Below are positions 1 through 64,000 of a DNA stretch of 64,000 nucleotides, piece by piece. Position 1 is the first letter of the stretch, and each line of letters opens with the position of its first letter. A program made the translations under genes and the position numbers. Below the pieces are notes generated by a model that did not search any database, was not told the DNA's origin, and saw nothing but the letters and a program-made list of their open reading frames with translations. The DNA lies in the sequence record OP310984.1, one strand, 5' to 3'.

Positions 1-106
1 TATCGGCGATAGTATTGGCTACATAACAATCACCCAAGATATAAAAGGTATCTTCGGTATCATCCGGACGAAAATGACGAATACCATTCTGTGTATATTC
101 ACCCAT
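1..106 (-). CDS. Hypothetical protein, 5' part (runs off left edge)
   Basis: Manual translation MGEYTQNGIRHFRPDDTEDTFYILGDCYVANTIAD...; AGAGGA SD 8 nt upstream of ATG at 106. Confidence 0.6.
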   Translation of the reverse strand, partial: MGEYTQNGIRHFRPDDTEDTFYILGDCYVANTIAD

Positions 107-107
107 G

Positions 108-251
108 TTAATTATCCTCTTTTCCTTCTTGAGTATGATGAGTGGGCTCTACCCAGTAAAAATCAATAAACAGATCAACTGGTTTACAGCCAACCATCTC
201 GCTGTCATCGGCCCATTTACTTTCATCTACGATAATTTCTTCATTAGTCAT
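108..251 (-). CDS. Small acidic hypothetical protein (47 aa), not in ORF track
   Basis: Manual translation MTNEEIIVDESKWADDSEMVGCKPVDLFIDFYWVEPTHHTQEGKEDN*; AAGGAG SD; same strand as neighbours. Confidence 0.65.
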   Translation of the reverse strand: MTNEEIIVDESKWADDSEMVGCKPVDLFIDFYWVEPTHHTQEGKEDN

Positions 252-290
252 TTGTATTTCTCCTTATTTACTATAGTAAATATTGTTTAG

Positions 291-503
291 TTACATAGTC
301 CAATTAGTGGCTTCATCAACCATATCAGCTGCTTCTTTATCAGAAGCATTCCAGAGTTTATCAGCCCATTCTTTATCCATTTCATTTTGGATATTTTCAA
401 GACGCATGTAATTATGCCATGCCTGACCCAGTCGAAGATTCTTATTATTTTTGTAATAAATTCCAAACTCACCACGAACTGATGCAGGAATTGAAATAGT
501 CAC
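291..503 (-). CDS. Hypothetical protein (70 aa)
   Basis: ORF track; AAGGAG SD; GTGA start/stop overlap with upstream ORF. Confidence 0.65.
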   Translation of the reverse strand: MTISIPASVRGEFGIYYKNNKNLRLGQAWHNYMRLENIQNEMDKEWADKLWNASDKEAADMVDEATNWTM

Positions 504-661
504 TTTATAATCTCCTTAGTTACTATCTGACGTGCTTCTTTATAAGAAATATTCGGATTATCATTGATGTATTTAAGAACTTTCTGATGTATAATGTTCT
601 CTCGCTCAGTTAGTTCTTTTACTACTCTTTTAAAATAACCTGGTGATCGTTTCATAGTCAT
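500..661 (-). CDS. Small basic hypothetical protein (53 aa), not in ORF track
   Basis: Manual translation MTMKRSPGYFKRVVKELTERENIIHQKVLKYINDNPNISYKEARQIVTKEIIK*; fills the gap exactly with ATGA and GTGA overlaps. Confidence 0.7.
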   Translation of the reverse strand: MTMKRSPGYFKRVVKELTERENIIHQKVLKYINDNPNISYKEARQIVTKEIIK

Positions 662-945
662 GGTTCTTCGATTAACAAGTTATTTGCCTCGAAAAAGAAT
701 GGGGCTGACCAGCTATAATCTGGTTCATTTACCAGTTTTACACTGTTCTTGGTTTTGATAATCTTGCGATCATACCGCCAGTTTTGTGGTCCATGTTTAG
801 GAATAGTGTAGTATTCACCATCGGGTAGATTAGTGGCTTTTTCCCATCCGAGTTCTTTAATACTAAACTTTTTATCAGTTGTCATTTTCTTTATTTCCTT
901 GCTGTCATGAAACCACCCGGTGGCCGTATCAAGCTGCGTCCCCAT
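658..945 (-). CDS. Hypothetical protein (up to 95 aa)
   Basis: ORF track; operon-like packing. Confidence 0.6.
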   Translation of the reverse strand: MGTQLDTATGWFHDSKEIKKMTTDKKFSIKELGWEKATNLPDGEYYTIPKHGPQNWRYDRKIIKTKNSVKLVNEPDYSWSAPFFFEANNLLIEEP

Positions 946-948
946 GGT

Positions 949-1233
949 TTATACTGCACGTGGGATCACTGATATCTCAAGAGTCAGATCAGCCGCGTCC
1001 AGTAGGTTTACCAGGGCGTCCAGAGAGAACTTGTCAATCTTGCCTTTGAGAAGATCATTCAATCTCGGTTGCGTAACATGTAGGCGAGCAGCAGCGTCTT
1101 TTTGCGGAAGATCCCAGCCCTTTATAGTACGGGTGAGAGCCCGCATGAGTTGGGAACGGATACGTAGGTTTTCAGTTTCTTTTGTCGAGTCAACTAGTGT
1201 ATCCCAGACACCGGGAGTGCATTCGTTTGCCAT
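949..1233 (-). CDS. XRE-family HTH protein, HigA/antitoxin-like
   Basis: QKDAAARLHVTQPRLNDLLKGKIDKFSLDALVNLL is a typical XRE HTH of the HigA-2/HTH_37 antitoxin type; GAGG SD. Confidence 0.8.
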   Translation of the reverse strand: MANECTPGVWDTLVDSTKETENLRIRSQLMRALTRTIKGWDLPQKDAAARLHVTQPRLNDLLKGKIDKFSLDALVNLLDAADLTLEISVIPRAV

Positions 1234-1240
1234 TTATTTA

Positions 1241-1504
1241 TTACCTCTTGAGGTAAATGCTCGGATAATAAACTACATTATATTTAAAGAAATCACTTAC
1301 CTTGAATTTTATGTTCGGTGCAGTGATTAGATAACAATAATCACCATCAACCATAACGCGTCGATCATGGCTATATACCCTAGGACCATGTAACGGAGAA
1401 GTTACATAAATCCCATTGGGAAGATTCCGTAAATCGTCTTTATTCAGAAACTTACCATTAGGATTTATAGTTAATGGATAACAACCAGGATTAAGTTTAT
1501 GCAT
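1241..1504 (-). CDS. Hypothetical protein (87 aa)
   Basis: ORF track; GAGGTG SD. Confidence 0.65.
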   Translation of the reverse strand: MHKLNPGCYPLTINPNGKFLNKDDLRNLPNGIYVTSPLHGPRVYSHDRRVMVDGDYCYLITAPNIKFKVSDFFKYNVVYYPSIYLKR

Positions 1505-1520
1505 ATTTCACCTCTTTTAT

Positions 1521-1549
1521 AAACCACCCTTATATAGGGTGGTTTTTTT
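1521..1549. terminator. Intrinsic terminator-like hairpin
   Basis: AAACCACCCT-TATAT-AGGGTGGTTT followed by T-run. Confidence 0.7.
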
Positions 1550-1825
1550 CTATTGACCAATATACGTGCTGGTGTATAATTCAATGGTTGGTTTATGAAT
1601 GGTCAGATTATATTTCTTAGCTAAATCATCAATATCCCTGGAACAATCAATGAATTTTCCAGTCTCTCGGTAGCGCATCACCCATGAACCCCGAAATGGT
1701 GCATCATCTAATGGATTAATACCATATTCACGACATACCACAATTGCTTCATGTCGTGGAGTAGCACCAGTAGTGACAAAGTGATTTTCATAAACTGGGA
1801 TCATTGATACATCTTTATTGCTCAT
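1550..1825 (-). CDS. Hypothetical protein (91 aa), paralogue of 2819..3070
   Basis: Start moved to MSNKD (AGAGAGG SD); shares REYGINP..P.RG.WV.R...TG.FID with 2819..3070. Confidence 0.65.
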   Translation of the reverse strand: MSNKDVSMIPVYENHFVTTGATPRHEAIVVCREYGINPLDDAPFRGSWVMRYRETGKFIDCSRDIDDLAKKYNLTIHKPTIELYTSTYIGQ

Positions 1826-1866
1826 AATAACCTCTCTAAAATTACCTGAAGGGATATGCATGATAT

Positions 1867-2364
1867 TTATTTTTGTTTTTGACTGATCATGGAGGCATTG
1901 GTGAAGTAATATAACGCATGTTTCCAATCTTGAGGGTCATATGTGCACTTATGAGCAACCACATAATCACCATCAATTTTTTTGAACAAGTTTACCATGA
2001 TCTCCTCACCCATATCAGTCCCGTTATGCACAGTTTGATAATTCAGTCTCACCAACATGTCATCTACATTGGTTTTCAACTGGAGACCATCTTTGAAGAA
2101 ATCACGAACACCATCCATGATTTGTTCATTGCGAGACAGGATGTTTTCAGAGATCTGTTCGAACATACCCCTTGCACCGATCAAACGTAATTGATCGTAA
2201 TTGGGTTCACCCATGCAGATGGCCTCATCATCACGATTACACATCTTCTCCAGCAGAACGATAGGGTTATAATCCCAAGCAACCCCACCAGTTACAACAG
2301 AGGTCAAATAGCCATAGAGACTGAGTTCACTGTCACGCTCATTTGCAGGAATCATGCGGTTCAT
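1867..2364 (-). CDS. Hypothetical protein (165 aa)
   Basis: ORF track frame; start moved to MNRMIP (GAGGA SD). Confidence 0.65.
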   Translation of the reverse strand: MNRMIPANERDSELSLYGYLTSVVTGGVAWDYNPIVLLEKMCNRDDEAICMGEPNYDQLRLIGARGMFEQISENILSRNEQIMDGVRDFFKDGLQLKTNVDDMLVRLNYQTVHNGTDMGEEIMVNLFKKIDGDYVVAHKCTYDPQDWKHALYYFTNASMISQKQK

Positions 2365-2399
2365 AATTAACGATCCTCGTATTGGTGTTGCAGCATAGC

Positions 2400-2783
2400 T
2401 CAGCAAGTCTCTTGAGCTTTCTCAAAACTAGCCATCGAGCGGGTGCGCGCACGCTGTAGAATAGACAAGCCGTATTTTTTGAACTTCTTCTTGTGGATGA
2501 AACCAAGGCGTTCGTAGATGAAGTCTTTACGGTCGGCGCGAGGTTTACCATCAGCTACGATACCACGGTCGAAAAGAGCCCAGAACAGAGCGCTTTCATC
2601 ATGCAGGTAGTTGGCCATTTCCTGAGGCCACTGAACTGCGCATAGAGCAACGATTTGTTCAAGTAAACCACTATCTGAGATGGCATAGTACTCACGACCC
2701 TGAACATAGTTCATTTTGTCGAAGTTGCACATAGCCAGTCTGCCAGTACCCTGGTTGATTTTCTTTTGAATGTGTTCGTTCAT
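2400..2783 (-). CDS. Hypothetical protein (127 aa)
   Basis: ORF track. Confidence 0.65.
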   Translation of the reverse strand: MNEHIQKKINQGTGRLAMCNFDKMNYVQGREYYAISDSGLLEQIVALCAVQWPQEMANYLHDESALFWALFDRGIVADGKPRADRKDFIYERLGFIHKKKFKKYGLSILQRARTRSMASFEKAQETC

Positions 2784-2818
2784 GGTTTGACCTATTTTCA
2801 GATTTGGATTAATTATAG

Positions 2819-3070
2819 CTAGACGAAGGTATTGCGTTCGAATTGGATGGAATTACGTTCAACAATATCGTTGAGGTATTTATCATTGTCGATAAATTCC
2901 CCAGTGAGCATGTTACGCAGAACCCAGTTCCCCCGAAGTGGTATACCGCTGTTAGGGTTGATCCCGTATTCACGCATCAAAATCCGACGATTGTGGTCAA
3001 CACCTGGCTCCATGTAAGATTCACTGATAAAACATTCCACCATGTTGATAACTTCTTTAGATTCGCTCAT
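2819..3070 (-). CDS. Hypothetical protein (83 aa), paralogue of 1550..1825
   Basis: ORF track; AAGGA SD; shared motif. Confidence 0.65.
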   Translation of the reverse strand: MSESKEVINMVECFISESYMEPGVDHNRRILMREYGINPNSGIPLRGNWVLRNMLTGEFIDNDKYLNDIVERNSIQFERNTFV

Positions 3071-3141
3071 TGACTTATTCCTTCTTTTGCAGGTATTATG
3101 TAATACGATAATGGATTATGGCTTTAACCATCAGATCCTTT

Positions 3142-3564
3142 TCACGCAGTTGGTTTGAATGGATTTGCACTACGACTACGTTTTTGATATGAAATTAGTG
3201 CACCCCATACATTATCGGCTGATACATATTCAGGCATAGCTTTTTCATCATTGTAACTGACACGGTATGCCTTAGCCACACCTGTGCTATCTACAATGTG
3301 AACTTTTTCAATGACAAATGCTTTTCCAGAAGGCCCAGGGATATGTAATCCTCTTTTAAAAAGTTCTTCAAGAATGCGTTCTAATGCAATTTTAGCATTA
3401 GGGTAATCATTATCAAGTGACTTAATACCACCTTTAATTTTATTATCTAGGTCACTGAGTGCCTTTTTAAAAACACTAACATCATGATCAAAACATTCGA
3501 GAGTGTGATCGAAGTTTTGCATGAGCGCTATTAGTAGACCATTAGGAAATACTACTTTTGACAT
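3142..3564 (-). CDS. Hypothetical protein (140 aa)
   Basis: ORF track; AGGTG SD. Confidence 0.65.
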   Translation of the reverse strand: MSKVVFPNGLLIALMQNFDHTLECFDHDVSVFKKALSDLDNKIKGGIKSLDNDYPNAKIALERILEELFKRGLHIPGPSGKAFVIEKVHIVDSTGVAKAYRVSYNDEKAMPEYVSADNVWGALISYQKRSRSANPFKPTA

Positions 3565-3574
3565 ATATCACCTA

Positions 3575-3931
3575 TTAGTAAACAGTTGGGAACGTTTGTA
3601 GGAACCAATCATTAATACGTGTATTAACACTAGCCCCGTGTTCAGGCGCTACTTTAAAACCAGCGACGATGTCCTGTAACTCTTCAGTGAGTTTGTTGTG
3701 TACTTTACCTTCACAATCGATAAAGTCTTCTGCGGTTGGCATAACCTCAGCGCGAATAACAGAGGCACGCTTAGAAAGCATTGTAAGAATTTCATTAGAC
3801 ACTGAAGCAGCATTACGCAACTTATTGATTTTTACATCAATAACAGTTTTATGATAGATTTTACCAACTGCACACATTGTAACTGAACCAACAAAAATAC
3901 CAAGACAGAGTGATACTTTATCAATATTCAT
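3575..3931 (-). CDS. Hypothetical protein with N-terminal hydrophobic anchor (118 aa)
   Basis: VSLCLGIFVGSVTMCAVG followed by a helical soluble region. Confidence 0.65.
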   Translation of the reverse strand: MNIDKVSLCLGIFVGSVTMCAVGKIYHKTVIDVKINKLRNAASVSNEILTMLSKRASVIRAEVMPTAEDFIDCEGKVHNKLTEELQDIVAGFKVAPEHGASVNTRINDWFLQTFPTVY

Positions 3932-3992
3932 TTTGTATACCTATTTACGTTTATTGAAGTGATTAAAAAATAATACGATGTAGAAAATAAAA

Positions 3993-4010
3993 GGGAGTCC
4001 GAAGACTCCC
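3993..4010. terminator. Terminator-like hairpin
   Basis: GGGAGTC-CGAA-GACTCCC. Confidence 0.65.
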
Positions 4011-4018
4011 ATTATCAG

Positions 4019-4459
4019 TTACACATCTGACACATCATCGAACAGATCAAGTTGTTTCCGATTACGTCGTTCTTCTTCTTCGATACGACGATTCTCTTCT
4101 TCAATCTCTTTCTGCCGTTTGACAAGCCTCCTGTGCAGACTCATTTGCCATGCAGTATCATAACGGCATCGCACTGATTCAATATATTTAAGCCCTACTT
4201 CATTAATGCTCTCAAGAAGATCCAGTGACACAAGTGTCTCCTTGGATGCATTAATGCTAGCCTTAAGATAATGGGCCATTGCTGTTGCTGGATGGAACGG
4301 TAGTTTATCGACATCCATGGTCTTTTGATAAGCTTTCAGTTTATGGATAATAATTCGTCCATAATAGAATTCATAGAGTTTTTCTCTAGAATCCCAAGCA
4401 AGCTTACCGAGTACGGCTCCACTTACCATCCCTAATGTAAGAGATAGCTTAGAGTTCAT
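4019..4459 (-). CDS. Hypothetical protein with N-terminal anchor and charged coiled C-terminus (146 aa)
   Basis: Start moved to MNSKLSL (AAGGA SD); LSLTLGMVSGAVLGKLAW. Confidence 0.65.
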   Translation of the reverse strand: MNSKLSLTLGMVSGAVLGKLAWDSREKLYEFYYGRIIIHKLKAYQKTMDVDKLPFHPATAMAHYLKASINASKETLVSLDLLESINEVGLKYIESVRCRYDTAWQMSLHRRLVKRQKEIEEENRRIEEEERRNRKQLDLFDDVSDV

Positions 4460-4766
4460 TGTTAATTGCATCCTTAATCCAGTTACGGATTTTTGATTTA
4501 ATTCGATGTTTATCACTGATGGTGTTAAACATATCCAATCCATCATTAATAACGTATATAAGCTCTACTTCAATAAAGTCCGTCATTACTTCCACGGTGG
4601 TATTATCTGAATTAGATTTGATATAATCGGAATAGTCCTTTACTTTTTCACGGATATTCTTTTCTAATTTAATCTCATTATAAACAGTCACACTGACTTC
4701 GAACACATAGATGGTACCAGCCAGCATGAGACCAGTTTTTACAACATTACCGATAATGGAAAGCAT
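4449..4766 (-). CDS. Hypothetical protein with N-terminal anchor (105 aa)
   Basis: ORF track; LMLAGTIYVFEVSVTVY. Confidence 0.65.
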   Translation of the reverse strand: MLSIIGNVVKTGLMLAGTIYVFEVSVTVYNEIKLEKNIREKVKDYSDYIKSNSDNTTVEVMTDFIEVELIYVINDGLDMFNTISDKHRIKSKIRNWIKDAINNEL

Positions 4767-4811
4767 GATAATATCCTATTAGTTAATGAATGTAGATTTA
4801 TTTTGATTATA

Positions 4812-4973
4812 TTAAAACTTGATATTTAGAACACGTTTAGCTATTATAATACCAACATATACTCCTAGTGCTATCTCCGCATATTTGGTGATGACGTTTT
4901 TAATCTTCTTATGTTTAGGTGCCTCGGGCACATCCGCGATAAGTTTTTGAAGTTTAACTTTATCAATATTCAT
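4812..4973 (-). CDS. Small protein with C-terminal hydrophobic segment (53 aa)
   Basis: Start moved to MNIDKV (AAGGA SD); IALGVYVGIIIA. Confidence 0.6.
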   Translation of the reverse strand: MNIDKVKLQKLIADVPEAPKHKKIKNVITKYAEIALGVYVGIIIAKRVLNIKF

Positions 4974-5055
4974 TTGTATTTTCCTTTTTACGATTAATTG
5001 AAGGTTTAACAAACTCATTCAAATATAATTTTATTATCGTAATTATATTTGAATG

Positions 5056-5072
5056 GGGCCTCAGTGAGGCCC
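5056..5072. terminator. Hairpin, possible terminator
   Basis: GGGCCTC-AGT-GAGGCCC in intergenic gap. Confidence 0.5.
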
Positions 5073-5081
5073 TATCCATTT

Positions 5082-5420
5082 TTACATCTTACGAACTGTA
5101 TCGAATACTTGATTCGTATAGTCATCGCCATAAATGATCGACAGCTTATTACGAATTACATCCAGTCGATGTTTTTCAATATTGCTCTCAGCAACAGCAC
5201 TATCCATTGTCTCAGTCATTGCAGCATTGACGAACATCATGAACTCATCTGATTCACCATACTCTTTTGAAATACTTTTAAACTGATCCCTGAAACCCAT
5301 GAGTTTGTCAAAGTTGGCTTTAGTCTCTTTAGCCTTCTTGTAGATAACATACCCAGTTCCAGCCAGTGATGCAGTGGCCAGAAGAAAAGATACACCTTTT
5401 GCAATCGTATTGAATTTCAT
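5082..5420 (-). CDS. Hypothetical protein with N-terminal anchor (112 aa)
   Basis: ORF track; VSFLLATASLAGTGYVIY. Confidence 0.65.
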   Translation of the reverse strand: MKFNTIAKGVSFLLATASLAGTGYVIYKKAKETKANFDKLMGFRDQFKSISKEYGESDEFMMFVNAAMTETMDSAVAESNIEKHRLDVIRNKLSIIYGDDYTNQVFDTVRKM

Positions 5421-5454
5421 AATAAATATTCCTATTTACTAATATTAAAACTAT

Positions 5455-5901
5455 TTAATAGTTTCTGAAATGTTCACAAGTCGTTACTTCTTTCAGTCGT
5501 TTGATGATGTAATCTCGACTTTTATTGAATTGAAGTTTCTTTGCGTCATCCAGTTCATCCCATTGTGTAATTCTGGCCAGTTCAGAAACATTGTCATATT
5601 TTGCTTTGTTAAGTTTTTTAATCATGTCCCATACATAGCAACCTTCGATAAACCACAAAAGACTCGTGTATGTATCCTTGTCAATTAAATTTACTCCATA
5701 AAGACTAAGGTCAACCTTGGCTTCTTCTGCCATTTTAATGGTTTTCTTATAATTATCAAATACATTGTGGAGGTTATGCTCTTCGCCACTGCTATCACAG
5801 TTTTCAATAGCTTTCATCAACTCCGGAAATGTATCACTATAGAACTTGATCAATTTACGAGTAATCGCCTCTTGCACTTTCTGCTTTTTAGTCTTTGCCA
5901 T
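5455..5901 (-). CDS. Hypothetical protein (148 aa; phiKZ gp105-like by position)
   Basis: ORF track; directly downstream of early-promoter motif. Confidence 0.7.
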   Translation of the reverse strand: MAKTKKQKVQEAITRKLIKFYSDTFPELMKAIENCDSSGEEHNLHNVFDNYKKTIKMAEEAKVDLSLYGVNLIDKDTYTSLLWFIEGCYVWDMIKKLNKAKYDNVSELARITQWDELDDAKKLQFNKSRDYIIKRLKEVTTCEHFRNY

Positions 5902-5959
5902 TTTATTTCCACCTATTTACATTAAGTTGTATGATAATGTTTACAGTATTGTCACAAAT

Positions 5960-5967
5960 GTAATATA
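5960..5967 (-). promoter_or_regulatory. phiKZ-type early promoter core TATATTAC
   Basis: Minus strand TTTTAAAACAG-TATATTAC upstream of ORF 5901; matches published phiKZ early consensus. Confidence 0.7.
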
Positions 5968-5999
5968 CTGTTTAAAATGGTTTGAATATACGACATAAA

Positions 6000-6019
6000 G
6001 CCTTCCCCTGAGGGAAGGC
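6000..6019. terminator. Terminator-like hairpin
   Basis: GCCTTCCC-CTGA-GGGAAGGC just after macrodomain stop. Confidence 0.7.
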
Positions 6020-6024
6020 CAATG

Positions 6025-6513
6025 TTAAACCGATGAATCTATCCACGGTGGATAAACAACCACAATCTGGTTAGGCATGTGATTAGACCAATCTTCAATG
6101 ATAGTTCTAACATCAGAGAAATCTAATCCACCATTAGCACACCCTAGAGGTGGTATGATAATTTTCCAATCTGGATGAATACAGTCTTCTTCATTTTCCG
6201 CAGAATCCGATACGTTCTCCATCATCCACTCTAGACCACGTTCAATGAAACTAATTTGAGATGGGTTCCGCCAGTTATCCTTAGTAGGAAACATCATGAA
6301 ACGTTTACCATCGGATGCTTTGTAAATAACCGGATTACCAATAGTAATAATTCTCTTTTTGCAATCGTGTTTGTATCTTTCAAAAAGTTCAGGATACTTT
6401 TCTTTAAACGATTTGGCTAAACCAGCGCCCATGACGCCAACAACATTAACAGTGATTAGATAAAGATCACCAGGTACATTGAATATATCTTTACCTATAA
6501 TAAATTCAGCCAT
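6025..6513 (-). CDS. Macrodomain protein, DarG/TARG1-like ADP-ribosylhydrolase (phiKZ gp104-like)
   Basis: Motifs TVNVVGVMGAGLAKSFKEKYP, MFPTK, IPPLGCANGGL; syntenic position of gp104. Confidence 0.85.
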   Translation of the reverse strand: MAEFIIGKDIFNVPGDLYLITVNVVGVMGAGLAKSFKEKYPELFERYKHDCKKRIITIGNPVIYKASDGKRFMMFPTKDNWRNPSQISFIERGLEWMMENVSDSAENEEDCIHPDWKIIIPPLGCANGGLDFSDVRTIIEDWSNHMPNQIVVVYPPWIDSSV

Positions 6514-6593
6514 GATAATGGCTCCTTCTACAAGAGTACTAATGAGAAGATCAAAACATAGACCTTCTCATTAGATTGGGTGCATTTCCAGGC

Positions 6594-6986
6594 TTATTGG
6601 ATTTCTGGATTAGCGTTGTAGAAGCCAATATAAGCCTTATTAAATTTCAAGTAATAATTATACTCTGAAGGCTCACCAGTTATTTCCCTAAATACCTTAG
6701 CAGTTATAACTTCGAACTTAGAACGCCGTAGCATTGGGAATAATTTCTTACTGCGCGATAGCTCACACAATCTAATCGAGATAGCTTGATCTTTAAATAA
6801 ACCTGATTTAGTAAAGAAAGCACCTTCATGAAGCCATTGAATTACTTCATTGAAGTCTGCGCGCCATTTCTTATGCTCATTTAAAGTTTTACCATTTATA
6901 AGATACCATAAAGCTCTAACTTTAGATCCAATAGTAAAAATACCTATTACCATTACTGCTAGACATATAGCAATTATAAATGACAT
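6594..6986 (-). CDS. Membrane-anchored hypothetical protein (130 aa; gp103-like)
   Basis: Start moved to MSFIIAICLAVMVIGIFTIG (AGGAGG SD). Confidence 0.7.
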   Translation of the reverse strand: MSFIIAICLAVMVIGIFTIGSKVRALWYLINGKTLNEHKKWRADFNEVIQWLHEGAFFTKSGLFKDQAISIRLCELSRSKKLFPMLRRSKFEVITAKVFREITGEPSEYNYYLKFNKAYIGFYNANPEIQ

Positions 6987-6994
6987 ATGTCCTC

Positions 6995-7120
6995 CTAAAT
7001 ACCATTGAAGATTAAAGTTCCTATTAGTGAGAGAATGAATAACACGACCACATGATGAAGTTTTATCCATGTTTCAGGTACTACCGGTTGTTTAGGTTTA
7101 TTTAAAGGGATGTTTTCCAT
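6995..7120 (-). CDS. Small single-TM protein (41 aa), not in ORF track
   Basis: MENIPLNKPKQPVVPETWIKLHHVVVLFILSLIGTLIFNGI*; GGAG SD; first ORF after early promoter; its TAG overlaps the next SD. Confidence 0.7.
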   Translation of the reverse strand: MENIPLNKPKQPVVPETWIKLHHVVVLFILSLIGTLIFNGI

Positions 7121-7147
7121 GTATATACTCCACATTAGTTCATATGT

Positions 7148-7155
7148 GTAATATA
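7148..7155 (-). promoter_or_regulatory. Early promoter core TATATTAC
   Basis: CTTAAACAG-TATATTAC on minus strand. Confidence 0.7.
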
Positions 7156-7159
7156 CTGT

Positions 7160-7582
7160 TTAAGATCTTTCAAATACACCTTTCCAATTAGTAGGTCTTG
7201 GATAGGACCTAGGTAGTGATTCAGAATGTATAATGAATCCCTCGATATCCCCTTCTTTTGTTTTAACAGCAACTATATCTTTGATAATACCTTTTATTTG
7301 TAATAAGCTATTCATAATCTCACGATAGAGTTGATCAAATCTATTTGCAATGATATTAGGATTTATTGGATAACCACAAATTGATTTATAGAAACTACAC
7401 ATTACATCATTGTATCTATCTGGAACACATGTCCAAAAGAAATTATGTCGTTCTTTAATATAAAGAATGATCAAGTAGTTAAGATCATCTTCATCTTTTG
7501 CGGTATAATTAAAGTATTGTTTTAATTCAGAAAAGAATTGTTGTGACCACCTCACATCAACTCGTATAAATAGTTGTTCCAT
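7160..7582 (-). CDS. Hypothetical protein (140 aa; gp102-like)
   Basis: ORF track frame; start moved to MEQLF downstream of hairpin 7599..7618. Confidence 0.65.
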   Translation of the reverse strand: MEQLFIRVDVRWSQQFFSELKQYFNYTAKDEDDLNYLIILYIKERHNFFWTCVPDRYNDVMCSFYKSICGYPINPNIIANRFDQLYREIMNSLLQIKGIIKDIVAVKTKEGDIEGFIIHSESLPRSYPRPTNWKGVFERS

Positions 7583-7598
7583 AATACACCTAAATAAA

Positions 7599-9572
<1,974 letters not shown>

Positions 9573-9576
9573 GGTA

Positions 9577-12632
<3,056 letters not shown>

Positions 12633-12660
12633 TTAAGATCATAAGATCATGGTCTAACAG

Positions 12661-12693
12661 CATAAAAGGGAGCCATGAAGGCTCCCCGTTATG
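12661..12693. terminator. Hairpin flanked by CATAA/TTATG
   Basis: CATAA-aa-GGGAGCC-ATGAA-GGCTCCC-cg-TTATG. Confidence 0.7.
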
Positions 12694-12697
12694 TTTG

Positions 12698-15148
12698 TTA
12701 CTTAATGGCACGATTCACAGCAGTGTTAATTGCATTGGTAAGAGCTACAATGTAATCAACTAGAACGGTGTGGTTTTCAGCCGATTGGCCAACAACTTCC
12801 CATACTGCACTAGCTAGTTGCCGGACTTTCTTTTTACCGGCTTTACTATCCATGCTAGCCACTTTAGAGATATCACGGTTAGCTTGGTCAAGACGACGTA
12901 CACCGCGGTTACCGCTAACTTTTAGAGAGGCATTACCAAGACCAATTAGAACTTTAGAAAGTTTCATTAGTTCAGTAACGTCCTTACGGCTAACTTTAGC
13001 AGTAGCAGTACCGGTAGCACCCCATTCACCAGTTGGAAGTGCAATAGCAGCTAATCGTTCAATATCTTTATTAGTGCGACCAGTTACATCACGGCCAGAC
13101 TTCTCGAAGGTAAAACTACCTTCTAGTTTTCCACTGATAAATGAACTCTCAGGATATTTCTTAACAGGTACTTCTAATTTAGTTGCTTCTTCTAGAGCCT
13201 TATCAATAGCTTCTTCACTATCAGCTTCAATAGCAGTTGATAGGTGACCAACTAAACGTTCGATGTATTCACCATCGATTTTGAAGCATTTGTTAATAAT
13301 ATCGCTAATACGACGAACTTCTCCAGCAACACCGCGTACTAGATTATCATCACCTTTTAGAATACCATTAATTTTGATTTCTTTATTTTCAAAATTATCA
13401 GTATCTTTAAGCTTAACTAGAAGTTGGTCAGCTTTAGTATTAGCTGCGGCTAGTTCTTTTTGGTTAGCTTTAACATGGATGGATGCATTTGCACCTTCAG
13501 CAATGTTGTCGATAATATTTCGAACAAACTTACCAATAGTGCTATTAAATGATTCTAGCGAAGTAACCATCGCCTTATAGTAATCTTCTAGATTACCATA
13601 ACCATAATCTTCCATTGCTGGAACACCAGGTGAATAGACATCAAAGGCGTTATGCAGGCGTTCTAAACAGCTATTAGCATGTACGATGAACTGAGGACTA
13701 TATTGCTTATGTTCTAGGCCATAATGTAGAATCTCAAGCATGGATTCATTTGATGCCTGCTCTTCAAGTAATTGACCAATGGTTTTCTTACCATCTTCAA
13801 TGTCATCTTCAAGCTTATCGGCTTCTTCAACTGCCTCATCAGCAGTCTCGTCAGCTTCTTCAACATCATCTTCAGTTACTTCTACGTCAACATCCGGGAT
13901 GTCAATTTCACCTTCAGCTAACTTTTCTTCGATGTCATCTTCTGAAACGTCATCATCTGTTTCTGCAACAATTGTTTCACTGTCGTCTTCAACAGCACCT
14001 TCTTCAATTGTTGGTTCGGAAATAGTAGATGCCGTTTCGGTTTCAGCAACTGTTTCTTCAGTTTCAGCTTCATTGATTAATACATCAGTAGAATCACTGT
14101 CATCATTAGTTAATTCTTCTTCAGCTTCATCCCGAACTTCTTCCAATTCGCTTAAGCCTTCTTCAGCTACTTCTGCTGTTTCGGCAGCTTCTTCTACAAT
14201 TGGATCAGTTACAGCTACTTCTTCATCAACTGCTACGATTTCATCTGGTTCAGCTTCAGCAGGAACACTTTCAGATTCCGCCTCTACTACTTCAGCTACT
14301 TCACTATCAGTTGTATCCGGCGTATCTTCTACGGTTTCAACAACTTCTGTTTCAGCATCAGCTACAGCTGGTTCAGTAATTTCGACTTCTTCTGTTTCAG
14401 TGATCTCTGTCTCAGGTTCATCATTGGAACTTTCATCAGCAGTTGTTTGCTCAGCACCGGCTTCTTCAGGAGTTACATCGTCATCAATACCAGGGACTGC
14501 TTCACTTACAACTTCACCAGCATCTAACACTTCATCTGGTAGTGTATCCATGGTTGATGAAACAGGTTCATCACCAGCTGGAAGTTCCTCAGATAGTGGT
14601 GCAGGCGGTGGAGTTTCGTCACCAAGTGGGGTTTCTTCAGTGGGGGTTAATTCCACTGCTGTTTCACCAGGTGCTTCTGCAACAGGTACTAGTTCAGTAT
14701 CATCAGCCGCATCTTGTGCAGCTTCAATAATTTCAGTGGTTGAATCTAAAACCTCTTTACCGCCTTCAGAAATTGTACCGATTTCTTCAGCGATTTCAGC
14801 TTCAGCAACTTTAACTGCTTCTTCGCCTTCTTCGACACTAGTGGTAGCTAGCGGTTCAGGAATACTTTCCTCAACAACAGTTTCTTCTGGTACAACTTCT
14901 TCAACAATTACTGCTGACTTATCAGCAGCATGTGCTGTTTCTTCATGTTCTTCAGCAGAGATAATATCAGTATCTGTTTTAACAGTTTCATTCTCAATAG
15001 TTGCAGATGCATCATTATCTTTCTTTAAATCTTGAACTAGTTCATGATCATCTTTAACAGATGTCTCGACTTTGGATACATCCTGTTCCACAGCCGTACC
15101 ATCTTGGTTCTCAAGGCTGGCTACATATTTGTGAATATTTACCATCAT
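12698..15148 (-). CDS. Internal head (inner body/ejection) protein with long acidic propeptide (gp97-like)
   Basis: 816 aa; about 450 aa E/D/T/A-rich N-terminus; S/A-x-E sites (ASLE, AMED, TSLE) fitting phiKZ gp175 protease specificity. Confidence 0.8.
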   Translation of the reverse strand: MMVNIHKYVASLENQDGTAVEQDVSKVETSVKDDHELVQDLKKDNDASATIENETVKTDTDIISAEEHEETAHAADKSAVIVEEVVPEETVVEESIPEPLATTSVEEGEEAVKVAEAEIAEEIGTISEGGKEVLDSTTEIIEAAQDAADDTELVPVAEAPGETAVELTPTEETPLGDETPPPAPLSEELPAGDEPVSSTMDTLPDEVLDAGEVVSEAVPGIDDDVTPEEAGAEQTTADESSNDEPETEITETEEVEITEPAVADAETEVVETVEDTPDTTDSEVAEVVEAESESVPAEAEPDEIVAVDEEVAVTDPIVEEAAETAEVAEEGLSELEEVRDEAEEELTNDDSDSTDVLINEAETEETVAETETASTISEPTIEEGAVEDDSETIVAETDDDVSEDDIEEKLAEGEIDIPDVDVEVTEDDVEEADETADEAVEEADKLEDDIEDGKKTIGQLLEEQASNESMLEILHYGLEHKQYSPQFIVHANSCLERLHNAFDVYSPGVPAMEDYGYGNLEDYYKAMVTSLESFNSTIGKFVRNIIDNIAEGANASIHVKANQKELAAANTKADQLLVKLKDTDNFENKEIKINGILKGDDNLVRGVAGEVRRISDIINKCFKIDGEYIERLVGHLSTAIEADSEEAIDKALEEATKLEVPVKKYPESSFISGKLEGSFTFEKSGRDVTGRTNKDIERLAAIALPTGEWGATGTATAKVSRKDVTELMKLSKVLIGLGNASLKVSGNRGVRRLDQANRDISKVASMDSKAGKKKVRQLASAVWEVVGQSAENHTVLVDYIVALTNAINTAVNRAIK

Positions 15149-15247
15149 GTTAATATACCTTCTGTACAGAGTTTATGAGTTATGCTATTCGTCTTAGTCA
15201 TAACTCCAAGCGACGAACGTTAACATTCAAAATATTGCGCTGGAATC

Positions 15248-16363
15248 TTACTTTAGATTTTCATCGCATACATTGAGTATGGCAGTCAAATTACGACATG
15301 TTAATTTAAATAGGTCGTGATAAGGAATAGCCAACCAATCAACATATGTTTCTACCAATGAAACAAGTTCTTGTATTTCTCTATCAGGTCGCCCTTCATT
15401 ACGAGCACGTGTTAGTTCATCTCTAAACCTGATTAATGCACCTTTAAGAGTCCTTAACCGTTCATTTCGACGAGTACGCATTGATGCAGCATTTGCACGA
15501 TTGATCTTATCAACTACCTTAACAACTCGATCAATAATACTTTCAGTAACTTGATGGTTGAAATGTTCAAATTCTATTTCGACTGGTAGTGGTCTAGGGG
15601 TTTCTTCAGATGGAACTAACCGTGAAGAAATATCCCTACACTGATCATAAGCACTTGCATTCTTATCGGGATTATAGTTAATTACAATTTGATGATTACC
15701 TAGCAAATGCAATGATACAAATCGATTACCTTGATCGCGATAAACAGATGGTGTGGTTATTTTAGTTGGGGCACTATTTAATAGTAGTTCTGCTAAAGCA
15801 TCTGGACTAGCATTTGGATTCATATACGAAGGTATGATATTAGCTGGCCTTAGAATCACATTGTCTAATCCATTGATATACCCATCAACTACTGTCTCCA
15901 ATACGCGTAAGTGAGATAACAAATTAGCACTATTGGTAATAGGTTTATATCTAACACTTAAGTTCTGAATACGAGTTGTAATTAGAAATGTAGGATTCTT
16001 ATTTTTACGAGTTCTAGCACGACTGTTAACTCGTAAGTTTTCTGCTCGAATTGCAACATATTCAGCAGTAGCTGCTAGCACTACTCCACTATCCATCAGT
16101 TTCTCAATAGTGGTAACAAATAGTTTTATAACTCGATCAATAACATGTTTAATAGTATCACTAATATCTTCAGTAGATACAACATCCTCTAATTCTTTGA
16201 TAACCCCTTGGATCTGATTATAATCTTCCATACCGCCTAATAGATCCATCACTCGCCTAGCTAACGCTTCATCGCCTGATAATAAATCTGCAAGTCTTTT
16301 AGGTTCATCAAGATCAATAATCATTTCATCTGGAGTATCTTTATAAATATCAATTAATTCCAT
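15248..16363 (-). CDS. Internal head protein (gp96-like)
   Basis: 371 aa; VSTE|DIS cleavage-type motif; paralogue array. Confidence 0.7.
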   Translation of the reverse strand: MELIDIYKDTPDEMIIDLDEPKRLADLLSGDEALARRVMDLLGGMEDYNQIQGVIKELEDVVSTEDISDTIKHVIDRVIKLFVTTIEKLMDSGVVLAATAEYVAIRAENLRVNSRARTRKNKNPTFLITTRIQNLSVRYKPITNSANLLSHLRVLETVVDGYINGLDNVILRPANIIPSYMNPNASPDALAELLLNSAPTKITTPSVYRDQGNRFVSLHLLGNHQIVINYNPDKNASAYDQCRDISSRLVPSEETPRPLPVEIEFEHFNHQVTESIIDRVVKVVDKINRANAASMRTRRNERLRTLKGALIRFRDELTRARNEGRPDREIQELVSLVETYVDWLAIPYHDLFKLTCRNLTAILNVCDENLK

Positions 16364-16376
16364 TGCTAACTCCTAA

Positions 16377-16411
16377 CATAAGACGGGACTCTTCCGAGCC
16401 CCGTCGATATG
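16377..16411. terminator. Hairpin flanked by CATAA/ATATG
   Basis: CATAA-GACGGGACTC-TTCC-GAGCCCCGTC-g-ATATG. Confidence 0.6.
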
Positions 16412-16424
16412 TCGTCACTTATCA

Positions 16425-18068
16425 TTATTCTGCTTGGAATTTAGTGTTAATTACACTATTATAAAGTCCAGTTGCAGTATTTGCGTAACGCATTGCTTCA
16501 CGAATAATGGAGTCATGTTTAGGTGCACTATCTGTAATAATAGATGCTACCTTACGTGATACTTCTTCGATCTGTTCTTTAGAAACATCGTCGATTTTAT
16601 CACTCTCTAGTTTCCGTGAAAGTTGATCAACATCATCTTCAAGTTGCTTAATGGCTTTAACAATATTCCGACCGCCAGTGATAACATCAGCTGCATCATC
16701 AACCAGATTACGTAGAGCTACCGCTTCTTTCTTAGCTTGACTCTTATCAAAGTTCTTTAAAGTCACTTCAGTGCCAGGTTCTGCGGCTGTCTCATCATCC
16801 GTTAGATATACTTGAGTAGCAGTCGTAGTTACAAGCTTATTACCCGGTAAAGTGTTAGATGTACTAGCGTAGTGTTTGAGAGGTCCATCTTGAAGTTTGT
16901 CCATCTTCTCAACTAGTTCACTAGCATCATTACGCTCTGGATCCCAAGCTTTAAGCACAGTACCAATATTCGTTAGGTAGGTAGCATAGTCTTTTGCATA
17001 TACAGATGCCATCCATTTAACGATAGGGCCATATCCAACGTTAGCTGAAGGCTGAATGAATTTACCATTAGCAAATACGGGTCCACCATTTTTAACAGGA
17101 ACCGTTAATTCACTGGGTATATTTTCAAACTTAGCATTTTGGATAGCTAAAATGAGTTCATCAACTTTTACACTCACACGCGGTACACTATTCTTAAGAC
17201 TATCCCATACGTGGCTAATAATTTCACGTAGTTTAGCAATAGCTTTCTTGATATAAGCAAGCGCCTTACGACTTAACTCTTTAATATCCTCAGTTGAAAT
17301 CTTAACTGGATATAAATGACTTTTACCACCAGTCGTATAGTTTTCTAATGAGCTAGTTAAAGTATTATCACCAAGTACATGACGATGTGGTAAGAGTGCA
17401 GAATGAATAAATGCAGCTGTACTTTGACTGATACCATTAATACCAGCTTGTCGAACAAGAGCTTTAATCGACTCTAGGGCATATGCGGTATTTAGACCTT
17501 GATTAATATCTTGCACTGCTGTAGTAACTACTTGTGCATTACCAATGTCCATGAAATCAGTAGGTTTATCCATATCCACTGCAACAGCGATCTGTGGCAC
17601 CACGCCATTATGCGCTAGTGGAATAGAACTATCTTTGGCAGCCTGATCAGCGATTTGCTGAGTTACTGTTTCACCACCTTGTGGTTCCTCTCCTTCGGCA
17701 CCTGCTGGAATAACTGTTTCAACAGCAATATTAGGTTGTTCAGGAATAGGGGGTACTTCTGTTACTACATCTGTTTCAACTACGGTAACTGGTACAGCTG
17801 GTTGTTCAACTAGAGTAGCAGCTGGAGTCTCAACAATAACGCCATTATTAGGAGTATTAACAATAGTGGTATCTGCATCCACTGGTGCAGTTGGTGTTAC
17901 ACCAACATTATTGTCAGTCACATCTTGAATAGTATTTTCAGGTACAGCGTCTTCAGAAATACAATCGCCACTAGTCATGGCTGCTACTTTATCAACTGCT
18001 GTTTCAGGAATAGGTACCTCAGTATAGTCTTCTAGACTATCTAGATACTCATTGAGTTTAAATGTCAT
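16425..18068 (-). CDS. Internal head/ejection protein (gp95-like)
   Basis: 547 aa; DSLE, SSLE, ISTE motifs; GISQSTAAFIH block shared with neighbours. Confidence 0.8.
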   Translation of the reverse strand: MTFKLNEYLDSLEDYTEVPIPETAVDKVAAMTSGDCISEDAVPENTIQDVTDNNVGVTPTAPVDADTTIVNTPNNGVIVETPAATLVEQPAVPVTVVETDVVTEVPPIPEQPNIAVETVIPAGAEGEEPQGGETVTQQIADQAAKDSSIPLAHNGVVPQIAVAVDMDKPTDFMDIGNAQVVTTAVQDINQGLNTAYALESIKALVRQAGINGISQSTAAFIHSALLPHRHVLGDNTLTSSLENYTTGGKSHLYPVKISTEDIKELSRKALAYIKKAIAKLREIISHVWDSLKNSVPRVSVKVDELILAIQNAKFENIPSELTVPVKNGGPVFANGKFIQPSANVGYGPIVKWMASVYAKDYATYLTNIGTVLKAWDPERNDASELVEKMDKLQDGPLKHYASTSNTLPGNKLVTTTATQVYLTDDETAAEPGTEVTLKNFDKSQAKKEAVALRNLVDDAADVITGGRNIVKAIKQLEDDVDQLSRKLESDKIDDVSKEQIEEVSRKVASIITDSAPKHDSIIREAMRYANTATGLYNSVINTKFQAE

Positions 18069-18155
18069 GTTATTTCCTCAAGGAATTTCTTTGCGCGCGT
18101 TTAACAATAAACCATAGAATTAGGTACTTAGATAAAAATGAACACTTAGATATAT

Positions 18156-19673
18156 TTATTGGCCATATCTTTCTAATTCCATATTACAAACAGCATTTCG
18201 TTGCTTTGCAATACGTAATAGGTAACTAATTAGTGTTGCGTATTCTGGTGACATATCGGTAATAAAGCCATTAACTAAAGATATAATCTCATTTGCATCA
18301 TCACGAGCACCTTTCCAAATAGCTTTAGACCTACGTAGCTCCATGTCCTCAATGCCCTGTGCAACCTTCTTCAGTTGTTCAAGGACATCTTTTTCAGCTT
18401 TAAATAGATCACCTAAACGACGAATAGCTTCTTTATTAACTTCTAATGTTTTACGCACTTCAACAGGCGGCCTTGGCTCGATCGTGATTGTATCTGGACC
18501 ATCACCATGTTTATCTTCACCAAGTCGTGGAGCATATTTATCTTTCTGGAATATAAGTTTACTATTACCAGGTAGAGAAGTATCTTTTACTTTATCTAAC
18601 TGATTAGCTTCACCAATAAATTCAAAAGCCTCTTTAAACTTATCTAGTTCATTATCTTCTAAGTCGTAGTCTTTAATTAATTTAACTACTTTATCAATGT
18701 TTGATCTAGCTATATTTGGCCATTCTTTAGCTAGAAATTGACTAACTTTTGTTTCATTAGTTAAATCGTCTAAAACAAATTCATCACCAATGAATAACAT
18801 TTTAGGATTGTCAATTTTAATTGACATATCAAAATCAGGTGTTACCCTTTCATTTGATACAGTTGGCTTATTGATTAAACTTTTCGCTTTTTCAATTAAC
18901 TCATCAGTTTTATCTTCAACTGATTTGATTCCAGTTAGTACACGCTGTGCCGCTACTTTAGCTTGTTCAATAACATGGACTATTAAAGCAAGTATCTTTT
19001 TACCTATACTTTCAATACGTTCTTTTATTTCTTCTTGAGAAATATTTACAAAACGCATAGCGCTGCTAGGGGTTGCATTAAAATCTTCAATACTAATCTT
19101 TTCAAAGCCGATAAGCTTATCAATTGATTCTAATGTAACGTGCATAAAAGCAGCTGATTGTTTAGTAATACCTCTATCACCAGCGGTATTTAATAAATCT
19201 ATAAAACATTCTAAACTAGTACGCGCATGCAGTAATTGATTTAGCTGATATGTCATGTTTTGAGATGGAGGTGTATCATACGCAAAGATATTTAAATGAT
19301 CATCATCACTATCTAAATCTTTACCATCCACTGGTGTAGGTCTATTATCAGGACTTTTTCGGGTATCATGGGGTGATGCTGGATATTCTTCTGATGCGAC
19401 GTATGTTTTACCAAATGAATCAACTTCAGTAACTAAACCACGATCTGATTTCCAATGGATATTAGGTTTATGTGCTTCTTCAACATCTAACCCATTATTA
19501 GTTGCTTTTACATCATTTGGTAATTCATCAATTAATTTGGCAGCTTCTTCTGGTTCTTTAGATATTTGCTTGTCGTCTGTAGCAGCGTGCTTTAGTTTGG
19601 CTTTCGCGACTTTTTCTTTTACTTCGACAACACCATAACCTTCTAAACTATCAAGTAACTTATTTAAGTTCAT
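18156..19673 (-). CDS. Internal head/ejection protein (gp94-like)
   Basis: 505 aa; DSLE, ISIE, ISQE motifs; GITKQSAAFMH block. Confidence 0.8.
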   Translation of the reverse strand: MNLNKLLDSLEGYGVVEVKEKVAKAKLKHAATDDKQISKEPEEAAKLIDELPNDVKATNNGLDVEEAHKPNIHWKSDRGLVTEVDSFGKTYVASEEYPASPHDTRKSPDNRPTPVDGKDLDSDDDHLNIFAYDTPPSQNMTYQLNQLLHARTSLECFIDLLNTAGDRGITKQSAAFMHVTLESIDKLIGFEKISIEDFNATPSSAMRFVNISQEEIKERIESIGKKILALIVHVIEQAKVAAQRVLTGIKSVEDKTDELIEKAKSLINKPTVSNERVTPDFDMSIKIDNPKMLFIGDEFVLDDLTNETKVSQFLAKEWPNIARSNIDKVVKLIKDYDLEDNELDKFKEAFEFIGEANQLDKVKDTSLPGNSKLIFQKDKYAPRLGEDKHGDGPDTITIEPRPPVEVRKTLEVNKEAIRRLGDLFKAEKDVLEQLKKVAQGIEDMELRRSKAIWKGARDDANEIISLVNGFITDMSPEYATLISYLLRIAKQRNAVCNMELERYGQ

Positions 19674-19705
19674 TTACAATTCCTCAAGAATACTTAATTA
19701 CATAG

Positions 19706-19738
19706 CATAAGAGGAACCCCGAAGGGTTCCTCATTATG
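19706..19738. terminator. Hairpin flanked by CATAA/TTATG
   Basis: CATAA-GAGGAACCC-CGAA-GGGTTCCTC-a-TTATG. Confidence 0.7.
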
Positions 19739-19742
19739 TTTG

Positions 19743-21050
19743 TTACTTCTCATCATTCTCAGGTGCTTTAGAAGTTTCTTTGCCGTACGCAGCTAATTCA
19801 TGTTTAACAATAAATGTATACTGCGCAGCGATGCATTTAGCAATATAGTTAACTAGTGCACTATTATCAATACCACCAATATTCAGTGCATCACGCGCTG
19901 TTTCTTTTGACATGCCTGCTTCGTCAGGATTCCAATCAGCTAGGGCCTTTTCAAGATTCTCAGCAATCTTGTAATCAATCTTATTAAAGTCCTGTAGTTT
20001 AATAACAAGACCTTTAAGAATATTAAGATGTGCTAAGATTTTACTCGGTGCACGGACATCAACTTCAACTTCATGTAGATCCGTTTCCCCATCACCCTCA
20101 ACAACTTCCCACTTATTCACACCTGACTTAGAAGAAGTAACTTCTAACTTAACATTACCAGGAGCTTTCTCAACGGCTTTATTAATATCTTCAGCCATCT
20201 TAGCTTGTAAATCACTGGTGACTTGATCAATATCAATAGACTTGTCACCTTTGAGATAACGTACTCCAAGTTCGCCATATTTCCTAAGAGCAGATACATA
20301 CTGAGTTGAGAATACAGTCATGAAGTCTGCAATAGTCTTCGGATTATTTGCAATAAAGCCACTACTAGATACCATATACTCAGAAGGAGTGAACTTAATC
20401 TCTTCTTTCTTTAGATCACCGGCTTTGAGTGATTTAATAGCATCAATAGTTTTAGTAATACGCATATCGAGTGCAATCAGCTTAGGATTAAAATCTTTAA
20501 TCTTCTGCTTTATCATTGCAACAATTTTCTTGATAATCTCTAAAGCTTTCTTACCTGCTTCTTTTAGTTTCTCTTTGAGATCCTCAAGAGAGATAACAGC
20601 TGCTTTCTGAATAGCGCTGCGTGGAGAAGCATCGTAATTCTCAAGCGCGGCAGTGAGTCCAGATTTTTCAATACCTAGGATACGATCGATTGATTCCATG
20701 CCAACATGCATGAAGGCAGCTGCTTGTCGAGAGATACCATCTTCACCAGCTTGAAGTAAAAGACCTTGGAACTTTTCAAGTGCTTCTTTAGCATCTTCAA
20801 TTAGCCCTAATTCATCTTCAGCTTGAACAATAGTTACTTCAGTATCTAATGCAGTTGGTTGAATAGCATCATCTGCATCAAGAACTTCTTCTACGGGATT
20901 ATTTTCAATCTGATCTACTTCTGCTAAAACGGATGATACATCAGCAGAAGTTTTATTTTCAACGACTAATTCAACATCACCATGAATCGTAGTGCCTTGA
21001 TCTTCAATTGATTCAAGTGATAGTTTGTCTAGCATTTTAAGTAGAGACAT
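19743..21050 (-). CDS. Internal head/ejection protein (gp93-like)
   Basis: 435 aa; LSLE, AALE, ISLE motifs; GISRQAAAFMH block. Confidence 0.8.
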   Translation of the reverse strand: MSLLKMLDKLSLESIEDQGTTIHGDVELVVENKTSADVSSVLAEVDQIENNPVEEVLDADDAIQPTALDTEVTIVQAEDELGLIEDAKEALEKFQGLLLQAGEDGISRQAAAFMHVGMESIDRILGIEKSGLTAALENYDASPRSAIQKAAVISLEDLKEKLKEAGKKALEIIKKIVAMIKQKIKDFNPKLIALDMRITKTIDAIKSLKAGDLKKEEIKFTPSEYMVSSSGFIANNPKTIADFMTVFSTQYVSALRKYGELGVRYLKGDKSIDIDQVTSDLQAKMAEDINKAVEKAPGNVKLEVTSSKSGVNKWEVVEGDGETDLHEVEVDVRAPSKILAHLNILKGLVIKLQDFNKIDYKIAENLEKALADWNPDEAGMSKETARDALNIGGIDNSALVNYIAKCIAAQYTFIVKHELAAYGKETSKAPENDEK

Positions 21051-21055
21051 GTTAA

Positions 21056-22378
21056 TTACCTTACCTGGGAGGGATTATTTACTTGTTCTTGCGTAGGTCT
21101 TTGAATTGGACGCTGGTAAGCTTTTAATTCTAACTCGGTCACGAATACTAGTCGACCCATTACTCTGACTAAACCAGCAAGAGCATTACTAAAATCTGTT
21201 ACAACGCGACTTACATTATTGATCATTAATGTAATTGAATTAATGATATTTGAGATAGCAGGGATGCCATCAGGTGCATCAGGATCTTGAACTTTTGCTT
21301 GACGATTTCGCATATTAGATTGTTGTGCCCGAATCCTACCAGCTTGTTGACGATTAGTCTCGGCTAACTGCATTAACCTACCAAATTCAAAATCTAGTTT
21401 AGTTGCATAATCTTTTCTAGCATCTATACGTTTAGCCATTTCGCTTAATAATACTAACCGTCTTCCAATTGAACTCGTATCATTAACCTTAAAGGTATTG
21501 TTACCTTCAGGTGCATCCTTCATAGTAGGAATAGTATAAAACTTAAAGGCAAAATCACGGACAGTATTTACTAAAAAATCCCAATCCCTGATCTCTTCAG
21601 TCTGTGTTTCAGTTGGCCCTGCGCCAAATAAAGTCTTATTACCTTGAACTGGCATACTACGATAAACTGTAGAACTTACTCTAAATCTATCATCTTTCTT
21701 AATAGGTACTGCACCCTTCATCCAGTTCTTAACATTAAACTTACTAAAGTCTTGTGCAGCTCTATCAGTCCATTTTTCATCAAATGATAATTTCCTAAGG
21801 ATATCCGCTACAGATTGGATATACAAGAGTAGGGATTTATCATAGAAAGCTATCAAGTTGTTAACTTGCATGAGTATCGGATCAACTGTAGTCGGTTCGA
21901 ATTTACCATCAATACTAAATCGTTTAGTATTTTTAAATTTTAATTCTTGCTTAAATGGCTCATGCTTAATATTTTCAGCTCTTTCTAAAAGCATGTTTAT
22001 TCGTTCAAGAGTACGTTGATTACCTTGTGTAATAACACGTGCATACTCTTTTAACTCATCTCGATGCTTTGCTTGGGATTTTTTCATTTCATCCCAGGTA
22101 TTTCGTGCTGTCTTAGATAGGTCTTCTAATGACACATTCTCAGTTTTTAGAATGTGTTCACTAACAACATCTTGGTTATCTGCATATTTTTGAAATAAGC
22201 CATCGGTATAGGTTTTAACTAAAATGTCTTTTTCAGTGCATTCTAATCTACTTTGAATATCTTCAATTGATGGCAATAATTCTTTTAGATATCCATCGCA
22301 TGTAGCGATCATATCGACGGGGCTGTCCCCGTCGATTGATTCAAGTAAGACCGAATGACTAAGTGAATTATTAGTCAT
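21056..22378 (-). CDS. Internal head protein (gp92-like)
   Basis: 440 aa; VSLE|DLS motif. Confidence 0.7.
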   Translation of the reverse strand: MTNNSLSHSVLLESIDGDSPVDMIATCDGYLKELLPSIEDIQSRLECTEKDILVKTYTDGLFQKYADNQDVVSEHILKTENVSLEDLSKTARNTWDEMKKSQAKHRDELKEYARVITQGNQRTLERINMLLERAENIKHEPFKQELKFKNTKRFSIDGKFEPTTVDPILMQVNNLIAFYDKSLLLYIQSVADILRKLSFDEKWTDRAAQDFSKFNVKNWMKGAVPIKKDDRFRVSSTVYRSMPVQGNKTLFGAGPTETQTEEIRDWDFLVNTVRDFAFKFYTIPTMKDAPEGNNTFKVNDTSSIGRRLVLLSEMAKRIDARKDYATKLDFEFGRLMQLAETNRQQAGRIRAQQSNMRNRQAKVQDPDAPDGIPAISNIINSITLMINNVSRVVTDFSNALAGLVRVMGRLVFVTELELKAYQRPIQRPTQEQVNNPSQVR

Positions 22379-22387
22379 AGATAGTCC

Positions 22388-22918
22388 TCAGTCCTTATCT
22401 ATTACTTCTACAGATCCAAATAGTAGATGTAGGGTATACATTAGATCATTCATACCGTTTTTGTGTTTAACCCAATTCTGGATCATTGAAACAGTATCTA
22501 GATCTAATTTTAACTCATTAAAGAGAGTAGCAATTTCAGCGCGCGGTTCAATGAGTTGTGCACCAGCATCTGGTTCAGTAGCTAGTAACATTGGCCATTG
22601 GGTAATTGAAATACGTCGATGACCCGTAGCAATGTATCGAACAGTATCTAATAGGAATTGATAATTATAACTATCGATATTACTATTATTGTCCTGTAGA
22701 ATAAACCAATTATAGTTTCCGCTAAAAAGACGGATAGCACAAGCTAGGACTTTCTTATGGAATTCCCAATATGCCGTTTGTGCAGGAAAGTTGGTAAAGA
22801 TAAGATATAGTTCTTCAACTTGAGGATCACCGGGACGAGCAGTGAACCGTGAAATGGCCTGTTGTTGACCACCTGAGTAATTACGACCAAATGGGCGTAC
22901 AGCATTAGTTGCTGGCAT
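22388..22918 (-). CDS. Virion-associated hypothetical protein (gp91-like)
   Basis: ORF track frame; GGAGGG SD favours MPATN start (track start 22933 also possible). Confidence 0.65.
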   Translation of the reverse strand: MPATNAVRPFGRNYSGGQQQAISRFTARPGDPQVEELYLIFTNFPAQTAYWEFHKKVLACAIRLFSGNYNWFILQDNNSNIDSYNYQFLLDTVRYIATGHRRISITQWPMLLATEPDAGAQLIEPRAEIATLFNELKLDLDTVSMIQNWVKHKNGMNDLMYTLHLLFGSVEVIDKD

Positions 22919-22932
22919 ATCAATGCCCTCCA

Positions 22933-23865
22933 TTAGTGACCAAGAGATAGTAGATCACGATGGTTAGCAAAGAACTCAGATGCGCGATCTTGGATCATAC
23001 CTAGGCGATAGTTATAATCAGAGATACGAATTTCATACTCTTTAATAAGCTTCTGTAGGCGTGCATCCACTTTACCATTACTTTGCATTTCCCGCATTTC
23101 TTGTAAACGTAGTTGAAGTGCAAGGAATTCTTGCTCAGCTTCTTTAAAACGTTCAACCTGATACTCAGCTAAGAACTTGCCAAATAGCACGAACGGGTTC
23201 TGACGAGGTGAGAAGCCATCCATGTTAAGTGGATCACGTTGAGCTATAGAGAGAGCACTCACAGCTACATCATAAGTACCTTCATTGACTTCAGCACTAG
23301 ATGCACGACTTAAGCGTTGTTTCAGTTCATTAGTCTTAAGACTCATTGCTGGATACAGAGTAATGAATTGCGCCATATTAGTGTATAGCCATTCTTTCTC
23401 AGCACGAGATGATTTTAATTCTGTAGCCTTACCTAATTTCATTGCTTCTTGTGCAATTAGATTTAGTAGTAGTTTACGGCCATAACGAATATAGAAACTA
23501 AGACCATCAACAAAACGTAACATGTTTGCACGGTCAAAGGTTAGATTAGAGTTAGTAAACTGAATAGCAAATAAACGCCGGATTTCGCTTTCGATCATAT
23601 CAAAGCTACCACGAATATTTGAAAGAGTATCCAGTACTAGTTTAATCGGTTCAGTATTAAAACTAATCGCTCGCCGTAGTTCAGTAGATAACCGCATACC
23701 TAAATCTGATTTAAGTTGCATATTACCAAATACTTCACCTACATCGTCAATAATTGGTGCGAGAGTTGCATCATATTCTTCACGTAATGAACGGATTTGA
23801 TTTAATAGTTCACGACGTTCAGTAACTGGTGCGAGTTCACGTACATAATCAATAATTCTCATCAC
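22933..23865 (-). CDS. Head structural protein (gp90-like)
   Basis: 310 aa helical protein; synteny. Confidence 0.7.
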   Translation of the reverse strand: MMRIIDYVRELAPVTERRELLNQIRSLREEYDATLAPIIDDVGEVFGNMQLKSDLGMRLSTELRRAISFNTEPIKLVLDTLSNIRGSFDMIESEIRRLFAIQFTNSNLTFDRANMLRFVDGLSFYIRYGRKLLLNLIAQEAMKLGKATELKSSRAEKEWLYTNMAQFITLYPAMSLKTNELKQRLSRASSAEVNEGTYDVAVSALSIAQRDPLNMDGFSPRQNPFVLFGKFLAEYQVERFKEAEQEFLALQLRLQEMREMQSNGKVDARLQKLIKEYEIRISDYNYRLGMIQDRASEFFANHRDLLSLGH

Positions 23866-23872
23866 TCAGTCC

Positions 23873-25036
23873 TTAAATATTGGTAGACATGGTTTTATTC
23901 ATCATTTTAAAGATCTCAGTGATATCCGGACCTTTATTCTTTTCAGCCATTTTAATTTCATCAAGTCGGTGAGATGTAGATAGATCAACCCCACGATGAT
24001 AAATAGTTACTCGCTCATAACGGTCATCAATAACAACAAGCATCATTAGATAGCTATTGTCAAAGATCTTTTGCCGAGTGGCGAAATCATCAATACGACC
24101 ATAAAGAGAATTAGAAGCAGCTTTAAGAGTTGAAGTTGATACAATCGCGATATTTGATGCATCTGCTAATGAAACCGTACCACTGCGAACTGATTGTTTC
24201 CAGTTGTTACGGCGACGATCGGTGATTTGTTTATAAACACCTGATTTATCATTCATTAGAATGCGATAATGTTCATCGATCATATCTTGACCTAGAACGA
24301 AGTCACGCCAGAATTTAATTTGACCAGTTTTTACTAGAAATAGGCGATGTAGCCAAGTATCTCGTCCACCAGCACTAAAGATGTGCGCAATAATCTGAGG
24401 ACTAACAGCGGCTGGAATTAAACGGATCATAACAGGAATTTTAGCTTTCTGCTTTCCTGATTTAACATCAACGTTAACCAGCTTACCAACGGCAAGGTTT
24501 TCAACTTCATAAATCTTTTGTGTATCACCACTAGAAATACTTTGTGCACTTGTACTTTCGTCATTCGCTTCCATTGAAGCTACCCAACGCTCATGTGAGT
24601 GTTCAGCGACGATATTTGGTAAATGCACAGGCTTCTCAAAAGACTCTAATGAAGGAAGACCATCAGAATACTCTTCGGCAGAGAATACACTAGTGCGAGT
24701 TACACCTGTACGGTTAGGATTAATAGTATCGAATACTTTTAAAGTATCAATCTTATCCACACCTAGAAGCATATTAACAGCTTGTAGATAATAACCAGTA
24801 AAAGACGATGAAACAAATTTCATAACGTCTTTCATGTAAGGTTGATCAACTAAGGTTTGGTCTACGATGACCAATGGTTCAACACGAGTTGGACGTGCTA
24901 GATCGGTTAGAGAAGAAATCTCTACACCATTTTTAGTGGCTTGTAGGACAGTCTGCATTAGACCACGTACACCTTGATCAGCAGCAACAGTCATCAGAGC
25001 AGAACTTACTGCTCCGGCGATTACAGGTAATGGCAT
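23873..25036 (-). CDS. Head/inner-body structural protein (gp89-like)
   Basis: 387 aa; PSLE and ASME cleavage-type motifs; synteny. Confidence 0.7.
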   Translation of the reverse strand: MPLPVIAGAVSSALMTVAADQGVRGLMQTVLQATKNGVEISSLTDLARPTRVEPLVIVDQTLVDQPYMKDVMKFVSSSFTGYYLQAVNMLLGVDKIDTLKVFDTINPNRTGVTRTSVFSAEEYSDGLPSLESFEKPVHLPNIVAEHSHERWVASMEANDESTSAQSISSGDTQKIYEVENLAVGKLVNVDVKSGKQKAKIPVMIRLIPAAVSPQIIAHIFSAGGRDTWLHRLFLVKTGQIKFWRDFVLGQDMIDEHYRILMNDKSGVYKQITDRRRNNWKQSVRSGTVSLADASNIAIVSTSTLKAASNSLYGRIDDFATRQKIFDNSYLMMLVVIDDRYERVTIYHRGVDLSTSHRLDEIKMAEKNKGPDITEIFKMMNKTMSTNI

Positions 25037-25072
25037 TTTTCTCTTCCTATATGGGTTTGCAGAGAGTTATAA

Positions 25073-29044
<3,972 letters not shown>

Positions 29045-29047
29045 GGT

Positions 29048-29078
29048 CATAAGCCCTCCCCTAGGGGAGGGCATTATG
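29048..29078. terminator. Bidirectional terminator flanked by CATAA/TTATG
   Basis: CATAA-GCCCTCCC-CTAG-GGGAGGGC-a-TTATG between convergent genes. Confidence 0.8.
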
Positions 29079-29085
29079 TTGTATT

Positions 29086-30354
29086 TTACATTGCATAACC
29101 ACGTTTAAAGTCATCGATGACTTTATCAAATCGACGCTGCCATTCGCGAATAGCATCATTGAAGCCATGGATCTTATAATCTTCACTAACTACTTGTGCA
29201 CACTTACCATAATAGTTAAGTACGCAGCTAGCTGCTAGATATTGTGCTTGAGAATATTCAAACATCGTATCAGTAATACGACGCATACCTTCAAGGGAGG
29301 TATTAATTAATTGAACAGACTCACCAATAGCATCAATAGTTTCTTGACTATAGTTACGTGATAGTTGCTTTAATTTACGTAAAGCATCACTACTATTGCG
29401 ATATGCTTTTAACAAATCATCAAGTGGTGCGACAAAACGATCTTTTAATAGATGTGAGTTTTTCCAGAAATTCTTATCGGGGAAATCTGGAATGCTTGAA
29501 CGATCAGGATATACTGTAGATAGTTCATTGCACCGGGTAGCTAGTTTACCAATCTCACGGATGTTGACAATAGGCATAAGTGCACGATAATCATCACCAT
29601 TGTAATTAACATATTCAATGATAGTGCCAACTAGCTTTTCCATTGTACCTAGTTCAGTACGTGCTTCATTATTAATATTAATGATTTCTTTCTGGTAGTA
29701 TACACTACCAAATGCAGCAGCATATACACGACTAGCTAGGATTTTAGGATCATCAATGATTGATTGTGCAATTGCATCAAACTTTTCTAGTAATGCATCC
29801 TTTCGATTACCTAATCGATTTTTAACTAGTAACTCTTGAAAGAGAGTACGTGCTTGATCAACTGCCCGGACAATCTTTCCATAACGAGTTGCTACAACAA
29901 CATCACGCTTCTTAAAATCACTAATCCAACGCATCAGCTTAGCAAATAGTTCCATTAGTTTCTCAAACCAAGTCTTAAGAGTATTAATGATGGTAGCCAT
30001 CACTGCCTCTTGAGAAATAGTCACATTAAGAGTACTACGGGTTGGTGTAAACATAGAAGCATATTGCTCAAGTGAAGCTACTGCTTTCTTAGGAGCTTCA
30101 AACCCTTCAGTGCTCATGCGCTTAACTAATGCTCGAATACCATCAACATCTGGTTTTGATACGCCTTCAAGTTTAGTGATTGCATAAATATCAGATAGCT
30201 GATGAATCGCTTCGACAGCTACACACATCTTAGCTAAAATTTCAGGAGCCGAGGCACTTGAAACAGTCTCTTCTTCGCCTTCAACCATCTCTGGTTGGTT
30301 CTCATCAAAGAAAAGTTTTTCCTCTTCGACATCTACTTCTTTAACATGAGACAT
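29086..30354 (-). CDS. Internal head protein (gp86-like)
   Basis: ASLE and ISQE motifs as in gp92-97; start MSHVK with GAGG SD (track start 30375). Confidence 0.7.
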   Translation of the reverse strand: MSHVKEVDVEEEKLFFDENQPEMVEGEEETVSSASAPEILAKMCVAVEAIHQLSDIYAITKLEGVSKPDVDGIRALVKRMSTEGFEAPKKAVASLEQYASMFTPTRSTLNVTISQEAVMATIINTLKTWFEKLMELFAKLMRWISDFKKRDVVVATRYGKIVRAVDQARTLFQELLVKNRLGNRKDALLEKFDAIAQSIIDDPKILASRVYAAAFGSVYYQKEIININNEARTELGTMEKLVGTIIEYVNYNGDDYRALMPIVNIREIGKLATRCNELSTVYPDRSSIPDFPDKNFWKNSHLLKDRFVAPLDDLLKAYRNSSDALRKLKQLSRNYSQETIDAIGESVQLINTSLEGMRRITDTMFEYSQAQYLAASCVLNYYGKCAQVVSEDYKIHGFNDAIREWQRRFDKVIDDFKRGYAM

Positions 30355-30364
30355 GGGTTTAACC

Positions 30365-30814
30365 TCACTCATCAATACTACCGATTAATTGATTTAATGC
30401 ATTACCCATGTCTGCTTGGATACGGTTATAATCTGGGCCATTAACAACGGCAGAGACAATATTGATATCATCGACAGTTAGATAATCATTAGCGGTATCA
30501 GATGTCAGTACAGCTTTGACAAGACATGGATCAGTAATACCGTTGATAAGACTTTGGCGAATGCGAAGAATATTGTTAAAATAGGTTACGGCTAGTTTAG
30601 TATCAACTGCAATATTCTCATTAACTTTACTTAAGATTTTCTTAAATTTAGCAACAGCTTTATCCTGTTGTTCATTGAAATCAAGTAAAATCTCAAATGG
30701 AATCTGTAATGCCACCGCATTAGCTAGGAGCATTGCGCGGGTTTTACGATCAGAACCACCTAAGTTAGGCAGTTGCTTTAGAATACGGGAAAGTTCAAAA
30801 CCTAATTGTTGCAT
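30365..30814 (-). CDS. Virion-associated protein (gp85-like)
   Basis: 149 aa; ORF track; synteny. Confidence 0.7.
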   Translation of the reverse strand: MQQLGFELSRILKQLPNLGGSDRKTRAMLLANAVALQIPFEILLDFNEQQDKAVAKFKKILSKVNENIAVDTKLAVTYFNNILRIRQSLINGITDPCLVKAVLTSDTANDYLTVDDINIVSAVVNGPDYNRIQADMGNALNQLIGSIDE

Positions 30815-30825
30815 GATTTTTCTCT

Positions 30826-32067
30826 CTATTTAGTTAAGCGGTAGGCTCTTACAAATAAGTCATTATTTAATAGACTTTCTAAAGTATCTTCTAATTCAGT
30901 AGCCCGTTTATCTTTACGACGCTGGGGACTAAGGAAATCTAAAATTTTATCAAAAATGGTCCACTCATTAGCTAAATCATTTATCAATGAATCAATTACT
31001 TTAATGTCATCATCAATTCCTGGTTTTAGTGATGAGTCCTTTACCCATTTAAGTTGTGCTACTAGATCTTGTTTAATTTTCATTAAACGTTGTCGTTGTT
31101 TGTCATAACGTGAACTAATTGGATCATATCCAACTTTTAAATTACCGGCAATGATACCTAGTGTAACAGGTAAACCAATGATCATAAATAGACCTTTGAA
31201 TACCTCAGCAGTAATATGGCTAGAAACAGATTTATATTCACGGTCATTATAATACCGACCTGATTTAGTTAATGCCGTTGCCAGTGGCCTTCCATAACCT
31301 AATCGAGTGGCGAATAAATCAGCTAATTGTTCATCGCGTTTACGTGATTGAACATCACCAGTTAAATGCGGACGTTGCGCTTTCTTAAATGATGATAGAA
31401 TGACTTTACGAATATTTCCTTCAGTCCTATCATTAGCAAACTTCTCATAATCGGCTGGATCAACGTTTTTCTTTAACCATGTTTCATCCAATAATTGAAT
31501 CTTATACTTATTAGCTTTCCTACCCTGTAAGATAAGTATACCTTCAGTAAGTGCGTAGTTAAGATAGACGTAGTCACCCATTGTAGCCAGTGTTTCCCAA
31601 CAATGCCCAATTTCATGTAATGTAATGGCAGTAGCTTCTGCTATACTAACACGGTTAATAGCCGATAATAAACCAATAGATAAACCGACCTTGTATTTAA
31701 AAGTTGAAACAGCCTCACCCGTAACTTTTAAATTTGTTAAATCAATATTAATGAATGTATTGACACCTTGCTCAGTTGCTAAAGTAACTCGATTAATATT
31801 GTCAAATTTACTACCAGTATGTCCAACTGTAAAGGATGTGTATGCACCACCCATTATACCCTGATCATCCAGGTGTGTAAACTCTATATTCATATTGAGG
31901 ATCTTAGAAACATCATCACTCAGTGACCTAAAATCATTAATATCTATTCTCTGTTGATTATCTAATTTATCACGAATCTTGGTTAGATGTTCTTCGATCA
32001 ATGGACCTAAGTCACGCTTAACATTCACATCTAACACTTCATTAGAGATTTCTATCGTATGTAGCAT
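30826..32067 (-). CDS. Virion protein with zincin HExxH motif, putative metallopeptidase (gp84-like)
   Basis: AITLHEIGHCWE and downstream RDEQLADLFA. Confidence 0.7.
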   Translation of the reverse strand: MLHTIEISNEVLDVNVKRDLGPLIEEHLTKIRDKLDNQQRIDINDFRSLSDDVSKILNMNIEFTHLDDQGIMGGAYTSFTVGHTGSKFDNINRVTLATEQGVNTFINIDLTNLKVTGEAVSTFKYKVGLSIGLLSAINRVSIAEATAITLHEIGHCWETLATMGDYVYLNYALTEGILILQGRKANKYKIQLLDETWLKKNVDPADYEKFANDRTEGNIRKVILSSFKKAQRPHLTGDVQSRKRDEQLADLFATRLGYGRPLATALTKSGRYYNDREYKSVSSHITAEVFKGLFMIIGLPVTLGIIAGNLKVGYDPISSRYDKQRQRLMKIKQDLVAQLKWVKDSSLKPGIDDDIKVIDSLINDLANEWTIFDKILDFLSPQRRKDKRATELEDTLESLLNNDLFVRAYRLTK

Positions 32068-32168
32068 TTTATATCTCTACCAGTATTAATTTATAATCAT
32101 AAAGATAAGGCTGCGTTGTATAGAATTCAATCTTATGCACTACGTATTATAAAAGAGGCGCACACAAA

Positions 32169-33683
32169 ATGTTTGAGTTATTGTTGTCTTCTGGACTAAC
32201 AAATACGCCTATATATTCCGATCCTTATCCAGGTCCTAAAACACTGATAGCTGGGACAAGGGAATTAGGTTTGTATGGTGAAACAACATCTTCAGAATTA
32301 TTTGGTTATGATGATGCAGCTAAATTAGTTAATATGACATTTGGAACAGTAATCAATGATGGACAACCATGGTTAAAGTTCTCTAATAAAAATGTTACTT
32401 GTTACATACCAAAGAAACCAGCTCGTAAATCAATACAAAAATCACGGCTTAATAATGCCGGACTCCGTAATGGTGACTATGAAGTTAGATTTATGGGGAA
32501 CATTTATAAATTTGGTTTATTAACAATGGCTGGTGCCACATCAGAATGGCAAAGGTTACTTTATAATGTTCACGTATCTAATTTAAATGGTGCTAACTGG
32601 CCTTATAAATTTACAGATAATGACTTAGGTATTAACCAAGCGGTCGCTGGTGGTATTAGCACTGATGGTACTACTAACTGGGGAAGAGACCCAGGTAGTG
32701 ATCCAGTTAATGACCAGCTCTATCGTGGCTACTATGCGATTGATATAACTAGCTCGTCAAGTAGTGAAACGGGTGCTGCAACCCAAGGTTGGCGTCCAGT
32801 GGTTTATGCTAGTGGTACATATCCATTCGTTAAAGATAATGTTATTAAACTTACTGATTTTGAAACTGATAACGAAATGGCAGCAGGTGCCCAAATAGGT
32901 AACTTAGTCTATTATTACGGTGGTAAGAATAATGCTAATACTGCTCTACGTACACTGAATTTAGTCACGGGTAAGTTAACAACATTACAACCAACTGGTA
33001 CGCCTATAGCAGTTAAACAATGCTCGGCTGTTGCATTTAATGGTAAAGTATATTTCTATGGTGGTGAAAGTGCCACAGATGGTGTACTTACTAAAGATAT
33101 GCAGTGTTATGATCCTGCAACTAATACATGGGAAATAAAATCACCAGGCACGATAGCTTGCCGGTATGCACGTGGAACTAGTCTTAATGGGTTAATCTAC
33201 ATATTAGGTGCAGCTGATACAACTGCGACAAATAATCGTGGATTTACATTAATGTACAATCCAACTACAGATACATATACCAGTGGTGCAGCATTTAATG
33301 ATACTGGGGAATATACCCAAGATTATTCAGTGAGTATTTATAATAATAGCGTATGCGTTATTGGTGGTACGGTTGGTGCTGGTGTTAATACTGGAATCAT
33401 ATCGTACAATCAAACCAACAATAATTGGTCCAAACCAATAACTACAGGTATACCTCTTGGTGCAGCTATTAATATACGCCCATCTGGTGAACTTTATGTA
33501 ATCGCTGGTGAAAATCAAAATAACGCACCAATTAAGTATTATGAACCACGATTAGCACGATGGATAAATTTAGGTAATTTAGAAACTGGTTTAGTGGATG
33601 CAGGTTTTGCCAATACGTTTAATAATGACGGTAAGATTTATGTTCTAAACGGTAATCAGAATTTAAAATACCAAATTAGTTAA
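32169..33683 (+). CDS. Virion structural protein with C-terminal Kelch-type beta-propeller (gp83-like)
   Basis: Repeats VYYYGG, VYFYGG, IYILGA, VCVIGG, LYVIAG at about 45-50 aa spacing, with Y.P.T.TW-type motifs. Confidence 0.75.
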   Translation: MFELLLSSGLTNTPIYSDPYPGPKTLIAGTRELGLYGETTSSELFGYDDAAKLVNMTFGTVINDGQPWLKFSNKNVTCYIPKKPARKSIQKSRLNNAGLRNGDYEVRFMGNIYKFGLLTMAGATSEWQRLLYNVHVSNLNGANWPYKFTDNDLGINQAVAGGISTDGTTNWGRDPGSDPVNDQLYRGYYAIDITSSSSSETGAATQGWRPVVYASGTYPFVKDNVIKLTDFETDNEMAAGAQIGNLVYYYGGKNNANTALRTLNLVTGKLTTLQPTGTPIAVKQCSAVAFNGKVYFYGGESATDGVLTKDMQCYDPATNTWEIKSPGTIACRYARGTSLNGLIYILGAADTTATNNRGFTLMYNPTTDTYTSGAAFNDTGEYTQDYSVSIYNNSVCVIGGTVGAGVNTGIISYNQTNNNWSKPITTGIPLGAAINIRPSGELYVIAGENQNNAPIKYYEPRLARWINLGNLETGLVDAGFANTFNNDGKIYVLNGNQNLKYQIS

Positions 33684-33689
33684 CGAAAT

Positions 33690-33718
33690 AAACCCTCCCG
33701 TAATGGGAGGGTTTTATG
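33690..33718. terminator. Bidirectional terminator
   Basis: AAACCCTCCC-GTAAT-GGGAGGGTTT-TATG between convergent genes. Confidence 0.75.
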
Positions 33719-33786
33719 ATGTGTCGAAGTTTATGTTAGCAGTAATGATCAATTGATAATATTTAATTAGGAATACCTTCCATTTT

Positions 33787-34155
33787 TTAATATCCTTCAT
33801 TAAGTAGTTCTGCTAGAGCACGTGCCTGTGAAATATCAGTAGAAGCAAAAACATCAGAAAGATAGTTATCATGTTCTTTTGCATTCTGACGCAATTCATC
33901 CATTAGATGTTTATTAGATACCGCCCATACTTTCCACAGATTTTTATAATCATCATATTTGGGATTATACCCGTCTAGTGGTGGTTTTCCTTTACCAGCT
34001 TTCCAATGGTTGGAGTATATGCGATATCCTTTACAATCTAACTGCCAAGCTTCCTCAATTGTTCTGCCATCAGGAAGCCTTGCGTAAAGAGCCGAGAATC
34101 TTTTGTCACCAACAGATGAACATTCATATCCTCCTCGGCGCTTCCACTGATATAT
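33787..34155 (-). CDS. Hidden 122-codon frame without canonical start; ATA-initiated gene or -1 frameshift extension of gp82
   Basis: IYQWKRRGGYECSSVGDKRFSALYARLPDGRTIEEAWQLDCKGY...ISQARALAELLNEGY*; protein-like, fills the gap up to the terminator; absent from ORF track. Confidence 0.75.
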   Translation of the reverse strand: MYQWKRRGGYECSSVGDKRFSALYARLPDGRTIEEAWQLDCKGYRIYSNHWKAGKGKPPLDGYNPKYDDYKNLWKVWAVSNKHLMDELRQNAKEHDNYLSDVFASTDISQARALAELLNEGY

Positions 34156-36071
34156 TACTTTGGGTTCTTATAGGTATTAATAAACTTCTCTAGCAGGGTG
34201 TCCATTTTAGGAGCACCCATGATCTTCTGTGTGATTTCAATAGCATTAACCCTACCACCTGTTAAGTTTACGCCAACTTCACGGCGATGGTGTTCACTAA
34301 TTCCTTCCATCATTGAGAATTCCATCACACATGTTTCACGTGCAATATTTAGAATCTGACTAACGTTAGGATATGTCGACACGATGTCAAGGTCGGCGAT
34401 ATGACAGAAGATTAAGGTTTTATAATTCGGTAAATCTTTAACACACTGCAATCCATTTGGACCTGCCATGTATGATGGTAGTGTAACAATCCAATCATTA
34501 TGGCCAATAACATATTGATCAAGTTCATGCACCATCTGATCTGAACTTGAACCAATGACACATGGCTCTGGTCTATTCAAATACCAGAAGTGCATATCGT
34601 CACATAGTCGTTTTGGGTTAGAACTAAAGTTCTTATAGTCAGATGCCTTAGAGAATAGACTTATAGAGCGACCAAGGTCATTTACTTGTTCATCAAGTTG
34701 TTCTAGTCGAATGGAATCGATGATGTTATAAAGACCATATTTGATTTTATGCTTAGTCTGCATCTCACGGTGCCAATCGATACCACCAAGATGTGCAGTT
34801 TCTTTAAAGGTTAACTTACCAAATTCCATTACATATCTAATAGAATCACCATAGGTAAAGTTATCATTTAATATAAAATCATCCACCGGTACCCATTCAT
34901 TACTACCTACATTTTTAATATATTTAGTAATAACGCCGCCTGGTCGGTCAACTAGTTGTTTATTAAAACCTTCAATAAAATCTTCTAAGTCCTTATCATT
35001 TTTAATGGTCGTGGATTTATCGATGTTTAGTTCTTTTCTAAGAATAGACTCTAACCGATAGTTAGGATCACGTCCTTTAGCTAATCGAGTTACTCGATAA
35101 GTTGACATAGAATCGATACATTGAAAACTAGAGGGTGCTGTAATCCAATGCCATTGATCCTCCGGTCCTTTAGATTTAGTGACCCCAGATGCAGTGGTGG
35201 TCATAGGTTCATCAATCTTAAAATGGAAATACCTATAATTCTTAGGTACCGATGGATCAGAAAAAACATCAGCTGGATTAACACCATAGTGTTCTAATGT
35301 TTTTAAGATTCTACCAATGTCGAAGCTAATATTCCAGAATGCGAAGAAATCTGGTTTCCAGGTATGTAGTCGTTTAAAACATTCAATAATAATATCTACT
35401 GGTGTTTCAACAACCATTACTTCAATATCTAGACCACGTTCTTTAATTAGATGTGATAATACCTCTTCTTTTTGTGCTTGTTCTAATGTCTCTTTCACTG
35501 GATCTTCAATATCACTAACCCATCGTTTTAAATAGGCTAAGAAAGCTTTGTTCTTATGTGTAACTGACATACAGATAATCTGACCATCGTTCTCAGCTTC
35601 ATAAACGTTGGTTTCGATGTCACCGCCAGCAACAGTGTTTAGAGAGATTAGACCAGGATAACGTTCTTGATAATCATGCTTCAGATAACAGGTTGAACTA
35701 ACATCACTGCCATATAGGTAAGGACTACGCGCTAGTTGACGAAGAGATCTAGCCGAATAGTCACCTAGGATTTTACTAATCTTACGTTTCATGTCAATTT
35801 GAGTTGACATGTATTTAACTAAGTTACGCTCATATTCGTAATCTTTCTTTTCTTTATGGTTACGCATTCCTTTTGAGGTAATCCAAAAAGGACGCTGGTA
35901 GTTTTCCCACATCCTTAAATTATTTGCAGTTGTACCATCTTCAAAATGAATTCGTTCTTTAACGAAATGCGCATCTGTAAACTTACCAAATTGATCAGTA
36001 CAATAAGTAATATGTTTGGCTTCAATGCCCTTAATCTTTTTCTTATTTGTAACCTGTTGTTCATTAGACAT
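34155..36071 (-). CDS. Split family-B DNA polymerase subunit: 3'-5' exonuclease plus palm motif A (gp82-like)
   Basis: ExoI GDIET, ExoII WNISFD, ExoIII YNIIDS, pol motif A ADLDIVSTYP; motifs B/C absent (partner subunit gp50 lies elsewhere in phiKZ). Confidence 0.85.
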   Translation of the reverse strand: MSNEQQVTNKKKIKGIEAKHITYCTDQFGKFTDAHFVKERIHFEDGTTANNLRMWENYQRPFWITSKGMRNHKEKKDYEYERNLVKYMSTQIDMKRKISKILGDYSARSLRQLARSPYLYGSDVSSTCYLKHDYQERYPGLISLNTVAGGDIETNVYEAENDGQIICMSVTHKNKAFLAYLKRWVSDIEDPVKETLEQAQKEEVLSHLIKERGLDIEVMVVETPVDIIIECFKRLHTWKPDFFAFWNISFDIGRILKTLEHYGVNPADVFSDPSVPKNYRYFHFKIDEPMTTTASGVTKSKGPEDQWHWITAPSSFQCIDSMSTYRVTRLAKGRDPNYRLESILRKELNIDKSTTIKNDKDLEDFIEGFNKQLVDRPGGVITKYIKNVGSNEWVPVDDFILNDNFTYGDSIRYVMEFGKLTFKETAHLGGIDWHREMQTKHKIKYGLYNIIDSIRLEQLDEQVNDLGRSISLFSKASDYKNFSSNPKRLCDDMHFWYLNRPEPCVIGSSSDQMVHELDQYVIGHNDWIVTLPSYMAGPNGLQCVKDLPNYKTLIFCHIADLDIVSTYPNVSQILNIARETCVMEFSMMEGISEHHRREVGVNLTGGRVNAIEITQKIMGAPKMDTLLEKFINTYKNPK

Positions 36072-36141
36072 TGCTATAACCTCAGCACATATTGATATTT
36101 ATCTACGTACTATATTAGTGCCTAGTAAAAGTAATAATCAG

Positions 36142-36171
36142 CATAAAGCCTCCCCTAGGGGAGGCGATATG
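36142..36171. terminator. Hairpin flanked by CATAA/ATATG
   Basis: CATAA-a-GCCTCCC-CTAG-GGGAGGC-g-ATATG. Confidence 0.7.
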
Positions 36172-36172
36172 T

Positions 36173-37594
36173 TTACATACCAGCTTTCTGCCGGAAGAAG
36201 TGTAGAACGAGTTGCCGTTTACCTTCAGGGATGAAACGTGCAAGATAGTTAATATCTACCTGATAAAGCGCATCTGATACATCACTAGTAAATAGGCAGA
36301 ATAGAGTAAGAAGATTAATGTGTGCTTCTTGACGGTTATTCTGAGTAGGTAGAGTAGCAACAAAGCGAAGTGCGTTAGATTCACTAAATAGAGTATTACG
36401 ATTTTTCTTAACGAAATCAAAGATAATATCCATGCCTGATTTAAAGCCTTCAATATCTTCGATTGTCATTACGTAGTTGAATACATCATCTAGTTTCTTT
36501 TGTGCATCGCCACCACGTTCGATAGTGATATAGTCACCAGGTTTAGCACCAGTGGCAAACTGCTCTAGACGAGATTCGATAAATACTTGGTTCATTTTGG
36601 TCATACCTTTACGAAGTACAGGTTCATTAGATGTTGATTCACTATTCAAGATTTTAACTTCCCCGGTTGGTTTAATATCATCTTTACCAGAGAATACTTT
36701 CCATTGTTCAACAATAGTTTCAATATCTTGACTAGTGGTAGGTAAGAATAAACGATCGCGTAACTCAATAGCAATTTTAAAATCTTTTATCAGATTACTA
36801 TTTTTAATAAGTCCTTCAGCCCAGTCTTCAAGCTCTGCTGTCGTCCAATCGGTAGGTGGAGCATTATCACGAATAACACTATTAACCCAACTACCACGTA
36901 GTGTTTTTGGTGGAGTAATACCTTGTTTAACAAAATCAACCACTTCTTGGGTAGACCAATCTAGTGGAATATCACTAGTGTGAATACGCAGTTGCTTGAC
37001 TAATTCTTCAAGCTTGATACTGTCTTCAGTATTGCGAATATCTTGTTTCAGAGTATCTTCATTAACTACCGGTACAATTACTTCCTCAGTAGTCTCATTC
37101 TCTTTAGCCCTTTTAGTTAAAATATCATCAGCAATATCGGCAATATCATTAACTACACCAGTTAGACGATGGTTAGCAGCATCGATTAGTTCATCATCTG
37201 ACCATTCATCATAAGAACGATATTTACGGGTTGGGTCAAATACAAAGCTACCGAGTTCAGTTTTACCTTTAGCAATGCCATCATTGGTAAACCATTCAAT
37301 GACGTTTTCATCTGTCCATGTTTCAGGAATATCATGGTCAGTACGCAGTGCATTTACATTAACTTTAGCTAATTCTGAGGTATCGTTAACTGTATTAACT
37401 GAAGAATTAATATCATCTGCTGTAGCATATACTTCCTCAGGAGATACTAATTCAATATTTGTTAATCCTCGACCAATTTCAGAAGTTGGCTTATCTTCAG
37501 TTACTTCTGATAAAACTTCGTCTTTGACAATAGGTTTTTCAGGTAAACGATTGAGTTGAGGAAACTTTCCAAATCGTTGATTCTTTTTAGACAT
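36173..37594 (-). CDS. Hypothetical protein with repeated W[ST]xxE[LV] helical motifs (gp81-like)
   Basis: 473 aa; TWTDENV, EWSDDEL, DWSTQEV, DWTTAEL. Confidence 0.65.
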   Translation of the reverse strand: MSKKNQRFGKFPQLNRLPEKPIVKDEVLSEVTEDKPTSEIGRGLTNIELVSPEEVYATADDINSSVNTVNDTSELAKVNVNALRTDHDIPETWTDENVIEWFTNDGIAKGKTELGSFVFDPTRKYRSYDEWSDDELIDAANHRLTGVVNDIADIADDILTKRAKENETTEEVIVPVVNEDTLKQDIRNTEDSIKLEELVKQLRIHTSDIPLDWSTQEVVDFVKQGITPPKTLRGSWVNSVIRDNAPPTDWTTAELEDWAEGLIKNSNLIKDFKIAIELRDRLFLPTTSQDIETIVEQWKVFSGKDDIKPTGEVKILNSESTSNEPVLRKGMTKMNQVFIESRLEQFATGAKPGDYITIERGGDAQKKLDDVFNYVMTIEDIEGFKSGMDIIFDFVKKNRNTLFSESNALRFVATLPTQNNRQEAHINLLTLFCLFTSDVSDALYQVDINYLARFIPEGKRQLVLHFFRQKAGM

Positions 37595-37656
37595 TACTAG
37601 TTCCTTTCGGGTTATAATCTAAATAATGGAGAAGCTGAGTAACTTCTCCATCTATT

Positions 37657-39015
37657 TTAACTGATGCGATCGCGATAAGACCATTTAACAGTCTTAAGAA
37701 CAGCACTGTGCATTTTAGACATGAAGATGGATAGGAATCGACCACCAACACCTGCTGCTGCTGCCGGAATGCCATTGGGGTTCTCTGACATTTGTTTACC
37801 CATACAGACAGCACATACGTTCTTACCTCTACCTATTACACCATTAGCTGGATCACCACCGGCCTTACATGTCATTGGACCACGTAGTTCAATCTCAGTG
37901 CCAACTAGTTCATCAATATTAGTTTCTTCAATAAGGATAGATTTCCCATTCTTAACATAAGACAAGCCAATGAAATCTTTCTTATTAAATTGGTGAACAG
38001 TAGTTGGAATACCTATCCATGTATTGCAGTCTTCCATAATAATCCTGACTGTACCAACCATTCGATAAATCGTTTTAGTTGACTCACCGCCTAGGGCTGT
38101 TTGTGCACCACGGTTATATGAACCATAACGTAATGAGTTATTCATTACTGGCATATGGTCAGTGTCAATGCCTTCTTCCAATGATTTACCGATATATTCA
38201 ACTGATGTACCATCTTGGAATGGCGCTTCCCCACCAAACATACCAAATACTTTCTTACGCACGCCACCAAATAATTTACTATGTTTAGTGTCATAGAACT
38301 CATAAGAAGGATCGTCTTTTAGATAGTCCTCATCTAGCTTGATTAATGCATTACCCATTTCTGCAATAACAGCCGGATCATCTAACCGATCTTTATATTT
38401 CTCTTCTAGTTCTTTACGTAACTTATCTCTGTCTGGTGCAGAGGTCATTGATTTCTCAGTAATGGATGTTACCAAGGTACTGGCATATGCTGGCAATGCT
38501 AAACAATGATCTGCAAACATCCGATATTGCCATACATATAACTTACCATCAGTTGCACGCGGTGGATTATCATCATCAATTGGATCATCGATCATGCGGT
38601 TAAGAATTTCTTTCTCAACTTTACCAATATCGAAATAACCAGATTGGAATGGGAACAGATCACCAAAAGGTAAACATAATACTAAATGGTTAACAAAAAC
38701 GTTACCATAAGTTGTTCTTAATGCACCTGGTCCTTTATAGTTTTCAATTTCACCAGGTTGTAAAATGAATTCATCTCGAAACGCTAATGGTTGTTTACCT
38801 TCAACGTAATCATCGATATAAACAACTTCATCATTAGAATCACCTTCTTTATAGAAGAACATTTTACCATCTTTGAAATATGGCTTGTATAGATATTCAC
38901 CGCCATCATTCGGGTTATAAACGATATTAAATAAAACGTTAATCCATGCTCGTTTCTTATCTAATCCAGCATTGATACCCATTAGAAAATAATCACGTAA
39001 TTTCATTAGTATCAC
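37657..39015 (-). CDS. rpoC: Virion RNA polymerase beta' C-terminal subunit (gp80-like)
   Basis: Bridge-helix-like RGAQTALGGESTKTIYRM, Zn ligands EDC...MTC...CAVC, trigger-loop-like AAGVGGRFLSIFMSKMH. Confidence 0.85.
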   Translation of the reverse strand: MILMKLRDYFLMGINAGLDKKRAWINVLFNIVYNPNDGGEYLYKPYFKDGKMFFYKEGDSNDEVVYIDDYVEGKQPLAFRDEFILQPGEIENYKGPGALRTTYGNVFVNHLVLCLPFGDLFPFQSGYFDIGKVEKEILNRMIDDPIDDDNPPRATDGKLYVWQYRMFADHCLALPAYASTLVTSITEKSMTSAPDRDKLRKELEEKYKDRLDDPAVIAEMGNALIKLDEDYLKDDPSYEFYDTKHSKLFGGVRKKVFGMFGGEAPFQDGTSVEYIGKSLEEGIDTDHMPVMNNSLRYGSYNRGAQTALGGESTKTIYRMVGTVRIIMEDCNTWIGIPTTVHQFNKKDFIGLSYVKNGKSILIEETNIDELVGTEIELRGPMTCKAGGDPANGVIGRGKNVCAVCMGKQMSENPNGIPAAAAGVGGRFLSIFMSKMHSAVLKTVKWSYRDRIS

Positions 39016-39850
39016 CTATGCTATTTAAAATCTTTTTAGCTTCATTTTCCATAATAGATCGTTCAATATTGTTAGATGTGAAATCATCTATAATACCCAT
39101 TACGGTTCTACTAATTTCATTCTGTTCAGTATTTGAAATTAACACTAATCCGACAATTTCTTTAGCAACTTCAATAGGTGTCATAGCATCTAATGGGCCA
39201 AATGAAATTTGTAATAGGTCATCGATATTCCTTTTACCAACACGTAATCCTGCATTAACTAGATCCATAGCTAACTTAAATGATGCACGCGTGTGAATAC
39301 GAATAAGGCGATTAATTAAATTAATCCGTTCGACATTACTTACATTGTCATATGCTTGACCACGGGTAGTAAGTACTGACTGAATAAATGATGTAATATT
39401 ACTAATAACTGTTGGCGATACACTTTCAATTAAGTCAATGATATTTAAGAAATCTACACTTGTATCAATAAGTTCTACCAGATGTGCTAATGTCTCTTCG
39501 GGTGAATACTCAGCTAACAGAATATCATTCACTTCATCTGGAATAATGTAATCTTCTAAACTAAGGAGCGTATTAACAACAGCTTGCCGTTCAGCCTGAG
39601 TTGCTTCATCACTAATTTTAATAAGATGTTCATTTAGAATTTCATCTTGTGCAATGCGAATGATATCATCAATGCGAGAAAGAAGCATTGCATTATCTGA
39701 GATACCTGATTGAATCTGACATACTGTATTTAGTTCATCTAGAGCTGCAACATAATTAATCTTTTCAAAAGATGCTACGCAGTCTAGGATAACTTCTTTA
39801 CGCTCTTCATGTATAAGAGGCGTAAGATAACTATCAATGAAATCTTTCAT
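38993..39850 (-). CDS. Conserved hypothetical protein (gp79-like)
   Basis: ORF track frame; start MKDF with AAGGA SD. Confidence 0.7.
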   Translation of the reverse strand: MKDFIDSYLTPLIHEERKEVILDCVASFEKINYVAALDELNTVCQIQSGISDNAMLLSRIDDIIRIAQDEILNEHLIKISDEATQAERQAVVNTLLSLEDYIIPDEVNDILLAEYSPEETLAHLVELIDTSVDFLNIIDLIESVSPTVISNITSFIQSVLTTRGQAYDNVSNVERINLINRLIRIHTRASFKLAMDLVNAGLRVGKRNIDDLLQISFGPLDAMTPIEVAKEIVGLVLISNTEQNEISRTVMGIIDDFTSNNIERSIMENEAKKILNSIGDTNEIT

Positions 39851-40020
39851 GACGATATCCTTTTTATACGGAATTATTAACATAGGGTTGGACAGATAGT
39901 TATTCTTTAATATAGTGTAAAATTACCAAATGTGTTAAATATATGTTGAACTAATCATTTTTTCATTTGTCAATTTATATTGGCAAATATTAAATTAAGC
40001 CTCTATCGGAGTATAACAAG

Positions 40021-40515
40021 ATGTCAAATAAAGCTAAAGAACCAACTCTAACTAAAGAACAGGAAAAGACTCTACGTCTATTTGAACGTGCAGTTGGAGC
40101 ATCAGCTGCGGCAGCTGATCATATTCTTAATCGCGATGGTTGGGATGTTGTCAATGTACTAGCAGGTTCTGTAGGTAAGCGTATTCTACAAACTGAAGTA
40201 TTTATTAATCCAGTTATTAATAAGATCAATGAAATCATTCCGACGTTATCTGATCCTACTGGATTCCAAAAGAACCTACAAACAGTTATTGCCGACCTTA
40301 ATCGACTAACTAAAATTATCAGTGTCCTATATGCACAACATCAAGGTAAGGCTGGTCCAGCAAATAATGAAGATGAACTAAAACTCATCAGTGAACTTGT
40401 TACTAAATACACTGGTATTGAAGGTGCTATTGAACGCGGTATTGATGGTGTAATCCTAGCGATGATCGGCACTCTTCGAGAAGCTGGTTGGGACGAAAAA
40501 CTAATTCAACAATAA
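40021..40515 (+). CDS. Hypothetical helical protein (gp78-like)
   Basis: ORF track; GGAG SD. Confidence 0.7.
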   Translation: MSNKAKEPTLTKEQEKTLRLFERAVGASAAAADHILNRDGWDVVNVLAGSVGKRILQTEVFINPVINKINEIIPTLSDPTGFQKNLQTVIADLNRLTKIISVLYAQHQGKAGPANNEDELKLISELVTKYTGIEGAIERGIDGVILAMIGTLREAGWDEKLIQQ

Positions 40516-40526
40516 TGGAGTTTTAA

Positions 40527-42128
40527 ATGGCTACTGCTGACTTCGATAATGAGTACGATGATACTCCAGAAGAGAATTTACTAGATCAAATTGATGAGAT
40601 CAATGCGCAACACGATCCTGACTCTAGTATTGAAAATAATGACGAGGTGGAAACTCCACCTTTCGTTCCTGATCAAAAAGAAATTAAACTACGTATTCCA
40701 CGTAATGCTAAAACTGGAAATATCCGGGATGCTTCTGAACCGGCTATTAAAGATAGTGCTAGCATTCTTACTTTACTACGTGAGAATCCCCAGACTGTTT
40801 ATAATTTCCTGGATCACAATAAAGAACTATTTAAAGCATTTGCTGATAATAAAGTAGATGACACTAGTGACGGTGTAAAGTGGACAGCTGCTATTCTGGA
40901 AGGCTTAGCTCACTCTATTGTTGAAGATTCGCCAATTGGTGCAACTGCCCGAGAAGGTTCTGAATGGTCTAGTGAAATTCCTTATGGTGAAAAGATCATT
41001 CGACCTGGCCGACCTGTATTTAATACCAATGGTCGTAAAATGACCGATGATGAAACTCTAGTTTTCCTAACACGTAAAGCTAACATCGGTACGCCATATG
41101 ATACTTTCCTACCTCATTCAGGTATTTGGGTAAAACTACGTGCACCTACTGGTACTGAAGTAGCTGCCCTACAAGCACGTCTAGCACAATTAAAGATCCG
41201 GCTAGGCGCTGAATCAAAAGGTATGCTGTTCTCAAACATGGCAGCTGTGTTACTTAACATGGTTAGTAGTTTAGCACTTGCATGTGTTATTCAATCCAAC
41301 TATAAGTTCAACACTCCAACTGACCTAGAGCATGTTATCTCAGTAGCTGATGAACCATTCTTACATCATGCACTAGCGGCGACTATGTATCCAGATGGAT
41401 TTAATTATAGTTATCCATGCATTGCAGATGCCAATACATGTAACCATATTGAAACAGCGAAACTTAATATGTCAACGCTTGTTCAATATGATCTACTGGC
41501 ATTCTCAGAAGAACAAAAGAAATATATTGCACGTAAGTTTAATGCATGTACTGAATCTGATCTTAAGACTTATAAAGAAGGATTCCGTATTGAAACTCAA
41601 GTAACTGAAATGTTTGGTGACGTTGGTGTTGTTCTTGAGATGTGTACAATTGCTGATCGCCGAGAGTCTGGTGATAGTTGGATTAACTCAATTATCGATA
41701 TGACTCAAGGTAGTTTTAATGAACCAGTCGATGGTCCGCAACGTTCTCAGTATATTGCACGTTTACAAAAGATCTCTATTGCCCGTCAGTTCTCACATTT
41801 TGTTAAAGAAATTAAAGTACGTGAAGATGACGATGGTGAAAGTTCTGAAGACAATATTCGTACTGCAACCACTAATCGTGAAACTATTGAAAAGTTCTTA
41901 ACTAATATTCTATCCACACCGGAATATAATGACCGCTTTATTAATGCGGTGAGTAACTTCATTGATTCACAACTAATTGGAATGATTGCAATTACAAGTT
42001 GGAATTGTCCAGTATGTGAGTCACCTGCTGCTACTAAATTTAAAGAACGTTTCCCACACTTAATCCCTATTGACATGCTGTCAACTTTTTTTACTTTGGC
42101 GGCCTCGAAGTCAAACCGGATGGTGTAG
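40527..42128 (+). CDS. Probable tail/baseplate assembly chaperone (gp77-like), zero-frame product
   Basis: 533 aa; YPC..C and WNCPVC Zn-type motifs and terminal STFF, like T4 gp26/gp51-type chaperones (inference). Confidence 0.6.
   Translation: MATADFDNEYDDTPEENLLDQIDEINAQHDPDSSIENNDEVETPPFVPDQKEIKLRIPRNAKTGNIRDASEPAIKDSASILTLLRENPQTVYNFLDHNKELFKAFADNKVDDTSDGVKWTAAILEGLAHSIVEDSPIGATAREGSEWSSEIPYGEKIIRPGRPVFNTNGRKMTDDETLVFLTRKANIGTPYDTFLPHSGIWVKLRAPTGTEVAALQARLAQLKIRLGAESKGMLFSNMAAVLLNMVSSLALACVIQSNYKFNTPTDLEHVISVADEPFLHHALAATMYPDGFNYSYPCIADANTCNHIETAKLNMSTLVQYDLLAFSEEQKKYIARKFNACTESDLKTYKEGFRIETQVTEMFGDVGVVLEMCTIADRRESGDSWINSIIDMTQGSFNEPVDGPQRSQYIARLQKISIARQFSHFVKEIKVREDDDGESSEDNIRTATTNRETIEKFLTNILSTPEYNDRFINAVSNFIDSQLIGMIAITSWNCPVCESPAATKFKERFPHLIPIDMLSTFFTLAASKSNRMV
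42086..42092 (+). promoter_or_regulatory. Candidate -1 ribosomal frameshift heptamer T-TTT-TTT
   Basis: In-frame X-XXY-YYZ; -1 frame opens after TGA 42071..42073 and stays open to 42589. Confidence 0.75.
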
Positions 42129-42589
42129 TTAATGATCTGAGATATAGTCGTCTTGAGGCCACTTTCAAGGAAGATAGTGGTCACATCCTACATCCAAACT
42201 TTGGTTATGATAAGTTAACTGAAGATGATACACACTTAGATAGACTATTATCGACAGTAGGGGCAGTAAGACCGTCTACAGCAGCACGTTTAACAAGAGA
42301 AGCATATCTACTTGATTACGATATCGGTTCACCAGAAAACGGACCCATGTGGTTAAATAAGGTAAATCCTAAAGAGGACTTTATCGAAGGTGGGTTGAGA
42401 AGGAGACTGACTAGAGATTTCTTCAAGTATAAAGTAGGTAGCTTATCTAATATGTCATTAACTGAATTCTTTGAATTAGCTTATTCTGAGGTAGAATACA
42501 TAATTGAATTATGTAGAAATATTACCCATAATGAAGCTGTTAATAACAATAACCAGTTAAATGAATTAAACAAGCCGTTAACTAAATAA
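42092..42589 (+). CDS. -1 frame extension of gp77 (gp76-like; GT-type chaperone), 165 aa
   Basis: YFGGLEVKPDGVVNDLRYSRLEATF...; 85 open codons precede the first ATG (42347), none ATG/GTG/TTG. Confidence 0.7.
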   Translation, partial: YFGGLEVKPDGVVNDLRYSRLEATFKEDSGHILHPNFGYDKLTEDDTHLDRLLSTVGAVRPSTAARLTREAYLLDYDIGSPENGPMWLNKVNPKEDFIEGGLRRRLTRDFFKYKVGSLSNMSLTEFFELAYSEVEYIIELCRNITHNEAVNNNNQLNELNKPLTK

Positions 42590-42605
42590 AAAAAATAAAG
42601 ACAGG

Positions 42606-42633
42606 CCCCTCTCCACATGGAGAGGGGTTTATG
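42606..42633. terminator. Bidirectional terminator
   Basis: CCCCTCTCC-ACAT-GGAGAGGGG-TTTATG between convergent genes. Confidence 0.75.
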
Positions 42634-42638
42634 TCGCC

Positions 42639-42782
42639 TTACTTACGTGCAAAGCTAGCTACAAGACCTTTGATAGCTAGAGCGACCATCCAGGCCGTTA
42701 ACCCCTTCATTGGGCGGATATCAACCCGTTCTTCGATATCCAGATTGCCCTCACTATTGATTACCTCAATTCGTACTTGCAT
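42639..42782 (-). CDS. Small protein with C-terminal hydrophobic helix (47 aa), not in ORF track
   Basis: MQVRIEVINSEGNLDIEERVDIRPMKGLTAWMVALAIKGLVASFARK*; AAGGAG SD. Confidence 0.7.
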   Translation of the reverse strand: MQVRIEVINSEGNLDIEERVDIRPMKGLTAWMVALAIKGLVASFARK

Positions 42783-42877
42783 GGTCTACTCCTTATCAGG
42801 GTGGGATATGATATTCAAAAGTCTTTTGATATAAAGATGGCATATTACCCCACCAATAAAAGGCAGGGTAATATTTA

Positions 42878-43072
42878 TTAAACCATCAGATATCCTAATG
42901 GGAATAAAGCAAAGAAGCCATATAAAACAACAAGCAGTGTCTTTTGGCGAACATACCGGGATTTAATACTATCTTTATCTAAGTCAAACTTGACATAAAG
43001 ATAAATCTGATAACTTTTATATCCCATACTAGCCACAAGGGCTATTACTATAAGTTGACACAAAAAGACCAT
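42878..43072 (-). CDS. Small two-TM membrane protein (64 aa)
   Basis: Two hydrophobic stretches separated by a charged loop. Confidence 0.6.
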   Translation of the reverse strand: MVFLCQLIVIALVASMGYKSYQIYLYVKFDLDKDSIKSRYVRQKTLLVVLYGFFALFPLGYLMV

Positions 43073-43127
43073 AGTGGGATGCTCTTATTATTAGAGAACA
43101 ATGATCAATTGTTCTTACATAGCATGT

Positions 43128-43319
43128 CTATTTAATATGCATGATTATCATATTAAATAACCACAACCCTAACATAAGGGTAAACATACTGCAAATCAAG
43201 CCACTTACAATCATTGCTTTTTGTTTGATTGTTTTAGCAGCAGCAAGAAATATAATTGAAGTTATTAATCCACTAAATGCAATTAATAGTGGTACTAAAA
43301 ATAACAATACCCGAGCCAT
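43128..43319 (-). CDS. Small two-TM membrane protein (63 aa)
   Basis: GAGGTG SD; two hydrophobic stretches around KTIKQK. Confidence 0.65.
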   Translation of the reverse strand: MARVLLFLVPLLIAFSGLITSIIFLAAAKTIKQKAMIVSGLICSMFTLMLGLWLFNMIIMHIK

Positions 43320-43331
43320 ATAGACACCTCA

Positions 43332-43589
43332 TCAAAATAGATAAGTTGTACATGTCAGTGAATAGTTAGTCCAGCAACTAACAATAGTACTTACCCATAT
43401 GGTAACTAATACAATGCTTACGGAGAGAAAAAGCATAGCGTACTGGCATGCACTTTTATTAAAGATATCTTTAAACTCAAGATATGTTTTAATAATAAAT
43501 ATCAGCATGCATGTTAGAAGAATATCAACTAAGATCAAAGTACTGACTAGAAGCCATGTTGCACCAAAGATCTGATCAACTGTATACAT
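43332..43589 (-). CDS. Small two-TM membrane protein (85 aa)
   Basis: Start MYTVD coupled by TAATG to upstream 21-aa ORF (track start 43604). Confidence 0.65.
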   Translation of the reverse strand: MYTVDQIFGATWLLVSTLILVDILLTCMLIFIIKTYLEFKDIFNKSACQYAMLFLSVSIVLVTIWVSTIVSCWTNYSLTCTTYLF

Positions 43590-43654
43590 TATTTCCACTC
43601 CCATAGTTTATAAGCTATAACTACAATTGTAATCATAATCAATTTTTTCTTCAT
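43589..43654 (-). CDS. Micro-protein, single TM (21 aa), not in ORF track
   Basis: MKKKLIMITIVVIAYKLWEWK*; AGGG SD; first ORF after promoter motif. Confidence 0.55.
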   Translation of the reverse strand: MKKKLIMITIVVIAYKLWEWK

Positions 43655-43683
43655 TGTAAATACCCTATAGTTTTATCACATTT

Positions 43684-43691
43684 GTGATATA
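43684..43691 (-). promoter_or_regulatory. Early-promoter variant TATATCAC
   Basis: TTTTAAACAG-TATATCAC, same upstream context as 5960 and 7148. Confidence 0.65.
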
Positions 43692-43728
43692 CTGTTTAAA
43701 ATGCTTTAAATACAAAAAATAAAAAAAG

Positions 43729-43764
43729 CATAATCCCTCCCAACTAAGGGAGGGATCATTTATG
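43729..43764. terminator. Hairpin flanked by CATAA/TTATG
   Basis: CATAA overlapping ATCCCTCCC-AACTAA-GGGAGGGAT, then cat-TTATG. Confidence 0.7.
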
Positions 43765-43771
43765 CCATTTA

Positions 43772-45310
43772 CTATAAACGCATCATGCGCATACTTTTAG
43801 TTTTACCCATGAAATGATTTTCTTTATTTCTAGCGTATCTGCAATGATGAGGTATGTTATTACAAACCATGAATGTTAACCTTGGTATTACATCAGGCCA
43901 GTTCTTCAATGGTCTTAGTCGTCCAAGAATTTGGATGCTGTCCTTTTTAGAGTCAGTTGCTTGTAATAGAATAACTTCCCTTAAATTCCTAATATCAACA
44001 CCAGTACCAGATGATTTAATAGTTGATACAGTGATATCATTAGTCATTAATCTATCATACGGACTACCCGAAACATGTCTATTAATCTGAAGATCTGGAT
44101 ATTGTTTCTTAAGATAAGCTGTCAGTACATCGATAAAGTTTACAGTCGCGCATAATAGCAAACATTTCTGACCTTCAATACGATCCTTTATATAAACGCC
44201 ATCTACAATACGTTTAACCATCTTTAAATAGAAGTCTAGTCGCCTAGGATTCTTCATCATTACTGTTTCATAACGAGCATGGTTATATGTATTTTTAAAT
44301 GGAGTTAAATAGTCCTTAGGTTTAATAGTTGGTTCACTATATAACAAGCCAATAACATTGATGTATGAGTCATATGCAGGTAACCTACACTTTGTAGTGG
44401 CAGGTAGCATGACATCAATCATTTTAGTAACAAACTGATTACCAGTGTATGGAGTAGCTGATAAATAGATTTGTTTATTGACATTGGTATATAGATCAGT
44501 ACGAAATACTAATCCTGGATCTTCTTGAATCTCATCATTGATCTGCCAACCTGCTCCAATAACCTCATGGAATCTAGGTGGTGGTACATTAAATCCAACT
44601 ACATCGATTTTTTCACCTAATCGTTCAAAAGTATCGATATATGCACGGTATGTTGTAGAACTAATGAGAATAATTTCAACACCCTCTAAATCATTCTCTA
44701 GTCCGCGATTAATTAGATTCTGTAACTCAGCAGATCCAGATACTTTTAAATATTTTATACCTAGCTGATCTTCATAACCAACAAATGTTTCTTTTAATGC
44801 TTTCTCCCAAATACCGAAATATTTAGGTGGAATCATAACAACACCACGTTCTTTCATTACTGCAACTGAAGCTAAACTAGTTAAGGTTTTACCTTTACCA
44901 GTCTGTAAATCAACACGTGCTGAATGTAAATGTGGTCTTAGAATATCTTCGCGGATGGTTTCCTGATAATCCCTTAGAACATAATGTTCAAATAAAGTAT
45001 AGTCTACTTTAACAGCTGTTGGTACAGGAATATCTACAATTTCAATTCTAGTAGATGGTATATTCTTATCGGCTAGATAATTAATAAGTTCTTGAAGACA
45101 TTCACGATGGATGAATACAGATTTACCATCTTCTGTTTCACCATAATATTTTTTCTTTATTTCCATTATGGTGCGTTGACCAGGTATCTTCTTAGGTTCT
45201 TTTAAAACCAGTTTATTAAGATATCCAGTCATCTTTAAGTATGTTTCCCGATCGTAACCGGATAAACGAACACCATGGGTGTATCGTTCTGCTGTAAGAA
45301 TCGGTTTCAT
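43772..45310 (-). CDS. Superfamily 2 helicase, UvsW-like (gp75-like)
   Basis: Walker A LQTGKGKT, Walker B INDEIQE, motif III SATP, motif VI QILGRLR; start moved to MKPIL (track start 45385). Confidence 0.85.
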   Translation of the reverse strand: MKPILTAERYTHGVRLSGYDRETYLKMTGYLNKLVLKEPKKIPGQRTIMEIKKKYYGETEDGKSVFIHRECLQELINYLADKNIPSTRIEIVDIPVPTAVKVDYTLFEHYVLRDYQETIREDILRPHLHSARVDLQTGKGKTLTSLASVAVMKERGVVMIPPKYFGIWEKALKETFVGYEDQLGIKYLKVSGSAELQNLINRGLENDLEGVEIILISSTTYRAYIDTFERLGEKIDVVGFNVPPPRFHEVIGAGWQINDEIQEDPGLVFRTDLYTNVNKQIYLSATPYTGNQFVTKMIDVMLPATTKCRLPAYDSYINVIGLLYSEPTIKPKDYLTPFKNTYNHARYETVMMKNPRRLDFYLKMVKRIVDGVYIKDRIEGQKCLLLCATVNFIDVLTAYLKKQYPDLQINRHVSGSPYDRLMTNDITVSTIKSSGTGVDIRNLREVILLQATDSKKDSIQILGRLRPLKNWPDVIPRLTFMVCNNIPHHCRYARNKENHFMGKTKSMRMMRL

Positions 45311-45368
45311 AAAAAAATCAACGATCGGTAAGGGGAGCAGTGCTCCCCAAACCTCACGTCCTCCACGT

Positions 45369-47402
45369 CTATCGCAGTTTACCACCTTTAACTAGTAAGT
45401 CATATGGATGGTCATTCCTCATCTTGTTAAGGAAACTGCCTGGGTTATTTAGTGGCTCATGCTGCTTTTCGAAAGCCATCGCACCACCTAAACTACGACA
45501 TTGCATTAGCCTATTATATTTTTCAAATTGGCCATTAATACCGGGTTTAGGTAAGCGATAGTCTCGATATTGAGCTGAACGGATCATCATAGCGTATATC
45601 AAGATCTCACAATGGGAAATATTAAGGCTAATCTTTTCATTAGCCATTGTTGCAAATACAGGTAGTGCTTCAATTGGTGACTTGTAGTTTTTAAGATACG
45701 TTTTAGACGTATATCCAACTTTCTCAGTGCTTAGTTTACCTGCCTCGGCTGAGTCACTACCGGAATGTAAGAAACTTTGGAATCGTTTCATTACTTCATA
45801 CATGTTTACGTGCTTATTTGGTAGCGTTAAGAATGGTAGGTTAAAATCAAAACCACGAAGACTAATGACGATATTGTCTCGCTGATCTAGTTCCCAACGG
45901 ACCATCTTAATATGCTTTAGCATTTCAATAGATAGACTAGCCCTACGGTTATACAGCGACACAGTCAGAACATCACCACATTCACCATTCACCTCATCAT
46001 CATAGACTAGGGCCAGGCTGGTTAGTTCAGTAGCTGAAGTAGCTGGATATGCAGTAAGGTCATCAATCATTAAAATGTCAGCAAGGTTTTCTGCCTCTGA
46101 CCGTGCGATTACTAAACGATAATCCTTCTGAGTAAGTTCTTTCTTTAGATATAGTGTCTCTGGGATTTCACCTGTTCTTAAATAATTACTTTCAATTTTG
46201 CCAAGTTTATATTGTTCTACAGCAGAAGACGCATCGGTGTGTTTAGTAGACAATACTGCTGAAGTAATTTTGTCACCCATCGATACGGCAGCAACCTGAC
46301 CGATATTAGTTCCTTTTGGAATATTGATACCTAGTCGGCCATAACAAGTCATACAGATACCCTGACTATCTGGATGATTACATCCAAATACAGACCTGAA
46401 TTTCTGTTTAGTTCCAATTAGGTGTGTTTCATTTCCACGGATCCAGTCTAGTTTACCATCTTCTTTTTGATAATATTTTCCTTTGAATGCTTTTAAAGTT
46501 AACTTAGTTACAGGATACTCAGCTAAGATTGTGGTCTTACAATCACCAGGATGTAGCCTTTGGACATATTGTGCAATAAGCTGAGATTTCCGGTTAAAGT
46601 ATTCAGTTACTCGCAGTAGTTCTTTGTTATATAGTAGTGCTTTAGTACCTGAACGAGATTCAATCATATTCTCATACAGATTCCAAATACCATCAATATA
46701 ACCAGTTGTTACCGGATATTTAAAGATATCTGAGTTAATGTCAGTTGGAAAGCCCCGCCAAGCAAATGCTTGTAGAAGCTGTTCAGTTTTCTGAGTACCA
46801 GAACGAAGACCTTCAATGATGCTGTTACCAATGAATTGGGTAGGATCATTAAATACTTCTTTGACTTTACCATAACTAATTTTTTCGATACCATAAGTAG
46901 TTGGTTCGATATTATGGTTAGCCTCACGTACCTTGGGATGATTATATACTTCAGCAATATCAAACATCGACAAGGTTGCTAGATATTCAGACAGTTTCAC
47001 AGTGGTCTGATTATACAGCCAGTTCTTACCTTCAATAGCCAGTTTAGATAGTACTTCAGGATCTACTGTTTCACCTGACCAATCATAGATGTTCCAAATA
47101 GCCTTATTTAAATGCTTAACCATGGCCTTAGATGTTACTCGGCCACCTTCAACATTTAGATAATCTTTAGGGTTATCAGTTAAGATGCGATTGAAATCGA
47201 TATGGTGATCAGATGGAATTGGGCAATCTTTATAATGTTTAAGAGGATACCAACACAGAACGGATAATTTGGTAATACGGTCAACTGACACAACCGTTTT
47301 ACCATCATCAAATTCGATTAGATGCCATTCTGAAGGGAGTGACCATAAATCATCATAACTTAGATTTAGAAGATCACGCGCTTTATAACGATTAAGATTC
47401 AT
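45369..47402 (-). CDS. rpoC: Non-virion RNA polymerase beta' C-terminal subunit (gp74)
   Basis: Recognised sequence; bridge-helix EYFNRKSQL, Zn motif GICMTCYG, trigger loop AAVSMGDKITSAVLSTKH. Confidence 0.92.
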   Translation of the reverse strand: MNLNRYKARDLLNLSYDDLWSLPSEWHLIEFDDGKTVVSVDRITKLSVLCWYPLKHYKDCPIPSDHHIDFNRILTDNPKDYLNVEGGRVTSKAMVKHLNKAIWNIYDWSGETVDPEVLSKLAIEGKNWLYNQTTVKLSEYLATLSMFDIAEVYNHPKVREANHNIEPTTYGIEKISYGKVKEVFNDPTQFIGNSIIEGLRSGTQKTEQLLQAFAWRGFPTDINSDIFKYPVTTGYIDGIWNLYENMIESRSGTKALLYNKELLRVTEYFNRKSQLIAQYVQRLHPGDCKTTILAEYPVTKLTLKAFKGKYYQKEDGKLDWIRGNETHLIGTKQKFRSVFGCNHPDSQGICMTCYGRLGINIPKGTNIGQVAAVSMGDKITSAVLSTKHTDASSAVEQYKLGKIESNYLRTGEIPETLYLKKELTQKDYRLVIARSEAENLADILMIDDLTAYPATSATELTSLALVYDDEVNGECGDVLTVSLYNRRASLSIEMLKHIKMVRWELDQRDNIVISLRGFDFNLPFLTLPNKHVNMYEVMKRFQSFLHSGSDSAEAGKLSTEKVGYTSKTYLKNYKSPIEALPVFATMANEKISLNISHCEILIYAMMIRSAQYRDYRLPKPGINGQFEKYNRLMQCRSLGGAMAFEKQHEPLNNPGSFLNKMRNDHPYDLLVKGGKLR

Positions 47403-47432
47403 TATTTACCTCTTGTATTATTAAACCCCTGA

Positions 47433-48356
47433 TCAATGATCAGGGGCATATTCTAATGCAATACCACTACATTCAAGCAGGTGATCAAACATAGCTACTG
47501 GGCGAGATCCACCAAATGGAATCTTTTCACGATCAACTGCAACTGGTACAGATGAAGGTTTTTCTGCTGTTAGCCAAGACTCGATAACCGCAGCATGCGC
47601 CAATGGGTTATTAGTTTGGTCTAAGATTTCAGCAGTCGGACCTGGACCAACTGTACAGTTATATGACCGAGTTTCAGATTCACCGAATGACCGGATAGCT
47701 GTTTCTCGACCAGGTGTGCTAGCCCTATCAGCATTGTTTAACTTAGAAGGTAGACCAAATGGTTGTGTTTTTACAGATGCTGCTGCTGACCAGTCTTCAC
47801 CAATCTTTTCTAGTAGCATCATGTAAAGTGGACCCATTAAGACATTATCTTTAGTTGTTACCCACTTACCAGCTTGATCTCGATAAGATACCTTCCCATA
47901 GTGTGGTCGATACTTATCGCTATTAATTAATTTGTTGACTGCTGCCATTAGATCCACTGGATCATCAACTGGTGCGTAGATATATGGGAATCCATCCATT
48001 AGTACTGTTTTAACATGTTCTGCTGGATTTGGGTGTTCCATCATTTTACTATGCATTGTTGGAGCAATGATCTCATAGAAACCTAATAGTTCTTTAAATG
48101 CATAATCAACCCATTGCGTATTACCCATTACACTATTTAGTTGTTGCTGGGTTGGTTTGGCATGTCGATCTAGTCCAGCTTCAACGCGTAGGCGTTGAGC
48201 TAGATCTCGTGCAGCTGCGCCAAAACCATGTTCATAAATTCGACCATAATTTGAACGACGCATGGTTGAACCACCAAAGATAATTAGATCTGCCCTATTA
48301 CCATTTTCGTCAATAGGCATATCTTCATCTTCCATTACCTTACAGATGACGCCCTT
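47433..48356 (-). CDS. rpoB: nvRNAP beta C-terminal subunit, exon 2 (gp73 part of gp71/73)
   Basis: Frame begins KGVICKVMEDEDMP right after intron terminal G; RSFGESE resembles beta RFGEME. Confidence 0.9.
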   Translation of the reverse strand, partial: KGVICKVMEDEDMPIDENGNRADLIIFGGSTMRRSNYGRIYEHGFGAAARDLAQRLRVEAGLDRHAKPTQQQLNSVMGNTQWVDYAFKELLGFYEIIAPTMHSKMMEHPNPAEHVKTVLMDGFPYIYAPVDDPVDLMAAVNKLINSDKYRPHYGKVSYRDQAGKWVTTKDNVLMGPLYMMLLEKIGEDWSAAASVKTQPFGLPSKLNNADRASTPGRETAIRSFGESETRSYNCTVGPGPTAEILDQTNNPLAHAAVIESWLTAEKPSSVPVAVDREKIPFGGSRPVAMFDHLLECSGIALEYAPDH

Positions 48357-48663
48357 CGTTATGTTCAGGTAAGTTCGCTACGCTTACCCCGCCTCTCGTA
48401 TTGCAGGCAGCTGCATGTCACCATGCAGACCAGACTATATCTTAACCTTCACCCTAGGTGGTCAGGTCCCTCCCATTTCCACTCGCTTGAGTGTACTCCG
48501 CGTAACCGGATAGTCGTTGAACGTTCAATCCATTTCTGGAAAGCTTCGCTGCTGATTGTCTCATTGAGATGTCCCAGCAATTAGAGAGGATTTACTTGAC
48601 TCTTTCGAGATCAAGCAGGCAATTTGACAATATCCATTCCTGAGAGATGGATGGATATTAATT
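48357..48663 (-). ncRNA. Group I self-splicing intron, ORF-less, 307 nt
   Basis: P AAUUGCUGGGA, Q AAUCAGCAG, R UUCAACGACUA, S AAGAUAUAGUCU; P1 GGU|AAUU pairs with AAUUGCC giving a U.G splice site; ends in G; removal restores HGG-KGV. Confidence 0.92.
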
Positions 48664-49842
48664 ACCACCATGAAAATCAGTCATCTTGAAAGCACCAGCA
48701 GGCATCTTTTGGGCTTTGTAAGTTACTTCGACTCGCCATTCATCTAGTGGGTCTAGTCGATAGAATCGAGATAGTTTACGGACATTATCAGGTTGAGGTA
48801 GGAACATCTGTGCAGTTACAATAAGACGTTCAAATTCCTCAGTGATATGTAGATCATCTTTACGACGTGCTAATAGACCACGATAGATCTTTAATAGTTC
48901 TCGATAATAACTGCTAAGATGAGTATGATATTTAACTAGTTGTGCATCCATTCCTGTTGGAGTAGGGGATGGATTTACACGCTCATCACGCCAAATATCA
49001 ATATCAATAACCTTCGCACCAGGTGTGCCAATAACAGCTCTATCGAAAGTTCTATCTAGTGTACGAAGTGCCCTAGGAGTCATCTCGGCAGGAGCTAGAT
49101 CATCATCATGGTCACGGATGGCGAAGATTACACCATCTGGTCGGATAACATCGCCAATGTCTGGGAATGGTTTATAGACCTTATCATCGCCATACATGTT
49201 TAAGAAGAAAGCTTTCCTACCAGCATTAGCTACAGCCGTGCTATAACTAGTTGGCATCATCCTTTTAAGGAAATTCTTATTAGCTACGAATCCATCTTCA
49301 ATGGTACCAGCGGCAGATAGGAATACAACATTAGCATTAACACCCATCCCTAAAGTACCGTCTTTCTTAACTGCACCAGACTGTGCAATCACTGTGTCTT
49401 TAGAGAACATTTCATTTGGGGCAATGGTTTCCCACACTTCTCGATTCTTTACAAGTTCATAACCAAAGTCTTGGTGATGACTCATGTACTCGGGAACATG
49501 TAAGACACCAATGGTTTTATATTTGTCAAAATAGTTTTCGTAGATAATAGTTGTTACCGGGTTAGATCTAATACTGTCTTTACCAATACCCGTTGGATAT
49601 TTTCTAAGAACATGTAGTACACGACAATCCTCAGGAAAACGAACATCATGTGTATACTTGGCATACTCTAATTCAGCACCCGTTAGGAAATAACGCGATT
49701 CATTTCCATTTACTTCTGGTGCCTGGCCAATATGTGTTACAAACATAGCACCCCGTGCAGATGAGGTAGTGCCATACCAAGGATCTAAACCAGTATGCCC
49801 TAATAGGGTTAGATCAATTTCACGTTTACCTAGTTCAGCCAT
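48664..49842 (-). CDS. rpoB: nvRNAP beta C-terminal subunit, exon 1 (gp71 part of gp71/73)
   Basis: SSARGAM, IEDGFV and FKMTDFHGG match beta motifs; spliced product 700 aa from MAELG. Confidence 0.9.
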
Positions 49843-49954
49843 TTTGTTTATCACCATTAATTAGACAAGATGCAGTACTACTATATTTCTTATTTGCGCT
49901 GTTTTTAGATATAGCCTTTTGTAAGACTTCAATGTCTGGTATCACCAATCTCAT
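49835..49954 (-). CDS. Putative leader ORF (up to 39 aa) overlapping the gp71 start
   Basis: MRLVIPDIEVLQKAISKNSANKKYSSTASCLINGDKQNG*; AGGAGG SD best spaced for the TTG/GTG at codon 3/4. Confidence 0.4.
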   Translation of the reverse strand: MRLVIPDIEVLQKAISKNSANKKYSSTASCLINGDKQNG

Positions 49955-49980
49955 ACCTCCTGTTTACTAATTACAAATCA

Positions 49981-49988
49981 ATGATATA
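49981..49988 (-). promoter_or_regulatory. Early-promoter variant TATATCAT upstream of nvRNAP beta operon
   Basis: TTTAAGATC-TATATCAT, context like 55060. Confidence 0.55.
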
Positions 49989-50018
49989 GATCTTAAATAA
50001 AATTTATTGGAATTTATT

Positions 50019-50381
50019 ATGGCATTCACACTGTTAGCTAATCAGCCAGATTCAGGTGAATCTGTTTATTATGAACCAGGGTTCAGATTAATTATTGAGA
50101 CTCATTTGAGTATCTTACGTAATGTCAGATCCACACGTATTCAGATTCCACCTGAACTGTATTACCAGTTCGAAGGAAACTTTTATGGATACATGGCAGA
50201 ACGCCGTGTCAATCCTGATATGTGGTGGATTCAAATGCGTGTTAATGGTTTAGTTAGCCCTTATGATTTTGGTAAAGTTCTAAGGGATCCTTCAGCTAAT
50301 GATTACACCAGCTATTTAATCATACCGAATAACGACATGATTCAACACCTCGTTAGCTTATATCAAACTAAAAAGTTTTAA
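50019..50381 (+). CDS. Probable baseplate wedge protein, T4 gp53-like
   Basis: MWWIQMRVNGLVSPYDF...LIIP resembles gp53/LysM-like wedge proteins (inference). Confidence 0.55.
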   Translation: MAFTLLANQPDSGESVYYEPGFRLIIETHLSILRNVRSTRIQIPPELYYQFEGNFYGYMAERRVNPDMWWIQMRVNGLVSPYDFGKVLRDPSANDYTSYLIIPNNDMIQHLVSLYQTKKF

Positions 50382-50387
50382 AGCAAG

Positions 50388-50417
50388 CCAGGGGACCCTT
50401 AGGCCCCCTGGTTTATG
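50388..50417. terminator. Bidirectional terminator
   Basis: CCAGGGG-ACCCTTAGGC-CCCCTGG-TTTATG between convergent genes. Confidence 0.7.
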
Positions 50418-50422
50418 CCGTG

Positions 50423-51802
50423 TTACAGTAGACGACCCATCATTTGGTTTCCACCTAGATTCATCATCGCGGTGTTACCATTACCAGCTAGAGCGGGGTT
50501 TAGTGCTTGTGCAAATCCACCACCCATCGGCATTTGATTGCCCATGAGTTGCATCATTTGCGGATGCATATTAGCCATCATTGGTTGCTGTGACTGCATC
50601 ATCCCAGGCATTGCAAAGTTATTGTTCATCATAACAGGTTGTTGCATCATTCCGGGTTGAGCAAATTGGTTTTTCTGCCCAGCGTTTAGAAGATCTTGGA
50701 TAGATGCTTTATTGCTAGTTTGAACTTGTTGTGCGGGACGTTGAGGTGCCTGAGTCATTGCTACAGCTTGACTCATAGATGGATTAACATTCACAGTTGT
50801 GCCTACTGGTACACGTGTAGAAGTAGTTTGTTCTTTAGCAGTATTACCCACTTTAACTACACTATCCTTTTTCTGGACAGGAATTTGGGCAACTGGGTTT
50901 ACAGTTTCAGAAGCTTCTTCTTCTACTTCATTGCTGACTCCTTCATTACCATCAAGAGAGGGGATCTCACGTTGCATCTTTGCAAAATCAGCAATCACCT
51001 TCTCATCAACTTTTGAATAAGGTTGAATAGCATCATCGAAGATCAGGCGATACTTATCAATAACACTATTTAGTTGAGTAGTGATTTTGTTAAATGCCTG
51101 GATAAGACATACAAAATAAGGTGCTACCCGCTCAACTGTTCCTGCTGAATATTCAGTTGGTGAATCACCAAATGGTACAACTAGTTTAAATAGTTCGATT
51201 AGAACTGGCCGCTGTTTCTTAGGTACATTTACTCCAAGGATATCATCTTTAGAATAAAGATCCTCTACGATAGGGAACCGAATAACGCAGATACGGTTAA
51301 CTGTCTTCCCATCAAATTTACCATTTGCTTTTAGATACACGCTTACAAAACGTGAACGTTTTTCAGCAGCTTTGACAACCTTATTAAACCACTCAATGGT
51401 ATCTGGCTTAGCACCGGATAGTTTCTTTAGGAAGTCTGAACATTCTGGTGGAATGTCTTTATGCAGAGTGGAGTCGGCAGCTACTTCTAAAATACGTGAA
51501 GTAAGATACTTCACAGTAAACATTAGATTAGCCTTAACTTGACGCTGCATATGCTGTAGTACTTGAGAAGTACCTAGCCGAGAGATCTTTTCAGATAGCG
51601 GGTGGAAGGCGATGTAATCATCGCCTAGCCCTTTACGAAGCCAATCTTTAGTAGGTACCACTAGTCGCTTACCATCTACCTTTGCAGGTGCAGGTCGACC
51701 AAGTGGATCGAGAATACTGATCATATCCTCTTCACCTACTTTGTATCGGAAAGCAGGTAATACTTGATCACTATAGAACTTGGAAAGAGAAATCGTAGGC
51801 AT
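50423..51802 (-). CDS. Conserved chimallivirus protein with Q/M/N/G-rich C-terminal tail (gp70-like)
   Basis: ORF track frame, start MPTISL; low-complexity tail. Confidence 0.75.
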   Translation of the reverse strand: MPTISLSKFYSDQVLPAFRYKVGEEDMISILDPLGRPAPAKVDGKRLVVPTKDWLRKGLGDDYIAFHPLSEKISRLGTSQVLQHMQRQVKANLMFTVKYLTSRILEVAADSTLHKDIPPECSDFLKKLSGAKPDTIEWFNKVVKAAEKRSRFVSVYLKANGKFDGKTVNRICVIRFPIVEDLYSKDDILGVNVPKKQRPVLIELFKLVVPFGDSPTEYSAGTVERVAPYFVCLIQAFNKITTQLNSVIDKYRLIFDDAIQPYSKVDEKVIADFAKMQREIPSLDGNEGVSNEVEEEASETVNPVAQIPVQKKDSVVKVGNTAKEQTTSTRVPVGTTVNVNPSMSQAVAMTQAPQRPAQQVQTSNKASIQDLLNAGQKNQFAQPGMMQQPVMMNNNFAMPGMMQSQQPMMANMHPQMMQLMGNQMPMGGGFAQALNPALAGNGNTAMMNLGGNQMMGRLL

Positions 51803-53444
51803 TGTTATCACCAAATTTAGGATTGATTTGAGCAGGTTGAGCTACAGGATGTTGATACGGTTGCATGTTAACCGGCTGACCACTACTGTTTAGAATGTTT
51901 TGTTGAGTCTTAGTTGGGATAACATTCTTAACAAGATAGGTAAGGTCATTAGAGATCATAGCCGGTGCAGATGCATCCCGAGTAATGACTGGACTAAACA
52001 GACTATCAATGAAGGTCGGTGCGATGAATCGTTCTACCGATTCATGATTTAGACTGATATCAATAACAGTATCACCAGCTAAGTCAGAGTGCATGGAAAT
52101 TTTAAACGGAATCTGGTTACCATAAGAGATACTGTTAATCGCATCGGTAATAAGACGACGTTCAAAGTCATTAATCTGTGGAGTCATATCAATTCCATCC
52201 ATGATACTCCTGGTACCATTTGGATGCATTTCGAATAGATAGTTATTCGCTCCATGTCCATTTGTAATTGCAAAGGAGGTTACCCGGAAATAGTTATCCA
52301 TCATGATTGCTGGAACTACTTGTGCAAGTAGAGATGCTGCAACAGTGTGATGATCTGCACCACCCCAATGCATGGAATGCTCTGCTCGGTTAACGAAGCG
52401 TTGAGAATTACCATTATCCATACCAGCTTTAACTACACCATCAACCAGTAGTTCAGGGAATACTCGTTGTAGGTCAGCCAGTGTAACAAAGCCACGTTCC
52501 ATGTAATTGCAGCGTTCTTTTAGAATGCGCATGAACATATTGGAATGGATATCTTGATTTCGAAGTACAGCTGATGCATCACCTAGCATCACTTCATCAG
52601 AGACACCTCCAAAGATATTATCGTTATCATTATTAGCCATCTCAGCTTCTTTAACAGAATGCTGCCATGCATTAAGAGTACTAGATAGATAACGAGTAGG
52701 AGAAGTATCACGGCGATTTGAATATTGGAAAGTACCTGCTTCACCAACACTGGAACGTTGATCAATGATCCGGTCAAATACACCTTGATGTAGTCCAGTT
52801 GATTCAATGCGTTTAGCTACTTGCATCGTTTGCTGAATCTGGAAAACATCTTCTGGCCGTTGGAGATATGATGAAGTTCCAGTATACATGCTAAACCCGT
52901 TCTGAGGGATAGTAATATCACTCATGATATCGACGGGTGCAAGGATCTGGTTAGAACCTAGGATATGTGCTTGTTTAACCACACCAAACTCAGTTGGTCG
53001 TTGACGCTCTACAATAACAGTTTCACTATTAAAATAGATACGCATGTTAGGATCTAGACTATTGCTAAGCGGACTAATAGAGCAATGGTCAGAGCAACCA
53101 AATAGAATCCGGCAAGTACGGGTATTACCAAAGAAACGGTTATTCTCCCATACTTTCATCATGAACCTAAACCGGCGTTCACCCCAACCATTGACGATAG
53201 GGACTTCGCCTTGAGTTTGAGCACGTGGTGCGATCACATCAGCTGCAATTTGCTGTACAGCTGCAACACCTAGATTACGACCATCATTAGTTGCTTCTTT
53301 TAAACGTTCAATAGAGTTCTCAGTGACCTCTACAGTAAATGGTCGAACATGTTCAGGTTGATAAGTACCAGTTTGTACTAGAATGAATGATTCAATCTGT
53401 ACTTCAGTATTACCGCCCATTGCTGAATTATTAAAACCTAACAT
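51771..53444 (-). CDS. picA: Phage-nucleus protein import factor Imp1/PicA (gp69-like)
   Basis: 557 aa; syntenic position directly after gp68, as in phiKZ; assignment by recall and synteny. Confidence 0.8.
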   Translation of the reverse strand: MLGFNNSAMGGNTEVQIESFILVQTGTYQPEHVRPFTVEVTENSIERLKEATNDGRNLGVAAVQQIAADVIAPRAQTQGEVPIVNGWGERRFRFMMKVWENNRFFGNTRTCRILFGCSDHCSISPLSNSLDPNMRIYFNSETVIVERQRPTEFGVVKQAHILGSNQILAPVDIMSDITIPQNGFSMYTGTSSYLQRPEDVFQIQQTMQVAKRIESTGLHQGVFDRIIDQRSSVGEAGTFQYSNRRDTSPTRYLSSTLNAWQHSVKEAEMANNDNDNIFGGVSDEVMLGDASAVLRNQDIHSNMFMRILKERCNYMERGFVTLADLQRVFPELLVDGVVKAGMDNGNSQRFVNRAEHSMHWGGADHHTVAASLLAQVVPAIMMDNYFRVTSFAITNGHGANNYLFEMHPNGTRSIMDGIDMTPQINDFERRLITDAINSISYGNQIPFKISMHSDLAGDTVIDISLNHESVERFIAPTFIDSLFSPVITRDASAPAMISNDLTYLVKNVIPTKTQQNILNSSGQPVNMQPYQHPVAQPAQINPKFGDNNAYDFSFQVL

Positions 53445-53460
53445 AGAACTACCTCAATTA

Positions 53461-55026
53461 TTACTGATTAAGTTTACCCAGATGAATTACCAGTTCGGTG
53501 ATCACCGACTTAATTGTGGCCGGTACAACAAGGACTTTATTCTGAGTTACCTGTTCTGCTTCTTTGAATAAACGATCGGGTCCATGATAGATCCAGTTAC
53601 TAGATCTAATGGATGCATGTGCAGATTGCACAGCAATGCCCGCAATATTTACAGGTGCTACTGGAACACCGTTAATAGCTCGTTGTTGTCGCTGATGTGG
53701 ATAAAGTTCATCCATCACATCCTTATATTTAATTTGAATACGTGTACTATTACGTGGTTGAATGGACATTGCATGTTCACCACTATAATACAACTCTACT
53801 TGCATAAATACAGCAACTTGTTGGAAACCCCAATGCCACATTAGTGACTGAGCTGCTGCCAACAAATGGTTAACTGCATTTTTATTAATGTGGCTGAATG
53901 CTCTTGCAGGGAAAGCTTTGTGCATCACCCATTGTGCAAGTAATATCTGGTGTGGATAGATATCTTTAGTAGCTGTAACTGCAACGCAATCTAGACATTC
54001 CTGAATTAACTCTACTGGGACAGTGTCATCGATTTTGTGAACCAGTTTAACTACATCAAGAGCATCTAAGTTATAAGCTACGATATCACCAGGAGTAACT
54101 CGCTGTTTAGTTTTATGCGATTCGATAAATGATGTTTTATCATCATCATCAATACCACCTTTATCTGGCCGTTTATCATTAACCCGGTCAGCAGTTGATC
54201 GTTCAGCAGGGTTTAGATTTGACTTAACATATCTAAACATATTTGAAACGATGGAATGTGAGGTGGCATCGTTTAATGGTAGGATGGTTAATCGCCTAAC
54301 CATAACTTTAGCCTGTAAGATATCCGGCACTTCAGCTGAACTCATACCTCTATAAAGGTTGGCTAAGGTGGGTGCTTCATCTTCTACACAAAACTTAACA
54401 TATGCACTTAGCTTATCATAAGCTGTTTCTACTGGAGTTCCATCAATTGATATTTCATCAACAGGCCAATGGTTAACCTCACAATCCGAGATGAGACTAA
54501 TTACTTCACACTCTTTATGCATTTCCTGAGAAGTGCCCTGATCAATAAACTCGCCCCAAATAGGTACTAAAGGACGAAGAGCTAGTGATACAGATGCAAG
54601 GTTAATATAGTCATGTTTCAGATATGTTTGATCTGGTCGATTATATCGTGAATCATCAGTGATAACTTCTTCAATATCTACTGGAATATAAAGTTTACCA
54701 ATAGTTAGTAGCCATCGCCGAAAACTGTTCATCGGCATGGCTTTATACATCTCTTTGATGTAATAGGATAGACTCATTGCAATCCTCATCGGATCCATAG
54801 CCATATCCATGATCTTACGAATTTCTACATAACAATTCCAGATATGTTGTTGTGTCTCAGCACTTAGGCCACTCCAGTAATCATTGATTTCTTGGAATAC
54901 GCGTTGTTGATCTTGTACACGGATTTTACTATAAGCCGTAGTTGTCCAAGTTAAACGTTTACCATTGTGTTCTGTAGCCACTTCAGTAAAACCAGTACCT
55001 TGAACTCCTGTAACGATGATTTGCAT
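53461..55026 (-). CDS. nvRNAP promoter-specificity (sigma-like) subunit gp68
   Basis: Recognised sequence MQIIVTGVQGTGFTEV...; 521 aa from the SD-supported start. Confidence 0.9.
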   Translation of the reverse strand: MQIIVTGVQGTGFTEVATEHNGKRLTWTTTAYSKIRVQDQQRVFQEINDYWSGLSAETQQHIWNCYVEIRKIMDMAMDPMRIAMSLSYYIKEMYKAMPMNSFRRWLLTIGKLYIPVDIEEVITDDSRYNRPDQTYLKHDYINLASVSLALRPLVPIWGEFIDQGTSQEMHKECEVISLISDCEVNHWPVDEISIDGTPVETAYDKLSAYVKFCVEDEAPTLANLYRGMSSAEVPDILQAKVMVRRLTILPLNDATSHSIVSNMFRYVKSNLNPAERSTADRVNDKRPDKGGIDDDDKTSFIESHKTKQRVTPGDIVAYNLDALDVVKLVHKIDDTVPVELIQECLDCVAVTATKDIYPHQILLAQWVMHKAFPARAFSHINKNAVNHLLAAAQSLMWHWGFQQVAVFMQVELYYSGEHAMSIQPRNSTRIQIKYKDVMDELYPHQRQQRAINGVPVAPVNIAGIAVQSAHASIRSSNWIYHGPDRLFKEAEQVTQNKVLVVPATIKSVITELVIHLGKLNQ

Positions 55027-55059
55027 TTTAACCTCTTTTACCAATGTAGATACATGTTA

Positions 55060-55067
55060 GTAATATA
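55060..55067 (-). promoter_or_regulatory. Early promoter TATATTAC for gp68-69-70
   Basis: AAATTTGAGATC-TATATTAC. Confidence 0.75.
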
Positions 55068-55109
55068 GATCTCAAATTTTTTTTAGTATAACGGTATTTA
55101 GTGCTGAGG

Positions 55110-55149
55110 GCATATCGGTGCCTACTTCGAGAGTAAGCACCGAAATATG
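55110..55149 (-). terminator. Hairpin after gp67 flanked by CATAT/ATATG
   Basis: CATAT-CGGTGC-CTACTTCGAGAGTAA-GCACCG-AA-ATATG. Confidence 0.5.
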
Positions 55150-55151
55150 TT

Positions 55152-55892
55152 TTAGAAGGAAGGCATATCCTCATCAAAAGCTGAGTCATTATAACTATTA
55201 TTAGCCGGCTTAGCATAACTATTATTGCCACCGTTGTTATAGTTATTGCGCTGACCACCGTTATTGTAACCACCGCTATTACCATTACCCTGATTGAAAT
55301 TAGCAGGGTTAGATACACCTTTAGCATCTGGATCGAATTCAGTTACTAGAAGATGCATTACTAGTTTATATGCGGGGTCTAGGAAACCGTATGCATAAGC
55401 ATCAGACATTTCCTTAGGTGATAGCTGACTACCATCTGCTTTGCGGATATCATGGAATTGGGACGGGCCAAAGAAGAATTTGATCTTTGGACGATCAGGT
55501 TGAGTGCTCAGCACTGCGATGTAAATTCGACCATCTTGTGCACGGCCAACATGTAGCTTAGAAAGCTCAATAAAATTATCACGCTTTTTACCAGCTACGA
55601 AGTTATTGCGGTAAACAAAGACGCGTTCAGTATCTTCAGTTTTACCTTCAATTAAGTCCATTGCAAACTTAATGAAACATGCAAAGGTTGCTAGGTCAGT
55701 ATTGAACTCAATTTTACCATGGTCTTTATCACCAGGTACATTAGTACGAACAGTAACCCGTGGTTGGTTTTTAAACAGACCAAATCGTAGCGTCGGTCGT
55801 TTTTGAGAACCCTCACATGGTTTGGCATGTAGCCAAGTATTCATTACGTTAAAAGGGTTAACTACGGGTGCATTAGGCTGCTGTTGTGACAT
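55152..55892 (-). CDS. chmC: ChmC/Imp6-like nucleic-acid-binding nucleus protein (gp67-like)
   Basis: Synteny (gene before gp68); folded beta-rich N-domain plus N/G/Y-rich disordered tail and acidic tip. Confidence 0.7.
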   Translation of the reverse strand: MSQQQPNAPVVNPFNVMNTWLHAKPCEGSQKRPTLRFGLFKNQPRVTVRTNVPGDKDHGKIEFNTDLATFACFIKFAMDLIEGKTEDTERVFVYRNNFVAGKKRDNFIELSKLHVGRAQDGRIYIAVLSTQPDRPKIKFFFGPSQFHDIRKADGSQLSPKEMSDAYAYGFLDPAYKLVMHLLVTEFDPDAKGVSNPANFNQGNGNSGGYNNGGQRNNYNNGGNNSYAKPANNSYNDSAFDEDMPSF

Positions 55893-55978
55893 GATGTGAT
55901 AACTCCAAATTAAAACTAGATTCTTTTAACTAGATGGGAAATGATTTCTACGTAATATTATCGCAACAAGTATTTCTT

Positions 55979-56809
55979 CTATTTGAATTTCTTGTATGCT
56001 TCTTTTAACTCTTTAGAACCATAAGCAGTAATGTCATGATGAACTTTATCTGGTGTTGTTAATCCTGTCCATTTTCTAGATTGTGCCAATTGTTTTAATT
56101 GCGCACGAATAGCTTTGTCTTGTGGTTCAAGTAATTGTTTATCGCCAAATATCTGTATAGCAAATGATGTAAAAGGAAATGGAGTATCTTCTTTTAAACC
56201 ATTTAGTTTAGTATACCACATGTTGTATGTCTTTATTTTGCCCGTATGGGATTCCAATAAAAGAAGTCTATTAAAATGGGGTTTCCATAATAATTCATGT
56301 GGGAAATGGGTTAATAGTAAAACAGTACCTTCAACCTTTGGAGGTTTATTAGATATTTCCATTGTAATTAAATCTGTATCTTTTAACTTCTGATATAGTT
56401 CAATTGATACAAATCGTTCATAAACATCATAAGCTAATTGTTGCGGTGTTCGTGATACTTTAAATGTAGCTTTAGGGAATAACCACTTCACTGCATCTCG
56501 ACCAGTAATGTAATATTTTACAGTTGCTTTTATCCCCGATTGCCGTAAAGCAACCGGGATTGTTTGTGCTTCTTGAAATAAAACATCGACTGCTGCAACC
56601 AAGTTAATATTAGTTTGTTGTTCAGACTTCATAGCCTGCCACATATTTCTTGCAAGAGTACGGACATTAATCCATATTTCTTTAATAGACTTAACATCAG
56701 TTGGTTGTCTAGGCTTTTGTGGATGTGTTCCTATAAGCCCTTCGAGAGCAAAAGAAGTTCCAATGCTAATTGGAATATTAGCACCTACATCTCTCTCGAT
56801 AATATCCAT
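55979..56809 (-). CDS. Conserved hypothetical protein, possibly PIN/FEN-like nuclease fold (gp66-like)
   Basis: 276 aa; fold guess is weak inference. Confidence 0.55.
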   Translation of the reverse strand: MDIIERDVGANIPISIGTSFALEGLIGTHPQKPRQPTDVKSIKEIWINVRTLARNMWQAMKSEQQTNINLVAAVDVLFQEAQTIPVALRQSGIKATVKYYITGRDAVKWLFPKATFKVSRTPQQLAYDVYERFVSIELYQKLKDTDLITMEISNKPPKVEGTVLLLTHFPHELLWKPHFNRLLLLESHTGKIKTYNMWYTKLNGLKEDTPFPFTSFAIQIFGDKQLLEPQDKAIRAQLKQLAQSRKWTGLTTPDKVHHDITAYGSKELKEAYKKFK

Positions 56810-56821
56810 TATTATTGCCTT

Positions 56822-57961
56822 TTATTTGAACTCTGTCAATAATCCCAATACCCGTTGGATCTGAGCAGCGTCCGCTGTAAATTTTTCAATATCTGGAATA
56901 ATTAAATCAGAAATACTTTCTGGAGTTATATCCAAAAATTCTGATAAATCAAAATTCTTTAGGCTATCTGACACAGTATTTTTCTTTGTAGTAACTTTTT
57001 CAATTAAGATACTCCATGAAAAATTAGGATATTCATTTTGAAATGTATCGAGATCACCAGTAGCTACATCACCTGGATTACATCTTAACCTAATTGCAGA
57101 GTTAGTTGGTAGTGTCTTGATATGTTCTTTAACAGTGTAATTAAGTTGCTTAGTATCCATTCCATGGACATTCAAAGTATCGTATCTACGCGCACCCTTA
57201 TTCTCAAGGAATGTAGCAGTCCATTCGCCATTTTCTTTTACCACAACATCAAATAATCCTTTTGGAATTTCATCGTTGTGACTTAATCGATCAAATCCAC
57301 CGGCAGCTAAAATGCGTTCATAGATAGACATCTCATGAACATGTCCACCATTGATCATATATTTAGTTAATGCTAAATATTCGTCTGGATCATGTGTTGG
57401 CTCTTCCACAATACTTGGTAGCTGATGTTTAAATGCACCATGTAAAATAGTAAAGTCAACTTGAGATATACCTTTCTTATGCATTAAATCTTTTACTTGA
57501 TTTAAAGTCTCTGATGTGGATGGATTCCATTTATCAGGGACATAAAGGAAATATGCATCTAGTTTCTCAATATACTCAATATCGAGAATCTTTGAATAAT
57601 GCAAATCAACTTTAATATTTGCATTATTTTTTTGTTCTACGAAAAACTGCATTTGCCCACGGTCATGTGATGGGGTCCCTTCAACAATACGGATCATTAC
57701 ATTATACATTTCACATTTGTAGAGAAGTATTGTAATAAATCTATCAATTGCGTATGCAGCTGGATCGCCATTGTTTAATTGACGATCAAATAAATCCCCT
57801 GTAATAATCAGCATATCAATATCTTTTAAAATTGTATCAGGGACAGTTTTCCAAAAGTTATTGATGATTAATTCAGTAGGGGTTTGGCGATGCCCCATAT
57901 GGACATCGCCTACTGTTAAATATCGAAATATGCCAGGTTTCTTTGTTTTATCAGTCTTCAT
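56822..57961 (-). CDS. sbcD: SbcD/Mre11-like metallophosphoesterase nuclease (gp65-like)
   Basis: GDVHMG, ITGDLFD, EGTPSHD, LHG, GGHVH motifs. Confidence 0.85.
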   Translation of the reverse strand: MKTDKTKKPGIFRYLTVGDVHMGHRQTPTELIINNFWKTVPDTILKDIDMLIITGDLFDRQLNNGDPAAYAIDRFITILLYKCEMYNVMIRIVEGTPSHDRGQMQFFVEQKNNANIKVDLHYSKILDIEYIEKLDAYFLYVPDKWNPSTSETLNQVKDLMHKKGISQVDFTILHGAFKHQLPSIVEEPTHDPDEYLALTKYMINGGHVHEMSIYERILAAGGFDRLSHNDEIPKGLFDVVVKENGEWTATFLENKGARRYDTLNVHGMDTKQLNYTVKEHIKTLPTNSAIRLRCNPGDVATGDLDTFQNEYPNFSWSILIEKVTTKKNTVSDSLKNFDLSEFLDITPESISDLIIPDIEKFTADAAQIQRVLGLLTEFK

Positions 57962-58559
57962 ATTCATCACCGTAAACACATTCATCATTCTCAGGTGTAT
58001 CTACTTGCACACCTCCAGATTTAGATGAAGATGCATTCGGTAACTCATATAACGGAGTACCATCAGTATTTTTTAATACCCGACCATATGCTGCTAAGAT
58101 TTGGATTAACACTTGTAGAAGTTGTTTTTCTAATGGTTCATTATAAATACACCGCTCTAGGAATTGAGCCGCTTCTTTAGCAAACCCACCACGTGGATTG
58201 CGATTATGTTCTTTATTATAATAATCCATTACATTAGAAATACTAGCAACATTCTCACCAGATGAGATTGCAACACTTGGACGAGGATAAAGTGCTGGAA
58301 CTGTAAAAAGTACAACTGCTTCTTTGGTATTAACACTTGCTACACGTAATGGATTTGATAGCTCATGAACATATTTACGATATTCATCTAATGCACCTGG
58401 TGCCCATGGACATTCAAGTAACGGTAATATATTCTTTACAAAAACGTCCTCATGGACAATAGGTATCTCTTTCTGATGAATGCTAACCATGGCTTGCATT
58501 GCATCCATGATCATGTTATCGCTATCTGTAACTCTAGTGTTCGGTTCCGGAGTTGCCAT
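57951..58559 (-). CDS. Conserved hypothetical protein (gp64-like)
   Basis: ORF track frame; start MATPEP. Confidence 0.7.
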   Translation of the reverse strand: MATPEPNTRVTDSDNMIMDAMQAMVSIHQKEIPIVHEDVFVKNILPLLECPWAPGALDEYRKYVHELSNPLRVASVNTKEAVVLFTVPALYPRPSVAISSGENVASISNVMDYYNKEHNRNPRGGFAKEAAQFLERCIYNEPLEKQLLQVLIQILAAYGRVLKNTDGTPLYELPNASSSKSGGVQVDTPENDECVYGDEYED

Positions 58560-59091
58560 CTTCTTTACCCATAACTTGTTCAATCTGTTGTTTAGTCAGA
58601 GTAGTGATGATATTAAAACGAGCTTCTTCTTTATTTTCCATTAGTTGAGGATTACTATTTAGGTAATCAATCAACGCATCGCAGTTTTCAGTAGTGAACT
58701 TATTAGGCGTTCCAACAGTAGCAAACATATAACCTTTATCACCGCCCTTACGAACAATGACTGATTCCATATGTTCTTTCTGATTAACCCCATCTACTTC
58801 AGCTAGTGAGAATACTGGTTTAGTATCACCATGGATAGCTCGCAATGCGTCATCAACTTCATGCCGAATACTTTCACCCATATTGCAAAGAATATCTGCA
58901 AGAACTCGACTAACGCGAATATTAAATGTTGCAGTTTCTTCAGCTTTAGCTTTTACCAATTGTTGGAAAGCCTCATCTACAACATTAGCATGTTTTGTTA
59001 GATTCCTAACTGTTACTTCTAGCATATGAATTCGTTTTAATAGCATGGAGTTCATAGCTTCGCTTTCATTTTTCTCAACTTCACTAGTCAT
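58534..59091 (-). CDS. Hypothetical protein with N-terminal coiled coil (gp63-like)
   Basis: ORF track. Confidence 0.7.
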   Translation of the reverse strand: MTSEVEKNESEAMNSMLLKRIHMLEVTVRNLTKHANVVDEAFQQLVKAKAEETATFNIRVSRVLADILCNMGESIRHEVDDALRAIHGDTKPVFSLAEVDGVNQKEHMESVIVRKGGDKGYMFATVGTPNKFTTENCDALIDYLNSNPQLMENKEEARFNIITTLTKQQIEQVMGKEDGNSGTEH

Positions 59092-59529
<438 letters not shown>

Positions 59530-59541
59530 TTAAGTTAAGAT

Positions 59542-59560
59542 GGGAGCCAAATGGCTCCCT
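59542..59560. terminator. Terminator-like hairpin
   Basis: GGGAGCC-AAAT-GGCTCCC. Confidence 0.6.
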
Positions 59561-59595
59561 TTATATTGCTTGATACATACAGTTAAATACTTACA

Positions 59596-60060
59596 TTAAC
59601 TAGCATATAAATATTTACTTGCAATTAATTCAATGTGATATACGATAACAGCACCTTCTTTTTTCTTGAGTGTGCTTGTTAAAACGATATCGTGTTCAGT
59701 AACACATGCATGTACACTAATGGGTTTGGTAGTAATTTCACTACTTGTCCCTGAAAAATGAGTTGTAGCTACATATAACTGGGTATCATCAACTAACCCA
59801 TTTGGATCCCTACCAACATGTACAAATGGTGGCCTGCTAGAAACATTAGGATGGTCGTCTTTAATAACAAGATGACCATCTTCAGATGGGTAAGCATAGT
59901 CATATCCAGTTACATAGATACGTAGAGCGCCATTCTTAAATGCTTCTTTAAGATAAGAATATTCTTCAAAATTAAAACGAATTGAATCAACCACAGCAGT
60001 AGTTAATTTAAGAATAGGGTGTAGTGGCCTTGATGAGTTATTATTCTTAATTAATAGCAT
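59596..60060 (-). CDS. Hypothetical protein (gp61-like)
   Basis: ORF track frame; start MLLIK with AAGGA SD. Confidence 0.6.
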   Translation of the reverse strand: MLLIKNNNSSRPLHPILKLTTAVVDSIRFNFEEYSYLKEAFKNGALRIYVTGYDYAYPSEDGHLVIKDDHPNVSSRPPFVHVGRDPNGLVDDTQLYVATTHFSGTSSEITTKPISVHACVTEHDIVLTSTLKKKEGAVIVYHIELIASKYLYAS

Positions 60061-60382
60061 CGGTATTTTCCTTAACGTAAAAAGCAATATGTGGATGGTT
60101 CCACAATGGACTCTCATCACAAAAACTATAACTATGTATTTCCTCGCCAGTATCTAATTTAATAGAGACCACTTCACCTTCAATGACTGTGAAAATAAAT
60201 TTAGTATCAGGTGAAACATAATCACCAGTTACATAGTCATTATCGGGAAGATACAATAGTCGTGTTTGATTATCGTATTTAAGTTCTATTCCATCTGTAC
60301 TATTAAAGTACATATATCCCGTACCATCTGGACTTTTTTGAAACATCTTTAGTTTATTTGGTACGAGTAGATCAATTGACAT
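60047..60382 (-). CDS. Hypothetical protein (gp60-like)
   Basis: ORF track; AGGAG SD. Confidence 0.65.
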   Translation of the reverse strand: MSIDLLVPNKLKMFQKSPDGTGYMYFNSTDGIELKYDNQTRLLYLPDNDYVTGDYVSPDTKFIFTVIEGEVVSIKLDTGEEIHSYSFCDESPLWNHPHIAFYVKENTDAIN

Positions 60383-60405
60383 AGATCTCTCCTAAACGAT
60401 AGAAG

Positions 60406-60428
60406 AGAGCCCCATGTAGGGACTCTCA
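60406..60428. terminator. Terminator-like hairpin
   Basis: GAGAG-CCCC-ATGTA-GGGA-CTCTC. Confidence 0.5.
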
Positions 60429-60433
60429 TTTAT

Positions 60434-61045
60434 TTAACCTAGAAGATTACCTACGACTGAAGTTGGATCTTCTTCACCTGCGTCCAGATGTTCATCAATA
60501 GCATTCCACATACGGATGATGTCAACTTTCTCGTGCAGACTAAGTTTACGATCGCTCTTGATATCTTCGTGATAGTTTTTATAACCGAATTCTTTCTTAT
60601 CGGTATACATAACTCCATCCATCACGCGGCGATAATCAAACTGTCGTTCACCTACAGCATCACCTTGGATGTTATTATAAGAACCACCATATCCATCAAC
60701 TTCATTATTAAGATACATAGTTCTTAGACGCTCATGCGCCATAACCCAACGTTGCATAATTGGACCAGCTGTTTGTAGTTCAGCTAATGTCTCAAGATAC
60801 ACAATGTTGTTCGACTGCCATAAGTTATCTTTCTTTGTGGTCAGATTCCGCAGTGCTTGAACAGCAGCTGATTCACTAATCATACTGTACATATTTTGAG
60901 CAGTATTAAAAAAGCTAGCAGCAGCAGTTGACATAGTTGAACGAAGTGCCTGACTACGCTCACCCAACCATTGAGTTGTTTGCTGTGTAAGATGGCCACC
61001 TGCACAGATGTCCAAGAGGTCTACACCATGTGCATCTACAATCAT
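60434..61045 (-). CDS. Conserved chimallivirus protein, Imp3 by synteny (gp59-like)
   Basis: 203 aa; GAGGTG SD; assignment from position only. Confidence 0.6.
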   Translation of the reverse strand: MIVDAHGVDLLDICAGGHLTQQTTQWLGERSQALRSTMSTAAASFFNTAQNMYSMISESAAVQALRNLTTKKDNLWQSNNIVYLETLAELQTAGPIMQRWVMAHERLRTMYLNNEVDGYGGSYNNIQGDAVGERQFDYRRVMDGVMYTDKKEFGYKNYHEDIKSDRKLSLHEKVDIIRMWNAIDEHLDAGEEDPTSVVGNLLG

Positions 61046-61053
61046 TATACACC

Positions 61054-61479
61054 TCAGTTATTGGCCGTATATGACCAGCATAGATTAAACGGATGTTGCA
61101 TAGGTAAGTTAAATGTATTTAGTTCCTGACCGATCCAATTGACAGCTTTTGTAACACCTTCAACAGTTACAGTTAATTCAACATGGATATCATATTCAGG
61201 TGCAGTCACCACAATAGTGATTGGATCATCATGTTTAATACGGAATCCAAACTTAGGATGATGGAATCCAGTATATTCACCTTTAGTATTTTCTAGAATA
61301 CATTCAAATAGATTAGTTTCTTTATTAAGTTTAAATGTAACTAGTTTATCTGAATCTTTAAGTAAACCATTATCCCCAAATACATTGAATCGATAATGCT
61401 TATGGCAGATACCAAGTGTTTTTGGTACATCATGGGAATTATCGATTTGCTTAGTACATTCGTTGCATTTACTATTCAT
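61054..61479 (-). CDS. Hypothetical protein (gp58-like)
   Basis: ORF track; AAGG SD. Confidence 0.65.
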   Translation of the reverse strand: MNSKCNECTKQIDNSHDVPKTLGICHKHYRFNVFGDNGLLKDSDKLVTFKLNKETNLFECILENTKGEYTGFHHPKFGFRIKHDDPITIVVTAPEYDIHVELTVTVEGVTKAVNWIGQELNTFNLPMQHPFNLCWSYTANN

Positions 61480-61491
61480 CTTTATTTACCT

Positions 61492-61875
61492 TTAATAGAT
61501 TTGTTTATCAAAAGAACAATTGATTGGAATAGTGATAACTTCATTAGTAATTACATGTTTACCTGTCTTTTTAAAGAATTGTGCAAATTTTGAAGTAGCT
61601 GGAATTACAAGGGTATCATCCCGATCATTATTTGACATATTGTAAAAAGTAAACTTACCGTCTAGGTTAAACCTAATGCACCACTTAATATTTCGTATTT
61701 TGAAATCTATACCAAATCTTAAATGACCATCAATCAATTCAGAACCACCGTATTCATAAGCTCCGGTGAAATTCCAATTAATTTCTGATAATTGGAAAGT
61801 TACAGGATGTTCGCCATATTCATCTTGTATGTAGTAACCATCATGAGCTTTCCAATAGATAACTAAATCATGCAT
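61492..61875 (-). CDS. Hypothetical protein (gp57-like)
   Basis: ORF track; GAGG SD. Confidence 0.65.
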   Translation of the reverse strand: MHDLVIYWKAHDGYYIQDEYGEHPVTFQLSEINWNFTGAYEYGGSELIDGHLRFGIDFKIRNIKWCIRFNLDGKFTFYNMSNNDRDDTLVIPATSKFAQFFKKTGKHVITNEVITIPINCSFDKQIY

Positions 61876-61898
61876 ACTACTAGCCTCAAAGAATTAAT

Positions 61899-61917
61899 AG
61901 GGGATTCAAACTCCCCT
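61899..61917. terminator. Terminator-like hairpin
   Basis: AGGGGA-TTCAAAC-TCCCCT. Confidence 0.5.
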
Positions 61918-61934
61918 ATTAATTTATTTTGCTT

Positions 61935-62123
61935 TTAATCATTAAGCTTAGAGATCATTTCGACATATGCATCGACAAACCTTCTGTTTACCACTACATC
62001 ACCATTCCCGCAAGTAATATATCTCTTAGTGAATACGGCTACCGATCTGGCTTCACGTTCATCTCATTCGACTTGTGATAAACATTCCGGGTTACGTCGA
62101 ATAATTTCACGAATATTAGACAT
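61935..62123 (-). pseudogene. 62-codon ORF interrupted by in-frame TGA at codon 20
   Basis: MSNIREIIRRNPECLSQVE*DEREARSVAVFTKRYITCGNGDVVVNRRFVDAYVEMISKLND*; AAGGGG SD; promoter motif upstream. Confidence 0.5.
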
Positions 62124-62154
62124 TGGGTATTCCCCTTATCACTATTGCATCTTA

Positions 62155-62162
62155 GTGATATA
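62155..62162 (-). promoter_or_regulatory. Early-promoter variant TATATCAC
   Basis: TTTCAGATT-TATATCAC. Confidence 0.5.
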
Positions 62163-62228
62163 AATCTGAAATTAAATCCAGTGGAACTTTACATCCATGG
62201 TTAGTCGCCGCCATAACAGGAAATAAAG

Positions 62229-62253
62229 CCCCCTACTACATAAATAGTAGGGG
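62229..62253. terminator. Terminator after nvRNAP beta' exon 2
   Basis: CCCCTACTA-CATAAA-TAGTAGGGG. Confidence 0.7.
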
Positions 62254-62264
62254 TAAGTTTATTA

Positions 62265-62483
62265 TTACGACTTCAACCATTCTTCTAATGGCGGTAAATA
62301 CTTCTCATGCGCCCAGTTAATAATTGTTTCTACAACAGGACCCTGTAATTCAAGGTTACCTGAGATTTCATGTGGTTCATCAATAGATAGAACCCATGTA
62401 TGTGGAGCAATGCGTTCAGTTGCTTTGGTTAAATACACATCAGGCATTAACGTTAAATTCAATTGATCGCCGTCAAAATCCGC
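62265..62483 (-). CDS. rpoC: nvRNAP beta' N-terminal subunit, exon 2 (gp56.1)
   Basis: Begins ADFDGDQLNLTLMPDVY immediately after intron terminal G; 72 aa. Confidence 0.92.
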   Translation of the reverse strand, partial: ADFDGDQLNLTLMPDVYLTKATERIAPHTWVLSIDEPHEISGNLELQGPVVETIINWAHEKYLPPLEEWLKS

Positions 62484-63872
62484 CGTTATGTTCAGTATGG
62501 GTCGTTAATCCATACCCGGTAGTATAATTACCACATGATAATTACCACCTGCTGCATGTCGCCATGCAGACCAGACTATATCTTCACCCTTCCTTTCGGA
62601 GTAGGGTGTCTCCCATTTCGAGTCACTTGACTCTACATCCTATTTCTAGGACCGGCGCACCTGATACCGTAATAGTCGTTGAACCTTCTCCTATTCCTAA
62701 ATGGAATGTTACGGAGCTTGGCTGCTGATTGTCCCTACCTAATCTTTTTCAAACCTTGGCTTTGTCTTTCGACTCGCAGTGGTAGATTAGTTTAACAGGA
62801 TATCCCAGCAATTAGAGAGAACTCATCCCAATGATTACTCATTGGGGGAACTAGACTTGATTAACTTAATAAGGTATTTATCAAGCACCCCATTCTTTTC
62901 AAAGATTGCTCTTCGAATAGTATTCGGATGCTTAATACCGACATCTCTTGCAAAGTGTGGAATACTTGGATACACTTTGGTAGTGTTCAAGATGGTGTCA
63001 GTTACTTCAATTGGAGTGCCTTTTCCATTACTAGGTTTTCCAAATGAGGCTTCAATTTCTTTCTGAGTATATTTAGGGAAATCTTCAGGATTAGCAGTAT
63101 ATGAGAATACCAGACCATCCATGATTTCCTTACTACCTCTAACTAGATGGTAATAGGCTTTATTACGTTTAGTACCTAGTGCAAGTTCCATTTCTGCTAA
63201 GTTATGAAACACATGTAATGTCTTAGTCTTATAGTCTAAAACATAAACTGTCTTGGTACTTTCACGATCAGCAATCTTAGTCTCACCGGTAATAAATTCA
63301 AATGTGAATCTATTTCTATACGGCTTAGTCTTATGGTCACGTATAATAACCCAAACCGTATTTTTATTAACTCCTAATACCCGAGCAAGTTCATTCATCG
63401 AGTAATAAGTAGTCTTTTCACCAGTGGTAACATCAGTTGCAATTACCCGTCTATTTTCTTTTCTTAATCCATTTTTGTAAGCATGCTCAATGTTTTCACC
63501 ACGAGTCATCCATTCCAAATTGGATGGTAAGTTATTATGTTTGTTGCCGTCTTTATGATTGACTTCATATGTTGGTCCAGGAGATGGACCATGGAATGCA
63601 GTACAAACTAGAATATGCGCTCCCTTACTTTTTGATGTCTTTTCATCATTTTTTGCACCTATATTGAGATATGTCCCAATTGATGTTTTAGTAAGGAAGA
63701 AATTACATATTCTATTTAACCGCTTATGACGAATCGTTCCTAAGTTACTAGCCTCTTAAGCTGAGTATCCAGGAATATCTCGCCATTCAATTTTAAATGA
63801 AGCCGGATCAAAGACGGACACTACTCCGTTTTGTTCCATTGTCTTTTACCTTATTTGGTTATTCAATTGTCC
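62484..63872 (-). mobile_element. Group I intron (1389 nt) carrying an HNH homing endonuclease gene
   Basis: P AAUUGCUGGGA, Q AAUCAGCAGC, R GUUCAACGACUA, S GAAGAUAUAGUCU; ends ...ACAUAACG; removal gives KAPN-ADFDGD. Confidence 0.92.
62835..63839 (-). pseudogene. NUMOD4-HNH homing endonuclease (gp56-like) with premature TAA at codon 28
   Basis: One frame: MEQ...IEWRDIPGYSA*EASNLGTIR...VNHKDGNKHNNLPSNLEWMTRGENIEHA... with C-terminal NUMOD1-like repeats; TAA at 63756..63758. Confidence 0.85.
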
Positions 63873-64000
63873 ATTAGGCGCTTTAAGGCATAAAACTGAC
63901 ATGCTGATAGAATTATCATTAATGTCATCTTTTACTTTAGTAATAAAGAACTGCTGCGTAGATCCACGTTGAAGCGTTGGATTTCGGTGAAAAGTACAAC
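63873..64000 (-). CDS. rpoC: nvRNAP beta' N-terminal subunit, end of exon 1 (gp55; runs off right edge)
   Basis: CTFHRNPTLQRGS...SVLCLKAPN; RNPTL matches the conserved beta' R.PTL motif. Confidence 0.9.

What the first reader, a model, noticed from the sequence alone, without database searches (positions are those of the whole stretch)
33787..34170. Candidate -1 frameshift extending the DNA polymerase exonuclease subunit by 123 aa
Seen (minus strand): gp82 ends AAC-CCA-AAG-TAA, so a canonical slippery heptamer C-CCA-AAG (34164..34158) abuts the stop. The -1 frame opens one codon earlier (after TAA 34170..34168) and runs through a protein-like 122-codon frame to 33787; its first ATG is at codon 85. 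Six nt after the heptamer, AUCAG-UG-GAAGC (34151..34140) pairs with GCUUC-CUGAU (34078..34069), and GCCGAG (34139..34134) pairs with CUCGGC (34096..34091). Known: A-AAG-type sites with a 3' stem drive bacterial -1 shifting, as in dnaX. Inference: two polymerase isoforms (638 and 761 aa). Alternative: TAATA is a mutated or non-canonical TAATG, i.e. a stand-alone ATA-start gene; I recall similar stand-alone phage proteins, so this alternative is real.
Basis: partly seen in the sequence, partly recalled or inferred. Interest (0 to 1): 0.8.

Follow-up and report, generated by a model that had tools for sequence, protein, structure and literature searches.

The report
Frameshift-extended phiKZ DNA polymerase subunit
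In phiKZ-type giant Pseudomonas phages, the gene for the N-terminal half of the replicative DNA polymerase ends in a conserved slippery site. A fraction of ribosomes almost certainly slip back one base there and add a conserved 123-residue domain of unknown function, giving a second, longer polymerase isoform that I found described nowhere.

Summary
The sequence observation is correct. The window is a phiKZ-genus phage. On the minus strand gp82 (DNAP-N, 638 aa) ends AAC-CCA-AAG-TAA. The -1 frame opens three codons before the shift point and runs 123 codons with no ATG, GTG or TTG before codon 86.

That frame encodes a real, widespread protein family (phrog_9995, E 1.7e-55; AF2 pLDDT 97) under strong purifying selection.

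I examined 20 related lineages in which this ORF lies in the -1 frame after the polymerase gene.
- All 20 carry an in-phase heptamer of the three types known to be highly shift-prone in E. coli: C_CCA_AAG, G_GGA_AAG or A_AAA_AAG.
- 15 of the 20 have no canonical start codon.
- The heptamer is kept at synonymous positions although dS is saturated.

Two other relatives encode polymerase and domain as one in-frame ORF. Three loci (two lineages) separate them by a single in-frame TAG.

A 761-aa trans-frame isoform made by -1 frameshifting is therefore the best explanation, at about 0.8. It has not been shown at the protein level.

Stand-alone ATA initiation is not excluded as a minor route. The domain's function is unknown; its fold resembles NADAR only weakly.

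The parts
34155..36071 (-). gp82 = DNAP-N, the N-terminal subunit of the split B-family DNA polymerase (638 aa, zero frame, stop TAA 34157..34155)
   Evidence: ORF list. phrog_3011 DNA polymerase, E 1.2e-241. Identical to Phikzvirus records annotated as DNA polymerase. Role described in preprint 10.64898/2026.09.30.755723.
34158..34164 (-). Slippery heptamer C_CCA_AAG in the gp82 zero frame, directly before the stop
   Evidence: Unique in the 64-kb window. Conserved, or replaced by G_GGA_AAG or A_AAA_AAG, in all 20 relatives with the -1 arrangement. All three types are named as highly shift-prone in E. coli in the review PMC5009743.
34168..34170 (-). TAA in the -1 frame that closes the shift window on the 5' side; only GAA-CCC-AAA lies between it and the extension
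   Evidence: translation (*EPKVIYQW...). The same tight window of 2-4 codons is seen in eight other lineages.
33787..34158 (-). -1 frame extension: 123 sense codons (V-I-Y-Q-W-K-R-R-G-G-Y-E-C-S-S...) plus TAA 33789..33787, encoding a compact conserved domain
   Evidence: phrog_9995, E 1.7e-55, covering 2-123 of 124 profile positions. 831 hits in 1.84 billion representative proteins. AF2 pLDDT 97. dN/dS 0.05-0.2 among start-less lineages, including the 85 codons before the first ATG.
34153..34155 (-). ATA codon (Ile 2 of the extension) at the position where some relatives have ATG or GTG; there is no Shine-Dalgarno sequence before it
   Evidence: Alignments. This position is ATG in PhiPA3 and L095, and GTG in 201phi2-1 and Viktualia. 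It is ATA in phiKZ and phiHQ, ACA/ACT in L019, HPP-Temi, L022 and L023, and GTA/GTT in Phabio and L021.
34069..34151 (-).
   Evidence: Folds. Consensus fold of 10 relatives: -8.2 kcal/mol with no covariation. Pair counts: 64.4% paired against 62.9% in shuffles.
33690..33714 (-). Terminator-like hairpin (10 pairs) after the extension ORF. No such site lies between gp82 and the extension, so both are probably on one transcript.
   Evidence: A second hairpin at 36148..36165 lies upstream of gp82.

Best explanation
The 3' end of phiKZ gp82 is a programmed -1 ribosomal frameshift site.

Mechanism:
- Most ribosomes read ...AAC-CCA-AAG and stop at TAA. This gives the 638-aa DNAP-N subunit whose structure has been solved.
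- A fraction slip back one base on C_CCA_AAG. The Pro and Lys tRNAs re-pair with CCC and AAA. The shift-prone A_AAG and the adjacent slow-to-decode stop codon probably help.
- These ribosomes then read GTA-ATA-TAT... for 123 more codons.
- The product is a 761-aa isoform in which a compact, probably enzymatic, domain hangs from the palm-insertion end of DNAP-N.

What is shown and what is inferred:
- Shown here: the anatomy; that the extension frame encodes a real protein under selection; that the shift signal is what is conserved, not a start codon; and that related phages encode the same fusion in one frame.
- Inferred: that slippage really happens, its efficiency, and what stimulates it.
- A guess from context only: the appended domain acts on modified or damaged nucleic acid or nucleotides at the replication fork.
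For: 1. The -1 frame encodes a genuine family. Its model is confident. It is under purifying selection in lineages without a start codon. L022 vs L023 gives dN 0.023 and dS 0.48. The N-terminal 85 codons give dN/dS of about 0.07. Within the phiKZ genus there is 1 nonsynonymous change against 9 synonymous ones.

2. I examined 12 lineages with the phiKZ-type junction.
- All 12 have X_XXA_AAG in the polymerase frame: C_CCA_AAG 11 times and G_GGA_AAG once.
- The heptamer is directly before the stop in 11 of them and one codon before it in 201phi2-1.
- The codon before it encodes N, P, S, L, V or A, yet always ends in the base that completes the heptamer.
- Given the amino acids and each gene's own codon usage, this codon choice has a joint probability of about 1e-11 over 8 lineages, treating them as independent.

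3. Eight more basal lineages have NNA-AAA-AAG (A_AAA_AAG) 9-41 codons before the polymerase stop. The -1 frame is open from there into the domain, with no start codon.

4. These are exactly the three heptamers reported as highly shift-prone in E. coli (PMC5009743).

5. 15 of the 20 lineages have no ATG, GTG or TTG at or near the N-terminus of the domain.

6. There are natural in-frame fusions.
- P0089/L097 is a 698-aa ORF made of DNAP-N, a Gly linker and the domain, on a contig with a phiKZ-type capsid gene.
- In P0061/L178 the polymerase C-terminal piece and the domain form one ORF. It reads ...S-E-P-K-D-K-P-L-Y-T-W..., colinear with the phiKZ -1 frame E-P-K-V-I-Y-Q-W. It lies inside the same clade.

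7. In L115/L116 and L127 the polymerase and the domain are in one frame, separated only by TAG.

8. No terminator or promoter-like break lies between gp82 and the extension. There is no SD before ATA, whereas gp82 itself has GAGG 8 nt before its ATG.
Against: - There is no protein-level evidence. I found no published detection of a 761-aa product or of a junction peptide. The 2026 cryo-EM preprint used 638-aa gp82, which is active.
- No conserved stimulatory RNA structure or upstream SD-like element was found.
- The family exists as a stand-alone gene with its own start in many other phages.
- PhiPA3, L095, 201phi2-1 and Viktualia have ATG or GTG at the N-terminus. Separate translation is therefore possible in some relatives and cannot be excluded at low level from ATA in phiKZ.
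- In one derived sub-clade (D6, Psa21 and six others) the ORF lies in the +1 frame and mostly has GTG, TTG or CTG. That does not fit -1 shifting.
- The lineages share ancestry, so the counts are not fully independent.
Confidence: 0.8

Rival explanations
1. The extension is a stand-alone gene. It is translated on its own from the non-canonical ATA (or by reinitiation of ribosomes that terminate at the overlapping TAA), giving a separate 14-kDa protein. The heptamer would be a by-product of the conserved Pro-Lys end of gp82.
For: Most family members are stand-alone proteins of about 125 aa. PhiPA3 and L095 have TAATG at the same place, and 201phi2-1 and Viktualia have GTG. Stop-start overlaps of the TAATG type are common coupling devices (general knowledge).
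Against: Relatives with the same junction have ACA, ACT, GTA or GTT instead of a start, yet keep the ORF under selection. Eight lineages with A_AAA_AAG have no start at all. The third base of the preceding codon always completes the heptamer whatever the amino acid, and GGA, a rare Gly codon in that gene, is used where the heptamer is G_GGA_AAG. There is no SD before ATA. In-frame fusions exist.
Confidence: 0.12
2. The two frames are joined at the RNA level by transcriptional slippage of the phage RNA polymerase, not by the ribosome.
For: The basal lineages carry a run of six A (A_AAA_AAG). Homopolymer runs can support transcriptional slippage (review PMC5009743, general content).
Against: phiKZ and 11 other lineages have CCCAAAG or GGGAAAG, with only three A. 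That is far too short for known slippage. Phase-specific conservation of X_XXA_AAG is the signature of tandem tRNA re-pairing.
Confidence: 0.03
3. In the phiKZ genus the frame is an untranslated remnant: a gene that lost its ATG and is decaying.
For: ATA is one mutation from the ATG seen in PhiPA3. Annotators call only fragments of 29-38 aa here.
Against: The frame is intact in all 47 Phikzvirus records. Within the genus there is 1 nonsynonymous against 9 synonymous differences. Other start-less lineages keep it at dN/dS 0.05-0.2 with saturated dS.
Confidence: 0.03

Closest known systems
E. coli dnaX tau/gamma (-1 frameshift at A_AAA_AAG in a replicase subunit gene)
   Same: A -1 shift on an X_XXA_AAG-type heptamer in a DNA replication gene gives two isoforms that share their N-terminal part. 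The basal relatives here use the very same A_AAA_AAG.
   Different: In dnaX the shifted ribosome terminates almost at once and makes the shorter product, helped by an upstream SD-like site and a 3' stem-loop (general knowledge). Here the shift occurs at the last sense codons, bypasses the stop and adds a whole 123-aa domain. No conserved stimulator was found.
Tail assembly chaperone G/GT of lambda and other tailed phages (G_GGA_AAG and variants)
   Same: A -1 shift near the end of the upstream ORF fuses it to a downstream-encoded domain. The arrangement is conserved across phages while the exact heptamer and its position vary. G_GGA_AAG is used in one relative here (L021/L123).
   Different: The gene function differs: morphogenesis there, replication here. 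I know of no earlier report of this device in a phage DNA polymerase gene.
E. coli copA (-1 frameshift on C_CCA_AAG; recalled from memory, paper cited in PMC9548414)
   Same: The same heptamer, working in a gamma-proteobacterial translation system.
   Different: The copA shift truncates the protein to a small chaperone and depends on a downstream pseudoknot (from memory). Here the shift extends the protein.
Bacillus subtilis cdd (-1 shift at CGA_AAG close to the stop codon; reference listed in PMC5009743)
   Same: A shift on A_AAG at the very end of a gene lets the ribosome pass the stop and lengthen the protein.
   Different: cdd adds only a short tail of no known function (from memory). Here a conserved folded domain is added.
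Retroviral gag-pol type expression (frameshift in some lineages, stop-codon readthrough in others)
   Same: Related genomes reach the same fusion product by different recoding routes. Here these are -1 shift (20 lineages), an in-frame TAG (L115/L116, L127) and a plain fusion (L097, L178).
   Different: This is an analogy only. Readthrough of the TAG in L115 and L127 is an inference and has not been shown.

Membership tests
Bacterial programmed -1 ribosomal frameshift site (X_XXY_YYZ type) | Heptamer X_XXY_YYZ in phase with the zero frame, of a type that is shift-prone in bacteria | tested here: met
   C_CCA_AAG at 34164..34158 is in phase with gp82. The review PMC5009743 names C_CCA_AAG, G_GGA_AAG and A_AAA_AAG as highly shift-prone in E. 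coli.
Bacterial programmed -1 ribosomal frameshift site (X_XXY_YYZ type) | The -1 frame is open from the heptamer into a long coding region that has no start codon of its own | tested here: met
   The -1 frame is closed by TAA three codons before the shift point. It is then open for 123 codons, and the first ATG/GTG/TTG is at codon 86.
Bacterial programmed -1 ribosomal frameshift site (X_XXY_YYZ type) | The shift signal is conserved among relatives beyond what the encoded amino acids require | tested here: met
   20 of 20 lineages with the -1 arrangement carry one of three shift-prone heptamers in phase. The synonymous and neighbouring third positions are fixed although dS is saturated; joint probability about 1e-11.
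Bacterial programmed -1 ribosomal frameshift site (X_XXY_YYZ type) | The downstream frame is under purifying selection as protein | tested here: met
   dN/dS is 0.05-0.2 among start-less lineages, including codons 1-85.
Bacterial programmed -1 ribosomal frameshift site (X_XXY_YYZ type) | A stimulatory element (3' stem-loop or pseudoknot at 5-9 nt, or a 5' SD-like sequence) | tested here: inconclusive
No SD-like sequence lies upstream in phiKZ. The stop codon directly after the heptamer is conserved in 11 of 12 lineages and may act as the stimulator (inference).
Bacterial programmed -1 ribosomal frameshift site (X_XXY_YYZ type) | A trans-frame protein is detected | not testable with these tools
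   Needs proteomics, a western blot or ribosome profiling. Nothing was found in the papers and supplements searched.
Stand-alone phrog_9995 gene | Its own canonical start codon and ribosome-binding site | tested here: not met
   ATA stands at the position where the family profile starts, with no SD upstream. Stand-alone members in N4-like and other phages do have starts.
NADAR / YbiA superfamily (PF08719 and relatives) | A sequence-profile match | tested here: not met
   No Pfam hit for the window protein. Only 1 of 32 members hits NADAR-DarT1, at E 0.008. hhalign of family profile against YbiA profile gives probability 0.2%.
NADAR / YbiA superfamily (PF08719 and relatives) | The same fold | tested here: inconclusive
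   In Foldseek against the PDB, the highest TM-scores are YbiA 2b3w (0.50) and a NADAR-ADP-ribose complex 8bau (0.42), but E-values are 5-9. Many weak NADAR and DUF4326 hits appear in BFVD at TM 0.4-0.57.

The most novel reading that the evidence does not exclude
A sub-stoichiometric, frameshift-made isoform of the phiKZ-type replicative polymerase carries an enzyme domain that works at the fork inside the phage nucleus. This domain would be distantly NADAR/N-glycosidase-like and elsewhere partners with DUF4326, SLOG, RNase H and AlkB-like domains. It would remove a base or backbone adduct from template DNA, for example ADP-ribose added by a host defence. The clade-restricted 'little finger' insertion of gp82 would be its docking site. 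Different lineages would tune the dose of this isoform by frameshift, readthrough or full fusion.
Probability: 0.15. Interest if true: 0.85.

Novelty: new member of a known kind. Interest (0 to 1): 0.72.

Why it matters
- phiKZ is the model nucleus-forming jumbo phage. Its polymerase has just been reconstituted and solved as a 638-aa + 731-aa core with an RNase H-clamp partner. A third polypeptide form carrying an extra conserved domain would change the parts list of that replisome.
- It could explain a puzzle raised in that study: a clade-restricted 'little finger' insertion with no known partner.
- It corrects the annotation of at least 47 deposited Phikzvirus genomes, where the region is called as 29-38-aa fragments.
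- It gives a clean natural series for studying how recoding signals evolve: in-frame fusion, in-frame stop and three different slippery heptamers, all leading to the same product.
- It attaches a first biological context (replication) to a large uncharacterised domain family. That family also occurs in giant multi-domain phage proteins.

Tried and rejected
Rejected. The consensus fold of 10 relatives is -8.2 kcal/mol with no covariation. Pair counts do not differ from shuffles.
- **A shorter hairpin, CGGAGGA/UCCUCCG.** It is present in seven relatives but lies 18 nt or more from the heptamer and is degraded in phiKZ. Not pursued.
- **Naming the domain.** All of the following came back empty or insignificant.
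  - Pfam, NCBIfam and PADLOC.
  - PDB sequence profile search.
  - Source annotation names.
  - hhalign against YbiA/NADAR.
- **Literature.** Searches for a frameshift or extension of gp82, for PHIKZ082.1, for phiKZ ribosome profiling and for frameshifting in jumbo phages found nothing relevant.
- **Supplements.** The supplements of the Grad-seq and antisense papers hold no protein evidence for this region.
- **More in-frame fusions.** Close relatives of the in-frame fusion P0089 were not found in IMG/VR.
- **Structure prediction.** It was repeated with permitted rows.
- **The trans-frame 761-aa product.** The two pieces were treated apart.
- **tRNA genes.** None are present in the window.
Full report
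**What the window is.** The 901 bases around the finding are 99-100% identical to 40 Pseudomonas phage records of the genus Phikzvirus and 95-99% identical to seven more. Examples are PA7, SL2, KTN4 and phiKZ itself. On the minus strand the 638-aa ORF 34155..36071 is phiKZ gp82 (phrog_3011 DNA polymerase, E 1.2e-241). A 2026 preprint (10.64898/2026.09.30.755723) shows what gp82 is. [quoted passage not shown] Its partner is gp50 (DNAP-C). Residues 589-638 of gp82 belong to a 'palm insertion' domain. That work used the 638-aa protein and mentions no longer form.

**Check of the observation.**
- gp82 ends AAC-CCA-AAG-TAA.
- The -1 frame is closed by TAA at 34170..34168. It reads GAA-CCC-AAA and then 123 sense codons from GTA (34158) to TAA (33789..33787).
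- There is no ATG, GTG or TTG before codon 86.
- Any entry into this frame from gp82 must therefore happen within three codons, and the heptamer fills them.
- CCCAAAG occurs only here in the 64-kb window on either strand (4.9 expected).
- Annotators of the deposited genomes call only fragments here: a 29-aa ORF in another frame, and the 38-aa tail. The tail is PHIKZ082.1 in RefSeq, justified there by 'RNA sequence analysis'.

**The -1 frame encodes a real protein.**
- Its translation matches phrog_9995 over 2-123 of 124 profile positions (E 1.7e-55).
- tblastn finds it in 91 phage records.
- A profile search of 1.84 billion representative proteins finds 831 members.
- A word-index search finds 693, nearly all unnamed proteins of about 125 aa with no Pfam domain.
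- AlphaFold2 with a 32-row alignment gives pLDDT 97 and pTM 0.90.
- Fourteen invariant residues, mostly polar or charged, suggest an active site.

**Start codon versus shift signal.** I collected the junction from GenBank relatives. I added two IMG/VR scans, one seeded with the domain and one with DNAP-N. I then printed the frames.

*Group A: 12 lineages with the phiKZ-type junction.*
- The polymerase ends X_XXA_AAG and the domain follows in the -1 frame. The stop comes directly after the heptamer, or after one further codon (TTG) in 201phi2-1.
- The heptamer is C_CCA_AAG in 11 lineages and G_GGA_AAG in L021/L123.
- The codon before it encodes N, P, S, L, V or A, but always ends in C (in G for L021).
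- Pro is always CCA and Lys always AAG.
- The codon where the family profile starts varies:
  - ATG in PhiPA3 and L095;
  - ATA in phiKZ and phiHQ (in phiHQ the preceding codon of the -1 frame happens to read GTG);
  - ACA or ACT in L019, HPP-Temi, L022 and L023;
  - GTA or GTT in Phabio and L021.
- In 201phi2-1 and Viktualia a short insertion puts a GTG 11-14 nt after the stop. The heptamer is kept, and the -1 frame stays open from it into the domain.

*Group B: 8 more basal lineages (Noxifer, L030, L028, L033, L108, L110, L111, L121).*
- The polymerase frame contains NNA-AAA-AAG (A_AAA_AAG) 9-41 codons before its stop.
- The -1 frame is open from there into the domain.
- No start codon is present.

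Together, 20 of 20 lineages carry a shift-prone heptamer in phase, and 15 of 20 have no canonical start. The review by Atkins et al. [quoted passage not shown] These are exactly the three found here.

**Selection.**
- Among 11 start-less lineages the domain has dN/dS of 0.05-0.2, and dS is saturated for most pairs.
- The 85 codons that precede the first ATG are as constrained as the rest. For L022 vs L023 there are 5.5 nonsynonymous against 16.5 synonymous differences.
- Inside the phiKZ genus the whole frame shows 1 nonsynonymous against 9 synonymous differences.
- With synonymous sites saturated, keeping the heptamer's wobble positions is not neutral. Given the amino acids and each gene's codon usage, the joint probability of the observed codons in 8 lineages is about 1e-11, treating them as independent. 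GGA makes up only 3% of Gly codons in the one gene that uses G_GGA_AAG.

**Natural fusions and in-frame stops.**
- The profile search returned P0089, a 698-aa protein. Residues 29-531 align with gp82 (E 4e-39 and 1e-10). Residues 558-676 are the domain.
- P0089 is one uninterrupted ORF on a 45-kb contig that also encodes a phiKZ-type major capsid protein.
- P0061 (236 aa) joins the last 92 profile positions of DNAP-N to the domain in one frame.
  - Its junction reads ...S-E-P-K-D-K-P-L-Y-T-W-S-R-K-G-G-Y-E on GAA-CCC-AAA-GAC....
  - This is colinear with the phiKZ -1 frame GAA-CCC-AAA-GTA (E-P-K-V-I-Y-Q-W).
- In a DNAP-N tree this locus (L178) lies inside the domain-bearing clade (SH-aLRT 100). 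It is next to L127.
- In L115/L116 and L127 the polymerase and the domain share one frame and are separated by a single TAG followed by CTA or CTG, with no start codon. TAG is not used by the other long ORFs in those short loci.
- Related phages thus link the same two parts by full fusion, by a possibly leaky stop, or by a slippery heptamer. That makes the fused polypeptide the conserved functional entity.

**Distribution.**
- Of 80 DNAP-N loci, 30 have the domain directly downstream. All 29 from IMG/VR form one clade (SH-aLRT 98-100). The 30th is the distant fusion L097.
- Within the clade, A_AAA_AAG lineages are basal. X_XXA_AAG-plus-stop lineages are derived.
- A sub-clade of eight lineages (group C: D6, Psa21, L027, L031, L034, L039, L040, L041) is nested among the derived ones.
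  - There the domain lies in the +1 frame and overlaps the polymerase end by about 20 nt.
  - Its first codon is GTG (3 lineages), TTG (1), CTG (2), ACG (1) or CGG (1).
  - Three of these lineages have a TTG four codons upstream.
  - This sub-clade may have returned to separate translation, for example by reinitiation. It could instead use a -2 or +1 shift on the conserved GAA-AAG-AAG. I could not decide between these.

**RNA structure.**
In a 108-nt context only the inner helix survives, and in a 201-nt context the outer one partly survives.
- Across 10 relatives with the same junction there is no consensus structure (-8.2 kcal/mol, covariation term +0.12).
The middle of the second helix is broken in 9 of 10 sequences.
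- Most relatives fold somewhat better than shuffles (z -1.1 to -3.7; one at -0.2), but with different structures.
- No SD-like sequence precedes the heptamer in phiKZ.
- The one conserved neighbour is the stop codon directly after the heptamer (11 of 12 lineages). A slow-to-decode stop next to A_AAG is a known aid to -1 slippage. That it works so here is an inference.

**Transcription context.** Terminator-like hairpins lie upstream of gp82 (36165..36148) and after the extension (33714..33690), and none lies between them. gp82 has GAGG 8 nt before its ATG. The extension has nothing comparable.

**What the domain might do.**
- No curated family matches.
- Against the PDB, the highest TM-scores are E. 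coli YbiA (0.50) and a NADAR-ADP-ribose complex (0.42), but with E-values of 5-9.
- In BFVD, below the family's own members, weak hits are enriched in NADAR and DUF4326 proteins.
- One of 32 members touches the NADAR-DarT1 model (E 0.008).
- Profile-profile comparison with YbiA homologues is negative (probability 0.2%). The only aligned stretch is the F-S-A...D-G-R-T motif.
- In other proteins the domain is fused to several partners:
  - DUF4326 (17 of 82);
  - SLOG domains cpYpsA and YAcAr (9 of 82);
  - RNase H (3 of 82);
  - an AlkB-like oxygenase;
  - PIF1/UvrD-type helicases.
- It also sits inside giant proteins of 2,000-6,000 aa.
- This context points to nucleotide or nucleic-acid modification and repair, and perhaps to counter-defence. 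It does not establish an activity.

**A lead noticed on the way.** The preprint reports that the 'little finger' insertion of gp82 (residues 350-415) occurs only in a subset of Pseudomonas chimalliviruses and may bind a protein limited to that subset. In my set the insertion is present in 23 of 30 loci that carry the domain and in 0 of 50 that lack it. This is confounded by phylogeny, but it makes the extension a candidate partner.

**Verdict.** The best explanation is a programmed -1 ribosomal frameshift that makes a 761-aa DNAP-N isoform, at confidence about 0.8. Low-level separate initiation at ATA is a minor, non-exclusive alternative. The mechanism is of a well-known kind. The instance is not described in anything I could search. 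The decisive tests are a junction peptide, a two-band western blot, a reporter assay and ribosome profiling.

Noticed in passing
window 34827..35024 (-) = gp82 residues 350-415; loci L098-L176: The 'little finger' insertion of gp82 is present in 23 of 30 DNAP-N loci that carry the downstream domain and in 0 of 50 that lack it. The 2026 preprint suggests it binds a protein limited to this subset of phages. The frameshift extension is a candidate partner.
   Followed up: partly
L115:3742-3751, L116, L127:3307-3328: In these uncultivated relatives the polymerase and the domain are in the same frame, separated by a single TAG (TAG-CTA or TAG-CTG), with no start codon. This may be stop-codon readthrough. 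TAG is not used by the other long ORFs in these short loci.
   Followed up: partly
L010, L042, L027, L031, L034, L039, L040, L041 (junctions): In a derived sub-clade (D6, Psa21 and relatives) the domain lies in the +1 frame and overlaps the polymerase end by about 20 nt. GAA-AAG-AAG is conserved in the polymerase frame, and the first codon varies (GTG, TTG, CTG, ACG, CGG). Whether it is expressed by reinitiation or by a -2/+1 shift is unresolved.
   Followed up: partly
L178:1550-3711: In this relative DNAP-N itself is divided into two adjacent ORFs (482 aa and 236 aa) at profile position 541. The second ORF is fused in frame to the domain. This is either a further gene split or an assembly frameshift.
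   Followed up: no
L107 (PhiPA3) and L008 (HPP-Temi): The DNAP-N genes of PhiPA3 and HPP-Temi carry insertions. In HPP-Temi an HNH endonuclease CDS lies inside. In PhiPA3 the match spans 2354 nt instead of 1914. This suggests an intron or another mobile insertion.
   Followed up: no
window 33787..33903 (-) and 34038..34127 (-): The small ORFs annotated in deposited genomes are by-products of not recognising the 123-codon frame. They are PHIKZ082.1 (38 aa) and a 29-aa ORF starting at the ATG after GGAGGA. The first is simply the tail of that frame.
   Followed up: yes
proteins P0001-P0150: The domain family occurs in giant proteins of 2,000-6,000 aa. It is also fused to DUF4326, SLOG (cpYpsA, YAcAr), RNase H, AlkB-like and helicase domains. 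P0001 has two copies flanking a DUF488-N3a domain, after an AlkB-like N-terminus.
   Followed up: partly
window 32169..33683 (+): The convergent neighbour is gp83, a 504-aa protein annotated as a virion structural or kelch-like protein. Its 3' end faces the terminator-like hairpin at 33690..33714.
   Followed up: no

Follow-up and report, generated by a model that had tools for sequence, protein, structure and literature searches.

Programmed -1 frameshifts are conserved in the tail genes of long-tailed phages. The tail assembly chaperones G/GT of phage lambda and E/E' of phage P2 arise when ribosomes shift by -1 close to a gene end, which yields a short and a C-terminally extended form; the arrangement is conserved despite divergence of the sequences, and in P2 the slip site is a U-run. 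These chaperones are roughly 100-150 aa in length. In T7 the capsid gene (10A/10B) gains a short and dispensable C-terminal extension by a -1 shift which occurs close to its stop at a low level. In bacterial dnaX slippage by -1 on a homopolymeric heptamer, stimulated by a Shine-Dalgarno-like element ahead of the site and a hairpin behind it, gives tau and gamma, two forms with a common N-terminal body in a fixed ratio; of these the frameshift produces the shorter. For nucleus-forming jumbo phages we know of no chaperone pair of the lambda type.

The DNA analysed here, termed the window, comprises 64,000 nucleotides of record OP310984.1 and stems from a phiKZ-like Pseudomonas phage. The gene for gp77 (PHIKZ077) occupies positions 40527..42128 of the plus strand and codes for 533 aa. 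Eleven codons ahead of its stop the reading frame runs ACT TTT TTT, i.e., the slippery heptamer T_TTT_TTT of the general form X_XXY_YYZ lies exactly in the frame-0 register (42086..42092, plus strand). It encodes the two Phe of a conserved FFTL motif. The -1 frame opens after a TGA at 42071..42073, just four codons upstream of the T-run, and from position 42092 it continues for 165 codons up to a stop at 42587..42589 (42092..42589, plus strand). The first ATG, GTG or TTG of this frame is the ATG at 42347, i.e., codon 85. There the annotated gene PHIKZ076.4 (gp76.4, 80 aa; 42347..42589, plus strand) begins. The stretch between the gp77 stop and this first start codon (42129..42346, plus strand) carries no annotation in the GenBank records. 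The coordinates of the ORF, the T-run and the -1 frame given in the initial annotation were all correct on recheck, and the 533 and 687 aa it gave for the products are arithmetically consistent (522 + 165 residues for the latter).

Upstream, on the same strand, gp78 (PHIKZ078, 164 aa, PHROG 14050; 40021..40515) ends 11 bases ahead of the start of gp77. A small same-strand gene directly 5' of the gp77 homologue was present in every GenBank record opened (11 phages). Just 3' of the -1 ORF stop a hairpin of nine pairs, seven of them G-C, has the features of a terminator on either strand (42606..42627); the terminator scan detected no such site from the gp77 stop to position 42347. Probably gp78 is the first gene of a unit of gp78, gp77 and the extension which is closed by this terminator.

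Homologues of gp77 with a length of 485-633 aa exist in every phiKZ-related jumbo phage sampled, i.e., in phages of Pseudomonas, Erwinia, Salmonella, Serratia, Ralstonia, Klebsiella and Vibrio and in metagenomic lineages; 219 phage records contain a homologue. The set used for comparison consisted of 71 loci from metagenomes and 11 phages from GenBank with protein identities from 23 to 100%. The T-run is located at the conserved C-terminal Phe-Phe in every relative examined. All 69 loci which extend far enough, and the window, carry it at the FF of an FFTL-like motif; in these 69 loci the frame-0 stop follows 8-17 codons past the run (8-44 codons across the whole comparison set). In the relatives the -1 frame runs without a stop for 149-180 codons, the +1 frame mostly for less than 20. 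The same arrangement is evident in PhiPA3, Goslar, SPN3US, pEa_SNUABM_43, PCH45, D6, phiKZ, JM-2012, BONAISHI and RSL2.

T-richness at this position is partly dictated by the amino acids because Phe-Phe is conserved as protein. The codon choice goes further. All 63 unique genes use TTT for the first Phe of the slip site, whereas the other Phe codons of these genes are 292 TTT and 693 TTC (30% vs 70%); TTT is used even in genes which possess no other TTT. Its third base is invariant in all 60 contexts and carries 2.0 bits, compared to 0.07-0.8 bits at the other upstream third positions. The main signal of the comparison is far beyond chance, and at the slip site this third-position signal alone is independent of the conservation of Phe-Phe in the protein. 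Across the family the T-run is conserved at a synonymous site, whose disruption in orthologues the initial annotation had named as evidence against a programmed shift. In general the site reads N_TTT_TTY. N is T in 43 of the 64 unique genes; the other 21, with a different base 5' of the run, do not have a fully canonical heptamer. Exceptions are TTG in two genes and GTT TTT in one.

The -1 piece is conserved as a protein from its first residues, and conserved motifs are located 5' of any start codon. Within the start-less stretch the differences among relatives are distributed 110/61/219 over codon positions 1/2/3, a ratio identical to that of the downstream part of the frame (957/548/2289). 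These sequence comparisons demonstrate that the start-less -1 stretch is coding and that the -1 piece is under purifying selection; the frame 5' of 42347, which the initial annotation had wished to see checked for conservation, is conserved in the family. An overlapping -1 ORF is conserved as coding sequence, then, in which no conserved start of its own is found: in the relatives the first start codons occur anywhere from -30 to +136 codons, counted from the slip site. Residues 26-163 of the piece match PHROG 12109, and its predicted structure is mostly helical (pLDDT 79.8). The 39 homologues of the -1 piece are all 45-175 aa long with scattered N-termini, and none is fused to gp77; a homologue with both parts fused in frame was absent among 1.84 billion representatives. 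In these sequences a fused or an independently initiated version of the -1 piece is absent. Relatives of 684-687 aa were considered as fused forms and rejected; their extra length is located at the N-terminus.

These comparisons of sequences strongly support a -1 frameshift which joins gp77 to the frame of gp76.4. The T-run, the open start-less -1 frame and the conservation of its protein across the family agree with the programmed shift of the initial annotation. We consider it highly probable that gene 77 of phiKZ-like and related jumbo phages gives two proteins from one message. Most likely the ribosome slips back by one base at the T-run and thereby makes a second, longer form, and PHIKZ076.4 is most likely the tail end of the extension and not a gene of its own. 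Most ribosomes would stay in frame 0 and terminate 11 codons past Phe-Phe, yielding the 533-aa gp77. A fraction would slip by -1 on the U-run N_UUU_UUY (here U_UUU_UUU) with tRNA-Phe re-pairing on the run, would read 165 more codons and release a form of 687 aa, of which the last 80 residues correspond to gp76.4. Both forms would share the gp77 body, in which two conserved Cys pairs probably form a zinc site, and would differ at the C-terminus. In the short form this is a predicted helix (model residues 517-532); in the long form the helix would give way to some 45 residues of poor model quality and then a helical domain. The efficiency of the shift and the function of the two forms we infer.

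A stimulator is common at programmed -1 sites, yet not obligatory. The initial annotation had proposed a stem of 42101..42108 with 42153..42160 and a pseudoknot arm of 42122..42128 with 42188..42194 (together 42101..42194, plus strand). Both pairings exist, each with one G-U pair, yet they compete with each other in predicted folds, and a functional element is not borne out. Compared with shuffled sequence the downstream folds of the window are not exceptional (z -0.5 and -1.1), nor do 60 relatives share a comparable structure (mean z -0.6). The stem and pseudoknot are no more than expected by chance. A scan of the site against Rfam gave no match. Upstream, Shine-Dalgarno-like motifs are rarer than background (3 of 60 vs 17%). 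Neither a hairpin or pseudoknot 5-9 nt downstream nor an upstream Shine-Dalgarno-like element is recognizable as a stimulator. If the shift is real, the locus would be a clean natural -1 site kept for a very long time without a recognizable RNA stimulator. Since none was found it is conceivable that the efficiency of the slip is set by the ribosome state in the infected cell; a ribosome-binding protein of phiKZ, gp014, has been reported (PMC11849849).

Could the two open frames simply be two genes, the downstream ORF starting at the ATG at 42347, at a non-standard start or by re-initiation, with a T-run that merely encodes Phe-Phe? This is how the locus is treated in all 11 GenBank records opened, which annotate two genes or omit the second ORF and contain no joined CDS; gene callers report ORFs of 45-175 aa, and Phe-Phe is indeed conserved as protein. 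Yet 85 start-less codons of the window show both conservation as protein and the substitution pattern of coding DNA, the start positions in the relatives are scattered, no Shine-Dalgarno-like sequence was seen ahead of the ATG at 42347, and the synonymous site holds TTT without exception in genes whose other Phe codons are 70% TTC. We regard two separate genes as very improbable. That a miscounted homopolymer has split one ORF, or that the -1 piece is the dead remnant of a decaying gene, is already refuted by the sequence comparison. Some sequencing chemistries do tend to err in homopolymers. However, the alignment over this region runs in one piece over exactly 2063 bases in all 40 phiKZ-like genomes listed (of 47 matching), so the length of the T-run is no assembly error, contrary to the homopolymer error considered in the initial annotation. 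Further, the two-frame arrangement is present in >60 divergent lineages, none of them fused in frame, and the purifying selection on the -1 piece speaks against decay.

The recoding may alternatively reside in the RNA polymerase. In this case the phage enzyme would add one U on the T-run in some of the transcripts, with the same outcome at the protein level. The phiKZ-like phages transcribe with unusual multisubunit polymerases of their own; the run comprises seven T in the window and six or seven in most relatives, and a ribosomal stimulator was not found. On the other hand polymerase slippage, where known, needs longer runs, and several lineages have only five T (GAG TTT TTC; GTT TTT followed by A) and keep the -1 frame equally open. 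Moreover, the invariant element is in codon register, T followed by a Phe codon, which fits the re-pairing of a tRNA. Transcriptional slippage appears improbable to us, although less so than two separate genes, and we infer that the shift is ribosomal.

If the frameshift is accepted as the best explanation of the locus, how does it compare with the described systems? The initial annotation had viewed gp77 and its extension as the jumbo-phage counterpart of G/GT and E/E'. The two-form -1 architecture, with a shift near the gene end and an arrangement conserved in spite of divergent sequences, agrees with this view. The identity with either pair does not, considering family, size and neighbours. 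Neither gp77 nor the -1 piece matches a tail-assembly-chaperone family in Pfam, PHROG or NCBIfam; these collections, searched with gp77, the -1 piece, gp78 and distant homologues, returned unnamed PHROGs only, and the sole tail-assembly-chaperone match to the gp77 model in BFVD has an E of 2.4. With 533 aa gp77 is several times larger, and unlike lambda G/GT it is not positioned between tail tube and tape-measure genes, neither here nor in its relatives. As noted initially, a tape-measure gene is not adjacent: the neighbours, conserved in the relatives, are in phiKZ gp78, gp79 (a head protein), gp80 (the beta subunit of the virion RNA polymerase) and the helicase gp75. Compared to T7 10B, the extension of gp77 has 150-180 residues and is conserved family-wide, and the protein family and role differ, although a phage structural-module gene is extended near its stop in both. 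With dnaX it has in common the two forms with one N-terminal body and the homopolymeric heptamer, yet neither of the two stimulators was found and the shifted product is longer.

A resemblance in structure to the T4 proteins gp26 and gp51 (PF12322, T4_baseplate) is the only functional lead, and sequence profiles do not back it. The AlphaFold model of gp77 (pLDDT 78.5, pTM 0.81), when compared by Foldseek with predicted viral structures, retrieved eight T4-type hub assembly proteins of the T4_baseplate family with E 2e-4 to 4e-2 and target-normalised TM scores of 0.39-0.57, all of them against predicted structures. Against solved PDB structures Foldseek gave no match for the models of gp77 and the -1 piece, nor did a sequence-profile search of the PDB. 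In both gp77 and the T4 proteins two Cys pairs precede an FF.L near the C-terminus. Two products are likewise made from T4 gene 26, named 26 and 26' in record NC_000866; the second one originates from an internal start and not from a frameshift, and the T4 26/25 junction reads TTC TTT with a stop in the -1 frame, so a slip site is absent. The literature classes T4 gp26 as a hub assembly chaperone (PMC3004832). At the sequence level the kinship is unsupported. Whereas T4 gp26 and gp51, taken as controls, score 1e-64 and 4e-52 with PF12322, gp77 has no match to this family in Pfam. A profile-profile comparison of gp77 with an alignment of the family, for which T4 genes 26 and 51 were taken from NC_000866, gave hhalign probabilities of 1.3% and 4.5%, which are not significant. 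Further, gp77 is 2.5 times longer.

Based on these models we tentatively consider gp77 a morphogenesis factor which is no part of the virion and may be related in structure, distantly, to the T4 gp26/gp51 chaperones. The Goslar virion-structure paper does not mention the homologue gp81 by name, and in the paper text and the accessible supplements SPN3US gp39/gp40 do not figure by name as virion proteins. Two forms in a fixed ratio, one of them with an extra helical domain, would be the signature of an assembly factor; the shift would then set the ratio of the plain form to the form with an additional binding domain. A two-form morphogenesis chaperone, a looser version of the G/GT idea, is possible. 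That nucleus-forming jumbo phages make a gp26/gp51-like hub-assembly chaperone in two forms and adjust their ratio by frameshifting is a doubtful extension of this thought; if true, the principle of the frameshifted chaperone would also hold for hub chaperones of the T4 style, with a scaffold that is unrelated and much larger. We give a slightly better, though still low, chance to the same recoding serving head assembly or the packaging of the virion RNA polymerase instead of tail or baseplate. From phiKZ to JM-2012 and BONAISHI a gp79-like head protein and the beta subunit of the virion RNA polymerase are conserved near gp77, and the products of the flanking genes in SPN3US, gp38 and gp41, are low-abundance virion proteins which were undetected in polymerase-less particles (PMC5694885). 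Yet phiKZ gp78 and SPN3US gp38 possess no detectable similarity, and the sole structural resemblance of gp77 is to hub-assembly chaperones. Such jumbo phages are notorious for dispersing genes of a common function over the genome (PMC5105663), and for this reason the position of gene 77 is weak evidence for its function.

Should the shift be real, the annotation of this locus is wrong in more than 200 deposited genomes, which show either a pair of genes or a single gene followed by non-coding DNA, and a conserved protein of about 78 kDa is missing from every proteome search database for phiKZ-related phages. The two forms would also provide a handle on gp77, a conserved gene product of unknown function. 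The initial annotation was aware of no description of the shift for phiKZ, and none was found in the searchable literature; matches to the names "gp77", "gp136" and "gp47" concern other proteins.

The 3' end of gp77 (PHIKZ077, 40527..42128, plus strand) carries seven T at 42086..42092 which are read in frame 0 as ACT TTT TTT, 11 codons ahead of the stop at 42126..42128. Past a TGA at 42071..42073 the -1 frame becomes open and, counted from 42092, continues for 165 codons up to its stop at 42587..42589. ATG, GTG and TTG are absent from this frame until an ATG at 42347, i.e., codon 85. All coordinates of the initial annotation are correct. The region has 100% identity with Pseudomonas phage Wadjak 2 and 98.7% with phiKZ, in which the two ORFs are named PHIKZ077 (533 aa) and PHIKZ076.4 (80 aa). 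In each of the 40 phiKZ-like genomes listed (47 matching) the alignment is unbroken and spans exactly 2063 bases; because of this constant extent the length of the T-run is no assembly artefact. The 11 GenBank records examined annotate either gp77 alone or two separate hypothetical proteins, and none contains a joined CDS.

The gp77 homologues in protein databases (485-633 aa) share a common end a few residues past a nearly invariant FFTL-like motif, in which the slip site resides. We used scripts to analyse 71 IMG/VR loci with gp77 homologues 23-100% identical to that of the window. In every locus of sufficient length (69, plus the window) the Phe-Phe codons form a T-run, the frame-0 stop follows 8-17 codons past the slip site, the -1 frame continues for another 149-180 codons, and the +1 frame usually meets a stop within 20 codons. 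T-run and open -1 frame are likewise present in PhiPA3, Goslar, SPN3US (genes 39/40), pEa_SNUABM_43, PCH45, D6, Halocynthia phage JM-2012, Vibrio phage BONAISHI and Ralstonia phage RSL2, and in all of these the -1 ORF ends at exactly the same position as an annotated small downstream gene. Most lineages have a frame-0 tail of 8-17 codons. The tail is 20-22 codons long in SPN3US-like phages, JM-2012 and RSL2 and reaches 44 in Serratia phage PCH45; with such considerable variation the two frames do not overlap by a fixed length.

Elsewhere in 64 unique gp77 genes Phe is encoded by TTC 693 times and by TTT 292 times. For the first Phe of the motif 63 of 63 genes use TTT, even those without any other TTT; the 64th gene has GTT TTT. 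At the second Phe codon TTT was observed 46 times vs. 19.7 expected. At its third base the first Phe codon does not vary (2.0 bits), whereas other third positions just upstream reach 0.07-0.8 bits. Judged by codon usage, the T-run is more than a mere coding of Phe-Phe.

The start-less -1 stretch behaves as coding sequence. Translated -1 pieces align from the first residues onward, and in many phages conserved motifs are positioned well 5' of the first possible start, which itself varies in position between 30 codons 5' and 136 codons 3' of the slip site. In 38 moderately diverged pairs, differences at codon positions 1/2/3 between frame-0 stop and first start (42129..42346 in the window) numbered 110/61/219; downstream of the start they numbered 957/548/2289, in the same proportions. 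From residue 26 onward the window's -1 piece matches a PHROG family that derives from annotated versions. HMMER, run exhaustively against 1.84 billion representatives, yielded 39 relatives of the -1 piece, all 45-175 aa long with ragged N-termini, and none of the 39 is an in-frame fusion with a gp77-like body. The two-frame arrangement is therefore itself conserved, as one expects if both forms are needed. The only database protein covering the start-less part is a 96-aa partial protein labelled Klebsiella pneumoniae (288-base contig), 90% identical to residues 23-113 of this stretch; most likely it represents phiKZ-like phage DNA in a bacterial assembly.

That recoding at the gp77 slip site is real, by a shift of either kind, is highly probable, and this recoding is family-wide. 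Ribosomal slippage and transcriptional slippage by phage polymerases on the T-run would lead to the same protein. The latter is less favoured because several lineages possess just five T with the -1 frame equally open, and because the invariant element is tied to the codon register. Recoding with a ribosomal -1 shift as the favoured route is likely. The searchable literature contained no description of this shift, which belongs among the programmed -1 shifts in phage genes. As to RNA stimulators, the proposed stem (42101..42108 with 42153..42160) and pseudoknot arm (42122..42128 with 42188..42194) do exist, but they compete in predicted folds, the stability of which does not exceed that of shuffled sequences (z -0.5 and -1.1). 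Sixty relatives share no common RNA structure downstream of the slip site (mean z -0.6), and an Rfam scan of the region gave no match. Shine-Dalgarno-like four-mers 20 to 5 bases 5' of the slip site are depleted (3/60 vs. 17% at random in-gene positions), which may be solely an effect of the conserved protein sequence.

The predicted gp77 model is confident (pLDDT 78.5, pTM 0.81). Neither model nor profile matched a solved structure. Among predicted viral structures the model matches jumbo-phage orthologues and, more weakly, eight proteins that are 225-284 aa long (E 2e-4 to 4e-2; TM, target-normalised, 0.39-0.57). Six of the eight bear the name of a T4-type baseplate hub subunit, assembly protein or assembly chaperone. 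In the model of the extension, helices come after about 45 residues of low confidence, and no structure matched it. Four nearly invariant Cys of gp77 (residues 298, 305, 494, 497) form two pairs, suggestive of a structural zinc site; weak zinc-finger matches are zf-MIZ for gp77 (E 0.19) and YgiT-type for the Goslar homologue (E 0.017).

A note in one GenBank record reads "T4 gp26 like". T4 gp26, listed as hub assembly chaperone (PMC3004832), and gp51 both belong to Pfam PF12322 (1e-64 and 4e-52). Like gp77, this family has two Cys pairs, then an FF.L motif beside the C-terminus; unlike gp77, T4 lacks a slip site at the equivalent place, and sequence profiles (Pfam, profile-profile) do not support the link. 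In T4, the start of gene 25 lies in the -1 frame of gene 26 and overlaps the gene 26 stop by one base; Phe-Phe at this place is TTC TTT with a -1 TGA. The label of a lambda G/GT pair, initially proposed, is not earned; an analogy in the way of working, with gp77 as a frameshift-controlled chaperone pair, is reasonable though unproven. The paper on the Goslar virion structure does not name the homologue gp81, nor are SPN3US gp39/gp40 named as virion proteins in the text or examined supplements of the SPN3US paper; both observations fit, yet do not prove, a non-structural assembly factor. A head-related role is left open by the conserved neighbourhood, in which a small gene precedes gp77 on the same strand and a gp79-like head protein and the virion RNA polymerase beta subunit are encoded.

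Just past the -1 ORF a strong hairpin terminator at 42606..42627 (9 pairs, 7 of them G-C, with adjoining T-runs on both strands) closes the gp77 unit, within which no terminator was found. It separates this unit from the convergent small genes gp76.3 to gp76 and looks like a shared bidirectional terminator. The latter genes (PHIKZ076.3, 076.2, 076.1 and 076), added by a later phiKZ re-annotation with products of no known function, are four small minus-strand ORFs of 47-90 aa at 42639..43604, between the terminator and the helicase gene gp75.
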